In this document: in pieces, positions 1 to 64,000 of the stretch
Position numbering within the stretch: the stretch's first letter is position 1
Layout: each line of letters opens with the position of its first letter
Assembly (NCBI GenBank): GCA_019058315.1
Contig: JAHPZH010000002.1
Coordinates: 813,810 to 877,809, forward strand
DNA: 64,000 nucleotides
Source: Candidatus Helarchaeota archaeon
GTDB taxonomy: Archaea > Asgardarchaeota > Lokiarchaeia > Helarchaeales > RDOG01
Direction of reading: 5' to 3'
Position numbers and translations under genes: made by a program
The notes under the pieces: generated by a model
The model's database searches: none
What the model saw: the letters and a program-made list of their open reading frames with translations, nothing else
Told to the model about the DNA's origin: nothing

Positions 1-131
1 CCATTCGAAATAATAGTATTTTGCTTCTTTTTATCCATGAAATTCATGAAACCTGAATTAGTATCAAATTGGAAATTAATAAACTCATTTTCAACTGTTA
101 GAATCCCATCATTTTCGTTAAAACTTATCAT
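1..131 (-). CDS. Partial CDS (N-terminus only, runs off window start); beta-rich N-terminus, possibly a glycoside hydrolase
   Basis: ATG at 131 preceded by GGTG; open frame MISFNENDGILTVENEFINFQFDTNSGFMNFMDKKK... to the window edge. The product is a guess. Confidence 0.55.
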   Translation of the reverse strand, partial: MISFNENDGILTVENEFINFQFDTNSGFMNFMDKKKQNTIISN

Positions 132-155
132 AATTACACCAAATATTTCTTTTTA

Positions 156-719
156 TTATCCACCCAATCTTTCAATAAATGTAATATCAGAATAAAATGG
201 TTTAACATTTCTAATCTCAGAACCAACAACAACTACTTCTTTTTCAATTTTAAAACCAAATGATTTAATAAAATTAACTGCTGAAAGATTTTCGGAATAT
301 ACCTCACAAATCCATTTTTTAATTCCTTTATCCTTCAAGTATAATCCCCCATGAACCGCTAAAGCCGTTGCTACACCTGATTTTCTAAAGCTTGGATGAA
401 CTCCAATTTGGGAAATTAACCCAATTCTTTCTCCCTCCCGTTCTTCTATATTCACAATTATAAAACCAACTAATTTTCCTTCCTTATTTTCAGCTACAAA
501 GATATCTTCAGCTGGAACTTCATCAAGTTCTCCAAGCGTTAAGGGGATAAAAGGATTTTTAGAATAGGTGAATGATCTGTTAAAAAGATCAATAAAAATA
601 TCTTTTTCTCGAGTTTTATCTATGTTTCTTATCTTCATTTTTGAAGATATTTCAGGAATCTTCAAAGATTCTAAATCTAGAGTCATTATGTAATAAAGAT
701 ATGTTACTCGAGATTGCAT
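156..719 (-). CDS. GNAT family N-acetyltransferase
   Basis: Motif A 'IGVHPSFRKSGVATAL' and motif B 'VYSENLSAVNFIKSFGF'; true start may be a later Met. Confidence 0.85.
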   Translation of the reverse strand: MQSRVTYLYYIMTLDLESLKIPEISSKMKIRNIDKTREKDIFIDLFNRSFTYSKNPFIPLTLGELDEVPAEDIFVAENKEGKLVGFIIVNIEEREGERIGLISQIGVHPSFRKSGVATALAVHGGLYLKDKGIKKWICEVYSENLSAVNFIKSFGFKIEKEVVVVGSEIRNVKPFYSDITFIERLGG

Positions 720-810
720 AATTAAGAATAAATAAAATTATATTAAAAAAATTGAATGTTCATACAAATTCTTAAAAACTACGATAATCAATCTAAAGCT
801 TATTTATTAT

Positions 811-2319
811 GTGTTGGAAATGGAAGATTCTTTATTTAATCCAAGAGGCGTTGCAGTAGTAGGAGCATCTCCACATTTCGTTTCTGGAGGAACTTTCTTC
901 TTAAGAGCACTATTAGCTGCGGAATTTCCTAAAGAAAGGTTATTTCCTATAAATCCAAAACATAAGGAAATGTATGGTCTTAAAGTTTATCCAAATCTTC
1001 AATCAGTTCCACATCCAGTGGATTATGTTATTGTTATTGTTCCTAAAAATGCCACGTTTGACGTAATGAAGGATTGTGTTGAAAAAAAAGTCAAATTAGT
1101 AAGTTGTTTCACTTCTGGATTTTCTGAAATTGGTAATAAAGAAGATGAGAAACGACTAGTGTCTATTGCTAAAAAAGGTGGTGTCCGATTATTAGGTCCT
1201 AACTGTATGGGGTTATGTGTGCCTAAACTCCGGTTAGTGTTTGATACAGGAATCGAAGCTGGAGAGGAATGGGCAGGTAATATTTCAATTATCTCTCAAT
1301 CTGGTGGAAATGCTGATGTTATGATTATAATAGGAAATGGAATCGGTTTAAAATTTAATAAAGCGGTATCTTATGGAAATGGGTCTGATATAAATGCAGA
1401 TGAACTTTTAAAATATTTTAAAAATGACCCTGAAACTCATATAATCTTACAATATTTGGAAGGATTTAAAACAATTGAACAAGGGAGAAATTATTTGAAA
1501 ACCCTTCGTGAAACGACTCTAAAAAAACCTGTACTTATCTTTCAAGGAGGGACTACAGCTATAGGAAAACGATCTATATTCAGCCATACGGGTTCCATCT
1601 CTGGAGACAATCGTGTGATAGAAGGAGCCTTTAAGCAAGCTGGAGCTATTATGGTTAAGCAAGGAATTAGACATGTTCTATATACTGCCTTATTAATTTC
1701 ATGCTTTCAAAAATCTAATAAATTATTTAAAGTTGGACCAAATCTCGGGACAATTCTAGGGGGAGGAGGTAATAATGTATATGTTGCTGATATTTGTTCT
1801 AAAATGGGATTTAATTTTCCTGCATTCGACGAAGATATGAAAGAATGGCTTAAAAAAAATGTTGGGGAAGTTGGAACTGTATTGGGAAATCCAATTGACA
1901 TGAATGCCGGCATGAGTGGCTATAAAACTGCTATTAAAATAATGAAATTGATGGATAAAATAGATCAAATTGACGTTATTACCTATGAAACCGATTTTGA
2001 TTGGTGGTTAGTATCTGCTAAAATTAGACAAAAATTGGATTTATACAAAGAATTTGATTTTAAAGTATTAATGGAATCAATAATGGATACGAATGTTAAA
2101 ACCTTGATTCGTAACATAAGAAAGCTCCAAAAACCAGTTATCCTTGTCTCTTCACAGACATTTTATGATGCAGATATCGTTTCAAAACGAAATGAATTAG
2201 AAGATACTTTTCGCAAGGCTGATATACCCATTATAAATGATATGGCTACCATGGCAACGGCTTTAAAATACCTAATTGAATATAAAGAGTATATTTTAAA
2301 TGTAAAAAAAACATTATAA
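811..2319 (+). CDS. Acetate/acyl-CoA ligase (ADP-forming) alpha-subunit family protein
   Basis: CoA-binding 'VAVVGAS', 'RLLGPNCMG', 'ISQSGG', 'VSYGN', phosphorylatable His in 'SHTGSISG', 'NPIDM'. Confidence 0.9.
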   Translation: MLEMEDSLFNPRGVAVVGASPHFVSGGTFFLRALLAAEFPKERLFPINPKHKEMYGLKVYPNLQSVPHPVDYVIVIVPKNATFDVMKDCVEKKVKLVSCFTSGFSEIGNKEDEKRLVSIAKKGGVRLLGPNCMGLCVPKLRLVFDTGIEAGEEWAGNISIISQSGGNADVMIIIGNGIGLKFNKAVSYGNGSDINADELLKYFKNDPETHIILQYLEGFKTIEQGRNYLKTLRETTLKKPVLIFQGGTTAIGKRSIFSHTGSISGDNRVIEGAFKQAGAIMVKQGIRHVLYTALLISCFQKSNKLFKVGPNLGTILGGGGNNVYVADICSKMGFNFPAFDEDMKEWLKKNVGEVGTVLGNPIDMNAGMSGYKTAIKIMKLMDKIDQIDVITYETDFDWWLVSAKIRQKLDLYKEFDFKVLMESIMDTNVKTLIRNIRKLQKPVILVSSQTFYDADIVSKRNELEDTFRKADIPIINDMATMATALKYLIEYKEYILNVKKTL

Positions 2320-2337
2320 AAATCGGAAGGATTAATA

Positions 2338-3156
2338 ATGGAAGAAGAATCAGTTGTTAATAAGTATCCCATAGTATTTTTTTATATCACTGTATTAGCG
2401 ATTGGATTTATTGCTTTAATACCTGTAATATTTTTTGGAATTGGTATATTCACATTAATTTCTGCTACTAGTGCGAGTTTAGGTGCTATAATTTTTGTTG
2501 GTATAACAAGAAAAAAGGAAGGTCTTAAGGATCTATTTAGCACCTTTAAGAATTGGCGTTGTAACCCAGTTTGGTATATTATATCTATTTTTTTAATGCC
2601 TGGTCTTACACTTCTTGCAATGGGAATTTCTATTATGCTTGGTCTTCCTCTAAGATCAAGCTATCTAACCCCTCCACCTTTACGAAATTTAGAATTATTC
2701 ATTTTTCAGTTCATATTTATATTTTTTCAGGCAGGTTTAGGTGAGGAAATCGGTTGGCGCATCTACGCTACTCCAAAGCTTGCAGAAAAATATTCAAAAT
2801 TAAAAGCAGCCCTAATAGTTGGTGTTCTTTGGGCTTTCTGGCATACTCCTTTATTTTTATTTCCGGGAACGTTACAACATGAAATGTCAGTCCAAGCCGG
2901 ATTTTTATTTGCTTATTCGGGATATATGTTGTACGTAGCTCTTTCTGCTATTTTATTTGCATGGGTATATTTTCAATCAGGTGGAAATGCATGGCTACCT
3001 GTATTGCTTCACACAACCCTGAACGCGGCTAACTGGCTCTTACTGCCGGAAGCTCCCTTCATAGTGAAGATGGTTTTTACTGTTTTAGTATGGATCCTTT
3101 CTATATTAGTTGCAGCGGTTTATGGTTCTGATCTTTCTCGAAAAATTAAGGATTAA
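2338..3156 (+). CDS. CPBP/Abi (Rce1-like, type II CAAX) intramembrane metalloprotease
   Basis: 'GEEIGWR', 'WAFWH', 'LLHTTLN' motifs; multiple TM helices. Confidence 0.9.
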   Translation: MEEESVVNKYPIVFFYITVLAIGFIALIPVIFFGIGIFTLISATSASLGAIIFVGITRKKEGLKDLFSTFKNWRCNPVWYIISIFLMPGLTLLAMGISIMLGLPLRSSYLTPPPLRNLELFIFQFIFIFFQAGLGEEIGWRIYATPKLAEKYSKLKAALIVGVLWAFWHTPLFLFPGTLQHEMSVQAGFLFAYSGYMLYVALSAILFAWVYFQSGGNAWLPVLLHTTLNAANWLLLPEAPFIVKMVFTVLVWILSILVAAVYGSDLSRKIKD

Positions 3157-3174
3157 CATCAGTTTATAAATTTT

Positions 3175-3738
3175 TTATCGTCTATGATTGATTAATTCTC
3201 CAATGATGTAATTAAATGCCTCCTTAACATTCATATTCTGTTTTGCTGAAGTTTCCATATACTTAAAACCAATTTTATCAGCATATTCTTGACCTTGTGT
3301 TGGTGATATTTTTCGTGGAGAAATATCAATTTTATTGCCGATTAGAATCCTTGGGACTTCATTATCAATATATTTTTCAATTTGCTTTTTCCAAAATGAT
3401 AGATTTTTAAAAGTTTTCGAATTTGTAACATCAAAAACTAATATGATACCATTTACTCTATCATAAAATTGTCTAAAAGATTCCGCCCTATAAAATTTAA
3501 GATCTCCTAATATTTGCCAAAAATTAACCTTAACTTCCTCATTAAGACTTGGCTTATTTATTTTCAAAGTCTCAATATCCCATCCCAATACATTATGTTT
3601 TCCAAGTTTTCTAAAATCAAGGGGAAGATAACGATATAATAAAGAAGTCTTACCAGATCCATTATCACCAATAATAATAACTTTATAACTTGGCAAATTT
3701 TTTTCCCATTTCTTCAATATTATAGTAAATATAATCAC
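3175..3738 (-). CDS. Rab-like small GTPase with non-canonical G3
   Basis: G1 GDNGSGKT, G3 region WQILGD, LVFDVT, G4 GNKID, G5 ETSAK. Confidence 0.85.
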   Translation of the reverse strand: MIIFTIILKKWEKNLPSYKVIIIGDNGSGKTSLLYRYLPLDFRKLGKHNVLGWDIETLKINKPSLNEEVKVNFWQILGDLKFYRAESFRQFYDRVNGIILVFDVTNSKTFKNLSFWKKQIEKYIDNEVPRILIGNKIDISPRKISPTQGQEYADKIGFKYMETSAKQNMNVKEAFNYIIGELINHRR

Positions 3739-3879
3739 TTAAAATTGTAAAGAATATTAAAAATTATTTCATTTGATATTATTAAAATGAAAACCTAATG
3801 GATTTTTTCTTTTCTCAGTTTTATATGAGTCTTTTCCCTTTTTATTAACAAAAATGAATAGTTAAATTGCAGATGAAAC

Positions 3880-5067
3880 ATGAGATTGACAGAGCACATT
3901 CAACTAAAGAAGAGTAAGGAATTATCAAATCTTTGCCATTTATCTAAAAACCTATACAATGAAGCTAACTATATCATAAGACAAAGATTTTTTAAAGATA
4001 GACATTGGACTCGTTATACTGAGCTAAATAAGATTTTAAAAACCTCTACAAATTATAAATCATTACCGATTCAATCTTCTCAACAAATCATGAGATTATT
4101 GGATAAGAATTGGAAATCGTTTTTCAAAGCAATAAAAGATTGGAAAATATATCCTGAAAAATATTTTGGCAGCCCAAAATTACCGAGATATAAAAAGAAG
4201 AATGGGGAATATCTGGTCATCTTTACTAACCAACAATGCCGAATTAAAGATGGATTTCTAAAATTTCCTAAAAAATCAAACCTAACACCAATTAAAACAA
4301 GAATAGACAACAACCTACACCAAGTTAGAATCATACCAAGAGGAGAGAGATACATTTTAGAAATCATTTATGAACAAGATGTAATTAATTTAGAATTGGA
4401 TAAAAGCAGAATTATAGGGATTGATTTGGGACTAAACAATCTCGTAACTGTCGTGAATAATGTTGGCTTACAACCATTCGTTATTAAAGGCGGGATAGTT
4501 AAATCTATCAATCAATACTATAATAAGCAATTAGCAAAGTTTAAGTCGATAAAAGACAAGCAAAAATACAAATTTGAAACAAAACGATTACAACGCTTAA
4601 CGTTAAAGAGGAATAATAAGATAAAGAACATATTTCATAAAGTTTCACGAATGATAATTTCTTTTTGTATCGAAAATAATTTTGGAAAGATAATTTTCGG
4701 ATATAATATCGGTTGGAAGCAAAATATAACAATTGGTAAGACAAATAATCAAAACTTTGTGCACGCTCCGTTTTCAAAATTGCTTCAAATGGTAAAATAT
4801 AAAGCCGAATTGATTGGAATTGATGTAAAGCTAATTGAAGAAAGCCATACTTCTAAATGTAGTTTTTTAGATGGTGAGTCGATTGAACACCACAACCATT
4901 ACTTAGGAATGAGAGTTAAAAGAGGATTATTCAAGACAAAGAATGGAAAAATAATTAATGCTGATGTAAACGGGGCTTATAATATTATTAAAAAAGCAGT
5001 CCCAAATGCCTTCTCGGTTGATGGGATAGAGGCACTTGGGTTAGTGCCACAATCTATTTTGATATAA
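3880..5067 (+). CDS. tnpB: RNA-guided endonuclease TnpB (IS200/IS605 family)
   Basis: N-terminal 'SKNLYNEANY', RuvC-I 'GIDLGLNN', 'EESHTSKCS', RuvC-III 'NADVNGAYNI'. Confidence 0.93.
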   Translation: MRLTEHIQLKKSKELSNLCHLSKNLYNEANYIIRQRFFKDRHWTRYTELNKILKTSTNYKSLPIQSSQQIMRLLDKNWKSFFKAIKDWKIYPEKYFGSPKLPRYKKKNGEYLVIFTNQQCRIKDGFLKFPKKSNLTPIKTRIDNNLHQVRIIPRGERYILEIIYEQDVINLELDKSRIIGIDLGLNNLVTVVNNVGLQPFVIKGGIVKSINQYYNKQLAKFKSIKDKQKYKFETKRLQRLTLKRNNKIKNIFHKVSRMIISFCIENNFGKIIFGYNIGWKQNITIGKTNNQNFVHAPFSKLLQMVKYKAELIGIDVKLIEESHTSKCSFLDGESIEHHNHYLGMRVKRGLFKTKNGKIINADVNGAYNIIKKAVPNAFSVDGIEALGLVPQSILI

Positions 5068-5110
5068 TAGATTGAAATAAATCTTATCATATTTGATAGA
5101 TTTTTGTAAC
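3880..5110 (+). mobile_element. Non-autonomous (TnpA-less, IS1341-like) IS200/IS605 element; left end not determined
   Basis: Solo tnpB between divergent genes; hairpins at the 3' end ending at ...TTGTAAC (5110, inferred right end). Confidence 0.7.
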
Positions 5111-5130
5111 CTAGCAAATTCAAATTATAA
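5020..5130 (+). ncRNA. Putative TnpB omegaRNA (3' scaffold plus flanking guide); boundaries approximate
   Basis: Three hairpins: GGCACT/AGTGCC (5031-5048), CAATCTATT/AATAGATTG (5050-5074), AAATC(T)TATCA/TGATAGATTT (5079-5103), overlapping the tnpB 3' end as known for TnpB loci. Confidence 0.6.
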
Positions 5131-5227
5131 ATTTATAGATTTTAATTAGAATTAAATAAATGGAATTTAAAAATAATTATTTTAATAATTTATTGTGATT
5201 TTAAGAAATATCTAAATCGAGATTACA

Positions 5228-5461
5228 ATGCCTTTTAAAGAAGTTGATATTCCATCACATATAAGAAGTTATCAAGGGTATCCTCAGTTAATTGAAAATG
5301 AAGGCTGCCCTAGATGCAAAAGTCTGATGTTAACTGTTGATATTAAAAGCTTTAAGATAGGTAATTTAACATTCGGTGCAACTTGCTCGAACTGTGGGCT
5401 GTTTTTTTATGTAAAAGAGGATGATAAGAACCAAAAATTATTATTTGAATATGAAAAATAA
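5228..5461 (+). CDS. Small zinc-ribbon protein
   Basis: CPRC...CSNC; first gene of an apparent operon. Confidence 0.65.
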   Translation: MPFKEVDIPSHIRSYQGYPQLIENEGCPRCKSLMLTVDIKSFKIGNLTFGATCSNCGLFFYVKEDDKNQKLLFEYEK

Positions 5462-5475
5462 TTGTTCTTTAAACA

Positions 5476-6234
5476 TTGGTGAATTTAGTGACACTTTCTG
5501 TTGGGGGAATTAAGGATATTAGCACTATTGATTATCCTGGAGAAGTAGTTTCCGTAATTTTTTTATGTGGTTGCCCCTTTAAATGTCCATTTTGCCAAAA
5601 TTGGTCATTGCTTGATTATAAGAATTGTAATGATACAGAAATTTCTGATATTATATTAAAATTAAAGGATTATTCGGATTTTGTTAATGGTGTTTGTATT
5701 ACAGGTGGTGAACCTACTTTACAAGAGAAAGGATTAATTGAATTTCTTAATCAAGGAAAGGATCTAGGTTTATTAAAATTGGATACAAATGGATTCTATC
5801 CCAGAATTATTGAAGAAATTTTGAAAATGAAGGTTATTTCATATATTGCACTTGATATTAAAACAAGATTTAACCCTATTGAATATGGGACTGCATGTGG
5901 TCTCCCCGAATCTGGAGAAAAAATTATAAAACAAGTCAAAAGGTCAATCGAATTAATATTAAAGGAACCTTCAATCATTTTTGAAGCTCGTACTACTATT
6001 GTTCCTAATTTAATTGATAAAGAAGAACAGATTGAAGAGATTGTATCTAGCTTATCTGGAGTTAAAAGATACGTTTTACAACAATTTAGATCTGATGGAG
6101 GAACATTGGATCCGAATTTTAAAAATTTAGAAATGCCCTCCTATTCAAAAATGGTAAAATTGGCAGAAATTGCAAAAAAATATATAGACGATGTCCGAAT
6201 TAGGACCCTACTTAATGGAGAAGAAATAATTTAA
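5476..6234 (+). CDS. nrdG: Anaerobic ribonucleoside-triphosphate reductase activating protein (radical SAM, NrdG-type)
   Basis: 'STIDYPG', CxxxCxxC 'CPFKCPFC', 'ITGGEPTLQ', 'KLDTNG', 'EARTT', 'YVLQQFR'. Confidence 0.8.
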   Translation: MVNLVTLSVGGIKDISTIDYPGEVVSVIFLCGCPFKCPFCQNWSLLDYKNCNDTEISDIILKLKDYSDFVNGVCITGGEPTLQEKGLIEFLNQGKDLGLLKLDTNGFYPRIIEEILKMKVISYIALDIKTRFNPIEYGTACGLPESGEKIIKQVKRSIELILKEPSIIFEARTTIVPNLIDKEEQIEEIVSSLSGVKRYVLQQFRSDGGTLDPNFKNLEMPSYSKMVKLAEIAKKYIDDVRIRTLLNGEEII

Positions 6235-6260
6235 TAAAATATTATTAACTTACTAAAAGA

Positions 6261-6980
6261 TTGATTATGCCACGAGAAAAGGTCGCAGCTCATTATATAA
6301 TCCGCGAAATTAAATACAATACTCAAATTTGGGAAATATTTCGACAAAAACGCAAAATTGCACTTGAATTAATGAAGGCATTCAAAAGGTTTAACCCATT
6401 TATTCATGGTTCAATTGCACGTGGTGATATTAAACCTACTAGTGATATAGATATCATTATTCCTCATATAATAGATGAATTCGAGTTAATTCAACCACTT
6501 GATTCCATTAAATATGAGATTATAGAAAGATGGTTAGTTCAAGCTACCCCATTATCTGGAATTAAAGCAAATTTAGTATTGACACCTGAAATTACAGTTA
6601 CTATACCTCTGATCCCTTTCTACCCACGAGAGTTGCAATTTTATGATTTTGGTGGAAAAGTTGGTCTAGATGCAGTTCAATTAGGAACTAGAGTTCCTGG
6701 AATTAATAAGCAACTTTTATTGATAGATCCTACTGATTCTGGACATATTGAATCCCGTGTTACTAAACAAAATGCTGGTCAGGTCTCAAAATTACTTGGA
6801 ATATCTATTTCAACAATCCTTGAACGTATTCGTGTCCTTGAGAGAAGAGATAAAGTTGGTCGAACTGGGATGTATTTAAAAAGATTAGTCCCTCCATCAA
6901 AGTCTTTCGGACAAGTCCTTAAAGAAATTAGTAGCCGATTTCCCGCAACTAGAAGAAGAATTAGAAGGAAAAAAATATAA
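6261..6980 (+). CDS. Archaeal Pol-beta-superfamily nucleotidyltransferase (COG2413-like)
   Basis: 'HGSIARGD...SDIDI', 'VQATP', 'FYDFGG', 'RVPGINKQL', 'RRDKVGRTG'. Confidence 0.8.
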   Translation: MIMPREKVAAHYIIREIKYNTQIWEIFRQKRKIALELMKAFKRFNPFIHGSIARGDIKPTSDIDIIIPHIIDEFELIQPLDSIKYEIIERWLVQATPLSGIKANLVLTPEITVTIPLIPFYPRELQFYDFGGKVGLDAVQLGTRVPGINKQLLLIDPTDSGHIESRVTKQNAGQVSKLLGISISTILERIRVLERRDKVGRTGMYLKRLVPPSKSFGQVLKEISSRFPATRRRIRRKKI

Positions 6981-6992
6981 AAGGTAAAATAA

Positions 6993-7601
6993 ATGAGCTT
7001 TATATTTACAATCGATCCCCATATACATTCTAAAAATTCACCCGATTGCAAAATGACTCGAAAGCAAATTATTTTAAAAGCTCTTGAGTTGGAATTAGAT
7101 GCTATATGCATCACTGACCACGATATTATTACTAAAATGCTTCCTGATGCAAATATTCTAATTTTATCAGGTTGTGAGATAACGACAAATCATGGCCATA
7201 TTTTAGCCTATGGTATTTCGGAACCTATTCCTATATCACTTTCAGCAGAAGATACTATAGATAGGATCCATAATCAAGGAGGTGTTGCAATTGCTGCCCA
7301 TCCCTATCGTAAATTTGGTCAAGAAAATGCAGATATTATTGGGCTAGGAAACAGCGATAAAATCTTTTCTTGCCCTATCGATGGTGTTGAAGTTATCAAT
7401 TCCCTTACTAATAAAAAAGAAAATTCAAAAGCCCGTGAAACTGCAAAATTACTTAAACTCCCTATGTTGGGTGGAAGTGATGCACACCGGATAGAAACCA
7501 TCGGAAAAGCTGTAACTAGATTATCAACAAGTATCGAAAATATTGATGATTTTATTAATTGTATAAAAAATGGAAAATTATTGCCCTCTATAGGCTATTA
7601 A
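6993..7601 (+). CDS. PHP-domain metal-dependent phosphoesterase
   Basis: 'DPHIHS', 'ITDHD', 'GCEITT..GHIL', 'AAHPY', 'GGSDAH'. Confidence 0.9.
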   Translation: MSFIFTIDPHIHSKNSPDCKMTRKQIILKALELELDAICITDHDIITKMLPDANILILSGCEITTNHGHILAYGISEPIPISLSAEDTIDRIHNQGGVAIAAHPYRKFGQENADIIGLGNSDKIFSCPIDGVEVINSLTNKKENSKARETAKLLKLPMLGGSDAHRIETIGKAVTRLSTSIENIDDFINCIKNGKLLPSIGY

Positions 7602-7609
7602 ATCTATAA

Positions 7610-8182
7610 TTATTGCTTTACTCTTCCTGCTCCTTTAAATTCAATAGTAATGAGTTCATCCTCTAGTTGCATAGCTTCTAATGAGTTTGTAAATATTTTA
7701 TATTCCTTACCTATCAATAAGCTAAAATATTTTGAAATCGATTTTATAGCATTTGTAAAAAGGAAAATAGCAGCTTCTTTTTCGGTCTTGTTATTTAAAT
7801 TATTCATAAAGAGACTATTTTTTATCGCTTTTGTTTCATCTTCATGAAAATAATATGTTATTGATAATTGTGAGTCCACAGCAGAATGCTTGTCACTCTC
7901 TATTATTAAAAACTTTTTCTTAAACGGGAAAACTTCAGATAACCACGTTTTAAATAATTTGGGTCCATCTTTTTTAAAAAAATCCGCTATTGATAAAAAA
8001 GAACCTGCCCGTTTACTCCAATCTTCATATAAAGCTTTAGCTTTTTCTTGAAATTCAAATAATTTTTCACCAAGCCCTGCGACAATATAATCTTCAAAAT
8101 ACTTGTTAGCTATTCCTGCTGTTACTTCTAGGTTGGATTTCATAATAATATCATTAGTGAATTCAATAAATTCCTTTGACAC
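7610..8182 (-). CDS. Hypothetical protein, paralog of 8290-8871
   Basis: Shares 'WLSExFPF', 'HSAVDSQL', 'AIKSIS.YF..LIG' and 'EFxGAGR' with its neighbour. Confidence 0.75.
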   Translation of the reverse strand: MSKEFIEFTNDIIMKSNLEVTAGIANKYFEDYIVAGLGEKLFEFQEKAKALYEDWSKRAGSFLSIADFFKKDGPKLFKTWLSEVFPFKKKFLIIESDKHSAVDSQLSITYYFHEDETKAIKNSLFMNNLNNKTEKEAAIFLFTNAIKSISKYFSLLIGKEYKIFTNSLEAMQLEDELITIEFKGAGRVKQ

Positions 8183-8289
8183 GGCATGTTTCGCCTTCTA
8201 TTCTTTTTTAAATCTTTAAAAAGAATAATTTTCCATAATTTTTAAAGGTTTTAATAAAAAAAATTTTAATACAAAATATTTTCAAAGCT

Positions 8290-8871
8290 TTATTGAGGAC
8301 GCCCAGCACCTTGAAATTCTACAAAAATAGATCCATTAACATCAATTTCATATAAATTAATATTTTCAGTGTAAATTTTATATCTAGTTCCAATTAAATT
8401 TTCAAAATAATCCGAGATTGATTTTATCGCATCGACAAATAATATTCTTGCGACGTCATTTATTTTCTCTTTCCATTCGTGAAATTCTAACTTCTCAAGA
8501 ACAAATTGAATATAGTCTAATTCAGCTTTATCGTAAACATAACTAATAATCAATTGAGAATCCACTGCCGAGTGCCCTTCGGGACAATCAATTATTAAAC
8601 TCTCTTTTTGAAATGGAAAAATTTCTGATAACCAATATTGAAACAAATCTCTACCATTCGTGCTAATAAAACCAGATATACCTTCAATAGAACCTCCCTG
8701 TGTTTTATACTGCTGGAAATGATTGTTAACATATTGTTGAAATAGTATAAGCGCTTCTGGGGAGGCATTTTTCAAATAATGTCTAAATATTGATTGTAAT
8801 TTTCCTCCCTCTATTCTTAACTGGGAGAGATTTATAATATTATAAACCAATATTCTAAAACGTTCGCTCGT
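8290..8871 (-). CDS. Hypothetical protein, paralog of 7610-8182; homology extends to an ACG codon at 8871 (ORF track uses TTG at 8850)
   Basis: TSERFRILVYNII aligns with MSKEFIEFTNDII; SD-like GGAGTG lies 7 nt upstream of the ACG. Confidence 0.7.
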   Translation of the reverse strand, partial: TSERFRILVYNIINLSQLRIEGGKLQSIFRHYLKNASPEALILFQQYVNNHFQQYKTQGGSIEGISGFISTNGRDLFQYWLSEIFPFQKESLIIDCPEGHSAVDSQLIISYVYDKAELDYIQFVLEKLEFHEWKEKINDVARILFVDAIKSISDYFENLIGTRYKIYTENINLYEIDVNGSIFVEFQGAGRPQ

Positions 8872-8974
8872 TTTTTAGCACTCCATTTTTTACTCTTATT
8901 CAAATAAAATCCATCGCTAATATTAAAAATTTATTATATAGGTCTTGTCAATTCTTGCTTTATAAATTGAATGT

Positions 8975-10015
8975 TTAAAGTTTAATAAAACGTATGTCTA
9001 AATCTTTAGCTTCCATGTGCTCATACTTTCCAGTTATACCAAGTTTGCCCTCATGATCTACTTGTCGTGCCATATGTCCATAAGGTGTCCCATTTTTTAT
9101 TCCTTCAGTAATAAAAGTGTGACGTAGTGAATGAAAAGTGCGTCCTTCTTTCTTTATACCTGTTTGGTTTAATACTTTGTATAAAATTCGATTCATTGAT
9201 GGTATAGAAAGCTCTCCGGATTTTCTAGAGGGAAAAACTATGTCAGAAATATGAGTTTTATGATGAATATAATTATATAATTCTTTACAAAATTGCTTTT
9301 CAATACGAACTCGGATTTTACCACGTTCTTCTTGATTTTCCTCGGTCTTTCCTTTCCTTAGAAGTCTCACAGTTGGGATGCAGTTTTCACAATTTTTAGA
9401 ACAATAGTTACAATCTAAATCCTGTTTCTTTAACTTCCTTACAGCTGTATTACGTGCACCAGTTCCCACAGCGCTAAATTTTAATAATAGATAATTTCTA
9501 AGACTTAAAGTTGAATATCTATTATTTTCTAACTCTTTAGAAGCTTCTAAAATCTGTTTAAGTTCATTAATCCTAAATGGCAATTTTTCTTTTTTTATTG
9601 CTTTTACTCTTTCAAAATTTGAGATATCCTCATATTCTTCAATTAAGTTTCTAAGTTTTTCAATTTGTGGACCAAAATCCTTACCGGAACGCTTTTTTCT
9701 CCTTAAAAGTCTTCTCTTAATTCCTATCATATATTTGACAAACGACTTTATTGCTGAAATCCTTCTATTAATTGTTGAACCTGAGCATTTTCTGCTTCTC
9801 ATAGTTTCTATATAATCTTCAAGGTCCTCTATTAAGATATTTTCAACATTCTGAATCCCCGTATTTTGACAAAAATCTAGAATATCATAACGATAATTAC
9901 GAATAAGTGATTTTGATTTTCCTTCTTTCTTCTTTTTATCTAAAAATTCTTCAATAATAGTTAAGGATCCACTTAATTCAATTTTTTTATCCCTAGATTC
10001 AATTTCAATTACCAT
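8975..10015 (-). CDS. Tyrosine recombinase/integrase (Xer-like)
   Basis: Core-binding N-domain ('STINRRISAIKSF'); catalytic R (GARN), K (RKGK), HxxR (HSLRH), H (VDHE), Y (GKYEH). Confidence 0.9.
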   Translation of the reverse strand: MVIEIESRDKKIELSGSLTIIEEFLDKKKKEGKSKSLIRNYRYDILDFCQNTGIQNVENILIEDLEDYIETMRSRKCSGSTINRRISAIKSFVKYMIGIKRRLLRRKKRSGKDFGPQIEKLRNLIEEYEDISNFERVKAIKKEKLPFRINELKQILEASKELENNRYSTLSLRNYLLLKFSAVGTGARNTAVRKLKKQDLDCNYCSKNCENCIPTVRLLRKGKTEENQEERGKIRVRIEKQFCKELYNYIHHKTHISDIVFPSRKSGELSIPSMNRILYKVLNQTGIKKEGRTFHSLRHTFITEGIKNGTPYGHMARQVDHEGKLGITGKYEHMEAKDLDIRFIKL

Positions 10016-10087
10016 TTTGAGGATCCTCTTTTAATTTGTGAATGAAATATAACCAGATCTGTTATTTCATTCATAAAGCCTCAAAAT
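10014..10087. repeat. 74-nt imperfect palindrome overlapping the recombinase start codon
   Basis: Outer arms ATTTTGAGG (10014-22)/CCTCAAAAT (10079-87); inner arms TGAATGAAATA (10039-49)/TATTTCATTCA (10063-73). Confidence 0.75.
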
Positions 10088-10197
10088 TATTAAAAAGAAA
10101 GTATCATTTAGAGAATATTCGGGATATATTTAGAGCAATAAATAAGCCTATTAACTATTAATAAAAATAAATGAAAAAGAAAATAATTTTAGGTGAG

Positions 10198-11820
10198 TTA
10201 AATCGAAAAATAGTTTCTAATCATTGTATTAATTGGATTAAAAACCTCAATATTTCCGTCCCAGCTAGCTATTGTTTCCCAAAAAACGTTTTGAATTTCC
10301 TCAGTCAAATTTTTCAATTTTGTTCGAAGAATCTTTAGGTCTTTTGAAGCCAATAAAGCTACAGAAAATTGTTTTCCATATTCAAACAACAGTTTCTTAT
10401 CTTCATGATCGATAATTTTCAATCTTTGATCACTATGTGTCATTTCTTGTAATATTGCTTGGACTCCAGAAATTCCACCAACAAATAAATCTGCATCTAC
10501 TTGTTCAGACTTCTGAAATGAGTAATCTATCAATACTATGCCCCCTTCATTAATTACATAGAGATGAATGAGTTCTTTATCCCATTCCATTTCTTCAGCA
10601 GGAGGAAGGGATTCTTTCATAAAAACAAATGGGATTAATGAGAATTCGCTTATTAAAAAGATGGTTACCAGAATCATTGTATCTATGAATTGATTTAATG
10701 CAGGTAAAGTCATAATATTAGCTATAATAAACCCAAGTCCTCCTCCAATCGCAACTGAGCTCCATCCATATCCATTAAATCGTGCCATATTATTTTTTGG
10801 AGAAAAATCAGACCAAACAGTACAGATAATTATTACATAACTTGCTGTTATCGTTGAATAGAAAACTACACTGATAATCATGAAAGCAAAAATCTCCCAG
10901 AATACTAAAAATACCAATACAGTTGGTATAAGCATGTTTGAGATGAAAAAAATATGTTTTCGTCCATATTTGTCCATTAATTTTCCAAATGCAGGGCTCA
11001 ATACTAGGTTCATTCCCCCTATTACTAAGAAATCAAGATTTATAAGCCCCAGACCAAATGTATCTGCAAATTGAACATAATATCCTAAGTTTTTGAGATA
11101 AAAACTCATCGGCATATTTGCTTCAAAAAACCTGGTATTTGCTCCTAATAGAAATACAATTATTCCTAAAAACATACCAAAAACCAAAGTACTTGTCCAA
11201 TAAACAAGCCCTGCTCTTTTTACATCAAAATCTCTTGGAATAGTAATTAATGGTTGATATAACAATTCTAATTTTTTTGTTCTAATTAGATAAAAACTAA
11301 CCACTCCAACGATTATATTGATAATTCCTAAAATAAAAATGTTTAAAAAGATATTAAAAGCCGAAATTAGCGCCGTTACTGATACAAAACCCCATCCTAT
11401 TCCAAGATAAAGTCCAGCATTTAACCCTCGTTTATTTATTTGAATATTAGATCCTATATAGCTTGTTCCGATTATGACATTAGGACCTGTAAAAATACCT
11501 AACAATAGAACGAGGAATAATGATATTTGTACATTTCCATAAAAAAAAATTAAAAGAAGAGCAAGAGTTCCCCATATAATGAATGAGAGGAAAAAATAAT
11601 TTTTATTCTTAATTTTATCAATAATAATTCCACATAAAAGGCTTGAGAATCCAAATGACATCCAAAAAGTTTCCATCCACATTACATCTATACCATAATG
11701 AAATACTAGATTAAGAAAAGGCACAAAACCAAAGGTCATTGTGGTCATTACTCCCACAGAGACCAGTAAAAAATGTGAAAAATTTTGAATATCGAATTTT
11801 GTCATTTTATTATCCACCAT
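10198..11820 (-). CDS. MFS transporter fused to a C-terminal longin-like domain
   Basis: About 12 TM with 'GKLMDKYGRK'; C-terminal 'HLYVINEGGIVL...DADLFVGGISGV...IIDHEDKKLLFEYG...WDGNIEVF'. Confidence 0.8.
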   Translation of the reverse strand: MVDNKMTKFDIQNFSHFLLVSVGVMTTMTFGFVPFLNLVFHYGIDVMWMETFWMSFGFSSLLCGIIIDKIKNKNYFFLSFIIWGTLALLLIFFYGNVQISLFLVLLLGIFTGPNVIIGTSYIGSNIQINKRGLNAGLYLGIGWGFVSVTALISAFNIFLNIFILGIINIIVGVVSFYLIRTKKLELLYQPLITIPRDFDVKRAGLVYWTSTLVFGMFLGIIVFLLGANTRFFEANMPMSFYLKNLGYYVQFADTFGLGLINLDFLVIGGMNLVLSPAFGKLMDKYGRKHIFFISNMLIPTVLVFLVFWEIFAFMIISVVFYSTITASYVIIICTVWSDFSPKNNMARFNGYGWSSVAIGGGLGFIIANIMTLPALNQFIDTMILVTIFLISEFSLIPFVFMKESLPPAEEMEWDKELIHLYVINEGGIVLIDYSFQKSEQVDADLFVGGISGVQAILQEMTHSDQRLKIIDHEDKKLLFEYGKQFSVALLASKDLKILRTKLKNLTEEIQNVFWETIASWDGNIEVFNPINTMIRNYFSI

Positions 11821-11887
11821 TATTAAAGATAAAGTGTATAATCATGGGTACAATAAAAATTATTCTTATAGAAAAAAATGTTCTACC

Positions 11888-13270
11888 TTATTTACCCTTA
11901 AAAATCCTTAATATGGTGTCTGCATCATCGATATCTTCTTTAGATAATGATAATATTATCTCTTTTTCTTGTCTTGTGAACTCAAGTTCCTTAATATCTG
12001 GTTCAAGAATGATTTTTTCAATATTTGACCATTGATCTGATAAAAAGGTAAGTGTAAGGTCCTCTTTACGACTATTAAAATTGATTATGTGAATTAAATT
12101 ATCGTCACCATAGATAGTACCAATAATTCCAAAATCTTTCTTATTTAATGTAATTCCTGGGACTTTTTTCCCTTTATAATTCATAGGAACAGCTTCTGTA
12201 AATAATAAACGCCTTGGTTTATACCATTTTCCAAGTTGTTCTAATTGTTGAGCTGTTTCTGGGTATAATTCACCATTCATTTGTGCAGCCATTCCAAAAC
12301 CAAATTTGCCCCCATTAGCCATTACTATTGCTGCCATTCGAAATATTTCGTAAGGATCAGATCTAGGTAATGGAGCATCCCAAGCCTTTCCTGCTGGACC
12401 TACTAATTCCCATGGTTTTTTTAGTTTTCTGTATCTCTTCCCTTGTTGCCATGCTGTTTTGGAATCATGAGCTTCACCTGATAGATAATGGGCATATTTT
12501 AGTTTATAATCAATACTTTGATTAAATGTAAGAATAATTTCAGGATATTTCTTTTCCATAAAATACATAACTATATGAGAGGACCTCTCTCTCATATTTG
12601 GAAAATGATACCAATCCATCCATAAACCTGCTGTTTTATAATTTTCGATTAGTTCTACAAGCTGCTTTAACATATAAATTTCATATTTTAATGGATTGTA
12701 TGTAAATTCGTTAAAATAGACATCATCGAAAAATTCTTGTGTATATTGGATGTAATTTCTTTTAATACTAATATCAAACATAGTTTTAACAAATTTTGCT
12801 GTTTCGTAAGATTGTTTTGATATATATTCTTTATTTTTATGATGCATCGCAATGAAAGACGGTGTACAAGATCTTAGTGGTTGAATATCATCAAATTGGG
12901 AGTTATGATCAAAAATGCTTGAATAATAAAACATTAGTGGAATCCTTGCTTTTTCGCTTTCTTCAGAAAGCAATTTAACGTAATCTACTGGAGTCTTCCA
13001 ATTAGTATATTTTGTATCCCAATAACAAATGCCATCATGCCATTTAGCTTCAAAGATGTGATAATCAACCCCAACTTTTTTTGAAAATTCGACCCATTTT
13101 TTCATTTTACAAAAAGGACCATTAAATTTAAAGTTTCCATCCTTATCTCTCATAGATGCGTTAAATTTATCGTAATTTCGATTCCATATCCAACCAGGTC
13201 TCGCTTCTATCTGATACATTATGGCAAGACCGGGTTTCTCCCACCAATCTTTATTATTTTTATTTGACAT
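11888..13270 (-). CDS. Alpha-L-fucosidase-like glycoside hydrolase (GH29)
   Basis: 'EAKWHDGICYWDTK' (cf. KHHDGF.LW), 'FYYS', 'GLWMDW' nucleophile region. Confidence 0.8.
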   Translation of the reverse strand: MSNKNNKDWWEKPGLAIMYQIEARPGWIWNRNYDKFNASMRDKDGNFKFNGPFCKMKKWVEFSKKVGVDYHIFEAKWHDGICYWDTKYTNWKTPVDYVKLLSEESEKARIPLMFYYSSIFDHNSQFDDIQPLRSCTPSFIAMHHKNKEYISKQSYETAKFVKTMFDISIKRNYIQYTQEFFDDVYFNEFTYNPLKYEIYMLKQLVELIENYKTAGLWMDWYHFPNMRERSSHIVMYFMEKKYPEIILTFNQSIDYKLKYAHYLSGEAHDSKTAWQQGKRYRKLKKPWELVGPAGKAWDAPLPRSDPYEIFRMAAIVMANGGKFGFGMAAQMNGELYPETAQQLEQLGKWYKPRRLLFTEAVPMNYKGKKVPGITLNKKDFGIIGTIYGDDNLIHIINFNSRKEDLTLTFLSDQWSNIEKIILEPDIKELEFTRQEKEIILSLSKEDIDDADTILRIFKGK

Positions 13271-13384
13271 TTTTATTCGAATTTAATTTGTACAAATATT
13301 AAGATTAAGTTAGCTATTTTTTATTATTGATAAGAAGGATTGATTCACTAATCTTTAATAGATTATAGTAATCTATATTTAGAT

Positions 13385-14212
13385 ATGAAAAATCAAAAAG
13401 GCTTTGATCGTGAAGCATATCCCGAGCTAAAAGAGTATTGGGAAAAATTTGAATCCACCGTTAAACCATATATCGAAATAAAAACTAAAATTAATGAAAA
13501 TATGAGTTATTGGCAAAGTAAATTTGGGGGATATCCATACTGGCCTAAGAAAATCGAATTTCCAAAGGATTCAAAAGGAAATTACTTATACTTAGTCGCT
13601 CAATTGAATTTTGAAGAAATCCCTCAACTTAAGGGATTTCCCCAGAAAGGAATACTACAATGGTATGTATCACCAGATTTAGGTTTATACGGATTGGATG
13701 GTTATAAATTTAAAGATACTATTACTCAAAACAATTGGCGAGTAGTTTATTTCCCAGATATCGAAAAAAAGGAAGAAAATCTAATTACTAATTTCTCATT
13801 CCTACCCAATCCTAAAGATTATACCACTTGGCCGCCGGTTTTAAAACCATGCTCTTTAAGTTTTAAAAAAGATTATGCTCCAATTGCATTATATGATTAT
13901 CAATTTATTGAACTATTTGGTGATCCATTCGATTTCTTTGGACAACTTGGTGAGGTTGGTGAAGAAGCTATGGATGCTTACAGTGTTGACTATTCTGCTA
14001 AAGGACATAAGATAGGAGGATATGCAGATTTTGCTCAAGTAGATCAAAGGGTTCCTGAGTGGGGATATAATACTTTACTCTTACAAATAGATAGTGAACC
14101 ATCAAGAGACATCGATTTTGGCTCAGCTGGGGTTGGACACCTTTTTATAAAAAAAGATGATTTGAAAAAGCTAGATTTCTCAAATGTTATGTATACTTGG
14201 GATTGTGGTTAA
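13385..14212 (+). CDS. YwqG/DUF1963 family protein
   Basis: 'SKFGGYPYWP', 'LVAQLNFEEIP', 'HKIGGYADFAQ', 'LLLQIDS', 'DFSNVMYTWDC'. Confidence 0.85.
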   Translation: MKNQKGFDREAYPELKEYWEKFESTVKPYIEIKTKINENMSYWQSKFGGYPYWPKKIEFPKDSKGNYLYLVAQLNFEEIPQLKGFPQKGILQWYVSPDLGLYGLDGYKFKDTITQNNWRVVYFPDIEKKEENLITNFSFLPNPKDYTTWPPVLKPCSLSFKKDYAPIALYDYQFIELFGDPFDFFGQLGEVGEEAMDAYSVDYSAKGHKIGGYADFAQVDQRVPEWGYNTLLLQIDSEPSRDIDFGSAGVGHLFIKKDDLKKLDFSNVMYTWDCG

Positions 14213-14305
14213 AGAATAAATTTTTAAAAAAGGAAAAATTTTAATAATTACAATAAAATTTTTAGTGAAATAATTAGTGATTAAAAACTGGGACTTGGAT
14301 TATAA

Positions 14306-14722
14306 ATGGCAACACCCGAGCAAATTTTATCTGTTGTTTTAATTAGTTTAGTAATTTCGTTTTTCGTTCTAATATTTTTAATATTTTTTAATCTTAAACA
14401 GGTTAGAAAATTATATTCCTTACGAGCCGAAGATAAGATATGGGATCCATGGGGTTCGCTTTCTTTTGGGCTCAGCATCTTTTTAATTGGATTTTCAGGT
14501 TTATTATTAGGAATGTTTTTCTATTTAAGCTCCACTCATCCTGAAATTCTAGGTCTCGGATTTTCACCTTTAACTTATTTTCAAAATCCAATTCCCAGTT
14601 TAATGCTTTTGATCTATATAATAATTGGGATGGGAGTTTCCATTTTTGGAGTCTCTTTAAGTATTTACGGAATGGACCGATTTATTAATAATGTTGAAAA
14701 GATAAGAGGAGAAAAAAAATAA
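14306..14722 (+). CDS. 3-TM membrane protein
   Basis: Three hydrophobic segments; WDPW motif; stop overlaps next start (TAATG). Confidence 0.7.
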   Translation: MATPEQILSVVLISLVISFFVLIFLIFFNLKQVRKLYSLRAEDKIWDPWGSLSFGLSIFLIGFSGLLLGMFFYLSSTHPEILGLGFSPLTYFQNPIPSLMLLIYIIIGMGVSIFGVSLSIYGMDRFINNVEKIRGEKK

Positions 14723-15108
14723 TGGTAGCACTTCCAATTTTAATGTATATAGCAATTATATTAATCTTTCCAACCTTTGTAGGAGCATCCTTTTTTATTT
14801 TTTATCAATATGAATTATATAAACTTACACATTATTCTGATACTTGGTATCCTTGGAAATTTTGTACATTCGGTATTTTCGGATTTGAAATAGGTATAGG
14901 TATATTAGGTGTTAGTTTATTCGGAGGTTTTTTCTTTTTATATCCTGATATTCTTAATGTTGAAGCTGCATACATTCCTCTCTTTTTGCTTATATATGGA
15001 TTTTTAATTTGCTCTGCTGCAGGAGTTTCTTGGGCAGCTTTTAGCCTAAGAAAATATTGGATAAATGTAAAAGAATTAGCAATTAAAAGCAAAGGTGGCA
15101 GTCTATAA
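14722..15108 (+). CDS. 3-TM membrane protein, probable paralog of the upstream gene
   Basis: Same topology; WYPW motif and 'YPDIL' (cf. 'HPEIL'). Confidence 0.7.
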   Translation: MVALPILMYIAIILIFPTFVGASFFIFYQYELYKLTHYSDTWYPWKFCTFGIFGFEIGIGILGVSLFGGFFFLYPDILNVEAAYIPLFLLIYGFLICSAAGVSWAAFSLRKYWINVKELAIKSKGGSL

Positions 15109-15214
15109 TAAACCAAATTTTTTAAATGTAATTTCTTTTCTTTTTTCGATTAATTTTCTAATTAAAAAATATACATATAAATCCATAAATGGAATTAGTT
15201 AATGTGTTGTTTTT

Positions 15215-16036
15215 ATGTCATCTAGTTCAAATAAAGGTATTTTAAAAATAATAAATAATATTAAAAGCAAAACCTTACCCCAAGATAAATTAATCGAAAG
15301 TATTAAAGAAATTGGCAAAATAGGAAATAAATTTTTAGCGGATGATCTAATTCCATTACTAGATGAATTTGATGATGAGGATATTTTATTTCAAATTAGA
15401 GAAACATTAGCGAAATTAAGAATAACTCCCGGTTTCTTGAATGATACAGGTCTTGAGAAGGAGGATGAGGGAAATATTGCCGAAGCTATTAGAAAATATG
15501 AGTTATGTATAAAATTAGATCCCAATTATTATTATGCTTGGTATAATATGGCTCGAATGTATGGGGACAAAAAGAAGAATTTTCAAAGAGCAATAGAGTT
15601 ATATAAAAAAACTCTTTCAATAAATACAACTTATGGACCAGGATGGAATGGTCTGGGAAATGTTTATTTTGATCTAAAGCAATACAGCCTTGCAAGACAA
15701 GCATATGAAAGAGCAATTCAATGTGTAGATTATAAAGGTAAGAATTATCCTTATTATAACTCAGGACTTGTCTATGAAAAGTTGGGTAACTTGAGGAAAG
15801 CCTTAGAGTATTATTTAAAGTCGGTAGAATTTAAACAAGATTATTCTCGTGCTAGTTATAACGCAGGAAGACTTTATAGAGATTTAGGAGAAAGCCAAAA
15901 AGCCTATGAATATTTTGGAACTGCTTTGAAATACGATCAATCATATGAGAAGACGATAAGAGAATTAGGCGTTATTGTAGAGGAAGTTATGACAATATAT
16001 CTATTGAAAAAATTAGATGAATTTGAATTGGAGTAA
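15215..16036 (+). CDS. TPR protein with N-terminal HEAT-like helices
   Basis: About five 34-aa TPRs (AWYNMA, GWNGLG, PYYNSG, ASYNAG). Confidence 0.85.
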   Translation: MSSSSNKGILKIINNIKSKTLPQDKLIESIKEIGKIGNKFLADDLIPLLDEFDDEDILFQIRETLAKLRITPGFLNDTGLEKEDEGNIAEAIRKYELCIKLDPNYYYAWYNMARMYGDKKKNFQRAIELYKKTLSINTTYGPGWNGLGNVYFDLKQYSLARQAYERAIQCVDYKGKNYPYYNSGLVYEKLGNLRKALEYYLKSVEFKQDYSRASYNAGRLYRDLGESQKAYEYFGTALKYDQSYEKTIRELGVIVEEVMTIYLLKKLDEFELE

Positions 16037-16087
16037 AATTGGTAGTTTTATCAGGATTAGAACTAATTATTTTTATATGATGATATT

Positions 16088-16981
16088 ATGTCTCAAGCTA
16101 CAAAAAAAAGGATTTCAAAACTCATCGAAGATATTAAAAGTAAAACCCTAACGCACGAGAAATTAATGGAAGCTATTTTAGAGATTGGGGAAAAAGGAAA
16201 TAAGTCTTTTGCAGACGATTTAATTCCATTATTAGACGAGATTGAAGAAAAAGATATAAAATTCCAACTTAAAAATTCAATTTTAAAATTAGGTATAACC
16301 GCACAGTATATGAACCAGGAGGGTATTAGAAAAGAAGATGAAAATGATTTAGATGGTGCAATTCGAAAATATGAATTATGCGTGAAACTCGACCCAAAAC
16401 ACAAATGGGCATGGTATAACCTGGCGAGAATGTATGATAAACACAAAAATAATTTGGAAAAAGCAATTGAATTTTATAAAGAAGCAGTTGCAGTTGATAA
16501 GAATTATGGGGATGGATGGAATAATATGGGCAATATATATTTAGATCTAAATCAACTTAGCCTTGCAAAACAAGCATATGAAAAGGCAATTCAAAGTAAA
16601 GGTTATGATTTTAAATATTATCCCTATTATAATATAGGTTTAGTATATAATCGGGTTAATAATCCGAAAAAAGCATTAGAATATTTTTTAAAAGCGATAG
16701 AAATAAAATCAGATTATGCCAGAGCTCTATATCATACTGGAAAAACATATAGAATGTTAGAGGAACACGAAAAAGCATCCGAATACTTCGCACGTGCACT
16801 AGAACATGATAAAAAACTTGAAAAGAGTATGAGAGAGCTTGGAGTAGTTATGGAAGAGGTCATAACGAAACAAATTTTAAGAAAGTTAAATAAATTCGAA
16901 CCTGATCAGGATAAGAAAAGTATAGAAATAAAAGAAAAACCAGTTGAAACCCATGATACTAGAAAGCATGGGGTAAGATAA
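16088..16981 (+). CDS. TPR protein, tandem paralog of 15215-16036
   Basis: Collinear: 'ADDLIPLLDE', 'AIRKYELCxKLDP', 'RELGVxxEEV'. Confidence 0.85.
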   Translation: MSQATKKRISKLIEDIKSKTLTHEKLMEAILEIGEKGNKSFADDLIPLLDEIEEKDIKFQLKNSILKLGITAQYMNQEGIRKEDENDLDGAIRKYELCVKLDPKHKWAWYNLARMYDKHKNNLEKAIEFYKEAVAVDKNYGDGWNNMGNIYLDLNQLSLAKQAYEKAIQSKGYDFKYYPYYNIGLVYNRVNNPKKALEYFLKAIEIKSDYARALYHTGKTYRMLEEHEKASEYFARALEHDKKLEKSMRELGVVMEEVITKQILRKLNKFEPDQDKKSIEIKEKPVETHDTRKHGVR

Positions 16982-17002
16982 AAATTCTAAAAATAAAAAA
17001 AA

Positions 17003-19636
17003 TTATGAATATGGGGATAAATCATCTTTAATAGCTTTGGAAGGTAATTGCTGAATACCAATTATTTTTACTTGCCGACTAAATTCTTCTAAATATTTTT
17101 GAGATAGTGAAGGTTTAATATTTTTTATATGATTTATTAAATCTTCATTTTGAATTAATATTTTAGGATCTTTCGCTAATTTCCTTTGCATTGCATCTTG
17201 AGCTGCTCCTCTAAATACTTTCATGATATCAGCACCCACAAAGAATTTCGACATTTTACTTAATTGATCATAATCTAATTTCTTTTCTATGGGAAAGTTG
17301 GAGGCTAATTTTTGAAAAATTTCGACTCGTTCTTCATGAGTTGGTGGGGGTACGGGTATAATGTATTCAAATGATGAAAGAAGAATATCTCCTATTTTAG
17401 AAAGATCTGAAGTTTCGCATATTAAGATAACCGCAGCTTCTTTTTTGATTTTTTCAAATTCATTAGTAATAAATACGGCAACTTCTCTTGGAATAAGCTC
17501 AAGATTTTGAATTACAATTATACTTGGAGCTACTCTTTCTGCATCGTGTAATAATTCATGAAAATTCTTCCTACTGTCTCTACTGGAAAACCAATTTGTT
17601 AATTCAATTGCGCTAAAAATGAAATAGTTTGCATTAGATTCTTTCAATAAAGCTTTGTAGAGTAAACTTTTTCCAGTTCCAGGAGGTCCAAATAAGATTA
17701 TACCTTTTTTTGCAGGCAATCCATATTCATGTACTTCTTTAGGATGAACTAATGACATTAACAAAGTATTTTTAAAGAATTCTTTAATAGCTCCTAAACC
17801 CCCGATATCATCAAACGAAATTTTTTCAATTCTTTTAATCTGTGTGACGACTCCCCGTCGTTCAAATCGTTCCCTCATTTCTTGAAATGATTTAATATCA
17901 TCTTCGGTTAAATCAGGTTTAATATTTTCTAAATGAGTCAAAATATCTTTCATACTTATTTTTGTAAATTTATTTGTCTTCATAGCTTCTATAGCGACTG
18001 CTCTTTGTGCTGATTCACAGATATATTCTATTTCAGCACCTGTATAACCTTTTGTTTTTCTCGCCAACTCTTCATAATCAATATCCTTTGTGATAGGCAA
18101 ATCTTTTAAATGAACAGCAAATATTTCTTTTCTAGCATGTTCATCAGGAGGAGGTATTGCTATTCTTTCATCAAGTCTTCCCGGTCTTAAGAAAGCTGGA
18201 TCGATATCTTCAGGTCGGTTTGTAGCACCTATTACGAGGACCTGATCATCTTCATTTAATTCTGAAATTTCACTTAATAGAGTTGATATTAGGGTAACTA
18301 AATATGGATGATCTGTTGTTCGGCTTCTTTCAAATGCCAAACCATCAAGTTCATCAAAAAATAAAATGGAGGGAGCATTCATCTTTGCTAAATTAAATAC
18401 ATTTCTTACGTTCTGTTCAGATTCACCAAGCCATTTTGAGAGTATTTCTGGAGCTGATACGTATTGAAAATTTGAATCGGTTGTTGCTGCCAATATCTTC
18501 GCAATGTATGTTTTTCCACATCCTGGAGGGCCAAATAACAAGATGCCTTTTGGTGCTTTTAAATTATATTTGGAAGCCATAGCATTTCCTTTAACGATAT
18601 TTTCAATATTCTGTAATTGTTCTTTAACAGATTCATATCCTCCTAAATCATTCCACGTTAATTTTCTCTCTTGCGATCCTTTATCTAAAGCTCCAAATTT
18701 TCTTGCAGTATTTTCAAATTTTGTTAGAATTGAAGTAGTTATTGATGGATTTATATTCTTTAATGCCTTGTTGAAGTCCTCCATGGTTACTTCAGCTTTA
18801 GCTTTCCATGATCTTTTAATCCAATCAAGCTCAACATTTTGAACCAATCTATTCAAATCATAAATGCTATAATGTTTCGTTTTTTCTGCCAATTCATCAA
18901 AATTAATATCCTTTGAAAGAGGTTTTTCTTTTAATAAATCTTTTAAGATGAGTTTTCTTGCTTCCGTATCTGGAGGATTGACATAAATTACTTCGGAAAT
19001 ATATTCTTGTTTCAATAACATGGGTGAAATTAGATCGGGATTATCAGAAATTCCAATTAATACAACTGGTTTATTAGAATTTTTGATACTATTAATTGCA
19101 TCCATAAGTGAGATCATGGGATCTTGCATTCTAAAAACAGATGTAAAAATATCTCGCTGATCTGCAGCTGGAGCTACTATATCAATTTCTTCCACCATAA
19201 AAATTGTAGGCTCTACACACTCTACTATTTGCGAACTTATAGATTCTACGTTACGTGGATTTAGCTGTATCAATTTAGCCTTGCTTTCTTCTGCGAGAAT
19301 CTGAACCAATTTTGATTTTCCACACCCATCAGGACCGAATAAAATAATTACGGGAAGAGCAGTTACCTTTTTTTCTGGAAATAAAAATGGAATTTGAATA
19401 GTTTCTATTAATTTCATCTTAATATGATCTAACCCCACTATTTCTTTCCATTTTCCTTTAAATTGTAATTTATTAGGATCCAATATATAATCACACTCAT
19501 CATAATTACTTTTTAAGCATAAAGATTCACAAAAATCAGTTTCTAATGCATTTTCCGTTACGCCACATTTAAAAAAAGCTTCTCCAAAGTGAGTTTCTTC
19601 AATTAAATTTGGACATTTTTTCAAAATATAAACCAC
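17003..19636 (-). CDS. Cdc48/VCP-like AAA+ ATPase with three AAA modules and an N-terminal Cys-rich motif
   Basis: Walker A GPDGCGKS, GPPGCGKT, GPPGTGKS; middle module has FFDELD and AFLRPGRLD. Confidence 0.88.
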   Translation of the reverse strand: MVYILKKCPNLIEETHFGEAFFKCGVTENALETDFCESLCLKSNYDECDYILDPNKLQFKGKWKEIVGLDHIKMKLIETIQIPFLFPEKKVTALPVIILFGPDGCGKSKLVQILAEESKAKLIQLNPRNVESISSQIVECVEPTIFMVEEIDIVAPAADQRDIFTSVFRMQDPMISLMDAINSIKNSNKPVVLIGISDNPDLISPMLLKQEYISEVIYVNPPDTEARKLILKDLLKEKPLSKDINFDELAEKTKHYSIYDLNRLVQNVELDWIKRSWKAKAEVTMEDFNKALKNINPSITTSILTKFENTARKFGALDKGSQERKLTWNDLGGYESVKEQLQNIENIVKGNAMASKYNLKAPKGILLFGPPGCGKTYIAKILAATTDSNFQYVSAPEILSKWLGESEQNVRNVFNLAKMNAPSILFFDELDGLAFERSRTTDHPYLVTLISTLLSEISELNEDDQVLVIGATNRPEDIDPAFLRPGRLDERIAIPPPDEHARKEIFAVHLKDLPITKDIDYEELARKTKGYTGAEIEYICESAQRAVAIEAMKTNKFTKISMKDILTHLENIKPDLTEDDIKSFQEMRERFERRGVVTQIKRIEKISFDDIGGLGAIKEFFKNTLLMSLVHPKEVHEYGLPAKKGIILFGPPGTGKSLLYKALLKESNANYFIFSAIELTNWFSSRDSRKNFHELLHDAERVAPSIIVIQNLELIPREVAVFITNEFEKIKKEAAVILICETSDLSKIGDILLSSFEYIIPVPPPTHEERVEIFQKLASNFPIEKKLDYDQLSKMSKFFVGADIMKVFRGAAQDAMQRKLAKDPKILIQNEDLINHIKNIKPSLSQKYLEEFSRQVKIIGIQQLPSKAIKDDLSPYS

Positions 19637-19671
19637 CTTAATAATAGAAGTTCTAACATGTAATTTCTAAA

Positions 19672-20487
19672 TTATTTCTTTTTTCTCTTACTTTTTTTTC
19701 CCTTCTTTTTTGCTTTTGTATTCTTTTTAGATTTTTTGAGTTTGGGAGTTTTTCCTTGTAAATTTTTTAATATTCCATCTACTTTAGCTTGGTCTTTTTC
19801 AAATCCCAATTCCTTATAAATTTGTTTAGATTTAAGCACACAACTCTTTGCCATGGTTTTGTCTTTTTTTTCAAAGAAATATGAACCAAGCTTCATGAAG
19901 AATAAAGCATGATTTGGATTGCATTTTTTATCTTTTAAAAAATTTAAATAAGATCCTGTAAGAAAAATTAAGATATCTAATTCAATCTCTTTATCTTGAT
20001 ATTTTTCTATGAGTTCGCTCATAAATTTTTCAATATAGTCATTTAAAAATTCTTTATTTCCTATAAAATTTTCATAAGAATCAAAAAGTTCGGAAATTTC
20101 ATCTTTAATTTCTTTATATTTTCCTTCCTCTAATAATCCATTGATTTTATGGGTTAGTTTTTGTAATGGGCTAGTTTTTTCTTCCATTTTTTCAATTAAT
20201 TTTTCCTTTAAATTATTTGAAATCAAAGTTCCAGGATATCTTTCAACTAATTGTTTAAAGAGAACGTTGGAAATAATTCCTTTTGAAAGAAAATCCAATT
20301 TAGCTTCACTTTTTAAACTGAATATTTCTGTTGCCCAATTAGTTAAAAAATTGTATATCTCTTCAGGTTCCATGCTTTTATACGCTGCTTTCCACTCGTC
20401 TATAAAGAAAGATTTAGTCTCTATAAGGTCCTCTATCTCCTTTTCAAATCCGGACTTCATTCCAACACTTTTTTCTTCTTCCAACAT
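19672..20487 (-). CDS. Helical hypothetical protein with a TPR-like segment and Lys-rich tail
   Basis: 'ALFFMKLGSYFFEKKDKTMAKSCVLKSKQIY'; C-terminal poly-Lys; co-oriented 35 bp upstream of the AAA gene. Confidence 0.65.
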   Translation of the reverse strand: MLEEEKSVGMKSGFEKEIEDLIETKSFFIDEWKAAYKSMEPEEIYNFLTNWATEIFSLKSEAKLDFLSKGIISNVLFKQLVERYPGTLISNNLKEKLIEKMEEKTSPLQKLTHKINGLLEEGKYKEIKDEISELFDSYENFIGNKEFLNDYIEKFMSELIEKYQDKEIELDILIFLTGSYLNFLKDKKCNPNHALFFMKLGSYFFEKKDKTMAKSCVLKSKQIYKELGFEKDQAKVDGILKNLQGKTPKLKKSKKNTKAKKKGKKSKRKKK

Positions 20488-20653
20488 TTCAAGAACCGTG
20501 TAATTTTAACCTCTTTATTAAATTTAAAGTCATAATTTGCTTCTTAATTTTTCTGTTAATTCTTAATTGTATTTTATTTATGTTATTTGATAAACATTAT
20601 AATTAATTGCATCTTTAAAAAATAATTAATAATATCTTTATAACGGTTTTACA

Positions 20654-21343
20654 ATGGAAGAACTTTTAGGTCTATATTCTATTTTAAAGGCACGAACTCG
20701 TTTTTTTTCTGATGGTTATAATTTAGAAATATCTCAAAATCAAAATAATAAATATGAATTTATGCTAGAATTTACTTCAAGTGGTCAATTTGGTAGTACT
20801 GGCTATATTTGGCAAGGAAAGTGTACATTAGACGAAAAAGAATTAATTTTAAAAGTTGAAAAAAAAACTGATTGGAGAGATTTGGCCGTATCCGATGGAA
20901 GAGAAGAGGATATTTCTGATTCTTCTGAGACTTTTAAAGCAGATATTATTCATACAGAAAAGAATATTGAAATTAAAATTTATAAAGAAGAAAAAAAAAT
21001 ACTATTAAGTAACTTAAAGGGTCTTAATAAAGACGAACTCTATTCGGTCACTTATTGGATAATTGATTCGGTCCTAAAAAAATTTCAATTGGGTAGAAGC
21101 ATGAGTATCCATGATAAAGTACCTCATTGGTCAATAAATGCTCTTCTCATAAAAGATATCACCCCTGTAATATATGAAGGAAATGAAGCTACAGAAATTT
21201 TAGCTGAATTCGACTTATACACAGAAAAAGAACAAAAAAAAGTAAATACTGAGGAATTAAAAAAAGAACATTATAGAGTCAAGGGGATTTTTAATAAAAG
21301 ATATAAGATTTTAAAATTTGATATTATTGAGGGAGAAAAATAA
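20654..21343 (+). CDS. Hypothetical protein
   Basis: 229-aa ORF coupled (TAATG) to the next gene. Confidence 0.6.
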   Translation: MEELLGLYSILKARTRFFSDGYNLEISQNQNNKYEFMLEFTSSGQFGSTGYIWQGKCTLDEKELILKVEKKTDWRDLAVSDGREEDISDSSETFKADIIHTEKNIEIKIYKEEKKILLSNLKGLNKDELYSVTYWIIDSVLKKFQLGRSMSIHDKVPHWSINALLIKDITPVIYEGNEATEILAEFDLYTEKEQKKVNTEELKKEHYRVKGIFNKRYKILKFDIIEGEK

Positions 21344-22203
21344 TGAATCCACTTGTTGGTAAATGGGATTATGTGTGGTGTACGATAAAAAATACATCTG
21401 TCAAAGGTATGATTACATTTAATGATGATGGAACCTTTGCAGCAGAAGTTAAAATGTGGGAAGATCACCCCACTCCCCCAAAATCTGTAATTAAAGGAAC
21501 TTATTCTGTAAAAGGGAACCAAGTTACATATGAAAATCTTGAATTTGATAATGAATGGTATCATCCAAGACCATTTGGAACTTATTTTTTATTAGAAGGA
21601 GAACATCTTTACTTTGCTTTCATTAAGCTAGAAAAAGCGGAAAAAGACTATACAAAGGCAAGGTGGAGATATAAGTTGATCAATAACAAGCTTAAAAGGT
21701 TATTTGATAAAAAATATAAAGATCCTTTGATTTTCGATCATACCCCACCTGAAGGTATTCCGGGATTAAAACTTTACAAAGTTACTGGTATGGATCAAAT
21801 ATTACCGGGAAAACCTATACCCGCAACTAAATATATAGTTACATCTGATTACTCAGCATATAAAGGGGAAGATGTTTTAGATGTCTTGAAAAGGCGTAAA
21901 TTCGTTCCAAAGTCTGATAAAATTGCGTTGAACGCTGCATTTTTTATATTAATTAGTTCATTTGAGGGATTAGCACTTCTTTCTAATCTTTCAGCTAATA
22001 TAATTGAAGATTATCGCAAAAAACACAAAATTAAACCGGAAATTTGGAAAAATTACCTTAAACCAGAGATTTTGAAAAAAGAAAACCATTTTGAAGTAAA
22101 CTTATACGGATATTATAGTATTAAAGGAGCACTTTTTAAATTTATCATAAAAATTGGTGAGGGGATTTATGAATTGAAAAGAGAAATTATTCACAGAGCA
22201 TAA
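21343..22203 (+). CDS. Hypothetical protein with a lipocalin-like N-terminal beta domain
   Basis: 'LVGKW...ITFNDDGTF...GTYSVKGNQV' pattern. Confidence 0.55.
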   Translation: MNPLVGKWDYVWCTIKNTSVKGMITFNDDGTFAAEVKMWEDHPTPPKSVIKGTYSVKGNQVTYENLEFDNEWYHPRPFGTYFLLEGEHLYFAFIKLEKAEKDYTKARWRYKLINNKLKRLFDKKYKDPLIFDHTPPEGIPGLKLYKVTGMDQILPGKPIPATKYIVTSDYSAYKGEDVLDVLKRRKFVPKSDKIALNAAFFILISSFEGLALLSNLSANIIEDYRKKHKIKPEIWKNYLKPEILKKENHFEVNLYGYYSIKGALFKFIIKIGEGIYELKREIIHRA

Positions 22204-22247
22204 AAAAATAAATAATTATGTTAGATAGTTTTATTTACTCAAATTTA

Positions 22248-22781
22248 TCAAGGGGGAATTCCGAATAATCCTTTGGAAGTATCGTAAAACGGTGCAAGAT
22301 AGGGTGGCAGAAACGTAAATAATGCATATAATGCTCCCCAACTAATAATTATTACTAAGCTTAAAATATCCAAGTTTTTAGATAATTCCTTAGAAATTAA
22401 AATCTTATAACTTACATATTGTCCTAAAGCAACAGCAACTACGAATAATGAGATATCATAAATTAAATTAGAACTCCCTGTAATTAATTTGTGTAAGTAA
22501 AAACCTCCCATAATCGTTAAAGGCGAGATTGTAAAGTAAAGTGCTTTGGCGAATAAAAAATTATTCATCTCATCCTTCAAGTATTTGTATTCAATAATGA
22601 AATAAATTATACCTGGAGTATAAGTTAATTTTAGATGTTCCCAGACACTTTCATTCACTGGTAAGAATACGGCTAATGGTAAAAATTTTCCAGTTATATC
22701 AAATAAGGAGTGAAATAGACTTCCAACTAGTGATAAAAATACAATACCAAGTATTTCCCAGTTTAAAATTTGTTTATCCAT
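22248..22781 (-). CDS. Membrane protein (DUF6512-like)
   Basis: 'PVNESVWEHLKL' motif; 5-6 TM. Confidence 0.7.
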   Translation of the reverse strand: MDKQILNWEILGIVFLSLVGSLFHSLFDITGKFLPLAVFLPVNESVWEHLKLTYTPGIIYFIIEYKYLKDEMNNFLFAKALYFTISPLTIMGGFYLHKLITGSSNLIYDISLFVVAVALGQYVSYKILISKELSKNLDILSLVIIISWGALYALFTFLPPYLAPFYDTSKGLFGIPP

Positions 22782-22918
22782 TGTTGTTACCTACTAAGAT
22801 AATGAAAAATTTGTTTAAAAAACAGATTATAGTTACATATTTGAGATCAGTGAAAATATTAATATTGAAATAAGCGTTTTAGTTAAAAAATAAATTGGAA
22901 TCTTATTGGTAAAAAAAA

Positions 22919-23725
22919 TTGAATGCTATAGAGATAGAAAAATTTCAAGAAAAAGTTTTTACTTGGTGGAATGAACATAAACGTGAATTTCCTTGGCGTG
23001 ATACGACAGAGCCTTACAAGATCATGGTGTCTGAATTCATGCTCCAACAAACCCAAACAAATAGGGTAAAAGATATTTATCAAGAGTTTATTATAAAATA
23101 TTCAAGCCTAGAAACCTTGGCAAAAGCAAATGCATCAGATGTGGTGAAATTCTGGTCTCAAAATCGTTTAGGTTATAATCGAAGAGCTTTATGGTTACAT
23201 AAAGCAGCTTTAGAAATAAATAAAATGGAAAATTTTCCCGATTCGATTGAAAAATTACAAAAACTTAAAGGAATTGGACCATACACGTCAAGATCAATAC
23301 TTATATTCGCTTTTAACAAAGATATCGCAACAATTGATACGAATATAAGAAGAATATTGATTGCGGAAGGGTTTGCTGATAATTCAATGAGTGATCGAGA
23401 ATTGTTATTACTAGCTGAAAAATTACTTCCTAAGGGAAAATCCCGAGATTGGCATAATGCGTTGATGGATTACGGAGCATTAGTAAAGACTTCAATAAAA
23501 ACGGGTATAAAACCCAAATCAACGCAATCAAAGTTCAAGGGGTCTAGCCGTCAGTTCAGGGGGCGGATTGTAAGATTTCTTACTAAAAATAAAGAAGCTA
23601 AAAAAGAAGTCATTATCAATAAATGTGAGATTCCTAAAGATAAAGTTGATAAGATTATTTCTTCTCTTGTCAAAGATGGCTTAATAAAACTAAAGAAAAA
23701 GGAAAATACATATTATATTCCTTAA
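22919..23725 (+). CDS. mutY: A/G-specific adenine glycosylase (MutY-like, HhH-GPD) lacking the Fe-S cysteines
   Basis: 'FPWR', 'VSEFMLQQTQ', 'LGYNRRA', HhH 'LKGIGPYT', 'DTNIRR', 'ALMDYGA'. Confidence 0.8.
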   Translation: MNAIEIEKFQEKVFTWWNEHKREFPWRDTTEPYKIMVSEFMLQQTQTNRVKDIYQEFIIKYSSLETLAKANASDVVKFWSQNRLGYNRRALWLHKAALEINKMENFPDSIEKLQKLKGIGPYTSRSILIFAFNKDIATIDTNIRRILIAEGFADNSMSDRELLLLAEKLLPKGKSRDWHNALMDYGALVKTSIKTGIKPKSTQSKFKGSSRQFRGRIVRFLTKNKEAKKEVIINKCEIPKDKVDKIISSLVKDGLIKLKKKENTYYIP

Positions 23726-23755
23726 AATTAAAAAAATACTTAATGAAATAATTCA

Positions 23756-24646
23756 CTAAATATATGCTAATTCTTTAAGCAGTTTCACCGCTTTTAATGC
23801 ACTTTTTTCTTTATCTTTTATCTCCAGCATTATGTCGAGATCAATACCTATAATATCCTTTAAAAACTTTTTAAATAAATTTAAATCAATAGAAGTTATA
23901 TGTTTGCCTTTTTTTTCACCTATTTCTTGAGAGCTATAATCTATCATTAACAAACCATCTTGATCCTTCCAAGTTTCTTTGGCTCTCAAAATAGCTTCCC
24001 TTTGAGATTCTTTATTATTGTTATATTGATGGTGTAATGTGTCAAATATTATAGGTATACCCAGAATTTTGTTTATATCTAAACAATCCTTTATATTATA
24101 AGATCTTTCATCATTTTCAATTACTAATCTCTTTTTAATTGATTTATCTAAGGTTTTATAGACCCTACAAAATCGATCAACCGCTTCTTTTTTATTATTA
24201 TAAACTCCACCAACATGGATTTGAATTTTAGCAGTATTATCAAGCCCCATCGTATCTAAAACGTTTGCATGATAAATTAGATCTTTTATACTTTTATCTA
24301 CCACTGCTTTTTTTAGTGAATTTATCACTATGAATTGATCAGGATGCATGGAAATTCGGATATCATGCTCTTTAATAAATTCCCCTATTTCTTGAAATTG
24401 CCCCCTAAAATGATCTACCCAATTAAATTTACAAATTGGATGAGAAGCGAAAGGAACCGTGTTTGAACTTATTCTAAAAAAGAATATATCATTTTTTACA
24501 TTAAATTTTAATATTTTAAAAAGACAATCTAAATTATTTTTTACTGTATTTTTTAATTTTTCTTCAGAATATGAGGCTAATCTGAAATTTGAGTTAGCTG
24601 TACAACCTATACCCCTATTAATTGTAACATAACCTAATTTCATCAA
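23756..24646 (-). CDS. uvsE: UV DNA damage endonuclease
   Basis: 'FFRISS..VPFASHP', 'RISMHPDQF', 'IQIHVGG', 'LVIENDE', 'FDTLHH', 'MLEIKDKE'. Confidence 0.92.
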   Translation of the reverse strand: MMKLGYVTINRGIGCTANSNFRLASYSEEKLKNTVKNNLDCLFKILKFNVKNDIFFFRISSNTVPFASHPICKFNWVDHFRGQFQEIGEFIKEHDIRISMHPDQFIVINSLKKAVVDKSIKDLIYHANVLDTMGLDNTAKIQIHVGGVYNNKKEAVDRFCRVYKTLDKSIKKRLVIENDERSYNIKDCLDINKILGIPIIFDTLHHQYNNNKESQREAILRAKETWKDQDGLLMIDYSSQEIGEKKGKHITSIDLNLFKKFLKDIIGIDLDIMLEIKDKEKSALKAVKLLKELAYI

Positions 24647-24786
24647 ATTTCAAATATTAAATAGAATATTGAAATAAAATATTGATGATCTTGAACAATT
24701 AGATGCTAAATTCACTATTATATTATTTTTATGAGAGCTGAAGAAGTATAAATTAGAATAATTTATTAATTCATTATTCTAAATGC

Positions 24787-25947
24787 TTAATCTTTGAATG
24801 TATTTTCTTGTTTTATGTTCAATAAAGATTTGAGATCGTCAAGAACTCCAGATATTAATTTTTTTGCATCATTTTTTGTATCTGTTTTTTCAATTTCTTT
24901 TTTTTCTATTAAAATTTCATCCTTAGTTGGGGTTGAACCAGTAAATTTTACCCATTCCCTAATATCATTTATTGATTTCTCGAGAGATTGAAATCGTTGT
25001 TCAATGGTTGTGCTTATCTTATAGAATGTATTTAGAAATTTATCCATTATATTTATAAAAAATTCTATATTTTGGTGTTTATCCGTAGGAAGAACTGTTA
25101 GATAATCTCTAATTTCTTTATACAAACTCTTACCATCGCCAAACCACTTATAAATACTATATGTGATAATCTCATAAGAAAATTTATTTTTTTGGAACAA
25201 TTCATCAACTTTATTCTTTAAATATTGAATATTTTCTTTGATTTCTATATCTCCTTTAAGATCAGGATCATCTTTATGTAATATCACTAAAAATTCTGGA
25301 TTTTCATTTAAACCTATAAGTAGATCGAGGATATCCTTTAAATATATTAAAGATTTCTCAAAATTTGGAGCATCTTGGACATCAATGACATATATAAGTA
25401 TAGAAACATTTAAAAAATATTTTTCTGCATTTTCAAAATAAGCCATTCTATATACATCTTGCCCTCCCATATCCCATATTTGATAAGTAGAATCAAACTT
25501 ATCTAATACTACTCTATTCGCTCCTTTTGTCGGAGATAAATTATTAATCATCTCGAGGTTTGTATTTCCTTGTAAAATACTTAATATGGCTGTTTTTCCA
25601 GCGTTATCGAGCCCAACTATTGATATTTTTTGAGTTTCTAAAAAGTCATCTATCTTTCCTTCAGCAATCATTTTTGAAATAATTATCCAACCATTTAATT
25701 GATGTGGTTGAATTCCCAACGCTTTTAAAACTAATTTGTCTTCTTTAGAAATGTATTTTGAGGAAAGTTGTCTTATTTTCGATATTTTTAATACTTGTTT
25801 TAATATTGCTGCATTTTCTGCACTTAAACTTCTAATATGTGTGAAATCTAAATCTAATATGTCTTGTACTCTTATGGTTTTAGCTGGAATAGTGATGAAC
25901 TTTTCAATTTTTTGCAAAGTTAATGCGTTTTTTATTGAATTTTCCAA
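24787..25947 (-). CDS. Arf-related small GTPase with N-terminal extension and C-terminal coiled coil
   Basis: G1 GLDNAGKT, G2 PTKG, G3 WDMGGQ, G4 HKDD, G5 SIY. Confidence 0.85.
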   Translation of the reverse strand: MENSIKNALTLQKIEKFITIPAKTIRVQDILDLDFTHIRSLSAENAAILKQVLKISKIRQLSSKYISKEDKLVLKALGIQPHQLNGWIIISKMIAEGKIDDFLETQKISIVGLDNAGKTAILSILQGNTNLEMINNLSPTKGANRVVLDKFDSTYQIWDMGGQDVYRMAYFENAEKYFLNVSILIYVIDVQDAPNFEKSLIYLKDILDLLIGLNENPEFLVILHKDDPDLKGDIEIKENIQYLKNKVDELFQKNKFSYEIITYSIYKWFGDGKSLYKEIRDYLTVLPTDKHQNIEFFINIMDKFLNTFYKISTTIEQRFQSLEKSINDIREWVKFTGSTPTKDEILIEKKEIEKTDTKNDAKKLISGVLDDLKSLLNIKQENTFKD

Positions 25948-26278
25948 AAAGTTACACCAAAAATACCAGATAATCGGGTATAAAAGAATAACAGATCATT
26001 TGATTTAAAATTGTTTTATATTTTAAATAATTCTATATTTCATTTTAACAAATATTATAATTTTTATTTAACAGCACTTTTCAAATTTGCAATTTTCTTA
26101 ATTTGGTATAATTTCAATCATATCTGAGGGGGGTAATACTTCGAACAATATTATTATAAAACTGGTTATAATCTATATTATCATTATTGAAAATTAAAAG
26201 TATATTTTAAGTTACAGAAAATAAGTAAAATTAATTATGAAACAGGTTTACGTTTCAAATCAATTGGTGAAATGAAAT

Positions 26279-28099
26279 TTGAAAACTATTAGTAATTTAG
26301 AAAATAATCCCTTTCAAATCTTAGGGCAATCTTCTGAAAAAGTATCTTATGAAGATTATTCAATTACTTCAACTCATATTCCAATGAGAGATGGTGTGAA
26401 AATTGCTGCAACTATCTGTGTGCCTAATGGATTACCTTCCGGTGAAAAAATCCCTACTCTAATATCTCAAACCCGTTATATGAGAGCACATACTCTCAAT
26501 ATCCCATTTAGGTGGGTCTTTAATGAGGTGGTTTATGGATTACCTAAAACTGAAATTATTACAGGACATGGTTATGCTACTGTCTATATTGATGTTAGGG
26601 GAACGGGAGCTTCACTTGGAACAAGACCTTATCCCTTTTCCGCAAATGAAATTAAAGATGGAGCCGATATTGTTGATTGGATAATTAAACAACCATGGTC
26701 AAATGGAAAAGTTGTATCAAATGGTATTTCTTATTCTGGGTCGACAGCCGAATTACTTGCAGTAAATAATCACCCCGCTGTTAAAGCTGTTATGCCTGGA
26801 CACGCTTTTTTCGATCCTTATGCTGATGTTCTTTTTCCAGGTGGCTGTTTCTGCACGATGTTTGTACAGCTATGGTCAATTCTCGGACAGCTACTGGATC
26901 GAAATGATGTTTCCATGTTTAGACAAATCATGCCTGCCTTTTGGATGCTTCTCAAATCAGTTACACCAGTTGATTCTGACAAGGATTTAAGTCTTTTAAA
27001 CCAGGCAATTAAAGAACATCATTCAAATGCATATATTTATGATTTAACTAAAAAATACTCATTTCGAGACGATTCTTTACCCGATGGAACAACCCCTGAT
27101 CAGTTTAGTATTTTCTATCATAAAAAAGAAATTGAAAAACTAAATGTTCCCGTTTTAGCTTGGAGTTCTTGGCTTGATTCGGGATATGGGGATGCATCAA
27201 TTAATCGTTTCCTAAATATTGATAATCCGATGATTACTATCATGGGCGATTGGAATCATGGTGCTAGAACGACTGCAAATCCATTTTTCCCGTCAAAAAC
27301 GCAAGTTTCTCCCACACCGAAAGACAGACATACCGCTTGGGTCGGATTTTTCAATCAATGTTTAAAGGGTGGGGGAATAAAAGGAAAAACACTATATTAT
27401 TATACTATGGTTGAGGAAAAGTGGAAAAAAACAAGTGTTTGGCCACCTGAAGGGCATTCAATGCAAAGATGGTACCTCACAGATAATGGATTGTCTACTT
27501 CCATGCCCCAAGATAAAGTAGGTGAAGATAATTATAAGATTAATTTTCGAACGACAACTGGCAATTTAAATCGCTGGTATACTCTTCTGTCATTCCCTAT
27601 TTCGTATCCAGATAGAGCCAAGGAAGATAAAAAATTATTAACTTATACGAGTGCTCCTCTTAATGAAGATATTGAAATCACTGGCAATCCCATAATTAAT
27701 TTATATCTTGCCTCAACACATGAAGATGGGGCTGTTTTCGCATACTTGGAAGATGTGGATGAAAATGGTAATGTTATTTATCTTACAGATGGCCAATTCC
27801 GAGTTATCCATCGTAAAATCTCATCTGAAAAACCGCTTTACAAAATGATGATCCCATATCATTCATTCTTAAAAAAGGATGCTATGCCTCTCGTGCCAGG
27901 GGAAGTCGCAGAAATTAAATTTGGGCTTTATTCCACTTCAGTGCTTATTCGTAAAGGGCATTCAATTAGAATAGCTATAGCAGGAGCAGATAAAGATACA
28001 TTTTTACGATACCCTGCGAAGGGAAAACCGACAATTACTATTGCCAGAAATAGAAATTATCCCTCCTATATTGACCTCCCGGTCATTCGTAAGGTGTGA
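26279..28099 (+). CDS. CocE/NonD family serine hydrolase
   Basis: 'PMRDGVKIA', 'DVRGTGAS', 'QPWSNGKV', nucleophile 'GISYSG', 'GDWNH', PepX-like C-terminus. Confidence 0.9.
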   Translation: MKTISNLENNPFQILGQSSEKVSYEDYSITSTHIPMRDGVKIAATICVPNGLPSGEKIPTLISQTRYMRAHTLNIPFRWVFNEVVYGLPKTEIITGHGYATVYIDVRGTGASLGTRPYPFSANEIKDGADIVDWIIKQPWSNGKVVSNGISYSGSTAELLAVNNHPAVKAVMPGHAFFDPYADVLFPGGCFCTMFVQLWSILGQLLDRNDVSMFRQIMPAFWMLLKSVTPVDSDKDLSLLNQAIKEHHSNAYIYDLTKKYSFRDDSLPDGTTPDQFSIFYHKKEIEKLNVPVLAWSSWLDSGYGDASINRFLNIDNPMITIMGDWNHGARTTANPFFPSKTQVSPTPKDRHTAWVGFFNQCLKGGGIKGKTLYYYTMVEEKWKKTSVWPPEGHSMQRWYLTDNGLSTSMPQDKVGEDNYKINFRTTTGNLNRWYTLLSFPISYPDRAKEDKKLLTYTSAPLNEDIEITGNPIINLYLASTHEDGAVFAYLEDVDENGNVIYLTDGQFRVIHRKISSEKPLYKMMIPYHSFLKKDAMPLVPGEVAEIKFGLYSTSVLIRKGHSIRIAIAGADKDTFLRYPAKGKPTITIARNRNYPSYIDLPVIRKV

Positions 28100-28105
28100 A
28101 ATAAA

Positions 28106-28468
28106 ATGGAAGAATTACTACCCAATTTAAAAAATTTATTTAAATCAACTATTGAAATCAAAGTGGATGATGCTAATCTTACACTTTCTATGATTATAAA
28201 AAGCAAAGAAACTAGGGGCGGCTTTGCCACACCTAAAGAAATTAGGAATATGCTCCAGATATTTGGTGGATTGAAGGAAAAAATACCTATGGACATTGAA
28301 ATTAATGATAAAGCTAAAATAATAGATTTAAAATTTCAAAATAAAGCTGATTTGAAAAAAGTACAAACGGTAATGGATAGAATTTGGGATCATACTGTAG
28401 AAATTCTAGAAAGAGCTATAGCAGGGGATTTTGGGGTGCTTAAAGATATTGGGGAAATTGAGGAATAA
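28106..28468 (+). CDS. Hypothetical protein
   Basis: 120-aa ORF with SD-like GGTGTGA, within an operon. Confidence 0.65.
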   Translation: MEELLPNLKNLFKSTIEIKVDDANLTLSMIIKSKETRGGFATPKEIRNMLQIFGGLKEKIPMDIEINDKAKIIDLKFQNKADLKKVQTVMDRIWDHTVEILERAIAGDFGVLKDIGEIEE

Positions 28469-28513
28469 TAAGAAAAAATAATTCCTCCTTAATTCAAATG
28501 AATACTTTTTTAA

Positions 28514-29890
28514 GTGTTAAAATTGACAGAAACAGTAGATTATGGAGAAAATGAAAAAATTCCATTAAAGGTCAATATGATCTACGGTCTAGGTAATTTG
28601 GGAACAACATTATTTACTGGAATCTTTGATGGGGCTATTGTAAAATATTATACCGATAAGGTATTTCTTCAACCTATTTATATTGGAATTGCATTTCTTA
28701 TTTTTGCAATATGGAATGCACTTAACGATCCGATTTTCGGTCATATGTCTGATAAAACAAGGACAAAAATTGGTCGTAGAATCCCTTATTTAAGGGTTAT
28801 CAGTTTTGTTTTTGGGATATCTTTTGTCATTGTATGGTTTCCACCAATAGGAACTCAAATTGAAATTTTTATATATTTACTCATTACAATTTTTATCTTC
28901 GATACTTGCTTCACAATTTACGGGCTTTGTTATATTGCGTTAATGCCCGAAATGTCTCTTGATCCTAACGAAAGAACAAAATTATCCTTATATATGACGG
29001 TATTTGGTATGATTGGGGTGATAATTACTTTTCTTATACCATTTATGTTTTTAACACAAATAGGAGGAAAGGAAGAATTCCAATTTATTTGTATTATTAT
29101 TTCAATTGTAGGAACTATACTAATAATTCTAGCAGCCTTTACACTAAAAGAACGTGTTGGTTTCTACGATAAAGAAAAATCATTTGGACTTATAGAAAAT
29201 ACCAAATATTGTCTGAAAAATAAAGCTTTTATAACATTTGTATTATATAATTTCGGTTTAACCTTAATCTTCTCAAATCTCGTAACTTCAATCTTATATT
29301 ATACTCAATATGTCTTAAATTTAAAAGGTGAGGCAGTATTTATACCTCTTTTAATAGTAATTGGAGGATTTTTTACTACTTACTTTCTAACACCAAAACT
29401 TGATGAGAAATATGGTATTCGAAAATCCCTATTAATAACCGGAATATTGGGTATTTTTGGCTTTCTTCTATTATTGATTCCTGATTTGATATTGAGTAGT
29501 ATTGCAATTTCAATTATAGCGGCATCAATAGCAGTCTATGCCATATTAGGTAATCCGATGATTGCTGATATTTGCGATGACGATGAAATTAAAACTGGAT
29601 CGAGGAGAGAAGGTTCTTTTTTTGGTATAAACGCACTGGTAACCAAACCTGCAATCTCTCTAGGAGTTTTTATTATAACTTTAATGTTAAACTATAGTGA
29701 ATATTTTCCCCAATTAACTGAATATTTCCAATATCCTCAATCCGTTGGAGTAAAAATTGCAATCCAGATTACGATGGGGTTAATTTTTGCTGTTGTATTC
29801 GGTCTAAGTTTAATTAGTCTCTATTTTTATCCAATCCATGGTGAATATTACACCCGATTAAAAGAAGAAATAAAAAAAAGACACTTATGA
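28514..29890 (+). CDS. GPH-family (MelB-like) MFS glycoside:cation symporter
   Basis: 'NDPIFGHMSDKTRTKIGRRIPY', 'ADICDDDEIKTGSRREGSFFG'. Confidence 0.9.
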   Translation: MLKLTETVDYGENEKIPLKVNMIYGLGNLGTTLFTGIFDGAIVKYYTDKVFLQPIYIGIAFLIFAIWNALNDPIFGHMSDKTRTKIGRRIPYLRVISFVFGISFVIVWFPPIGTQIEIFIYLLITIFIFDTCFTIYGLCYIALMPEMSLDPNERTKLSLYMTVFGMIGVIITFLIPFMFLTQIGGKEEFQFICIIISIVGTILIILAAFTLKERVGFYDKEKSFGLIENTKYCLKNKAFITFVLYNFGLTLIFSNLVTSILYYTQYVLNLKGEAVFIPLLIVIGGFFTTYFLTPKLDEKYGIRKSLLITGILGIFGFLLLLIPDLILSSIAISIIAASIAVYAILGNPMIADICDDDEIKTGSRREGSFFGINALVTKPAISLGVFIITLMLNYSEYFPQLTEYFQYPQSVGVKIAIQITMGLIFAVVFGLSLISLYFYPIHGEYYTRLKEEIKKRHL

Positions 29891-29922
29891 TATATCTTAT
29901 TATCAATTATTACTTTATTTAC

Positions 29923-32103
29923 CTATTTTTCTAATAAATCTGCAACATTAAAATTGCCCTGTTCATTAGCATAATCTAAGGCAGTTTTACCGCTATTATC
30001 TTTAATTTTTGGGTTTGCACCTTTTTTTAATAATAATTGTACAACTAGAAGCCAGCCTCCATATGATGCCAATATCAGAGGAGTTGCACCTTTTTCTTTT
30101 TCTTTTGCGTTTACATCATCACCAAATTCAATACATATTTTAGCAACTTCTATATGTCCTTCTAGAGAAGCTTGCATCAACGCAGTCCAATCCAAATTAT
30201 TCTTTATTTTTATTAGATTCTTATTTTTCTCCAAAAGATATTTTACAACAGGAGCATGTCCACTCCAAGCTGCTTGCAATAATGCCGAATTTCCCCTGGA
30301 ATCCTTTAAATTGCTATCTGCACCTTTTTCTAAAAGAAATTTTACAACATCAAGATGTCCATAATACGCAGCTTTCATCAAGGCGGTATTATCATCATCT
30401 TCCCTTTTATTTATATCTTCACCCTTTTTTAATGCAGCTTTAACAGCATCTAGATCTCCATTCCCAGCGGCTTCGGTAAGTTCCTTACTTTCTCCAATTG
30501 TTTTTTTTACTTCGACATATTTTGGTGCACCTTTCAACATTTCTATGATTTCAGGAGGTCTATGAATTTGAACTGCCATCCAAACATCTTCAGTTACGTG
30601 TGCTCCATTATCAAGGAGAACTCTAACAACATCTCTATAGCGTCCACCACAAGCAGGAACAAGTGCAGTAGAATCAATAGTATCTTTAGCATTCACATCA
30701 GCTCCTTGATCAATAAGCAATTGTACAATATTGGCATGTCCATTACGAGCTGCTATAATTATCGGTCTATTTTCTGCAGTACCATTGACATCAGCTCCAT
30801 TCTCAATCGCAATTTTAACTCTATTTATGTCACCACTCCATAATGCATCATTCAATTCCCTATTAGCTTTTTCAGCTTGTTCTTTAGTTATTTTCTTTTT
30901 CTTAATAATCTTTGGAATTGGTTCGCTAGGAGGTTTTAATAACTCCTCAATGTCAACGAAGCGTTTTAACCTAGCATAGTCATAGGCAGTTCTTAAACCA
31001 AGGCTATGAAGTTCTGTATTGGCACCTCTTTCCAATAATAATTTCACAGTTTCTAAGTGTCCTTGATCTGCTGCAACCATCAATGCAGTTAATCCATTTG
31101 CAGTGGATTTTTCATCAATTTTTGCTCCTTCATCAAGAAGCAATCTTACAACTTCAAGATGTCCTTCACTAGATGCCCTCATTAATGCATTTTCCCCATG
31201 TTGATTAACAGCATTAATATCAGCTCCTTTTTCTAATAATAATTTTACAGAATCAACGTCTCCCTTCTCTGCACGATAAATTATTGCAGTAAAACCATGA
31301 TCATTCTTAAAGTCAGGATCAGCTCCTTTGTCTAAAAGTAATTTTATAATCTTAGAGTTGCCCATAATACTACCAGCAATTAATGCATTTGCTCCGATTT
31401 GTTTTTCAACAATGTCAATATCTGCTCCATTATCCAATAATATTTCTACAACTTCAGTTTGCCCTGCACCGGCAGCGTCCATTAATGCAGTTGTACCAGT
31501 GTTTGTTACCGCATTAACATCTGCCCCCTTATCAATAAGAAGTTGTGTAAGTTTCACATGTCCATTTTTTGCTGCAAACATTAAAGGAGTCCAATTCGAA
31601 TTACTTTTACTATTAACATCTGCTCCTTTATCCAATAATGAATTTATAATCTCAGTAAATCCTCCCTCACTAGCAATCATTAAAGCATTCCAACCTCCCG
31701 TTTTTTCCTTATGATTAACATTAGCATTATGTTCTATAAGTAATTTAACAATATCTGTATGTCCAAATTTTGAAGCATTTAATAATGAAGTCCTTCCTGT
31801 GTCATGGGTTTTTGCATCAACATCGGCCCCTTTTTAAGGAAGCGTTTTTATAATTTCAAAATGACCCTTCTGAGAAGCAATTAATAGTGAAGTCCATCCA
31901 GCATTATCTGCAGAATTAACATCTGCCCCGTTCTCAAGAAGGATTTTTACAACCTCAAGATGTCCATTTTCAGAAGCCCATATTAATGGAGTTCCACCAT
32001 CTTTGTCCTTAACATTAACGTCTTCACCTTGCTTCAGTGCATCTAAAACTTCCTTTACATCTCCCTTTATGGAAGATTCAATAAGTTTATTTTCAGCTGA
32101 CAT
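29923..32103 (-). pseudogene. Ankyrin-repeat protein (about 726 aa) interrupted by one in-frame TAA at 31834-31836
   Basis: ORFs 31834-32103 and 29923-31680 share a frame; the intervening 51 codons read KGADVDAKTHDTGRTSLLNASKFGHTDIVKLLIEHNANVN... (ankyrin consensus). Confidence 0.8.
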
Positions 32104-32196
32104 AGTATAATTCTTAAGTAGGATGATTTAAAAATATGATGATTAAGTTTTTAGTTAAAACTAATCGAGTTCGGAAATAATGGAAGATAAAATAAA

Positions 32197-33390
32197 ATGA
32201 AAGTTCGTAAATTAGCAGAAAAAGATCGGACTACCTTCAAAAAACTTGTTCGATATGCATTTTCACCTATAGAAAATAATTATGAGAAACTAGAAGAACC
32301 TAGCGATGAAATTCCCATTGATCTTTTTTATGGTGTTTTCGATAATGAAAAACTCATGTCTGGATGCTTAGTAATTCCATATAAGATAAAATTACGTGGT
32401 AAAACTATTAAAATGGGTGGAATTTCTGAAGTAGCAACAAAACCCGAATATCGTAATCGTGATGCAGTAAAAAATATGCTCTCCCAAATTTTTCAAGATT
32501 TATATGAAAAAGGAGTTCCAGTATCGGTCCTATACCCATTTAAAGTGTCTTTCTATGAAAAATTGGGGTATTATGTTGCTGAAGAACAAGTTTTATATCA
32601 TTTTAAAATTACTAGCATTAAACCAAAGAAGACAAAGTATTACATGAAAGAAGTTGAGGATAATTTTGAAGATCTTAAAAAAATATATAATGAAATAACA
32701 AATTTCTATGATTATATAGCATTAAGAGAAGAGTATCATTGGAAAGAAATACTTAAAAAATACTATAAATTTGTTTGCTATAATGAAAATAAACCGGTTG
32801 GTTATCTTATCATCCAATTTCCGAAAAGTGATACGCAATGGTGGAAAGAATTAACCAACATTGAGGAAACTATTTACATAAGAGAAGCATTTTGGCTTGA
32901 TAAAAATGCTAAACAGACAATTTTTAACTTTCTATGGAGTCACAGAGATCACCGCAACTATGTTGCAGGAGCTTTCTCGGTAGATGAAAACATTATAGAT
33001 ATGCTAGACAACCCCCGGATTTTAAAACGGGAGACATATGTAAATTCCTTGCTTCGAATAGTCGATGTAAAAAAAGTACTAGAAAATCTAGAATATCCAA
33101 TCAATAATTTCAATATATCAATACGAATTCATGATAAGCAATGTCCATGGAATCATGGTGATTTTCAACTTGATTTAAAAAATGGTGCAATCAGTGTTAA
33201 GTTCCAAGAAAATAAAGGTGGCTCTGTTGACTTAGAAATAAATATTGGTCACTTTGCCCAATTAGTCGTAGGTTTCAGAACAATCAAAGACCTATTAGAA
33301 TTTGACTTTGTAACTATTAACAATGATAAAAAAGAATTACTTCAAAAAATCTTTCCTAAAGCGAATAATTATTTCAGGGACTTTTTTTAA
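32197..33390 (+). CDS. Eis-like GNAT acetyltransferase with C-terminal SCP2-like domain
   Basis: 'GGISEVATKPEYRNR', 'SVLYPF..SFYEKLGY', 'RIVDVKKVL', 'CPWNHG'. Confidence 0.88.
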   Translation: MKVRKLAEKDRTTFKKLVRYAFSPIENNYEKLEEPSDEIPIDLFYGVFDNEKLMSGCLVIPYKIKLRGKTIKMGGISEVATKPEYRNRDAVKNMLSQIFQDLYEKGVPVSVLYPFKVSFYEKLGYYVAEEQVLYHFKITSIKPKKTKYYMKEVEDNFEDLKKIYNEITNFYDYIALREEYHWKEILKKYYKFVCYNENKPVGYLIIQFPKSDTQWWKELTNIEETIYIREAFWLDKNAKQTIFNFLWSHRDHRNYVAGAFSVDENIIDMLDNPRILKRETYVNSLLRIVDVKKVLENLEYPINNFNISIRIHDKQCPWNHGDFQLDLKNGAISVKFQENKGGSVDLEINIGHFAQLVVGFRTIKDLLEFDFVTINNDKKELLQKIFPKANNYFRDFF

Positions 33391-33452
33391 TCTTAAAAAA
33401 AATTAATGTCGAATTTCGCCATATACATTCTTTAATTAGAATCTTCATCTAA

Positions 33453-34736
33453 ATGCTTATGACGGAAAAATCAAGTAAATCAAAGGATAAAAAGAGGGAT
33501 AAACTTAGTTCTTTTCAAATAATAACGGATCAACGTAATATTAAATTTCAAAATCCACGAAAAGATGTCCATACCGCCGAAATGATCATTTCTGGTTGTG
33601 GTTGGATCGATACAAATGATGGAGTTGTATTGATCGATACTTTAATGAGCGAAAATGCCGCTAGAATGGTATATAAGAAAATTCACGAAATAAGCGGTAA
33701 AATCAAATATGTAATTTACACACACGGCCATGTGGATCATATTAGTGGATGCAAAGTTTTCATGGATGATAATCCTGAAGTCATAGCTAATAAATATGTG
33801 TCTGAAAGGCTAGATGGCTACAAAATGCTAGCTCAACATAGAAACCGGATTTCGGCACAACAGTTCAATTTACCAGAATCAAATATGGAAAAAATGGCAG
33901 AAGAAATTTCTTCTAATTGGGTTTATCCAACTAAGACTTTTATAGGTGAGATGACTTTCTCTCTTGGTGAAAAAACCTTTGAGCTTCACTCTGCTCGCGC
34001 TGAAACTGATGATGCATGCTGGATTTGGGTACCCGAGATTAAAACGGCGATTGTAGGAGATTTAATATCTGGAGTTTTTCCAAACATAGGCAACCCATGG
34101 AAGCCCACTCGTTTTGCTTTGCCTTGGATTAAAGCCTTAGAGGAGGTTAGGGCTAAAGAACCAGAGCTCCTTCTAGCTAAAGGAGCAGGAATCGCCTGTC
34201 AAGGAGATGATGTTATGGCTATTTTAAATGCAAATATCGAAGCCATACGTAGTCTGCATGACCAAGTTGTTGATTGCATTAATAAGGACATGCATATTAC
34301 AGAAATGATCCACGCTGTTAAACTTCCAGATCATCTCAAAGATAACCCATATCTTATGTCCTTGTATTCTAAACCCGAATTTTTCGTTTATAATGTTTAC
34401 AGATGGTATCATGGTTATTTTGATCACAATCCTGCTCACCTTCTACCTAGACCCGAAAAAGAAGTTAACACCGAGCTCTTTAATCTAATTAAGGATCCAA
34501 ATAAAATTCTGGACAGAGCTAGAGAACTTTTAAAGCAAAAACAAGCTCAACTTGCTCTTGAAATACTTGATGTGTTGATTCAAGCTGATCCAGAAAATAT
34601 AGAAGCAATTAAACTACGTATTAAAATCCTTAAAAAATTGGGGTCACGAGATTATTGCCTCATGTCACGTAATGCTTGGGTTTATTTCATCAATAAAGAC
34701 AAGGAATTTCTTCAATCAAGGGAACAAAGCATATAA
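33453..34736 (+). CDS. MBL-fold metallohydrolase, alkyl-sulfatase-like
   Basis: 'THGHVDH', 'AETDD', 'FPNIGNP', 'YHGYFDHNPAHL' dimerisation region. Confidence 0.85.
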   Translation: MLMTEKSSKSKDKKRDKLSSFQIITDQRNIKFQNPRKDVHTAEMIISGCGWIDTNDGVVLIDTLMSENAARMVYKKIHEISGKIKYVIYTHGHVDHISGCKVFMDDNPEVIANKYVSERLDGYKMLAQHRNRISAQQFNLPESNMEKMAEEISSNWVYPTKTFIGEMTFSLGEKTFELHSARAETDDACWIWVPEIKTAIVGDLISGVFPNIGNPWKPTRFALPWIKALEEVRAKEPELLLAKGAGIACQGDDVMAILNANIEAIRSLHDQVVDCINKDMHITEMIHAVKLPDHLKDNPYLMSLYSKPEFFVYNVYRWYHGYFDHNPAHLLPRPEKEVNTELFNLIKDPNKILDRARELLKQKQAQLALEILDVLIQADPENIEAIKLRIKILKKLGSRDYCLMSRNAWVYFINKDKEFLQSREQSI

Positions 34737-34740
34737 ATTT

Positions 34741-35196
34741 TTAGCCTTCATTAAAAACCAATTCATTACTAATTGGTTTTAATGGTTGTTTTTCAGCTAT
34801 ATTGCTGGCACACAACACTAGTCCGAATTTTCCTTCTTGAATGAGCTGTTTTTCATACGAAATTGGGAGTTTGGAGAAATCTAGAATAGATGTTAATTCA
34901 TCACCCTTTTTTAATTCAACAGTTTTACTTGGAGGATAAGTATTACTTGTTTTGAATTTTAAATTGGATGTGTCATAAGTATCGCTATCAGATTTGCTTA
35001 CTAGCACAAATTTGCCATTCCATAGCACATGCCCAAAATCATCGTCCCAGCTTATTCTGATTGGGTTATCACCTATATATTTGATATGGACCTTAATTGT
35101 CGGAAATTTATCAACCCTGACAGATTTAGAATCTGTAGAAATGTTACATTCGATATTGCCAAAGAATTCTGCATAATCTGTTTCGTTTAGAGTCAT
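34741..35196 (-). CDS. Hypothetical protein (possible Ig-like beta sandwich)
   Basis: 151-aa ORF; beta-strand pattern ending 'ISNELVF'. Confidence 0.55.
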   Translation of the reverse strand: MTLNETDYAEFFGNIECNISTDSKSVRVDKFPTIKVHIKYIGDNPIRISWDDDFGHVLWNGKFVLVSKSDSDTYDTSNLKFKTSNTYPPSKTVELKKGDELTSILDFSKLPISYEKQLIQEGKFGLVLCASNIAEKQPLKPISNELVFNEG

Positions 35197-35296
35197 AAAA
35201 AAAACCTTTTTTTTATTATGCTTTATAGGTTTTTCTTATATTTTTAAGCTTTTATTATTAGCATTAACAAGATCAATTATTTAGCCAAAAATTTTC

Positions 35297-36514
35297 TTAG
35301 ATTTCCTTATTAAATCCATATAATAATCTATTTTTCCCCATATCTTTCTCTCTATTTTTTAACTTCTGTTCATTTTGCTTTTTCCATTGCTCAATCTCGT
35401 TCCAATTTATCTTTTTTACTTCGTTAGGCAAGATTTTTTTTAATCTCTCGATGATAGATTGAATATAATCAATTGAGAATTTATGATTTCCTTTAAAAGA
35501 ATCAACTAATTCCTTATAATATCTCGAATAGCCATTAATTATGAAAGAATGTATTAATTTTTTAATTATTTTTTCTAAAAAACCTTCCTTACTGAAAATG
35601 AGCTTTTGGATTCCAAATTCTCGAATACCAATTGCAGAAATTTGACTATTGATTTGATTAAGAAGATTATTATCTATTAAATGTGACTCCGAGCACATTA
35701 TGGCACAACGATTACATAAATAGCATTCTCCTTTATTAGAATCACGAAAAGCTTCCTGTGTAGGACATATTTTTTCACATAATCCACAACTGATACAGTT
35801 AGATGTTCTTCTGAATTTAATCAAGCTAAATTTGCTAACCTCACATGCTAATGCGCCAAATGGACAAAAATATCGACAAAATGGACGATATACAAAAAAA
35901 CTAGTGATGAAAATACCAATCATAAATATCCCAGCAAATATAAGCATTATATTTGTCGTGTAATTAAAAAATTGAAACCCATTAAATGGATTTAGAAATA
36001 CAGTAGCCTGAAAACCCCAAATGATTGTAAGCATCAAATAAAGAATAAAAAATCCCCAACGAATATAATTTTTTCTCTTTTTTCCTTTGCGATAATTCTC
36101 GAAATTCGTCTTAAAGCGAACCATAGAAGCTAATTCTTGCAAAATACCCATTGGACATATAAATCCACAAAATATTCTACTGAAGACTAAAGTAAGGCCG
36201 AGAAATATCAAAAACATCATTAGAGGCAATAAAGGGTTCTGATTAGAGATAAGTGAGGAAAAGAATAACTGCATTGCTTGAAATACATTCGGAACTCCAC
36301 CAAATAAAATTCCATTATAAAGAAGAACTGAAATTAGCAAAATAACTTTAATTCTATTAGTTAAACGGTTTTTTCGAATTAAAAATGCAGTAAATACCCC
36401 GATCGAGATTAAAATGACAAATGTTAAAACCATAAAAATTCTTTCTGCAACATATGGAAAACCTATCTGTAAATTTTGACCAGTTATCTCTGATAAAAGT
36501 GTTCTTAAATCCAT
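35297..36514 (-). CDS. Membrane 4Fe-4S-binding protein (NapH/YccM-like)
   Basis: 'FCGFICPMG', 'FCRYFCPFG', CxxCxxCxxxCP and CxxCxxCxxxC motifs. Confidence 0.88.
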   Translation of the reverse strand: MDLRTLLSEITGQNLQIGFPYVAERIFMVLTFVILISIGVFTAFLIRKNRLTNRIKVILLISVLLYNGILFGGVPNVFQAMQLFFSSLISNQNPLLPLMMFLIFLGLTLVFSRIFCGFICPMGILQELASMVRFKTNFENYRKGKKRKNYIRWGFFILYLMLTIIWGFQATVFLNPFNGFQFFNYTTNIMLIFAGIFMIGIFITSFFVYRPFCRYFCPFGALACEVSKFSLIKFRRTSNCISCGLCEKICPTQEAFRDSNKGECYLCNRCAIMCSESHLIDNNLLNQINSQISAIGIREFGIQKLIFSKEGFLEKIIKKLIHSFIINGYSRYYKELVDSFKGNHKFSIDYIQSIIERLKKILPNEVKKINWNEIEQWKKQNEQKLKNREKDMGKNRLLYGFNKEI

Positions 36515-36824
36515 ATTTTATCATGCAATTTATTTCTTCTACGCTCTAACTAATAACACTTTAATCTTAAGAAAAAACATTTATAAGTATTTTATAATTA
36601 GGTCCCCAATCACATGATCAGTCAAATTGAAAAGATTAAAAGCAATAATGACCAAGAAGACATCCTATCGATATAATATATTTTATAACTTATCCTAATT
36701 TCTAATTTATTTAAATAAGAGAGATTTACTAAACATTCACAACCTAAAAATATATATAAAATTAAGAAGTATTTTTGGTAAGAAATTAAAATAATAAATT
36801 TTTAATTGAGGCTGGTTAAATAAA

Positions 36825-37235
36825 ATGAGTAAAAAAATGAAAAAATACTCCGAAATTTTCAACAAAATCATTAATAAAATAGCTTTACTTAAGGATAAGT
36901 ATCCTCATTTTTCAGAAATTGAACCGATCAAAGATAAAATATCCAAAAGTTCAGATCCATTCGAGATTAGTTTTCTATATTCACACAATATGGATAACGT
37001 CAATAATCCAAGGTGGAAACAAGGATTGAAGATCCCTAAAAAGATATTAGCCCCGACTTCAGATGATGGCATCTATATTTGGATTCGGTTCATGGAAAAA
37101 GAAAATTATATGGGTCAGCGGGTATTGCCACCAAATTATATCGGAGATGTACAAGTCACTGTAGATATATTAGGTGGTAATCCTGAAATAAAGAAAAAAA
37201 TTAAGAGTATAATTAAAAGTGAGAATCTAACTTGA
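36825..37235 (+). CDS. Hypothetical protein
   Basis: 136-aa ORF with upstream GAGG. Confidence 0.6.
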   Translation: MSKKMKKYSEIFNKIINKIALLKDKYPHFSEIEPIKDKISKSSDPFEISFLYSHNMDNVNNPRWKQGLKIPKKILAPTSDDGIYIWIRFMEKENYMGQRVLPPNYIGDVQVTVDILGGNPEIKKKIKSIIKSENLT

Positions 37236-37254
37236 AAAATAGGGTGACTATAAA

Positions 37255-37995
37255 ATGCGTCGAATTCAAATTTCTAAAAGGCTTTTTTTTGAATACTTCA
37301 TTAAAGGCGAATTTAAAGAGTTTAATGTAACTGTTCCATTATATAATAAATATTTTAGCGAGCTGGATAGAATAGATCTAAAAGGGGATATGATTGAGGA
37401 TAAATTTGGTAATGTGTCAATAAAATTCGATATGAAAACACCTAAAAGAACGTTTATAAAATATTTTTGTGATGTTCAAACTAAAAAACTCCCAGATTCA
37501 GTATTCGTTCCTGCTAAAGAGATAGTTGATGTATTTGAAGCACCAGAGCATCTAAAAATCGACAATATTTCCCAGAAAGCTTTAAAATCTGTAAAAGAAA
37601 TTGGTGAGTTGAAATCCTATCTTCGAGACAATTTTAAATTTGAGAAGTGCGAATATGCCGCTAAATCAGTTGCGCTATTTGCTGAAAAAAAAGGAATAAA
37701 AGTAGCAGCAGCGAGCGGATTCCTCGATAATCATAAGGATGCTAAGGAAATTGCCTCCATAAAAGATCACAATAAAAAATTCAACTTTCAAAATCATCTT
37801 AAACACTATTGGGCTCTTTTAAAAACTCCCAAAGGTATCGAAGTCTGCGATCCGAAGGTTTTTGCTGAAGATGAACATAGATTTGTGGACCAATTGAATA
37901 CAAATAACCCTATGACAGTGAATTGGGAAATTGAAGGAGAAAAAGAAACTGCAGAGATTAATTCCCATATATATACCGTAGTTATTTGGCGGTAA
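37255..37995 (+). CDS. Transglutaminase-like (Cys-His-Asp) protein
   Basis: 'KCEYAA...ALF', 'ASGFL', 'HYWA', 'VCDP'. Confidence 0.65.
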   Translation: MRRIQISKRLFFEYFIKGEFKEFNVTVPLYNKYFSELDRIDLKGDMIEDKFGNVSIKFDMKTPKRTFIKYFCDVQTKKLPDSVFVPAKEIVDVFEAPEHLKIDNISQKALKSVKEIGELKSYLRDNFKFEKCEYAAKSVALFAEKKGIKVAAASGFLDNHKDAKEIASIKDHNKKFNFQNHLKHYWALLKTPKGIEVCDPKVFAEDEHRFVDQLNTNNPMTVNWEIEGEKETAEINSHIYTVVIWR

Positions 37996-38143
37996 TGAAT
38001 AATATCAATAAATAATATGCTAAGTTAATAAAAATGGTACATTAAAATAAAAAATTTAAATTTCTTTTTACTTTTTAATCAAAAATTAGGATATAAGACT
38101 TCTTTTATTGAACAGATTTAAAAAATATAATAATCTAGATTAC

Positions 38144-38164
38144 TAATGTATCATTGATACATTA
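38144..38164. promoter_or_regulatory. Palindromic operator-like site TAATGTATCA-T-TGATACATTA
   Basis: Perfect 10-1-10 inverted repeat about 90 bp upstream of the roadblock gene; core recurs elsewhere. Confidence 0.7.
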
Positions 38165-38251
38165 TTATAGGATGCTTTTTAATTGTTAAATTAAGGAATT
38201 ATTCAAATATAAAAAGTAGTTTTTTTTTAGATCTTCGTCTGGCGGGAATAA

Positions 38252-38794
38252 ATGAAAGAATATGATGATTTAATTAAAAAAATTAAAGATTTAACAAAAA
38301 TAGGCTCGAAAAAATCTTCAAAAGCAGAAATATCTCCAAAGGAAGTAAAACTTGAAAATCTGTTAAAGAATTTTGAAGATAAGCATTTCATACCTATTTC
38401 AATGATCTTTACAGAAGAAGGATTAGTCGTATCAACAGGAATAGAACCGGAAAACAAATGGCTAAATGTGGATATTGTCGGAGCATTTGGTGCGGAATTT
38501 TTAAGAATAATTAATACCTTTATAGAAGAAGTTTTAGCAAAACCACACACTGATCCAGATAGTAGAATATCAGAATATGTCGGAGATTCAAAAAGAATAA
38601 CAAAAATTAAAACTAATTTTATTGAAACTGAAGTGGAAGGACAACCTATCGGAATTCTTTTCTGCCCTATCGAATCAATAGGTTTCTATTTAGCTATTAT
38701 TATAAACCCTGCTCTTAAAAATATCGAGCTTCTTCAAAAAATTAAAGATGATCTGCCAAAATTGATAGATGATATTAAAAATGTGTTTGAATAA
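38252..38794 (+). CDS. Roadblock/LC7-like domain protein
   Basis: 'SMIFTEEGLVVST...VDIVGAFGAEFL...FIETE...ILFCPI...YLAIII' helix/strand pattern. Confidence 0.7.
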   Translation: MKEYDDLIKKIKDLTKIGSKKSSKAEISPKEVKLENLLKNFEDKHFIPISMIFTEEGLVVSTGIEPENKWLNVDIVGAFGAEFLRIINTFIEEVLAKPHTDPDSRISEYVGDSKRITKIKTNFIETEVEGQPIGILFCPIESIGFYLAIIINPALKNIELLQKIKDDLPKLIDDIKNVFE

Positions 38795-38877
38795 TTAATT
38801 TCTCCATTTAATTTCCCTAAAAAAAATCTCCAACTCGCTCATTAATAAAAAATCACCTATAAATTCCACACATATTT

Positions 38878-38890
38878 ATATCACTGATCC
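38878..38890. promoter_or_regulatory. Degenerate copy of the palindrome (ATATCACTGATCC) upstream of the TrmB gene
   Basis: 2 mismatches to GTATCANTGATAC; about 115 bp upstream of the start. Confidence 0.45.
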
Positions 38891-39003
38891 TTATTTTTCA
38901 TTAAGTATTTAAAAAAGATAATATCAAAGGAGATATTCTCAAGGTTTAAGGCAGAGTGGGATGGTATTGTTTATAAACTCTTGAAATAAGAGGAATTGGG
39001 AAA

Positions 39004-39801
39004 TTGAAAGAAATTGTAGATAAATTGCATCAATTGGGGTTTAAAAAAAACGATGCAAAAGTATATTTTACATTATTACAACTAGGGGCATCTAATCCTT
39101 CAGAAATCTCAAAAAAAACAAACATTGTACGAGCTCGAGTATATGATTCTTTAAAAAGACTTGAAAAAAAGGGATTCGTTGAAAGAGAAGCAGTGTCTCG
39201 AGCACCTGAATATTCAGCAGTTAATCCAGATCTAGTTTTTTCGAACATAAAGGGAGAGTTGACTAATAAATTAAACATATCAGAACAATTATTAGAGTCC
39301 ATAAAGGAAAAAGTTAAAATTAAACCAGAAAAGGGGACATGGGCAATTAAAGGAATACCCAAAATCAAATCTAAAATTGAAAATATTATTTCAAACACAA
39401 ATAAAAGATTATTGGCTCTTATTACGCCTGATTACACTAAAACTTCTGAAAAATGGATTTATGATTTGCTTTTATTAAAAGCTAAATCTAAAATCGAAAT
39501 TAATATTGGGATGAAAATAAAAAAAGATAACTTGCCAGATGTTAAAAAATTAATAGCTAAAAAGATAAAAGTTTATAATTGGCATTTTACTGAGGAAATT
39601 CCAATAGGTCTGTATACCTCTGATTCTGAAAATACTCTACTTACGGTTATTGGTAGCTGGAAGAAAATATATGAGCATAATATCGGATTTCTAATCCAAG
39701 GATCTCCTGCTCAACATAAAGGTTTTGAATTCCTTATAGATTGGTTTTTTGCTTCTTGTCAAAACGGTGAGGAAAGGGTAAATGAACTAGAAGGTGAATG
39801 A
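39004..39801 (+). CDS. TrmB family transcriptional regulator
   Basis: wHTH 'LGFKKNDAKVYFTLL...SEISKKTNIVRARVYDSLKRLEKKGFV...PEYSAVNP' plus C-terminal effector-binding domain. Confidence 0.9.
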   Translation: MKEIVDKLHQLGFKKNDAKVYFTLLQLGASNPSEISKKTNIVRARVYDSLKRLEKKGFVEREAVSRAPEYSAVNPDLVFSNIKGELTNKLNISEQLLESIKEKVKIKPEKGTWAIKGIPKIKSKIENIISNTNKRLLALITPDYTKTSEKWIYDLLLLKAKSKIEINIGMKIKKDNLPDVKKLIAKKIKVYNWHFTEEIPIGLYTSDSENTLLTVIGSWKKIYEHNIGFLIQGSPAQHKGFEFLIDWFFASCQNGEERVNELEGE

Positions 39802-40321
39802 AATTTCTGAAATAGCTATTAAAATTGTTGTTGTTGGTGATGAGGAAGTAGGAAAAACTTCAATAATCCTTAAATATGTTAAAAATCGCTTTACTGATGA
39901 TTATAAACCTACTCTAGGCGCAGATTTTGCAGTAAAAGAACTGCGACTAAATGGAAAAATCGTAAAATTATATCTATGGGATATTGGAGGAAAAGATCAA
40001 TTTAAAAATCTGCATAAATATTACTATGAAGGTGCAAATTTATTCATTTTAGTTTTCGACCTAACAAAATTAGAAACCTTTGAGAATGCAATTAATGTTT
40101 GGATAGAAGACATAAGAAAAAATTACGATACTATACCAATTGTTTTAGTCGGTAATAAATTCGATTTGGAAAATGAAAGGCGTGTATCATTTGAACAAAT
40201 CAAAGATTTAACCTTTGATTTTATTCCTCTTTCTCTCGAAACTTCCGCAAAAACAGGTCTTAATATTGAAGATTTGTTTAACAAAATTATTGAATTTTTA
40301 AAGACCATAGAAATTGAATAA
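39794..40321 (+). CDS. Rab-like small GTPase
   Basis: G1 GDEEVGKT, G2 PTLGADF, G3 WDIGG, YYEGA, LVFDLT, G4 NKFD, G5 ETSAK; GTG start overlaps the TrmB 3' end by 8 nt. Confidence 0.92.
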   Translation: MNEISEIAIKIVVVGDEEVGKTSIILKYVKNRFTDDYKPTLGADFAVKELRLNGKIVKLYLWDIGGKDQFKNLHKYYYEGANLFILVFDLTKLETFENAINVWIEDIRKNYDTIPIVLVGNKFDLENERRVSFEQIKDLTFDFIPLSLETSAKTGLNIEDLFNKIIEFLKTIEIE

Positions 40322-40329
40322 AATAATTA

Positions 40330-40413
40330 AAAAATTTGAACAAATAAAGAATTTGATCAATAAGATACTTGAATAAATAAAAAATCTGATCAAATAAAAA
40401 ACGTGATCAGAAA
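40330..40413. repeat. Five degenerate 16-17-bp tandem repeats, consensus AAAAATTTGATCAAATA
   Basis: aaaaatttgaacaaata / aagaatttgatcaata / agatacttgaataaata / aaaaatctgatcaaata / aaaaacgtgatcagaaa. Confidence 0.75.
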
Positions 40414-40452
40414 GAAATAGATAAAATTATTCTAACCTGGAACGTAATTAAT

Positions 40453-41493
40453 TTGATTAAGGGAATAATAATTACATCAAGTTCTGGTGTATGCCTATTC
40501 TATAAAAGTTATGGCTGTGCCTTTGATAGTGAGATTCTTACCAATTTTTTGGTAGCAAATGATATATTCAGTGCTCAAATGATAGGAGAATCGATGTATA
40601 GAATTGAAATGAAGGAAAAAACCCAATTCGTTTTTGAAAAAGATACCCAAACTAAATTAATTTTCGTAATAATTGCGGATTTAGAAGACCAATTACATAA
40701 TCTCCAATTAAAATTGAAACATATAAAGTACGCAATTCTTTCAAATTTTCCAGAAATACATTACAGCGAATCTGATGCTCTACCTAAATATCATAAAATT
40801 CCCAATAAATTGAGAGTTGAAAAATTAATAGATCCAATAATTTTACCCCATTTTCCTTCTGGAAATTTAATAAATCTCATTAATTACTTTGGAATAAAAA
40901 ATTCTGCATACATTTTTTCAAGCCTTCTTGCTAAGCAGAATATTCTAATTTTTGATGGAAATCAACAATTAATAGAAGAATTAATTATGACTTTCCCTTT
41001 GTTAATTCCATTTCGTGAATTATTTATAATACAAAAAATTATCTCCGTAGATAAAATCGGACTTTTAGTTCCCTGGATTGAAAATTTCAATCTTTCTCAG
41101 GCTCCAAATTGCTGGTGGATAATAGGATCAAATAAAAATGATTTTAAAAAAACTGAGAAAAGTTCTATTACTTTTATAGATGTTGAAAACAAAAGAATTA
41201 TAAATGGGATAACCCCATCATTCTACGAACATAACTTAATTAAATCATTAAAAAATATTAAAGATCCTCAAATAGCACAATTAACATGGGCAAATAAAAT
41301 GCATGATCTTATAAATACCGTTAAGAAATTATTAAATTTCAATCCAATCAATAAAGAAGTCCTGAAATTACATGATCTTCAACCTTACTTTCTCCCCCTC
41401 GTTGAAAAAATTGTTCAGAACGATTTTTCGGTGAATTTAGAAATTGAAAAACACTACTTTACTTCCATACTAAATAAAATGTTTGGAGATTAA
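40453..41493 (+). CDS. Longin (uDENN) plus DENN-like domain protein, putative small-GTPase GEF
   Basis: Longin 'IIITSSSGVCLFYK...LIFVIIAD'; cDENN-like 'FSSLLAKQNILIF...LIPF...QAPNCWWIIG...FIDVENKRI'. Confidence 0.7.
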   Translation: MIKGIIITSSSGVCLFYKSYGCAFDSEILTNFLVANDIFSAQMIGESMYRIEMKEKTQFVFEKDTQTKLIFVIIADLEDQLHNLQLKLKHIKYAILSNFPEIHYSESDALPKYHKIPNKLRVEKLIDPIILPHFPSGNLINLINYFGIKNSAYIFSSLLAKQNILIFDGNQQLIEELIMTFPLLIPFRELFIIQKIISVDKIGLLVPWIENFNLSQAPNCWWIIGSNKNDFKKTEKSSITFIDVENKRIINGITPSFYEHNLIKSLKNIKDPQIAQLTWANKMHDLINTVKKLLNFNPINKEVLKLHDLQPYFLPLVEKIVQNDFSVNLEIEKHYFTSILNKMFGD

Positions 41494-41496
41494 TTC

Positions 41497-42168
41497 TTGG
41501 TTGATGCAACAATATTTTTAATTATTACTTCTGTATTTTCTTGTGCAATTTCTGGTGCTATAGCCGTTTTAATAATATTAAAGCGAGATCTCCGCCTTGA
41601 AACTGTTTTCTTTTCGCTTTTTTTGCTTGGGTCAGCTATTTATGTGTTCTTATATCTATTCTTGTTTGATGAGACATTAAAATACCTGCATTACCCTCTC
41701 CAAACGATATTCATTAGTCTTGCAACATTTGGATTCTTTATGTTTGCATTTAGTATGGATAATGAGGGAGAAAACATTAAAAAAATGGCAATTCCTTTAG
41801 CTATAATTTTATCAATTCTACCAGTGCTAAATTTTATCCTTACACCTTATACTTTTATTTTCGTTCCTTACGGTACTGAATTGAATGTAGAACCTTGGTT
41901 CCTAACTTCAGTTGCCTTAGTTACTATAATATTTCTCAGCTATGCAATGTTCATAATCCTGAAACTAAGCTTTAAATCTCCTTCCCTAGAAGTCCGGAAA
42001 AAAATAAAAATTATCCTTTTTTGCCTTGTATTAATGGTAGTTTTTGGAACCACCTTTTTAGCTATCATCCCCGTTATTACTCAAATACATCAAATAAAAC
42101 CTATAGGTTATTTCATCATTTCAGCATCAATGATCCTTATGACTTATGCATTCAGAAAAAGTGAATAA
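41497..42168 (+). CDS. Stand-alone 7-TM protein (HisKA_7TM-like sensor domain)
   Basis: Seven hydrophobic segments, no cytoplasmic output domain; starts 3 bp after the DENN gene. Confidence 0.65.
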   Translation: MVDATIFLIITSVFSCAISGAIAVLIILKRDLRLETVFFSLFLLGSAIYVFLYLFLFDETLKYLHYPLQTIFISLATFGFFMFAFSMDNEGENIKKMAIPLAIILSILPVLNFILTPYTFIFVPYGTELNVEPWFLTSVALVTIIFLSYAMFIILKLSFKSPSLEVRKKIKIILFCLVLMVVFGTTFLAIIPVITQIHQIKPIGYFIISASMILMTYAFRKSE

Positions 42169-42314
42169 AGAAAATAGCCAATATAATAGTTTAGAATTCA
42201 TTTTTAATTTAATTTTTGTAATTAATTTAACCTACTGACCTATTTTTAGTTTTAAATTTATTAATTTCTTCTTTTAATTTTTTATTTTTTTAAAAAATCA
42301 ATTATAAATATAAT

Positions 42315-42327
42315 GTTCCATTGATAC
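42315..42327. promoter_or_regulatory. Palindrome copy GTTCCATTGATAC upstream of the glycosyltransferase
   Basis: 2 mismatches to the core; flanks TAAT...AT match the 38144 site. Confidence 0.5.
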
Positions 42328-42429
42328 ATATTCATAAATTTGAATTATTGTTAACATATTCTAATTATTTTTTTGTTAAATACAAAATCTTTCCTTATCC
42401 ATATAAAAATAAAAAGGAGGATAAAAAAT

Positions 42430-43782
42430 TTGAAAAAAATAAAAATTATTTGGATGTCTCCAGAAATTGAAGATGAATATTCAAGTGGTGCAGCTAATCA
42501 TAATAGATTATTTGTGGAATACTTTAATAAACACCCAGATGTGGAAGAAGTAGCAGTGGTCAGATGGCCTGTTCCAGTAGCTGGAAAATTTTTGCCTCAA
42601 ATACAAAATTTTAATGGAATTAAATTATATACACCGCAAATTCACCTAAAATTAGATGAGGCACTTAAATCTTTCAAAAGGGAATCATATAAATTTTCAG
42701 AAAAAATAAAATTTGCATTTCTGCGATTGATCCTGAAATTAAAAGGAATGTCTACGTTTGATCCATCAACAATTAAAAAAGCTGGAGCTGTAGCCACATT
42801 TGCTGTTATGCTATTAACTTTCCAAAAACCATTCCCAAATCCCCTTCTGAAACAAATAGCTAAATGTATCGAACATTCTAAACCCGATATTATCCAAAAT
42901 CAAATGGAATTTATGGGGATATCGGGCTCATTGATCCGAGATAAAGTAAAAGGACACCTTATAACTCTCTACGAAATGGAAGGTGGACAAAGAGAAGTAG
43001 AAGAAGGAACTTTGGTTGGAGAAATTGCAAAAAGAAATAGTGAAGCTCTACAATGGGTTATAGAAAATGATAAAGTCGATAAATATATTCCAGTTTCGGA
43101 ATCTGTAGAAAAAAATCTGATTAAAAATGGAGTGCCTAAAAATAAGATTCAAACAATATATTCGCCTATAAGAATAGATAAGTTCCCTGTGGTGGATAGA
43201 GAAACAGCAAGGAGAAAATTGGGTCTCCCTAAAAACAAAAAAATCATTGTTTCGGTTGGACGAATGACAGGGGGGAAGAGATTCGAAGATCTGGTTGAAA
43301 TGCTAAGGAGATTCCCCGATGATGTAATTCTATATATCAAACAAAGTCGATGTATTTCTGATGATATCCTTGATACTTCTAAAGGGCTAATATCACTGAT
43401 AAAGAAATATAAATTAAATGATAGGGTAATTATTAACGACACACCACTACCATATGAGCAAATGGCATATGTATATCAAGCTGCGGATGTTGGGGTATAC
43501 CCATTTCTAGATGAACCGTTTGGGATGTGCGTCGCTGAAATTATGGCGTGTGCTAGACCAGTAATTGTTTATGATAGCGGATATCTTCCAAATTTTATAA
43601 ATAAAAATGGCTTCGTTGTTAAACCCTTAGATATTGAGGATCTATATCAAAAAACTAAATATCTGCTAGAAGATGGAATAGTAGTAAAGGAAATGGGCGA
43701 AAAAGGTAGAGAATTAGCTCAAAAATACGATATTAATATACTTGGAGAAAAATTACTTGATTTATATAAAGAATTTATGTAA
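42430..43782 (+). CDS. Glycosyltransferase family 4 (GT-B)
   Basis: 'PVSESV', 'SVGRM...KRFEDL', 'EPFGMCVAEIMAC'; TTG at 42430 after GGAGG is a better start than 42373. Confidence 0.88.
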   Translation: MKKIKIIWMSPEIEDEYSSGAANHNRLFVEYFNKHPDVEEVAVVRWPVPVAGKFLPQIQNFNGIKLYTPQIHLKLDEALKSFKRESYKFSEKIKFAFLRLILKLKGMSTFDPSTIKKAGAVATFAVMLLTFQKPFPNPLLKQIAKCIEHSKPDIIQNQMEFMGISGSLIRDKVKGHLITLYEMEGGQREVEEGTLVGEIAKRNSEALQWVIENDKVDKYIPVSESVEKNLIKNGVPKNKIQTIYSPIRIDKFPVVDRETARRKLGLPKNKKIIVSVGRMTGGKRFEDLVEMLRRFPDDVILYIKQSRCISDDILDTSKGLISLIKKYKLNDRVIINDTPLPYEQMAYVYQAADVGVYPFLDEPFGMCVAEIMACARPVIVYDSGYLPNFINKNGFVVKPLDIEDLYQKTKYLLEDGIVVKEMGEKGRELAQKYDINILGEKLLDLYKEFM

Positions 43783-43810
43783 AATCAATGGTTAATTTCG
43801 GAGAGATTAT

Positions 43811-44719
43811 ATGAGTCTAATTTTGGCTATAATTTTTGGTCTACTAGCTTATGCAGCATTAAATATCGGAATGGTTCTAGAAAAAAAAGGCGCAAGTACA
43901 CTACCACAAATTGAAAACACTTCTGCTCTAGATAACCTTAAAAATTTTCTTGGTTGTAAAATCTGGGTAATTGGGGCATTAATAACTTTTTCACAGGTAT
44001 TTCTCTTAATGATTGCTTTAACAATGGCTCCTCTATCATTAATCTCTCCCCTTTTCGGATTCGGTCTCGTTGTGCTGGCGTTCTTTTCGAAACTATATTT
44101 AAACGAAGATATAAATAAAATAGAATATGCAGGTATAAGCATTACAATTTTCGGGATTATCTTATTAGGATTGTTTTCTAATCCTAATGAAATAACTTAT
44201 ACAGTAAATGAAATTGCTGGATTATATTTTTCCCCTTTTTCTTTTATCTACTTTATAAGTATGATAATTTTTACGATAATACTTTGTATCTATAGTATCT
44301 TAAATAATTATAAATTGGCAGCTATCATTTTCGGGTTTGCTAGCGGAATCGCAGGAGCTTTCGGAAATATTTTTATGAAAGGTGTATCTTCTGGTGTCGG
44401 TCAATTTACACTAGAATCAACTATAATTAATATACTTTGGATTTTGATGCTAATTTTCTCATTTATGGGAAGTGGGGTTTCAATGATGTTACTCCAGATG
44501 GGATTTCAAAAAGGAAGAGCGGTTCTAGTGGCACCGATTTATTCTATCATCGCTATGCTCTATCCAACAATCAGCGGTATCATCATTCTTGGAGAATGGG
44601 CTGGACAGTTGTTCCTTAATATACTAATCCAATCTACTGGGATAATTATTATTGTATTAGGAATTATTATCTTGTCTTTCTATAATGAATTGAAAAAAGT
44701 AAAATCCGAAGAGTCTTGA
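43811..44719 (+). CDS. DMT-superfamily transporter (NIPA/Mg2+-transporter-like)
   Basis: 9 TM; 'GMVLEKKG', 'APLSLISPL', 'LQMGFQKGRAVLVAP', 'GIIILGE'. Confidence 0.75.
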   Translation: MSLILAIIFGLLAYAALNIGMVLEKKGASTLPQIENTSALDNLKNFLGCKIWVIGALITFSQVFLLMIALTMAPLSLISPLFGFGLVVLAFFSKLYLNEDINKIEYAGISITIFGIILLGLFSNPNEITYTVNEIAGLYFSPFSFIYFISMIIFTIILCIYSILNNYKLAAIIFGFASGIAGAFGNIFMKGVSSGVGQFTLESTIINILWILMLIFSFMGSGVSMMLLQMGFQKGRAVLVAPIYSIIAMLYPTISGIIILGEWAGQLFLNILIQSTGIIIIVLGIIILSFYNELKKVKSEES

Positions 44720-44800
44720 GATTTTAATCCAAATTTGTTAGTATAAATTAAAAAGATTAACTTAATCTTTATTTTTTTGAATCTTTCAATTTTTTTTTTA

Positions 44801-45082
44801 CTATAAAGCCTCCCAATATGAATATTTGGTTTTTATTATAACACCCACAATAACCAAAAAAACCCCTGGTGCTATAAAAAATACTCCCAATCCTATGTAA
44901 AGTGAGTAAAATGAAGCACGGTTATAAAATTTCTTAAGATAATGAAAAAATTCTGGAGATGAACTTGGTCCAAATATAATAATACATATTCCAAAAACAA
45001 TAAGACTAACTCCGAGTATTATTTGGGCCGTAGATCTCTCATATGCCATTCTTCGCCAACTAGTAATTCTTAACATCTCCAA
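44801..45082 (-). CDS. Small 2-TM membrane protein
   Basis: Two hydrophobic helices; start probably the internal Met. Confidence 0.55.
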   Translation of the reverse strand: MEMLRITSWRRMAYERSTAQIILGVSLIVFGICIIIFGPSSSPEFFHYLKKFYNRASFYSLYIGLGVFFIAPGVFLVIVGVIIKTKYSYWEAL

Positions 45083-45287
45083 AAGTGTTTTATATAAATA
45101 TGAAATTTAAATTAAAAATTTAAAAAATTCCTCTACTTTAGGATTTAAATATGTGTATTTGTAATTTTAATTAATAATTATACCCCATCGGAATTAAGGG
45201 AGAATTAATAATGATTAAAAGGAGAAATTTATGGAAATTATTAAATTTACTTCTCTTGAATGGGACAAGAAGGTATTCTATTTTTAA

Positions 45288-46979
45288 TTGCGCATAGTAG
45301 GTGTCTTTTTGGATGAAATATCAACTTTTTTGGATTATCTACACAAAATTATGATTTTAGTTTTAATGATTTTAACAATTATATCTATTTTTTTCCTGAA
45401 CATACATTCTAATCTTTGGATTTTTTATTTGCTTGGAATAGCTCTCTCAAGCTTATCAATAATCCTATTTTATGTTGGTGGTAAACAAGACATCAATAAA
45501 TTGCCAATTTTAGGTATAATTGTATTACAAATTGGTACAATTTTTATGTTAATAGATTTATTCACTAATATATATTGGAAAAAAGCCCAAATAGGAAGTA
45601 TTGTTTTAATTTTTTTAATTAAACTTTTTACTAATGAATCTACTGTAGTAATTGATACTACATCATTAATATTATTAGCAATAATAGACGCTGGAAGTTC
45701 AGATATTGATTCATTGCGTTCTCAAATATCATTACCTTTTATCCAGATTGTAATAGGAGTTTTTGGATATGTAATAAAAAGATATGAATGGTCTAGGGCT
45801 CGAATATTATCAAAACGAATTCCACCTACTTACAAGGATATTAGTAAATTTACTTGTCCCACATGTGGAGAAAAATGTATTTCAAGTTTTATTGGTCATA
45901 GCCTTAAGAAACCAATTTATCAAATCGTTTTAAAATGCCCTATTCATAAGAATGAGATTACCATTCCAGAAAATGATATTAAATACTATATAGAAGATAT
46001 TGTAAAAAGTACTTTAACTTGTAAACATTGCGGAATAAGTGGTTCGGAAATTAAGACAGAAGATCACCAAATATATACATTTGGATTTAGACAATTTAAA
46101 TTAGGTTTTGAAATTTTTTGTTTAAAATGTAGAAAAAGATCTTATTATTCTATTTCAATTAATTTATACTCTCTATTCTATGAGAATTATTTTGATATTT
46201 TAAAAAAGCAATTCAATTCTAAGCTTATAACAGAAAATCGCGAAGATATTTTATGTTCGAAATGTAAAAATTCTATTCTCGCAAGAAAAATTCAATTTAA
46301 AAACAGAATGGTTTATATTAAAGGTATCTGCTTGGGTTCTGAACATCATCATGTTAAAATGCAATTAGAATTGGATCAATATAATTGGCTGAATCTTCTT
46401 CCAAAAATAATAAATGTATGTAAAAATTGTGGCTCAACTGATTTATTGATTAGAGAATTAAATTTCAAATATTCTTCCAGTGAACATACAACTGAAATTC
46501 CGTACCGAGTAATTATCCAAACTTGTAATAAATGCGGAACAAAAAATAAATCGCTGTTAGGACTTTACTTTTATCAAATTTATCGAAGGGCTCTAAGAGA
46601 AACTAAAATAAAACCTTATGAAGGGAAAACTTTATTTTGCACAATATGTGGATCTAAAAGTTTATTAGGAAAAGTAGAATTGAAGCGAAATGTATTACAA
46701 GCAATTCTATATTGTGAGAAAGGACATTTTACAAATAAAATATTAGCACTTGATAGAAAAAATGTCTGGATAAATACAATTTTATCAGGAGTAAAAATTT
46801 GTAAAAATTGTTTCTCACCAAATGTGAGAGTTAAATTAATAGCCTTAAATTATTCATTACTTAGGCAAATAAAAAGTACCAAAATCAAATTAGAGTGCCT
46901 AGATTGTAAAAAAAGAAGAGATATAGTAATAAATAATTTAATTTTTGATGAAATGATGGATTTTTTATTCAATGAGTAA
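45288..46979 (+). CDS. Membrane protein with three tandem double zinc-ribbon repeats
   Basis: N-terminal TMs, then three units of about 130 aa, each CxxC..Cx(2-4)H plus CxxC..CxxC. Confidence 0.75.
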   Translation: MRIVGVFLDEISTFLDYLHKIMILVLMILTIISIFFLNIHSNLWIFYLLGIALSSLSIILFYVGGKQDINKLPILGIIVLQIGTIFMLIDLFTNIYWKKAQIGSIVLIFLIKLFTNESTVVIDTTSLILLAIIDAGSSDIDSLRSQISLPFIQIVIGVFGYVIKRYEWSRARILSKRIPPTYKDISKFTCPTCGEKCISSFIGHSLKKPIYQIVLKCPIHKNEITIPENDIKYYIEDIVKSTLTCKHCGISGSEIKTEDHQIYTFGFRQFKLGFEIFCLKCRKRSYYSISINLYSLFYENYFDILKKQFNSKLITENREDILCSKCKNSILARKIQFKNRMVYIKGICLGSEHHHVKMQLELDQYNWLNLLPKIINVCKNCGSTDLLIRELNFKYSSSEHTTEIPYRVIIQTCNKCGTKNKSLLGLYFYQIYRRALRETKIKPYEGKTLFCTICGSKSLLGKVELKRNVLQAILYCEKGHFTNKILALDRKNVWINTILSGVKICKNCFSPNVRVKLIALNYSLLRQIKSTKIKLECLDCKKRRDIVINNLIFDEMMDFLFNE

Positions 46980-46995
46980 TCAATAATGAAAAAAA
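46975..46995 (+). repeat. 21-bp direct repeat, copy 1 (AGTAATCAATAATGAAAAAAA)
   Basis: Identical to 48777-48797; includes the stop codon of the 563-aa gene. Confidence 0.7.
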
Positions 46996-47062
46996 TAATT
47001 ACAAGTGGTATAATAATTGTTTATAATTATAATCTAGAATTTCAATGTGTTAATTAAATTAA

Positions 47063-47318
47063 TCTAATCCTTTAATTTATTGAAAAAATCAAGAAGGCTT
47101 ATAATTCCGGGAATAAAAAGCAAAAATCCAAATATAATTTCTATCGTATGTTTATCACTAGCAAATACTGTCCCTGAACCAAACACAAATCCTGGAAATA
47201 AAATAAATATTAATCCTAGTAGGAAACATGCGATACTACCTATTAATGATAAGGCTGCTGATAAGTTTATTGCCAATATATAACCTCAATCTATTGGATT
47301 CTTCAATATTTTATCCAT
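47063..47318. repeat. 256-bp duplicated segment, copy 1 (copy 2 at 49570-49825)
   Basis: Ungapped alignment at offset 2507 covering a 70-aa gene and its upstream region. Confidence 0.9.
47064..47276 (-). CDS. 70-aa 2-TM membrane protein (copy 1)
   Basis: 66/70 aa identical to 49571-49783; many DNA differences are synonymous in this frame. Confidence 0.75.
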   Translation of the reverse strand: MAINLSAALSLIGSIACFLLGLIFILFPGFVFGSGTVFASDKHTIEIIFGFLLFIPGIISLLDFFNKLKD

Positions 47319-47928
47319 AATTTCTTATTGGTCTAAAAAATCTTAAATTTGCTCCACAGAAATAACAAAATTGATTATTATCTTGAATTTTGTTATCACA
47401 AATTGGACAAATTAAATTCTGTTCTATTACTGACATAATTGTTCTCATTTTTATGAAAAATATTGTTCCTAAGCTAAATCCTGCTAAAACAATGAGTAAA
47501 TGAATGATTGTATAATAAAAATTAACAGTTGGATTTCCATAATTTCTAATAATAATTATAAAGGAAAGAATTTCATGATTAAGTTCTTTTATTGTAATAA
47601 GCTCATGAAGGGAAAATATAAATAATGAATTGTTAATTACAATTTGGTTCTGAACCCAAAAAATATTATAAATATTGCTTATTACCAATAATGTCCATCC
47701 AATCAATCCAATATTAGTCATATTTCTTACGATTTTCATATTTTTAACTGATAATCCAATGAAATATAAAGGACCTGACAATAAATAGATTATATTACCA
47801 ATTCCATAAAAAATACTAATTAATTCATTATTATCAGAAGGAAGTTTAAAGACTAGAAACGAAACAATGGAAAATAATGATAAGAAAAATAGAAACCTTA
47901 CCGAATCATCTAATATTCTATTTTTCAT
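47311..47928 (-). CDS. Membrane protein with C-terminal zinc ribbon
   Basis: About 4 TM; 'CPICD...FCYFCGANL'. Confidence 0.7.
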   Translation of the reverse strand: MKNRILDDSVRFLFFLSLFSIVSFLVFKLPSDNNELISIFYGIGNIIYLLSGPLYFIGLSVKNMKIVRNMTNIGLIGWTLLVISNIYNIFWVQNQIVINNSLFIFSLHELITIKELNHEILSFIIIIRNYGNPTVNFYYTIIHLLIVLAGFSLGTIFFIKMRTIMSVIEQNLICPICDNKIQDNNQFCYFCGANLRFFRPIRNYG

Positions 47929-47974
47929 TTGTAATCACTTATCTAAAATTAAATAAATTCTAAATTCCGGCTTC

Positions 47975-48466
47975 TTAATTATGTTCTATATATTTATTCA
48001 TTAAATTGTATACAGATCTCGTTTCTTCTACCCAAATTCCTGAAATAATTATAGGTTTATTCTCATTTTCTAAGAAAATATGAATTGCTTCACGCTCTTT
48101 ATAGTCAAACCTTATTCTACTTCTGCCAATTTTAACTATCTTAAGTTCTTTGATTGAATTCCAAGAAATAAATCTATATTTAAAAAAACCAAATGGTTTC
48201 TTAATTTTTATACCATTAGAAAATAAAATCAAATAAGATCCATGAAATTGAAGACCAATCCAAATAAGGAATATAAAAATAATTAAAAATATAATTGTAA
48301 AAGTACGTAAAGTAATTAATAATTGTGTTTCCATATATGAACTGATTAACTGATAAAAATAAATTATGGGAACCCCTATTATTAAGGGCGACCACATTAA
48401 AGGTATCCAAATCCAAAGTCCTCTATAAAAATAGTCTATTTTACTTTTAAGTAATATATCTGACAA
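47975..48466 (-). CDS. 2-TM plus PH-like domain protein (paralog 1)
   Basis: 'QFHGSYLILFSNGIKIKKPF...FISWNSIKEL'; paralogs at 49839 and 58856. Confidence 0.7.
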   Translation of the reverse strand: MSDILLKSKIDYFYRGLWIWIPLMWSPLIIGVPIIYFYQLISSYMETQLLITLRTFTIIFLIIFIFLIWIGLQFHGSYLILFSNGIKIKKPFGFFKYRFISWNSIKELKIVKIGRSRIRFDYKEREAIHIFLENENKPIIISGIWVEETRSVYNLMNKYIEHN

Positions 48467-48776
48467 TTTGAGATCTCTAGATGTCCTTTATTTAATTTTT
48501 AATAATAAATTATTTTATTAAATGTATATGAGATTTCCAACTCATTATTGTAAAATTGATTTGATGTAAAATCAATTTAAATTTATAAAATTCTTCAGAT
48601 TTTATTTCTTATCTTATTTTAATTACTTTTTCTTCTTTTTGGGAAATACATTTGAAAAGTATAAAAAATAAAGAATAACTTAACAGATTATTAGATAAAA
48701 TGTAAAGAATTTATAGATTTTATACTTTTTCTTGGAAATTCAAACAAATAGGAAATTATTATATTAAGTTTTCTCC

Positions 48777-48797
48777 AGTAATCAATAATGAAAAAAA
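48777..48797 (+). repeat. 21-bp direct repeat, copy 2
   Basis: Identical to 46975-46995. Confidence 0.7.
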
Positions 48798-48826
48798 GTC
48801 CAAATAGATTTTAGGGAAGGTTTTTT

Positions 48827-49390
48827 ATGTTAGAATTAATAAAAGAAGAACAAAAACTATTCATCCTCAATTTAGTCACTATTTTCAGTTTTTGCCTCTA
48901 TGCATACGGAATTTACTTACATGTCGCAATTAGGGGACTAGTTTGGGGAAATATGGCGATTGATCTCTCGATTCAAATTCTGGGTCCTGTATTTGGGGTT
49001 GTAATGGTTGTTGTGTTGGGATGTATTATACTATTTATTAGCTTCTATATCGACCAATTCCGAGCAACTAATGTCTTTTTGTGCTGGTTCTGGATATTTT
49101 CACTTTATCAATGCGCAATTAATTCATTTTTAGCTTTCAATGGACTGCCTAATGAACCTATAAATCAGTTTTTTAAATGGTTGTTTCCCACCCTTTGGTA
49201 TCCCATTAAAGAGATTTGTTTCGTTCTAATTGCTCTTCTTTTAACCTATGTCTTTCAAAAAAAGATAGTTAAAAAAGAATTTGATAAACTGGATATTTTC
49301 TTAATAACTATTTTAAGTGTTGGACTTATTCTAGCCACCCTTATGAGTCAATTGTTTTTAATCAATGCTAACATACTTACTTACTCTTGA
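48827..49390 (+). CDS. 5-TM membrane protein
   Basis: Hydrophobic segments; upstream GGAAGG. Confidence 0.7.
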   Translation: MLELIKEEQKLFILNLVTIFSFCLYAYGIYLHVAIRGLVWGNMAIDLSIQILGPVFGVVMVVVLGCIILFISFYIDQFRATNVFLCWFWIFSLYQCAINSFLAFNGLPNEPINQFFKWLFPTLWYPIKEICFVLIALLLTYVFQKKIVKKEFDKLDIFLITILSVGLILATLMSQLFLINANILTYS

Positions 49391-49570
49391 GAAATTTTGC
49401 ATAGTATCAGAAAAATGAAAATAACATATAAATAAGGAAACACCAGGATTAATCTTACCTAATATTAATTATAGAGCCATGAAAGTCAACACTCTGGCAG
49501 CAAACTTCTATGCTCTTACAAGAATTTGTTGTTCAACCCAAGAATATTATTAAAGCGTTAATTGTATGTT

Positions 49571-49783
49571 CTAATCCTTTAATTTATTGAAAAAATCAAG
49601 AAGGCTTATAATACCTGGAATAAATAGTAAAAATCCAAAAATAATTTCTATTGTATGTTTATCACTAGCAAATGGTGTCCCTGAAGAAAACACAAATCCT
49701 GGAAATAAAATAAATACTAATCCTAGCAGGAAACATGCGATACTACCTATTAATGATAAGGCTGCTGATAGGTTTATTGTCAA
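49571..49783 (-). CDS. 70-aa 2-TM membrane protein (copy 2)
   Basis: Near-identical to 47064-47276. Confidence 0.75.
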   Translation of the reverse strand: MTINLSAALSLIGSIACFLLGLVFILFPGFVFSSGTPFASDKHTIEIIFGFLLFIPGIISLLDFFNKLKD

Positions 49784-49838
49784 TATATAACCTCAATCTA
49801 TTAATTTCTTCAATATTTTATCCATTATCCTCAATTTT

Positions 49839-50318
49839 TTATTTTCTCTCATATGATTCAATATAATCTAGCATTATAGAATAAGCGTATTCTATCTTAT
49901 CTACCCATTTTCCAATAATATGAAAAGATTTCTTTTGATTCTTAAGTGAAAAACTAATAGCATTATACTTCGTATTATCAAAAATATCTTTAGTATAACC
50001 ATATTCATATAGTATAATTTCTTTTATTGAACTCCAAGAAATGAATTTATGATTAAATAAACTAAAAGGGTTCCTAATTTTTACACCATTTGTATAAATT
50101 ATTAAATAAGATCCAATAAATTGGAATGTTATCCAGATTGTAATTACATCCCAACTTAAGAATATAATCAATGTAAATATTAAACCCCTTAGATCAAGTT
50201 CTATCGTAAAAATTGTAAGAAATAAAAAGAAAATTGGAATTATACTCATAATCGATCCTATTAACCAATTATGTCGGTGAGCTGGACTAATTTCACTTTT
50301 AAATAGAATATTTGACAT
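49839..50318 (-). CDS. 2-TM plus PH-like domain protein (paralog 2)
   Basis: 'MSNILFKSEI...QFIGSYLIIYTNGVKIRNPF...FISWSSIKEI...WV'. Confidence 0.7.
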   Translation of the reverse strand: MSNILFKSEISPAHRHNWLIGSIMSIIPIFFLFLTIFTIELDLRGLIFTLIIFLSWDVITIWITFQFIGSYLIIYTNGVKIRNPFSLFNHKFISWSSIKEIILYEYGYTKDIFDNTKYNAISFSLKNQKKSFHIIGKWVDKIEYAYSIMLDYIESYERK

Positions 50319-50395
50319 TTTATCAGATAAGAAATTTATATTAAAGATTCAACAAAAGATTTTCCCATTATTATTATAGGTATGAGATTATTTAA

Positions 50396-51289
50396 TCAAT
50401 CTATGTTTTCAAAAAACTTTTTATAATATTGATTCAATTTTTCATATTTTTTTTCTTCATATTTTGAAGGATTAATTTCTCTCCACGTAATTCTTCTTGC
50501 TTTATAAAATGAATCCGTCTCCCAAAATTGTCTTTTATATTTATTTTTCTTCCATGGTGGGGGGATTTTTCGGGAAGTGTATTTTGACCTATCTACATTC
50601 CAATCAAGAAATTTTAATTCCATTTCTAATGATTTTAAAATATTTTTCTTATATGTAAGATTTATTCCAATGACATTTTCATTTGAAGAAGTCCTTTTGA
50701 TATGATCTTTAGGAATTATTTTAATTTCCTTGTCTTCATTATGTTTATTTAATCTTTTTGTAATCTTTCCATTGGATAATCCTTTAAAGAAGCTAGCAAA
50801 ATTATGTGCACCTTTATTACAAGAGAATCCTTCAGTCTGATATATATTTATTAATTCAGGATCTGTAACGTCTGTTACCCATCCATGACCAGTTACACAG
50901 AATCCTTCAAGTTGTTTATTTTGGTTAAGTACAACCTGAATCATTTCCCAATCATGAGAATGATTCAATACGGTATAATATTCATTAAATGCAAAATAAT
51001 ACCAATATTGAATAACTAAAGGGTCCTTTGTCTCGTAGGAAGTCTCCCATTTGAAAAAAAATCTATTTCCTTCTAAAAAATGAATATAAACTGTTGGTTT
51101 ATATAAACAAAAAGGCTTTTTTATTCCAACCTTACATAATTTAAACCATTTTTTCTTTGGGTTTCTACATTTGAATTTAGAAAAATCAGTTGGAGTAAAT
51201 TTTTCTTCTTCATGTAATCTAAGGATTGGAATGTATTTCTTAGCTAATTCTTTTTTCTCTTCTTTACCCAATTCTTCCATTTTTTTCAC
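50396..51289 (-). CDS. Vps62-related / NPP1-like protein
   Basis: 'KYIPILRLHEEEKFTP', 'IQYWYYFAFN', 'NHSHDWE', 'TGHG', 'GAHNF'. Confidence 0.65.
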   Translation of the reverse strand: MKKMEELGKEEKKELAKKYIPILRLHEEEKFTPTDFSKFKCRNPKKKWFKLCKVGIKKPFCLYKPTVYIHFLEGNRFFFKWETSYETKDPLVIQYWYYFAFNEYYTVLNHSHDWEMIQVVLNQNKQLEGFCVTGHGWVTDVTDPELINIYQTEGFSCNKGAHNFASFFKGLSNGKITKRLNKHNEDKEIKIIPKDHIKRTSSNENVIGINLTYKKNILKSLEMELKFLDWNVDRSKYTSRKIPPPWKKNKYKRQFWETDSFYKARRITWREINPSKYEEKKYEKLNQYYKKFFENID

Positions 51290-51463
51290 ATTTTCTTAAA
51301 TTTACTAATTCAAGAATTTGGTCTTATTTCGTGGGATTCCCCAAACTTTTAAAAGTATTTATCACTGAAATCGAAACTTTAAATAAATAAAATCTTACCT
51401 AAGCGGAATATCCTCTATTAAAAAGGGATTTAGTCTATTAAAATTTATTGGATTGGATTATAA

Positions 51464-51889
51464 TTAGATCATAGCATCCATTACCAAAAAAGTAACTATA
51501 GTTGTCAGAAGAGGTGTAAATGACAATGCAACTTCCCAGTGGTACCAATAGGCAAATACAGCAAATGTAAAAAAGCCGAAAGTGATTATTGCAAGCACTG
51601 CTCTAACAGTATATTTTGGAAATAGAAATGGTTCTTCTGTGGTAATAGGTTTTGCTTTATCTTTAGTTCTTTTAGCAAAATAAGCGTTGATAATCATAGC
51701 ATAGAGCCCTGTAACTGCATTTCTTAATTGTGTAGCAGTATCTCCCGCAATCATAACTTTTATTGGATCGGACAAACCTGAAAATACCAAAATGATTGCA
51801 AATAAAATTGTTAATATAATTGAAACTATTGCATAGATTTCAAATTTACCCAACTTCATCTCAAAATTTCCTAATCTCACTCTTGGCAT
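51464..51889 (-). CDS. 4-TM membrane protein
   Basis: GGAGAG SD-like site; four hydrophobic helices. Confidence 0.7.
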   Translation of the reverse strand: MPRVRLGNFEMKLGKFEIYAIVSIILTILFAIILVFSGLSDPIKVMIAGDTATQLRNAVTGLYAMIINAYFAKRTKDKAKPITTEEPFLFPKYTVRAVLAIITFGFFTFAVFAYWYHWEVALSFTPLLTTIVTFLVMDAMI

Positions 51890-51965
51890 AAAAACTCTCC
51901 TTTTTTTATATATTTTTAATATTTGTATAGTAACTAATTATTCTTGATACACTTAAAATATTTTT

Positions 51966-51978
51966 GTATCATTGAAAC
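51966..51978. promoter_or_regulatory. Palindrome copy GTATCATTGAAAC
   Basis: 1 mismatch to the core; about 77 bp upstream of 51889 (-). Confidence 0.6.
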
Positions 51979-52100
51979 ATAAATCAAATTTGTGTTAAAT
52001 CATTATGATTATGTTTTAAAATACATTAATTAGTAGATTGCACCAAATTGTATTGAAAAAAAAAATAATATTAGTTATGTAATATGCCCGTAGAAGTTAA

Positions 52101-52607
52101 TTAAATTCGAATCCATAACATTATAATTCCTAGAGAAAATGAAATCGCAAAATGCACAATTAACCATATTTTTGTATTAGTACTACTTAAAGCCTTATTC
52201 AAAATGTAAATCTTTGCAAATCCCAACATTTCACCTGGTTTTAAATCGCAAATAAAATGTAAACCGCTCATTAATGCCCAAACACCTGCTGATAGACCAA
52301 TATAACTATTAAAATCGGAAAATATCCACACAATAAAAGTAAAAATAGTTATAAATGACGAATGTGTAGTCCAATCTCTATGATGTAGTATTTCTATAGT
52401 TAAATCAGTATCGGGTATCATGTAACCAGTGAAAAAACTAGGAAAAATCAATAATAAATCATACCAATTCAATTGAAATGGAGCCAGTAATTCCGTCAAT
52501 GATAATTTTCCTGTCGGTAAAGAAAATATCAGAAATGTTGCAATCCATATAATTACTCCTGCAATAAGACTAACTATTCTATGACCTTTCCTTTTCATAT
52601 TATTCAC
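52101..52607 (-). CDS. YdjM-like membrane metal-dependent hydrolase
   Basis: 'GH', 'PDTD', 'HRDWTTHS', 'HFICD' motifs. Confidence 0.75.
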   Translation of the reverse strand: MNNMKRKGHRIVSLIAGVIIWIATFLIFSLPTGKLSLTELLAPFQLNWYDLLLIFPSFFTGYMIPDTDLTIEILHHRDWTTHSSFITIFTFIVWIFSDFNSYIGLSAGVWALMSGLHFICDLKPGEMLGFAKIYILNKALSSTNTKIWLIVHFAISFSLGIIMLWIRI

Positions 52608-52615
52608 CTCGTTTA

Positions 52616-54055
52616 TTAAGAAAAAATTATTAGAGCAAGTATAAATAAAATTGAAATTAATAGAATAATAAAATAAAGATTAATTCTGTTTTTCTGACTT
52701 TTTTGTATATTATAAAGTCTTTTTATTAATATATACGCTCCTTCCACTGACGACTTATCAAACCTTAATTGAAATCCTGAATTATCTTTTAAAACTAGGG
52801 GATTATAGTTATGCCACCTTATTAAATTATCAATTCTATCTGTTCCTAGTAAATTTACACCCTTATCCATTACATCAAATAATGTTGTTAGTTCATTTGT
52901 ACTCCAGGTTCGAATTACCTTATGTCTAGAAATTAATTGATCAATTTTTTCGTGTGAAAGTGTAAATTTATGAATATTTGCATATGTATTGATAAAAACC
53001 CGAGTTGGATATTTATTAATCAAATTCGGGGAAACATCCACAAATGCCAAGCTTTTTAGATTTTTATCATATTCTTCCTTAAATGGAGCAATTCTTGAAA
53101 TATTCTCTGTATTTCCACCAGATAGAACGAAAATAAATTTATCTTTTAAATCATCTAGAGTTGGCCATTGGTTATTCTGCATATACTCATAAGGTGTATA
53201 AAGTCTATTCTCGAAGTATCTCTTAATTAAATCATCAAGTCTATTTGAGAAGGATTTCTCTTTACTATTGAGTTTTTTCGAAATAATATGCTTCAAATCA
53301 AGATAAATAACAATTGGTTCATGATTTTTGTTTAAATCGGACCAGACTTTAACTGCCTCAAACCATTCCCTTAAGGTAATTCTCTCTCGTTTATTATACC
53401 ATAAATGATAGACAAAAAATTCTTTGATGTTTTCTTGTTTTGAAGAAGAATATTTCTCCCTTATTGTCATAATTGGCTTTTTTATAACATCTTCATGCAC
53501 ATCAAATTCTAAACCCCTCGCTTTACCATCATCTAATTGAAATTTTATTGATTCAAATCTCCAAACATTATGTCTTCTCTTAAATCCTTGATTTTCTGTG
53601 AGTGTTGAAAAAACTTTATTCAAATAAATCAATCTATCCTTATATTCCATGATAAAAATATCAAAATAATTATAGAAAAGTTCCTTCTTTTGTTTGGTCA
53701 CTTTTTTTAAAAGAATTCCTTTTCTATGTGTTGTAAAAAGATCCTTAATAAGTTCCAAACGTTTTTTAGCGTCCTCTTCATTTAATATCTCATTAAACTT
53801 GTCCATAAATTGAAGATATTCTACACTGGAATAAATTTTATCTAATCCTGTCTGAACTTTCTTTTCTATCATTAAATCTGAAAGTAATTTTCTATATATC
53901 TTATAAAATCCCCCATCCTTATACTCTGGCCAATACCTCCTCTCATATGAATTATGTGAAGTAATACATTGATATTTGTTAAAATTTGTTGGTATTTTTA
54001 ATTCTCTCCTTTTTTTAATTATAAAAAATCCTCTTATTAAACTACAAAACTTCAC
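52616..54055 (-). CDS. Phosphoinositide-specific phospholipase C-like protein with C-terminal TM anchor
   Basis: 'SHNSY', 'QLD.G.ARGLEFDVH', 'HEPIVIYLDLK', 'WPTLDDLKDKFIFVL', 'IRTW', 'GVNLLGTD'. Confidence 0.8.
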   Translation of the reverse strand: MKFCSLIRGFFIIKKRRELKIPTNFNKYQCITSHNSYERRYWPEYKDGGFYKIYRKLLSDLMIEKKVQTGLDKIYSSVEYLQFMDKFNEILNEEDAKKRLELIKDLFTTHRKGILLKKVTKQKKELFYNYFDIFIMEYKDRLIYLNKVFSTLTENQGFKRRHNVWRFESIKFQLDDGKARGLEFDVHEDVIKKPIMTIREKYSSSKQENIKEFFVYHLWYNKRERITLREWFEAVKVWSDLNKNHEPIVIYLDLKHIISKKLNSKEKSFSNRLDDLIKRYFENRLYTPYEYMQNNQWPTLDDLKDKFIFVLSGGNTENISRIAPFKEEYDKNLKSLAFVDVSPNLINKYPTRVFINTYANIHKFTLSHEKIDQLISRHKVIRTWSTNELTTLFDVMDKGVNLLGTDRIDNLIRWHNYNPLVLKDNSGFQLRFDKSSVEGAYILIKRLYNIQKSQKNRINLYFIILLISILFILALIIFS

Positions 54056-54170
54056 TCGTTTAATAAAGAATTTAGTATGCTGAAATCTTCCCTTATTTCA
54101 AAATAAATGGATGATTGATAATTTGTATTCAATATCAAGTTTTAAAAATAATTGTCAAAATACGATTTTT

Positions 54171-54187
54171 TTGTATCATTGATACAA
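54171..54187. promoter_or_regulatory. Palindrome TTGTATCA-T-TGATACAA
   Basis: Perfect 8-1-8 inverted repeat between the divergent PI-PLC and LRR genes. Confidence 0.7.
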
Positions 54188-54479
54188 TTAAAGGCGCCTA
54201 TTAAGTTATTAAATTCAACAATTTTGAAAAATAGAGAACTGAATATTTAAGGATAGTAATGAGGAATATTTGAAATTTATAATGATTATTGGTAATTCCA
54301 GGAAACCCCGTGCTATATAATAGATTTAAAATAAGCATCGAATTATTTTTATAATAATCTTCAAAATTTCCATCTCGATTATTATGCCAGAAGGAACAAT
54401 TATTTTCATTACATAAACATTTTAAGAAATAATTAATTAAAATATTATTAGTCAAGCGGATATTTAAACAATCGGAGAA

Positions 54480-57400
54480 ATGAAATATTTGTTTATTCCT
54501 AAATTAACTTTTGATATTTTAATTATTTGGCTTGGAATATTTGTTATATTTTTTCTAATATCGTCATTTATTCTTGATGATTATCAAACAATCTTAATAT
54601 TATTTCCATTAGTTACATTTCTATTACAGACTTTTGGATATCTAGTTCCATTAATTCAAGAAATTAATATTATTTCATTAAAAGTTCCTATCAGAATTTG
54701 GGAAATAAGTTTTGATCATGGATTGGAATTAAAAACACTATTTCATGATTCAAATTTTTTCCCCCTTGTTTGGTTTCTGATATTTTCTTCAAATCTAATA
54801 GCAATAGTGATTTCTATTGATGAAATAACTTACGATAAATTAAATTTCTGCCTCGGATTATTCAATTTCAATTCGTTTTTCATTTCTATGATTTACTTTT
54901 GGCTATCAAATATAATATCAATTACTGTGACAATTATAATTGCAATTTTCTTTAATTCGTTTATAATATCGGCTTTTATAGACTATTATGTAGAGAAAAA
55001 AGAATTTCTAAAATATCTTATTACTATAGACGCGATATTTTGGATTTTTTTCTACATTAACGCTCTTAATCTATCATTTTTGACTATAAATATCTATCCA
55101 ACAATAATTAATTCAACTTCTACATTTATAATCGGAATTTTTACAATTTTACCTACATTTTTTGTCTTTTCTAAATATTCAAAATGGAATCTTTATTTAA
55201 ATGGAGTTAAAAATCCACATGAAAAAGAAGTGATCAGAAATTTTAGAAAAAAATATAAAATAAAAGAAGAAGATTTTGTGATTAATATATCTGGGAATGT
55301 AATATATCTTAATTTAATAAAGAAATCTTTATATTCCATTCCTGAATCCATTAATAAATTTTCCCAATTAAAAAATCTTGACCTTTCATCTAATAGTCTT
55401 GATAATATCAATCACTTAGAAAATCTCTCTCAATTACAGGAATTACGCTTTTTTAATAACCAAATAAAAAAGATAGAAGGATTAGAAGGTCTCACTCAAT
55501 TAAAGGTATTAGTCCTTAAGAAAAATATGATTGAAAAAATAGAAGGTCTAGAAAAACTTGCTCAATTACAGATATTAAACCTTAAGAAAAATATGATTGA
55601 AAAAATAGAAGGTCTAGAAGAACTTACTCAATTACAGCTATTAAACCTTAAGAACAATAGAATCATAAAGATAGAGGGGTTAAAAGGGCTTCTTAATTTA
55701 AAAACATTAAATCTTTCTTATAATAAAATTGTAGAAATAGAGGGATTAGAAGATCTCAGTAAATTAGAAGATTTATATATTACTGATAATAAAATCCCGA
55801 AGAAAGAATTAAAATTTATAGAAACAGCTAAAGCAGCAGTTGAATATTGTAATCAAAAAAAGAATAGACTTGAGACAGAATTACCAAAAAAACATGATAT
55901 AAAAATGGAACAAAAACCATCAATAAAAGAGAGAAAACTTTCAGAAATAATAACTACCGGGAAAGAAAAAAGTAAAATTCCAATAGAAAAAAAGGAAATT
56001 CATAAAAATATTCGAATTTTACCTCCAAAAACTCTGAAGAAACCTCCATCCAAACCGGATCTTCAAGAATTACCACCAGCATATCCTCAAATAGAACCAT
56101 CTTTTAAAAAGGTAATTCCTAAACCTAAAATAATTTCAACTACAAAGACTCTAAAGGAATCTCCATCTAAGCAGGATCTTCAAGAATTACCATTAATCCC
56201 TCCTAAAATAGAACCTTCTTTTAAAAAGGTAGTTCCTAAATTCAAAATTATATCCGCTTCAGAAACTATGAAAGAACCTCCATCTAAACCCGATATTCAA
56301 GAATTGCCGTTAGAATATCCTTACAGGGATCCTTCAGAAGGTTTTTTTAAATATGAAGGATATGGCGAACCTGAGATTTTTTTTAATAAATTTCTTAAAA
56401 GATTAGAATCGATGTTAGAAGGTTATAAAATATTTTTTAATGTAGATAGGAAAAGTATTCACACTTACGACCCACAAAATATCGAGATTAAATTCTCTTT
56501 AGATGATATTAAAGTCAAAAATAAAATAATTGGTCTAATTTCGGATATTTCCATAGTAGGGGATAAAAATCAGGCCCGATTAACTTTAAAATTTCATTTT
56601 GAATCAAAAAAACAAGAAGTTCTAAATGATATTGGTAATATTATTAAAAAATCTATTGAGGAATCATATAAAGAACAATCAATAAAACTATTGGAAAATG
56701 ATAGTAATACGCTGCTAATGACTTATAACCATTCTGACAATTCTGATATATTAAAACGAAAAATGGCTGAACGATATAAATGGCAACCTATTCGTCTTAT
56801 AAATGTTATAAATTTTATAAAAAGTTATATCTGGATTCAGAATTCCGAATTATTAAAGAAAGGAAAGGAATTATCAATTAAATCTAAATTGACAAATGAA
56901 CAGTGGAAAGAGATTATCCCTATACTTTCAGATATTCAAAACAAATTAGAAGATATCAAAGTAGAACACGGTTTAATATCATTGGAAATCGTAAAGACAC
57001 GAGATGAAGTTATTTTATCTATTAGTTCCCTTCGTTCTAAATTTAAAACTGATTTTGACAAATTAGGAATAAAAATAGAAGGTATCGATAAAAACTTGGA
57101 ACTATTACAACAGGATGTTACTCAAGTGAAAATTTCGGGAGAAATCAACCTTGAAGATAAAAAAATTGAGCCAATTTTTAAAAATTGGCAAAAAATTATG
57201 GATTCTGATGATGTCCCTGAAAATGAGAAAATTGCATTAATTGGATATGTTAATAGAATAATCGTTTGGAAAAAACTAACTAAAAAATCAAGATGGGAGA
57301 AAATAAAAGGACTTTGTTTTTCTATTCTCAAATTTTCAGTCATGCTTTTAACTGGGGGTGTAGGAGGTAAAATAATTGAAAATCTGGTAAATCCCCATAT

Positions 57401-57512
57401 TGAGAAATTTTTTGAAAACCTAAATGTTCCAATTAATAAATATAATGGAGAATTGAATTATAACCTTATTAAAAATGAAGTAGATTATGTATTTTCTAAA
57501 AATACTTCGTAA
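54480..57512 (+). CDS. Multi-TM plus SDS22-type LRR plus Pro/Lys-rich repeat protein
   Basis: About 7 N-terminal TMs; 22-aa LRRs 'LxxLxLxxNxIxKIEGLExL'; three 39-aa PPSKPDLQELP repeats. Confidence 0.85.
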   Translation: MKYLFIPKLTFDILIIWLGIFVIFFLISSFILDDYQTILILFPLVTFLLQTFGYLVPLIQEINIISLKVPIRIWEISFDHGLELKTLFHDSNFFPLVWFLIFSSNLIAIVISIDEITYDKLNFCLGLFNFNSFFISMIYFWLSNIISITVTIIIAIFFNSFIISAFIDYYVEKKEFLKYLITIDAIFWIFFYINALNLSFLTINIYPTIINSTSTFIIGIFTILPTFFVFSKYSKWNLYLNGVKNPHEKEVIRNFRKKYKIKEEDFVINISGNVIYLNLIKKSLYSIPESINKFSQLKNLDLSSNSLDNINHLENLSQLQELRFFNNQIKKIEGLEGLTQLKVLVLKKNMIEKIEGLEKLAQLQILNLKKNMIEKIEGLEELTQLQLLNLKNNRIIKIEGLKGLLNLKTLNLSYNKIVEIEGLEDLSKLEDLYITDNKIPKKELKFIETAKAAVEYCNQKKNRLETELPKKHDIKMEQKPSIKERKLSEIITTGKEKSKIPIEKKEIHKNIRILPPKTLKKPPSKPDLQELPPAYPQIEPSFKKVIPKPKIISTTKTLKESPSKQDLQELPLIPPKIEPSFKKVVPKFKIISASETMKEPPSKPDIQELPLEYPYRDPSEGFFKYEGYGEPEIFFNKFLKRLESMLEGYKIFFNVDRKSIHTYDPQNIEIKFSLDDIKVKNKIIGLISDISIVGDKNQARLTLKFHFESKKQEVLNDIGNIIKKSIEESYKEQSIKLLENDSNTLLMTYNHSDNSDILKRKMAERYKWQPIRLINVINFIKSYIWIQNSELLKKGKELSIKSKLTNEQWKEIIPILSDIQNKLEDIKVEHGLISLEIVKTRDEVILSISSLRSKFKTDFDKLGIKIEGIDKNLELLQQDVTQVKISGEINLEDKKIEPIFKNWQKIMDSDDVPENEKIALIGYVNRIIVWKKLTKKSRWEKIKGLCFSILKFSVMLLTGGVGGKIIENLVNPHIEKFFENLNVPINKYNGELNYNLIKNEVDYVFSKNTS
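55514..55654 (+). repeat. 66-bp tandem duplication within the LRR array
   Basis: 40-bp exact match at 55514 and 55580, near-identity continuing. Confidence 0.8.
56028..56321 (+). repeat. 117-bp (39-aa) intragenic repeats, about 2.5 copies
   Basis: Units start at 56028, 56145 and 56262. Confidence 0.8.
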
Positions 57513-57564
57513 TTCCGAATACTACCTCTTAATGTTAATAATATAATAATTTAATTTTTATAAA

Positions 57565-58098
57565 TCAATGCTTACGGCTTGGAATTATTAATAACTTTAA
57601 ATAATGGTTCATATAACGATAAAATAATTTTTTATCTAGCTTATATTCCTCAGAAACCATTGAATTATATTCATTGAGGGTTAAATTTTCAAAACCTTTG
57701 ATATGACCCATTCTTGAATGTCCTAAAGTCACCATAAACCTAAAAAATTTATATATGTCAGTTTTTTTAAAAAGTATAAATTCCTGCTCTTTTTTTAGTA
57801 TAGCATAGAAAAAATCCAATTCTAAGGGCATTTCTTGATGAGAAAGGTTACAGAATCCATGAAAGATTTCTTCTAATGAAGTATACAATACCGCATCAAT
57901 TAATATTGTTATGAAAAAGCTCTCATCTTCGTAAAATACGAATGTAGGTATTCTCTGGACAATACTTTCAACATCTACAATCCATTGATCATTCTCTCCC
58001 ATTCCTAATGCTTCAATACGCTTTTCATTTCGTAATCTTTCTTTATTGTTCAAGAAATTTGTCAGAAACTTTTTGTCATAATACCCTATAAATGCCAT
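57565..58098 (-). CDS. Hypothetical protein
   Basis: 177-aa ORF with GTGA upstream. Confidence 0.6.
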   Translation of the reverse strand: MAFIGYYDKKFLTNFLNNKERLRNEKRIEALGMGENDQWIVDVESIVQRIPTFVFYEDESFFITILIDAVLYTSLEEIFHGFCNLSHQEMPLELDFFYAILKKEQEFILFKKTDIYKFFRFMVTLGHSRMGHIKGFENLTLNEYNSMVSEEYKLDKKLFYRYMNHYLKLLIIPSRKH

Positions 58099-58138
58099 AA
58101 AATCACATTGATACCTTAATATAATAACGCGCTCTCAC

Positions 58139-58151
58139 GTATCACTGATAC
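58139..58151. promoter_or_regulatory. Palindrome GTATCA-C-TGATAC
   Basis: Perfect 6-1-6 core between the divergent genes 58098(-) and 58300(+). Confidence 0.65.
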
Positions 58152-58299
58152 ATAAACTATAAGAACTTTAGATAAATAAACTATATTAATTTTATACATG
58201 AGTATACATGAGTTAAATGACCAAGATTAGCCAATTTTGTTAATTTTGACTCTATGGGATATATATATAGATTTATAAGGAATGCATTTCAATATATAG

Positions 58300-58677
58300 T
58301 TGGAGCTTTTTAATAAACAATTGGAGGTTAAAAAGATCAAAACATCAGAAAATAGGGTTAAAAAGTCTAAGATCTCTATATTAGAAAATTTGCTTAATAA
58401 TCTTGAAAAAAAATCAATTGAATCTAATATTTCTGAATTTCTCCAATCTCATCGACATGAACCCTATAATTCTTTAGAACTTTATAACTTGCTCATTGGA
58501 GAAATGTCCTACACATTGGACCTAGAAAACTCAATTTGGTCTTGGGAGAAGGCTGATGAATTTTTTTTGAAATTCACAAATCATCTAGATTTTCGAGATA
58601 AATTAAGTGAATTAGCTAATAGGGGTATAATAAAAAGGAAAATTATTAATGGGCAAAACCATTATTTCGTTGATTAA
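58300..58677 (+). CDS. Small winged-helix-like protein
   Basis: C-terminal 'LSELANRGIIKRKIINGQNHYF' helix-wing pattern. Confidence 0.55.
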   Translation: MELFNKQLEVKKIKTSENRVKKSKISILENLLNNLEKKSIESNISEFLQSHRHEPYNSLELYNLLIGEMSYTLDLENSIWSWEKADEFFLKFTNHLDFRDKLSELANRGIIKRKIINGQNHYFVD

Positions 58678-58855
58678 ACTATATCAACATCTCTAAAAAG
58701 AAAATTAATACTAGAAGCAATCGAGAAAATTAAAGACCAAATTCTATTCTTAATTATATTTTAGAAAACCCTTATGAACTTTAATTACCGAATAAGATAT
58801 AATAAAAAACTATAAAATACAGAAATATTCATGATATTACAAAAAGGGTTAATGA

Positions 58856-59908
58856 ATGACAGAGATTCTTTTTAAAAGTAAAATTATTTCCGATATTAAA
58901 TATAATCTCCCTATATTTATTTTTTGTAGTTTATTAACTTTAATCTTCTTTATTCACTTTTTTATTCAATTAATTTCATCTTTAGTTGAAGATATATATT
59001 ATCATTTGGCTCAAATTGGAGTTACTATATTTTTAACATTATTTTTATTTTTCTTTTGGCTTGGATTTCAATTTTATGGTTCATATTTAATCATACAAGA
59101 CGATGGAATAAAAATAAAGAAACCTTACAGATTTTTTCGACATAAATTCATACCGTGGAATTCTATTAAAGGAGTTCTATTTACAGATAGAGGAATTACT
59201 TGGCTTACTGGAATGAGATCAATAAATTTTAATACAATTGAAATTTTCTTTAAAAATAATAAGAAATCGGTGGAACTTTCAAATATCTGGGTAAATCCAA
59301 TCAGAGAAGCTTATAAATGGTTGGAAAAATATATAGACCCTCTTTATATATCTGAAAATTGCGAATTTCACCCTCATATTGAAGCCAGTAGCCAATGTTT
59401 AAAATGCGGCAGGTCAGTTTGCAGTGATTGCATTGAGGAAAAAAGTATTGGAGGAACTAATTATTGTGAGTGTTCTCTATGTTTATTTGATAAGATGAAC
59501 GGTAGAATAAGAACTGTTTCTATTATCTCATTGATTTTCCCTATAATAATGCTTATAGATTATATTTCAGGCTTTTTTATTCCTCCTTTAATTTATCTAA
59601 CTCGACAATTAAATGTATCTATAGCAATCCCATTTTTGGTTGCCCTCATAATATTACCTTATGGATATGGGCTTTATTTTGCAAATTTGAAAAGATTAAG
59701 TATCTTAAGAAAATTAAAAATAGAATTTAATAAACAATCTTTCATATTAGTTAGCTGTTTGACCATTGCTACTTCTGTTTCTTATTCATTATTTTTTTTA
59801 ATTCTTATTAATATATTCTCGCTTCTAGGTTTTTTAATATATACTGGTATTTATGCATTAATTATTTGTAAATTTGAATATCCAAAAAAAAATTCAAATG
59901 AGTTATAA
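58856..59908 (+). CDS. 2-TM plus PH-like domain, B-box-like zinc finger and 4 TM (paralog 3)
   Basis: N-half paralogous to 47975/49839; 'CEFHP...CLKCGRSVCSDC...CECSLC'. Confidence 0.75.
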   Translation: MTEILFKSKIISDIKYNLPIFIFCSLLTLIFFIHFFIQLISSLVEDIYYHLAQIGVTIFLTLFLFFFWLGFQFYGSYLIIQDDGIKIKKPYRFFRHKFIPWNSIKGVLFTDRGITWLTGMRSINFNTIEIFFKNNKKSVELSNIWVNPIREAYKWLEKYIDPLYISENCEFHPHIEASSQCLKCGRSVCSDCIEEKSIGGTNYCECSLCLFDKMNGRIRTVSIISLIFPIIMLIDYISGFFIPPLIYLTRQLNVSIAIPFLVALIILPYGYGLYFANLKRLSILRKLKIEFNKQSFILVSCLTIATSVSYSLFFLILINIFSLLGFLIYTGIYALIICKFEYPKKNSNEL

Positions 59909-59924
59909 AAAATATAGAATGAAA

Positions 59925-60875
59925 TTATTCATTTATTTCATTCAGTCTGAGTATTCGTTTATATGTCAATGGATGTGTCATTAAAATCTCAACTTTTGAC
60001 ATCTTTCTTTCTTTTTTAATTTCTTTCTCGATTATTTTTCTTTTCTCGGCTGAAATTCTCCCCATATTTGAAACTTCAGTTAATAGAGATATATCTTCTA
60101 CTATCCTAGAATCTGAAATTAAAAAAGCACTTAGAGTCGCTTCTGCGCTTGTAATTTCTCGATTTTTCGTCGCAGCTTCATTTAAATAAGCGATATTAAT
60201 TAAACCTCTAGTCAAAGGTCTTGGTCCTAAAACCTCTTTCGAATAATTGTCTGCATAATACTCCCTATACCTCGAAACTAATAATACACCTAGATTCAGC
60301 AGAAAGTAAAAAACCCATGCTAACGCCCCAATTAATATCATATTCCCTCTATCACGACTTCCATATGAACTCCACATGAAAGAATACGCAATCATGTAAG
60401 CAATGAGGGGCATAGTGGAGATTAACATCATGACTTTCATATCATTATGCTTGACATGACCTATTTCATGAGCAATTATTCCTTCCATGGCTTCTGGATC
60501 GTCACTAAGGCTATATAACAATCCTTGGGTTACGACTAATTTAGCTTTGCGAATTCCAAATACAAAAGCATTTGCCCTCTTCATTTTACTTATACCTATT
60601 TTGCTAATTTTAACATTTGCCTGCTCCGCTTGCCTTACTACCATACTCCGCAATTCTGGGTAGTCATTAGGACCATCTAACCAAGTAATTCCCGCTATCG
60701 CCTGAATTAACCTGTCTGATAACCCCCATTGAAGGAGAATCATTATGAGAGCCATGGCCAAAGGATAAATGAGTAAATTCATTCCGTTTAATCCAATTAA
60801 ATATCCTATCAATAACATAAAGCCAAAAATCGTGCTAAATAATAGCATAATGGCTAAAGTCATGCGAAATTTCAA
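59925..60875 (-). CDS. htpX: HtpX-like M48 zinc metalloprotease
   Basis: 'ANAFVFG', 'IIAHEIGH', 'SRYREYYAD', 'THPLTYKRI'. Confidence 0.88.
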   Translation of the reverse strand: MKFRMTLAIMLLFSTIFGFMLLIGYLIGLNGMNLLIYPLAMALIMILLQWGLSDRLIQAIAGITWLDGPNDYPELRSMVVRQAEQANVKISKIGISKMKRANAFVFGIRKAKLVVTQGLLYSLSDDPEAMEGIIAHEIGHVKHNDMKVMMLISTMPLIAYMIAYSFMWSSYGSRDRGNMILIGALAWVFYFLLNLGVLLVSRYREYYADNYSKEVLGPRPLTRGLINIAYLNEAATKNREITSAEATLSAFLISDSRIVEDISLLTEVSNMGRISAEKRKIIEKEIKKERKMSKVEILMTHPLTYKRILRLNEINE

Positions 60876-61344
60876 AACAAATGACGTATTAATTCACCTC
60901 TATCATTTTTTCTAAAAATCGAACTGTTCTCGAAAATCAATACGCTCTAGCTTAAAAATTGAAAAAAACTATAAATGTCTTACCGTTTCGGCATATTTCA
61001 GATCTGCTAACTCTTGTTTTTCGAATGCTAATCAACCAAAATATTTTTTACTTCTTATAAAACTAAAAATAATTTGTATTATTTTAAATTTGTTATGTTT
61101 TTTTAACTTAAATTTAACTTTAAATCTAATAAACGGAGGAATATACTATTTTAGATTTTTTAGTCAAATATATTAGACCAATTTAATTCACTAGTTGTGG
61201 CAAGTGATGATTTTCAAGTATCTATGGACTTTGAAATACTTGTATTGACCTAATTGATTGTAGTTTCAGAATTTTTTTATAACTTTATAGACAAAAAATT
61301 ATGTAATAAAAATTAATAACTTTCTAAACTTATAATGATTAAAA

Positions 61345-64000
61345 ATGAGGGATTCTTTAGAAACATCTTCATCTTGGTTTGGCGTTGAATTCCTCTTTGG
61401 AGTAATAGCATTTCCATCTTTTCTGGGTGGGATTGGCTCAGATTTTAATGATTACTTTCTTTTCCTCGTATATTATTTGATTTTTTCTTTTCTATATATA
61501 GCGATGTTAATATTTGATTATGTAAAATGGAAAGTGTTTAAACAAAAATTAATTAAAGTGGAACTAGTAATTAATACAATTTTCCTAGGATTTTCCATTT
61601 TCAACCACTTTTTCACTTTTTCTTTTATATTTGATAATTTTAATATAACTAATAATTATTTTTTAGGCTTTTTAACCTTATCAATTCCTTTTTTCATAGA
61701 ATTTTCATTCAATGTAATTATAAGTTTTAAAACTTGGTATAAACAATTTAAAAAAGCAAATATTGGAAAAAAAACTGTTATTAAATCATATATTAAATTA
61801 AAAAAAATAAAAGATATTGACTCTATTCTTACAAATCAAAATTTTATTGAATCACCTGAAAGAAAAATAGGTGGTAGAAATTGGGAAGATCTTAAAAATA
61901 CAGTTTATGCTTCATATAGACTTCCAAATTATCGATTTCAAGATCTTAAAAAGGCAAATATCTTGTTGATTCATGGAGACATAGGGATAGGAAAAACCAC
62001 ATATCTCTTATTTCTAATTGAAAATCTATTGCAAAAAAAAGAATCTGTCATATTTATAGATTCACTAAACCTAGAAACAGCATTTGAAGAATTACACGAC
62101 GAAAAAGGTAAAATTTTAGCAATTGATGCTCTTGGAAGAAGCGCTAGAAAATTTGAAGACGATTTTGAAGAGATTTGCAAAAAGGTAATAGATTTTGTGT
62201 TTTCTACAGGAAATAAAATTATAATAACAATGAGAAACCATGAGAAAGAAATTTTTAAAAAATTTTTAGCAACTTATGAAATAATAGAATTTCAACCAAA
62301 GGTTGTAGAAGAAGATCTTGCTCATATTTTAGCAAATTATTTACGCTTTTTTAAAGTTTCTGCATTTTCGCTATCCTTAGAAGAAACTTGTAATATTTTA
62401 ATAAATAAAAGATGGGATAGATTTCCAAAATTAAAAGAAGCTTTAGATTTATTAGTTTTTAAATCCGGGGTTGTGCCATTTTATATATTTCATACTATAA
62501 GAGAATTGCACAGAAGAAATAAAAAATTTAATCTAGATACAATCGGAGATCTACCAAAAGGAGTTGAAAAAATTTTACTTCATACCCTTATTAATGATTT
62601 TATAGGAGAGGAAGAAGAACAAAATAATTTATTTATAGCAAATCTGATTGTAATATCAAGATTAAGAGGCGACTTTTCACATAAACTTATAGATACTCTA
62701 ATATCAAAATTAAAGGATATATTAGATATCGGTTTAGGATTTCAAAATGCTAGAAAAAAAATTGATAACTTTAAAAATAATTTCATGATACATACAACAA
62801 ATTATGAAGTACTCCTACCTGTTTATTGGAAAGATGCTATCAATGAAGTATTATCAAGGAAAATAGATTATAAGGATTTACCCGATAAATTCATAAGAAT
62901 AAATAGATTAATAGATGAAAATTTTATTGAAAAAGTTTTGAAAGAAGAACTGGAAAAACGCAAAATCGATGAAGAATATTTCCACATGATTGCAGACGCT
63001 ACTAAACAAGGTATGCTAGACTATGCTTTTGAAAAATATAATTCAATAGATATTACAAATAAAGAAAGAGCCTATACTCTTTCAATTTTATCAAAATCAT
63101 TATTTAATAAGGCCCTGTTTCTCAAAAAAAGAAAAAAACCAAAAAAAGCTTTGGATTATCTTAATAAAATCATTATTATTGAACCTAAAAGTAGTTCTGC
63201 ATGGACTAACAAAGGAAATATTTTAAATGAACTTGGTAATTCAAAAGATGCTATAATTTCTTATGAAGAAGCTATTAATATAGACCCAACACATGTTTGT
63301 CCTATTATTAACAAAGGTATTACATTGACTAAATTGGGAAAAATTGAGGACGCTTTAGCTTGTTATGATAAAGCACTCGAAATTAATTCTAATGATGATA
63401 TAGCTTATATTAATAAAGGTGCTACTTTGTTTAAAGTAGGAAAAATAGAAGATGCTTTAACTTGTTTTGACAAAGCACTCGAACTAAACCCCAAAAAAAC
63501 AAAAACCCTTTCTAATAAAGGTAATGCATTAGCTGAATTAGGAAAATTAGAAGACGCCATTGCTAGTTATGATAAAGTACTTGAACTTGAACCTACTAAT
63601 ACTATTATTATTTCTAATAAGGGTGTCTGTTTGTTTCAATTGGGAAATATTGAAGATGCTTTAGTATGTTTTGATGAAGTCCTTGAACTTAACCCTAAAT
63701 ATGTTGATGCCATTATTTATAAGGGTATTATGTTATGTAAAATGAAAAAAATAAAAGAAGGGATTATTTATTTCGATGAAGCGATTAAACTTGACCCGAA
63801 TGAAGCAAAAGCTTTTGTTAATAAAGGTCTTGCATTATCTAATTTGGGAAAATTAGAAGAATCTTTAGCTTTTTATGATAAGGCTCTCGAACTTGAACTC
63901 AATGACGCTATAGTTTATTTAAATAAGGGTACTACTTTGTTTACGTTGGGAAAGATAGAAGATGCTTTAGCTTGTTTTGATAAAGCACTCGAACTTAATC
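61345..64000 (+). CDS. Partial TM-STAND NTPase-TPR protein (more than 885 aa, runs off window end; absent from the ORF track)
   Basis: Frame from ATG 61345: about 4 TM, Walker A GDIGIGKT, Walker B ILAIDA, IIITMR, SGVVPFYI (GxP-like), at least 8 TPRs at 102-bp spacing. Confidence 0.85.
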   Translation, partial: MRDSLETSSSWFGVEFLFGVIAFPSFLGGIGSDFNDYFLFLVYYLIFSFLYIAMLIFDYVKWKVFKQKLIKVELVINTIFLGFSIFNHFFTFSFIFDNFNITNNYFLGFLTLSIPFFIEFSFNVIISFKTWYKQFKKANIGKKTVIKSYIKLKKIKDIDSILTNQNFIESPERKIGGRNWEDLKNTVYASYRLPNYRFQDLKKANILLIHGDIGIGKTTYLLFLIENLLQKKESVIFIDSLNLETAFEELHDEKGKILAIDALGRSARKFEDDFEEICKKVIDFVFSTGNKIIITMRNHEKEIFKKFLATYEIIEFQPKVVEEDLAHILANYLRFFKVSAFSLSLEETCNILINKRWDRFPKLKEALDLLVFKSGVVPFYIFHTIRELHRRNKKFNLDTIGDLPKGVEKILLHTLINDFIGEEEEQNNLFIANLIVISRLRGDFSHKLIDTLISKLKDILDIGLGFQNARKKIDNFKNNFMIHTTNYEVLLPVYWKDAINEVLSRKIDYKDLPDKFIRINRLIDENFIEKVLKEELEKRKIDEEYFHMIADATKQGMLDYAFEKYNSIDITNKERAYTLSILSKSLFNKALFLKKRKKPKKALDYLNKIIIIEPKSSSAWTNKGNILNELGNSKDAIISYEEAINIDPTHVCPIINKGITLTKLGKIEDALACYDKALEINSNDDIAYINKGATLFKVGKIEDALTCFDKALELNPKKTKTLSNKGNALAELGKLEDAIASYDKVLELEPTNTIIISNKGVCLFQLGNIEDALVCFDEVLELNPKYVDAIIYKGIMLCKMKKIKEGIIYFDEAIKLDPNEAKAFVNKGLALSNLGKLEESLAFYDKALELELNDAIVYLNKGTTLFTLGKIEDALACFDKALELN

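Follow-up and report, generated by a model that had tools for sequence, protein, structure and literature searches.

A candidate receptor-coupled small-GTPase locus in an Asgard archaeon: a TrmB-GTPase gene pair beside a DENN-like, seven-helix and glycosyltransferase block

Five co-oriented ORFs, encoding proteins of 180, 265, 175, 346 and 223 aa, lie on the + strand within 38252-42168 of the 64,000-nt stretch of Candidatus Helarchaeota DNA that was analysed (the window; Table 1). An earlier note, made from the letters of this DNA, had described them as a module in which a 7TM sensor acts through a DENN GEF on a Rab-like GTPase, with a roadblock protein, and on to a ligand-responsive TrmB. The ORF coordinates agreed with that note on the five co-oriented genes, on the 8 nt common to the TrmB 3' end and the GTPase start (39794-39801) and on the 3-nt spacing from the DENN-like stop to the 7TM start, and its five gene identities (TrmB, GTPase, longin-DENN, 7TM, roadblock-like) stand at the level of family or fold. 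Its gene list omitted the GT4-family glycosyltransferase, which is the most constant partner of the 7TM protein, and it missed the related cassettes in which the GTPase and DENN genes are lacking. The order TrmB-GTPase-DENN-7TM-GT4 was found again in three other assemblies (loci L021, L022 and L023; protein identity 46-79%) with a TrmB/GTPase overlap of 8 nt identical to that of the present locus, and because both the order and the overlap recur, the arrangement is not a product of chance. A fifth related locus, on a cut contig, carries the 3' end of the DENN gene followed by the 7TM and GT4 genes. Four of the five genes first described thus keep their order in relatives, and the roadblock-like gene is not kept.

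Table 1. Features of the locus, in window coordinates.
Feature	Position	Strand	Basis
Perfect 21-nt palindrome, core TGTATCAtTGATACA at 38147-38161 (candidate operator)	38144..38164	.	Sequence
Roadblock-like protein, 180 aa	38252..38794	+	hhalign to the genome's own Robl_LC7 family
Degenerate palindrome copy, 3 mismatches	38877..38891	.	Sequence read; 113 nt upstream of TrmB
TrmB-family winged-helix regulator, 265 aa	39004..39801	+	PF01978, E 7e-21
Rab-like small GTPase, 175 aa	39794..40321	+	Ras family, E 7.5e-47
Tandem array, 17-bp unit TAAAAAATTTGATCAAA, 4.9 copies	40328..40409	.	Tandem Repeats Finder; GTPase-DENN gap
DENN-like protein, 346 aa	40453-41493	+	Longin fold and DENN-core profile
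Longin (uDENN-type) domain, residues 1-105	40453..40767	+	AF2 and Foldseek
DENN-core signature, residues 136-195	40858..41037	+	Sequence profile only
C-terminal tail of the DENN-like protein, motif Y-x-T-x-x-[LV]-[KN]-x-x-F-G	41434..41490	+	7-member comparison
Stand-alone 7TM protein, 223 aa	41497..42168	+	Seven hydrophobic segments, HisKA_7TM-type fold
Palindrome copy, 2 mismatches	42314..42328	.	Directly after a TATA-like stretch, ~100 nt upstream of GT4
GT4-family glycosyltransferase (Glycos_transf_1)	42430..43782	+	PF00534, E 1e-24
NIPA/DMT-type membrane transporter	43811..44719	+	PF05653, E 1e-15; 29 nt after GT4

Residues 28-94 of the roadblock-like protein aligned by hhalign with the genome's own Robl_LC7 family (83.5% probability, E 8e-6), and its ESM features reached 0.89-0.90 to the MAPKK1_Int and Robl_LC7 clusters; the protein gave no Pfam or NCBIfam match and is not among the 27 Robl_LC7 matches of the genome. 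Its gene is part of the same unit both in the source genome and in the near-identical strains of other studies, and the best palindrome copy belongs to it, two observations in favour of the linear cascade of the earlier note. Against that cascade, none of the three complete relatives (L021, L022, L023) has the gene, which is nearly an orphan, with one homologue only in a word-indexed search of 5.8 billion proteins. The roadblock-like gene is a lineage-specific accessory, and its place as a component of the module was not borne out, the gene not being conserved with the TrmB-GTPase-DENN-7TM set.

Of 301 Asgard genomes, 272 gave a match to the locus TrmB (E <=1e-8), and in the best-scoring loci the match spanned the full length; an orthologous GTPase gene directly follows it in 27 of the 29 best loci, in many Asgard families and often with an overlap. 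TrmB and the GTPase are a phylum-wide, deeply conserved Asgard gene pair. The locus protein compares with TrmBs from distant Asgard families at E values down to 3e-55, whereas with the regulator of the GTPase-free cassettes (TrmB') the value was 4e-30 at 25% identity, so that TrmB' is the more distant relative. It has the N-terminal winged helix (PF01978) in common with Thermococcales TrmB, TrmBL1 and TrmBL2, but only residues 2-138 or 2-188 align with TrmB/TrmBL1, the NCBIfam models covering these residues scored far under their cut-offs, and, unlike the Thermococcales proteins, its orthogroup goes with a GTPase gene across the Asgard archaea. The NCBIfam model search found no recognised sugar-binding domain in the locus TrmB, and the claim that this regulator is ligand-responsive was not sustained. 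As for the GTPase, the top PDB matches were all Rabs (Rab5, Rab23, Rab35; ~1e-32), motifs G1-G5 are all intact, and a C-terminal cysteine is absent from the sequence as read. Of 27 TrmB-linked orthologues elsewhere, 22 have Q as the residue after DxxG, the catalytic Gln position; this residue is K at the present locus and K, S and Q in the three orthologues from DENN-linked loci, a pattern (K, K, S, Q) in which the apparent loss of Gln coincides with DENN linkage.

Over residues 1-100 the AF2 model of the DENN-like protein had pLDDT 80-90, and Foldseek matched the longin domain to the longins of TRAPP Bet5/Trs23, AP sigma and Mon1-Ccz1 (from E 1.3e-5). A family-only profile searched against the PDB found DENND10 (E 0.052) and SMCR8 (E 0.15), both on one motif, and a 17-sequence Asgard profile found SMCR8 at E 6e-5 and DENND10 at E 7.9e-4. 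AF2 gave pLDDT <50 and no confident fold over this core, and Pfam DENN had no match anywhere in the genome. The DENN fold of the earlier note is therefore confident for the longin part and, for the core, is a homology that the sequence profile supports. The family is small, with five full-length members among 1.8 billion representatives searched, and the gene is present at five loci. In seven family members, the C-terminal tail has invariant Y335, F336 and G345 with F/L at 344, and the TrmB' proteins of two GTPase-free cassettes (L046 and L051) end in the same motif; in both kinds of locus the motif closes the protein whose gene precedes the 7TM gene. Background matches to the strict pattern numbered 3 in 1.88 million residues, and when it was anchored to the C-terminus the DENN-like protein was the sole match among 6356 ORFs; synonymous variation was seen in the codons of the conserved residues. 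The similarity is short (hhalign, E 0.01), the strict motif occurs in just 3 of 7 DENN tails and 2 of 3 TrmB' tails, and the DENN-like protein was not among the top matches when the genome was searched with an HMM of the TrmB' tail.

The AF2 model of the 7TM protein (pLDDT 91.4, pTM 0.88) matched HisKA_7TM clusters in an atlas shape search (TM 0.76-0.81), and a PDB Foldseek search returned class C GPCR transmembrane domains (from E 2e-4). Like HisKA_7TM (PF16927) modules, it has a seven-helix bundle with an extracellular loop-2 hairpin; unlike them, it gave no Pfam sequence match. The earlier note was right that the 7TM protein lacks an output domain, the protein being a stand-alone copy of a module elsewhere fused to kinases, PAS or GGDEF/EAL domains. 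The topology is predicted to be N-terminus outside and C-terminus inside, with 13 K/R inside versus 2 outside, and the conserved motifs HYPLQ, PYGYELxIEPWF and KPIGY were placed on the outer face. The GT4 gene, whose start at 42430 was picked from an upstream AGGAGG and the N-termini of homologues, adjoins or sits near the 7TM gene in 10 of 10 loci examined; closest to its product in NCBIfam and the PDB are MshA, BshA, GlgA-like enzymes and glycolipid synthases, none of them reaching an equivalog cut-off. A NIPA gene also follows GT4 in L022 and L023, and the NIPA of the present locus has 87% identity to the L023 copy.

Homologues of the 7TM protein (25-39% identity) were found in TrmB'-7TM-GT4 sets that hold neither a GTPase nor a DENN gene and come in three arrangements. 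This cassette is confined to the order of the source genome, its named relatives being labelled Helarchaeota. The loci with GTPase and DENN genes form a single group in the GT4 tree (99/99) and in the 7TM tree (84/98), and therefore one event suffices to account for them. The cassette is probably older than the merged locus, the direction of the event (gain versus loss) resting on a midpoint root on a long branch. Between the present locus and L023, TrmB, GTPase and NIPA have 77-87% identity while DENN, 7TM and GT4 have only 38-52%, and the borders in L023 hold truncated remnants, a DENN 5' end and a GT4 3' end, of the present-locus type. Given this contrast and these remnants, DENN, 7TM and GT4 were exchanged as a single block between close relatives, a co-exchange that may reflect merely where recombination broke.

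The perfect palindrome at the head of the locus stands 105 nt before the roadblock-like gene, with an A/T-rich TATA-like stretch just 5' of it. The window contains 5 palindrome copies versus 0.44 expected, and just 6 copies at <=1 mismatch occur in the whole 5.8-Mb genome, 4 of them inside the window. Orthologous loci carry related copies before TrmB and before GT4: the degenerate copy before TrmB is within a stretch that aligns at 80.6% to 6409-7857 of L023, where a 2-mismatch copy occurs at 6419, and the position before GT4 is matched in L021 (10170), L022 (7095) and L054 (1063). In the TrmB upstream regions of distant lineages, the palindrome was found in 3 of 29 loci only, at 3 mismatches, so the operator is assigned to TrmB by position. 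We consider the perfect palindrome a candidate TrmB-type operator; its TATCA/TGATA half-sites beside a TATA box are placed as for Thermococcales TrmB regulators, and it resembles the glycolytic motif TATCAC-N5-GTGATA.

When the 7TM protein was modelled in complex with residues 256-346 of the DENN-like protein, ipSAE reached 0.50 versus 0.02 for the best control, with partner pLDDT of at least 58 and at least 98% of contacts shared between runs. In calibration the ipSAE mark was passed by 58 of 80 solved complexes and by 2 of 110 mismatched pairs, counts that hold roughly since own alignments had been used; passes at <=0.60 comprised only 7 of those solved complexes plus both passing mismatches, and at this strength false passes outnumber true ones unless the pairing was probable beforehand. 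The link from the 7TM protein to the DENN-like protein, as proposed in the earlier note, thus gained a pass, together with the shared tail motif and the co-exchange, and the pass is a weak one; the 7TM protein may bind the DENN tail piece.

We propose, at about even confidence, that the locus is a hybrid of two units. The first would be the TrmB-family regulator with the Rab-like GTPase gene overlapping its stop, together across most Asgard lineages; the second would be TrmB' with the stand-alone HisKA_7TM-type sensor and GT4, with TATA-like boxes next to its palindromic operators. In a single clade (five loci, one of them cut short), TrmB' would have been replaced by the first unit and a longin-DENN gene at the seam, and the final 15-18 codons of TrmB' would now form the end of the DENN-like protein. 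Whichever protein has its gene immediately before the 7TM gene would dock on the membrane 7TM protein via its tail, this being the repressor itself in the old cassette and the DENN-like protein in the present locus. The DENN-like protein would then set the nucleotide state of the GTPase, as GEF or GAP, the GTPase would work with its old partner TrmB, and TrmB on the palindromes would control some nearby promoters as well as the operon and the GT4-NIPA unit. While gene content, families and folds, order, conservation, the seam, the block exchange and operator distribution are observed, we infer all protein contacts, the enzymatic direction and the GTPase-to-TrmB step. The locus would represent candidate receptor-coupled small-GTPase signalling in an Asgard archaeon.

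The best of the other explanations, to which we give a minority but appreciable chance, is that the genes are only co-transcribed: the GTPase and a DENN-type regulator would form a self-contained, membrane-traffic-like switch in a TrmB-repressed unit, and the 7TM protein and glycosyltransferase an unrelated envelope cassette, the switch having no physical link to the 7TM protein or to TrmB. TrmB-type regulators usually control the genes beside them. The weak complex pass and the 131-nt gap with its repeat array between the GTPase and DENN genes also fit; this gap is absent from the relatives (8-nt overlap in L021, 3 nt in L022, and likewise L023). In other Asgard genomes (L029, L038) GTPase and DENN genes are neighbours with no 7TM gene or TrmB, and a GTPase-DENN operon of such kind is in print (10.1101/2020.10.19.343400). 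However, the TrmB-GTPase adjacency in so many families is hard to explain without joint function, the tail motif tracks the position upstream of the 7TM gene, DENN travels with 7TM-GT4 and not with the GTPase, and DENN linkage coincides with the Gln loss.

Rather unlikely is a glycosylation machine in which the 7TM protein is no sensor but a membrane subunit or anchor of GT4, making glycolipid or surface glycan, with DENN-like protein and GTPase recruiting or switching the enzyme complex and TrmB setting expression only. The 7TM-GT4 pair is the most constant, often with 4-nt overlaps; inositol-phosphate and glycolipid glycosyltransferases are among the nearest characterised relatives of GT4; close relatives differ by replacement of this hypervariable block, as is often the case for surface-glycan loci; a nearby PI-PLC gene has the same palindrome; and a methyltransferase is part of the cassette in L049 and L051. 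The 7TM fold, however, resembles sensor modules of histidine kinases and GGDEF/EAL proteins, not known glycosyltransferase partners, and its conserved motifs are on the outer side, while the site of action of GT4 enzymes is the cytoplasm. The linear cascade of the earlier note is improbable: gene content is identical and classic DENN proteins are Rab GEFs (PMC3521125), but the solved DENN proteins nearest to the locus protein by sequence are SMCR8, which belongs to a GAP complex, and DENND10, whose status as a GEF is unproven (PMC12290439), the locus TrmB has no recognised sugar-binding domain, and GT4 is left out.

The idea of the earlier note is not new in kind, since an Asgard operon (10.1101/2020.10.19.343400) and the actinobacterial conservons (PMC13621833) precede it. 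Liu et al. (bioRxiv, 2020) described an operon in which genes for a LAMTOR1-like roadblock protein, a Rab-like GTPase and a protein with a DENN domain stand together, proposed as a GTPase-regulator module like FLCN/Ragulator, in a text that mentions neither TrmB nor a 7TM protein (10.1101/2020.10.19.343400). Both loci have a Rab-like GTPase adjoining a longin-DENN gene with a roadblock-superfamily gene nearby; here, in contrast, TrmB lies between the roadblock and GTPase genes, the roadblock is not conserved, and the DENN gene is linked to the genes for a 7TM sensor module and GT4. A journal version of the work on that operon reportedly appeared in Nature in 2021. Our profile matched the DENN-domain starts of SMCR8 (C9orf72-SMCR8-WDR41 GAP complex) and DENND10 (Commander complex), whose 357 aa are near the 346 of the locus protein. 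GAP longins are marked by a GP motif and a longin arginine finger (PMC12290439), and, unlike SMCR8 and FLCN-FNIP, the locus protein has neither; its DENN core, unlike theirs and that of DENND10, was assigned by profile, and no partner longin subunit was identified for it. Conservons (CvnA-D, Mfp) are the established receptor-like small-GTPase analogue (PMC13621833, PMC13343842, PMC11343762), a likeness of analogy and not homology: CvnA has a histidine-kinase-like output whereas the locus sensor has none, their GEF (CvnC/MfpC) is of a different family from longin-DENN, and, unlike conservons, the locus unit includes a transcription factor and a glycosyltransferase.

All five plus-strand open reading frames that the earlier note had read, between 38252 and 42168, as a receptor-GEF-GTPase-transcription factor module were found where it had placed them, as were the 8-nt overlap between the TrmB stop and the GTPase start and the 3 nt between the DENN-like stop and the 7TM start. 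Two minus-strand antisense ORFs (38227-38550, 107 aa, and 39030-39398, 122 aa) lie wholly within the roadblock-like and TrmB genes and are most likely spurious.

Genes of the locus and their positions in the window
Gene	Coordinates	Strand	Product length	Remark
roadblock-like	38252-38794	+	180 aa	
TrmB	39004-39801	+		PF01978
Rab-like GTPase	39794-40321	+		Ras family
longin-DENN-like	40453-41493	+	346 aa	
7TM	41497-42168	+	223 aa	
GT4 glycosyltransferase	42430-43782	+		co-oriented, after 7TM
NIPA/DMT transporter	43811-44719	+		co-oriented, after GT4

The order TrmB-GTPase-DENN-7TM-GT4 was found in three other assemblies (loci L021, L022 and L023), two of them labelled Candidatus Helarchaeota, with the 8-nt overlap in all three and the NIPA gene added in two. 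Conservation of gene order in relatives therefore holds from TrmB to the 7TM gene but not for the roadblock-like gene, which was not found in any of these three loci. An operon of roadblock, Rab-like GTPase and DENN genes has been published for most Asgard lineages (10.1101/2020.10.19.343400); in contrast to that operon, here the GTPase and DENN genes stay together and the roadblock-like gene is absent from L021, L022 and L023. A fifth locus, on a cut contig, has 7TM and GT4 together with the 3' end of the DENN gene. Among public sequencing runs no RNA run was listed as containing the region, and the DNA contigs that aligned to it were near-identical strains from other sediment studies. The roadblock-like protein had no Pfam match and falls outside the 27 Robl_LC7 matches of the genome, and a single-sequence search of the PDB returned no match. 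When it was compared with the Robl_LC7 paralogues of the same genome, hhalign gave 83.5% probability over the first half only, in agreement with ESM features, and a word-indexed search of 5.8 billion proteins found one homologue of its gene. A 386-aa protein encoded 6.2 kb upstream of the window (G000:C5:807607-808767) has a multi-helix membrane N-terminus and, by eye, a roadblock- or longin-like C-terminus; it was rejected as specific support for a link between the 7TM and roadblock proteins, as its membrane part shares no homology with the 7TM protein (hhalign 0.3%) and the protein as a whole has no Pfam match.

Of 301 Asgard genomes, 272 contain matches to the window TrmB, and the best-scoring of these cover its full length. 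The gene directly after TrmB encodes an orthologous Rab-like GTPase in 27 of the 29 best loci, which come from 27 genomes of many Asgard families; the two genes often overlap by 4-8 nt, and neither a DENN nor a 7TM gene lies near them. Upstream of these phylum-wide pairs no roadblock or longin gene was consistently present, and we found no paper describing the Asgard TrmB-GTPase pair, nor one combining TrmB, small GTPase and Asgard. Distant homologues of the 7TM protein (25-39% identity) were found within this order only, in three sister-family reference genomes and several metagenome contigs, where they sit with a TrmB-family gene and GT4 and with no GTPase or DENN gene. These GTPase-free cassettes are arranged as TrmB'-7TM-GT4, as 7TM-GT4-TrmB', or with GT4 divergent from TrmB'-7TM, and their TrmB' is only 25% identical to the window TrmB, scoring below the TrmBs of distant families. 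The phylum-wide TrmB-GTPase pairing, the GTPase-free cassettes and the divergence of TrmB' together indicate that the locus is a merger, in which the TrmB-GTPase pair and a DENN gene occupy the former position of TrmB' in a cassette, TrmB'-7TM-GT4, that is specific to this order. The loci that carry GTPase and DENN genes cluster together in the GT4 tree (99/99) and likewise in the 7TM tree (84/98), and a single event is therefore enough to account for them. In two GTPase-free cassettes a class I SAM methyltransferase gene lies ahead of the TrmB'/7TM/GT4 set (L049:2199-3197 and L051:4907-5905).

Judged by TrmB (79% identity), the GTPase (77%) and NIPA (87%), L023 is closely related to the window, as against 48% identity in DENN, 38% in 7TM and 52% in GT4, and both borders of the divergent segment carry remnants: on the left, 119 nt of a window-type DENN 5' end (L023:7856-7974, 85% DNA identity), and on the right, a window-type GT4 3' end (L023:11731-11916). 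From this contrast in identity and these border remnants it follows that DENN-7TM-GT4 was replaced as one unit, with TrmB-GTPase left in place. An 84-aa ORF (L023 11662-11916) overlaps the GT4 remnant.

The seam between the two merged units is marked by a C-terminal tail. The TrmB' proteins of the GTPase-free cassettes run 15-18 residues past the end of the window TrmB (...ELEGE) and finish with Y-P-T-x-K-L-K-S-x-F-G, and the DENN-like proteins finish with (E)-x-Y-F-T-x-x-L-K/N-x-x-F-G; in every case the gene for the carrier is the one immediately upstream of the 7TM gene. The strict pattern was matched by three of seven DENN tails and two of three TrmB' tails, the others being partial, with three background matches in the 1.88 million residues of the ORFs of the genome. 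A looser pattern anchored at the C-terminus picked out the DENN-like protein alone among 6356 ORFs. Searched against the genome, an HMM of the TrmB' tail missed the DENN tail, and because such short HMMs scored weakly, the claim rests on the position-anchored pattern count. The codons of the conserved tail residues vary synonymously, which argues that selection acts on the peptide. Overall, these patterns lend moderate support to a tail shared between the TrmB' and DENN-like proteins.

The N-terminal winged helix-turn-helix of the window TrmB was recognised by PF01978 (E 7e-21), scoring 74 bits where the cut-off is 25.6. The TrmBL1 and TrmB models of NCBIfam covered residues 2-138 or 2-188 only (52-68 bits against cut-offs of 600-650) and did not recognise the C-terminal sugar-binding effector domain known from TrmB and TrmBL1. 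Elsewhere in the genome, a 295-aa paralogue (G000:C1:26828-27715, minus strand) matches the orthogroup of this TrmB in the C-terminal domain only (profile positions 127-263, E 1.5e-45) and has no helix-turn-helix. The partner GTPase belongs to the Ras family (E 7.5e-47), and among solved structures its best matches are Rabs without exception. All four orthologues share its G1-G5 motifs (GDEEVGKT, switch-I T, WDIGG, NKFD and SAK), and the protein ends ...TIEIE, with no C-terminal cysteine prenylation motif. The catalytic Gln after DxxG is Lys in the window GTPase and K, S and Q in three orthologues. Gln is present in 22 of 27 TrmB-linked GTPases elsewhere as against K, K, S and Q in the DENN-linked clade, a comparison of few and related sequences that hints at a hydrolysis regime that may have changed when the DENN gene arrived.

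Residues 1-100 of the DENN-like protein form a longin (uDENN) domain in the AF2 model (pLDDT 80-90) that resembles the longins of TRAPP, AP sigma and Mon1-Ccz1 (Foldseek, E 1.3e-5 to 1e-4), and Pfam gave a weak Fuz_longin_1 match (E 0.014). Residues 149-346 fell below pLDDT 50, with 5-6 sequences of the 18-row alignment covering them; this stretch, some two thirds of the protein, resisted modelling, since no more than five full-length relatives turned up among 1.8 billion representatives in an exhaustive profile search. The fold comparison proposed in the earlier note returned longins and nothing else, in both the atlas and PDB shape searches with the AF2 model. The C-terminal profile of the window family matched the start of DENN domains in the PDB (DENND10, E 0.052; SMCR8, E 0.15), and a 17-sequence Asgard profile, built from the window family and distant homologues from genome scans, improved these values to E 6e-5 for SMCR8 and E 7.9e-4 for DENND10, which together made up the top 3 of 5 matches. 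A single-sequence PDB search found no match, Pfam DENN (PF02141) matched nothing anywhere in the genome, and Pfam scans of the distant Asgard DENN-like ORFs gave one weak C9orf72-like match and nothing else. The DENN identity proposed earlier thus stands for the longin fold and, by sequence profile, for the DENN core, but not by the Pfam DENN family; at the profile level, DENN homology of the 346-aa protein appears recognisable. ESM features placed the protein nearest the Folliculin, C9orf72 and SMCR8 clusters (0.78-0.83), a lead only, which prompted a reading as an FLCN-type GAP longin. GAP-type Asgard longins have been discussed, and a GP motif just before the second beta strand together with an arginine finger marks the GAP longins of FLCN, SMCR8 and NPRL2 (PMC12290439). 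Unlike these, the DENN-like longin has no GP motif, its loop reading S-G-V/I, with G12 conserved and followed by V or I in five of five orthologues, and no arginine occurs at a shared position in longin residues 1-105 of the five orthologues; the GP motif is present in the distant Asgard homologues L025, L026 and L039. Because both marks are absent, the FLCN-type GAP reading was lowered. The longin-DENN model also had a weak structural match (TM 0.42) to a Thorarchaeota cluster of 425-aa proteins, 52% of them with a TrmB domain, which may represent a TrmB-longin fusion.

In the 7TM protein, seven hydrophobic segments were recognised and K/R residues number 13 inside vs 2 outside; the AF2 model of the protein (pLDDT 91.4, pTM 0.88) contains no cytoplasmic domain. 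It matched HisKA_7TM clusters of the atlas at TM 0.76-0.81, in which 75-100% of members carry PF16927 and which are mostly fused to kinase, PAS, GGDEF/EAL or DUF835 domains; its shape matches in the PDB were class C GPCR transmembrane domains. The HisKA_7TM family HMM gave no Pfam match at E up to 1, and a genome scan with PF16927 was blank at the 7TM gene. The model thus predicts a HisKA_7TM seven-helix fold, with the invariant motifs on the outer face. The complex prediction suggested for the DENN-like and 7TM proteins passed, but weakly, with ipSAE 0.50 vs 0.02 for the best control, at least 98% contact agreement between runs and partner pLDDT of at least 58. Among solved complexes 58 of 80 reach the ipSAE mark, as do 2 of 110 mismatched pairs, and passes at ipSAE of 0.60 or below comprise only 7 of the 80 solved complexes and both passing mismatches, counts that hold roughly, since this pair was run with our own alignments. 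The prediction weakly suggests that the tail might dock the DENN-like protein on the 7TM protein.

A palindrome, TGTATCAnTGATACA, occurs five times in the window vs 0.44 expected, always between genes, and the whole genome holds six copies at no more than one mismatch, four of them within the window. A TATA-like stretch precedes both the perfect copy upstream of the roadblock-like gene (38147) and the two-mismatch copy upstream of GT4 (42314); the copy upstream of TrmB is degenerate. Copies stand at matching places in orthologous and GTPase-free loci, and distant Asgard lineages do not share the palindrome in front of TrmB. Further intergenic copies were found at 51965, 54172 and 58138 of the window and, outside it, at G000:C5:884006 and C5:916602, and other genes lying downstream of copies include one for a PI-PLC-type phospholipase (52616-54055, minus strand; PF16670, E 1e-12). 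The distribution suggests that a small set of genes in this neighbourhood forms a regulon connected with the remodelling of membrane lipids or glycolipids.

Asgard archaea encode dozens of eukaryote-like small GTPases, for almost none of which a regulator, input or output has been matched, and genome layout rarely helps in assigning their partners (Tran et al., PMC10933270). Here one GTPase comes with four candidate partners: the longin-DENN protein as regulator, the stand-alone, sensor-type 7TM protein as membrane input, TrmB with its palindromes as output and GT4 as target. In the mechanism that we tentatively propose, the tail would dock its carrier on the 7TM sensor; the carrier would formerly have been the repressor itself and in this clade would be the DENN-like protein, which may regulate the GTPase as a GEF or a GAP, the GAP-longin marks being absent; and the GTPase would join TrmB in acting on the palindromes. 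As a complete chain, a small-GTPase switch wired between a 7TM receptor and its transcription factor is unlikely. Among rival readings, plain co-transcription, with the genes sharing no more than an operon, is somewhat unlikely; a tail that stays upstream of the 7TM gene on two different proteins counts against it. A glycosylation machine, with the 7TM protein serving GT4 as its membrane partner, is quite unlikely; in its favour, 7TM and GT4 travel together with and without the GTPase. Least probable is the cascade as first written, from 7TM through a DENN GEF and the GTPase to TrmB, which we regard as very unlikely.

If the GTPase-switch chain is true, it would be a genuine pathway from receptor through GTPase regulator and small GTPase to transcription in an archaeon, with natural "before" and "after" versions to compare, the relatives that lack GTPase and DENN genes being natural controls; such coupling would then be possible without eukaryotic complexity. 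If it fails, a clear merger of two operons by an in-frame seam and a swap of a surface-glycan-type cassette between close relatives are still left. In bacteria, the established counterpart of small GTPases coupled to receptors is the conservon (PMC13621833, PMC13343842); in contrast to the actinobacterial conservon, Pfam and NCBIfam scans of the five genes found no CvnA-type kinase-like sensor and no CvnC-type GEF. Four features of this locus appear to be new: the merging of two units, a tail transferred from one protein to another, the exchange of DENN-7TM-GT4 as a block and the loss of Gln.

The genome as a whole holds 92 Ras-like ORFs and 17 longin-type ORFs, and longin-GTPase fusions are encoded, among other places, at C3:143156-144130, C3:142046-143026, C6:111365-112255 and C5:543256-544224. 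The gap between the GTPase and DENN genes is filled by a 17-bp tandem array (40328-40409, 4.9 copies, unit TAAAAAATTTGATCAAA) with TGATCA palindromic cores. This gap is missing in L021, L022 and L023, and the array is therefore a lineage-specific insertion; it is possibly an internal promoter or a protein-binding site.
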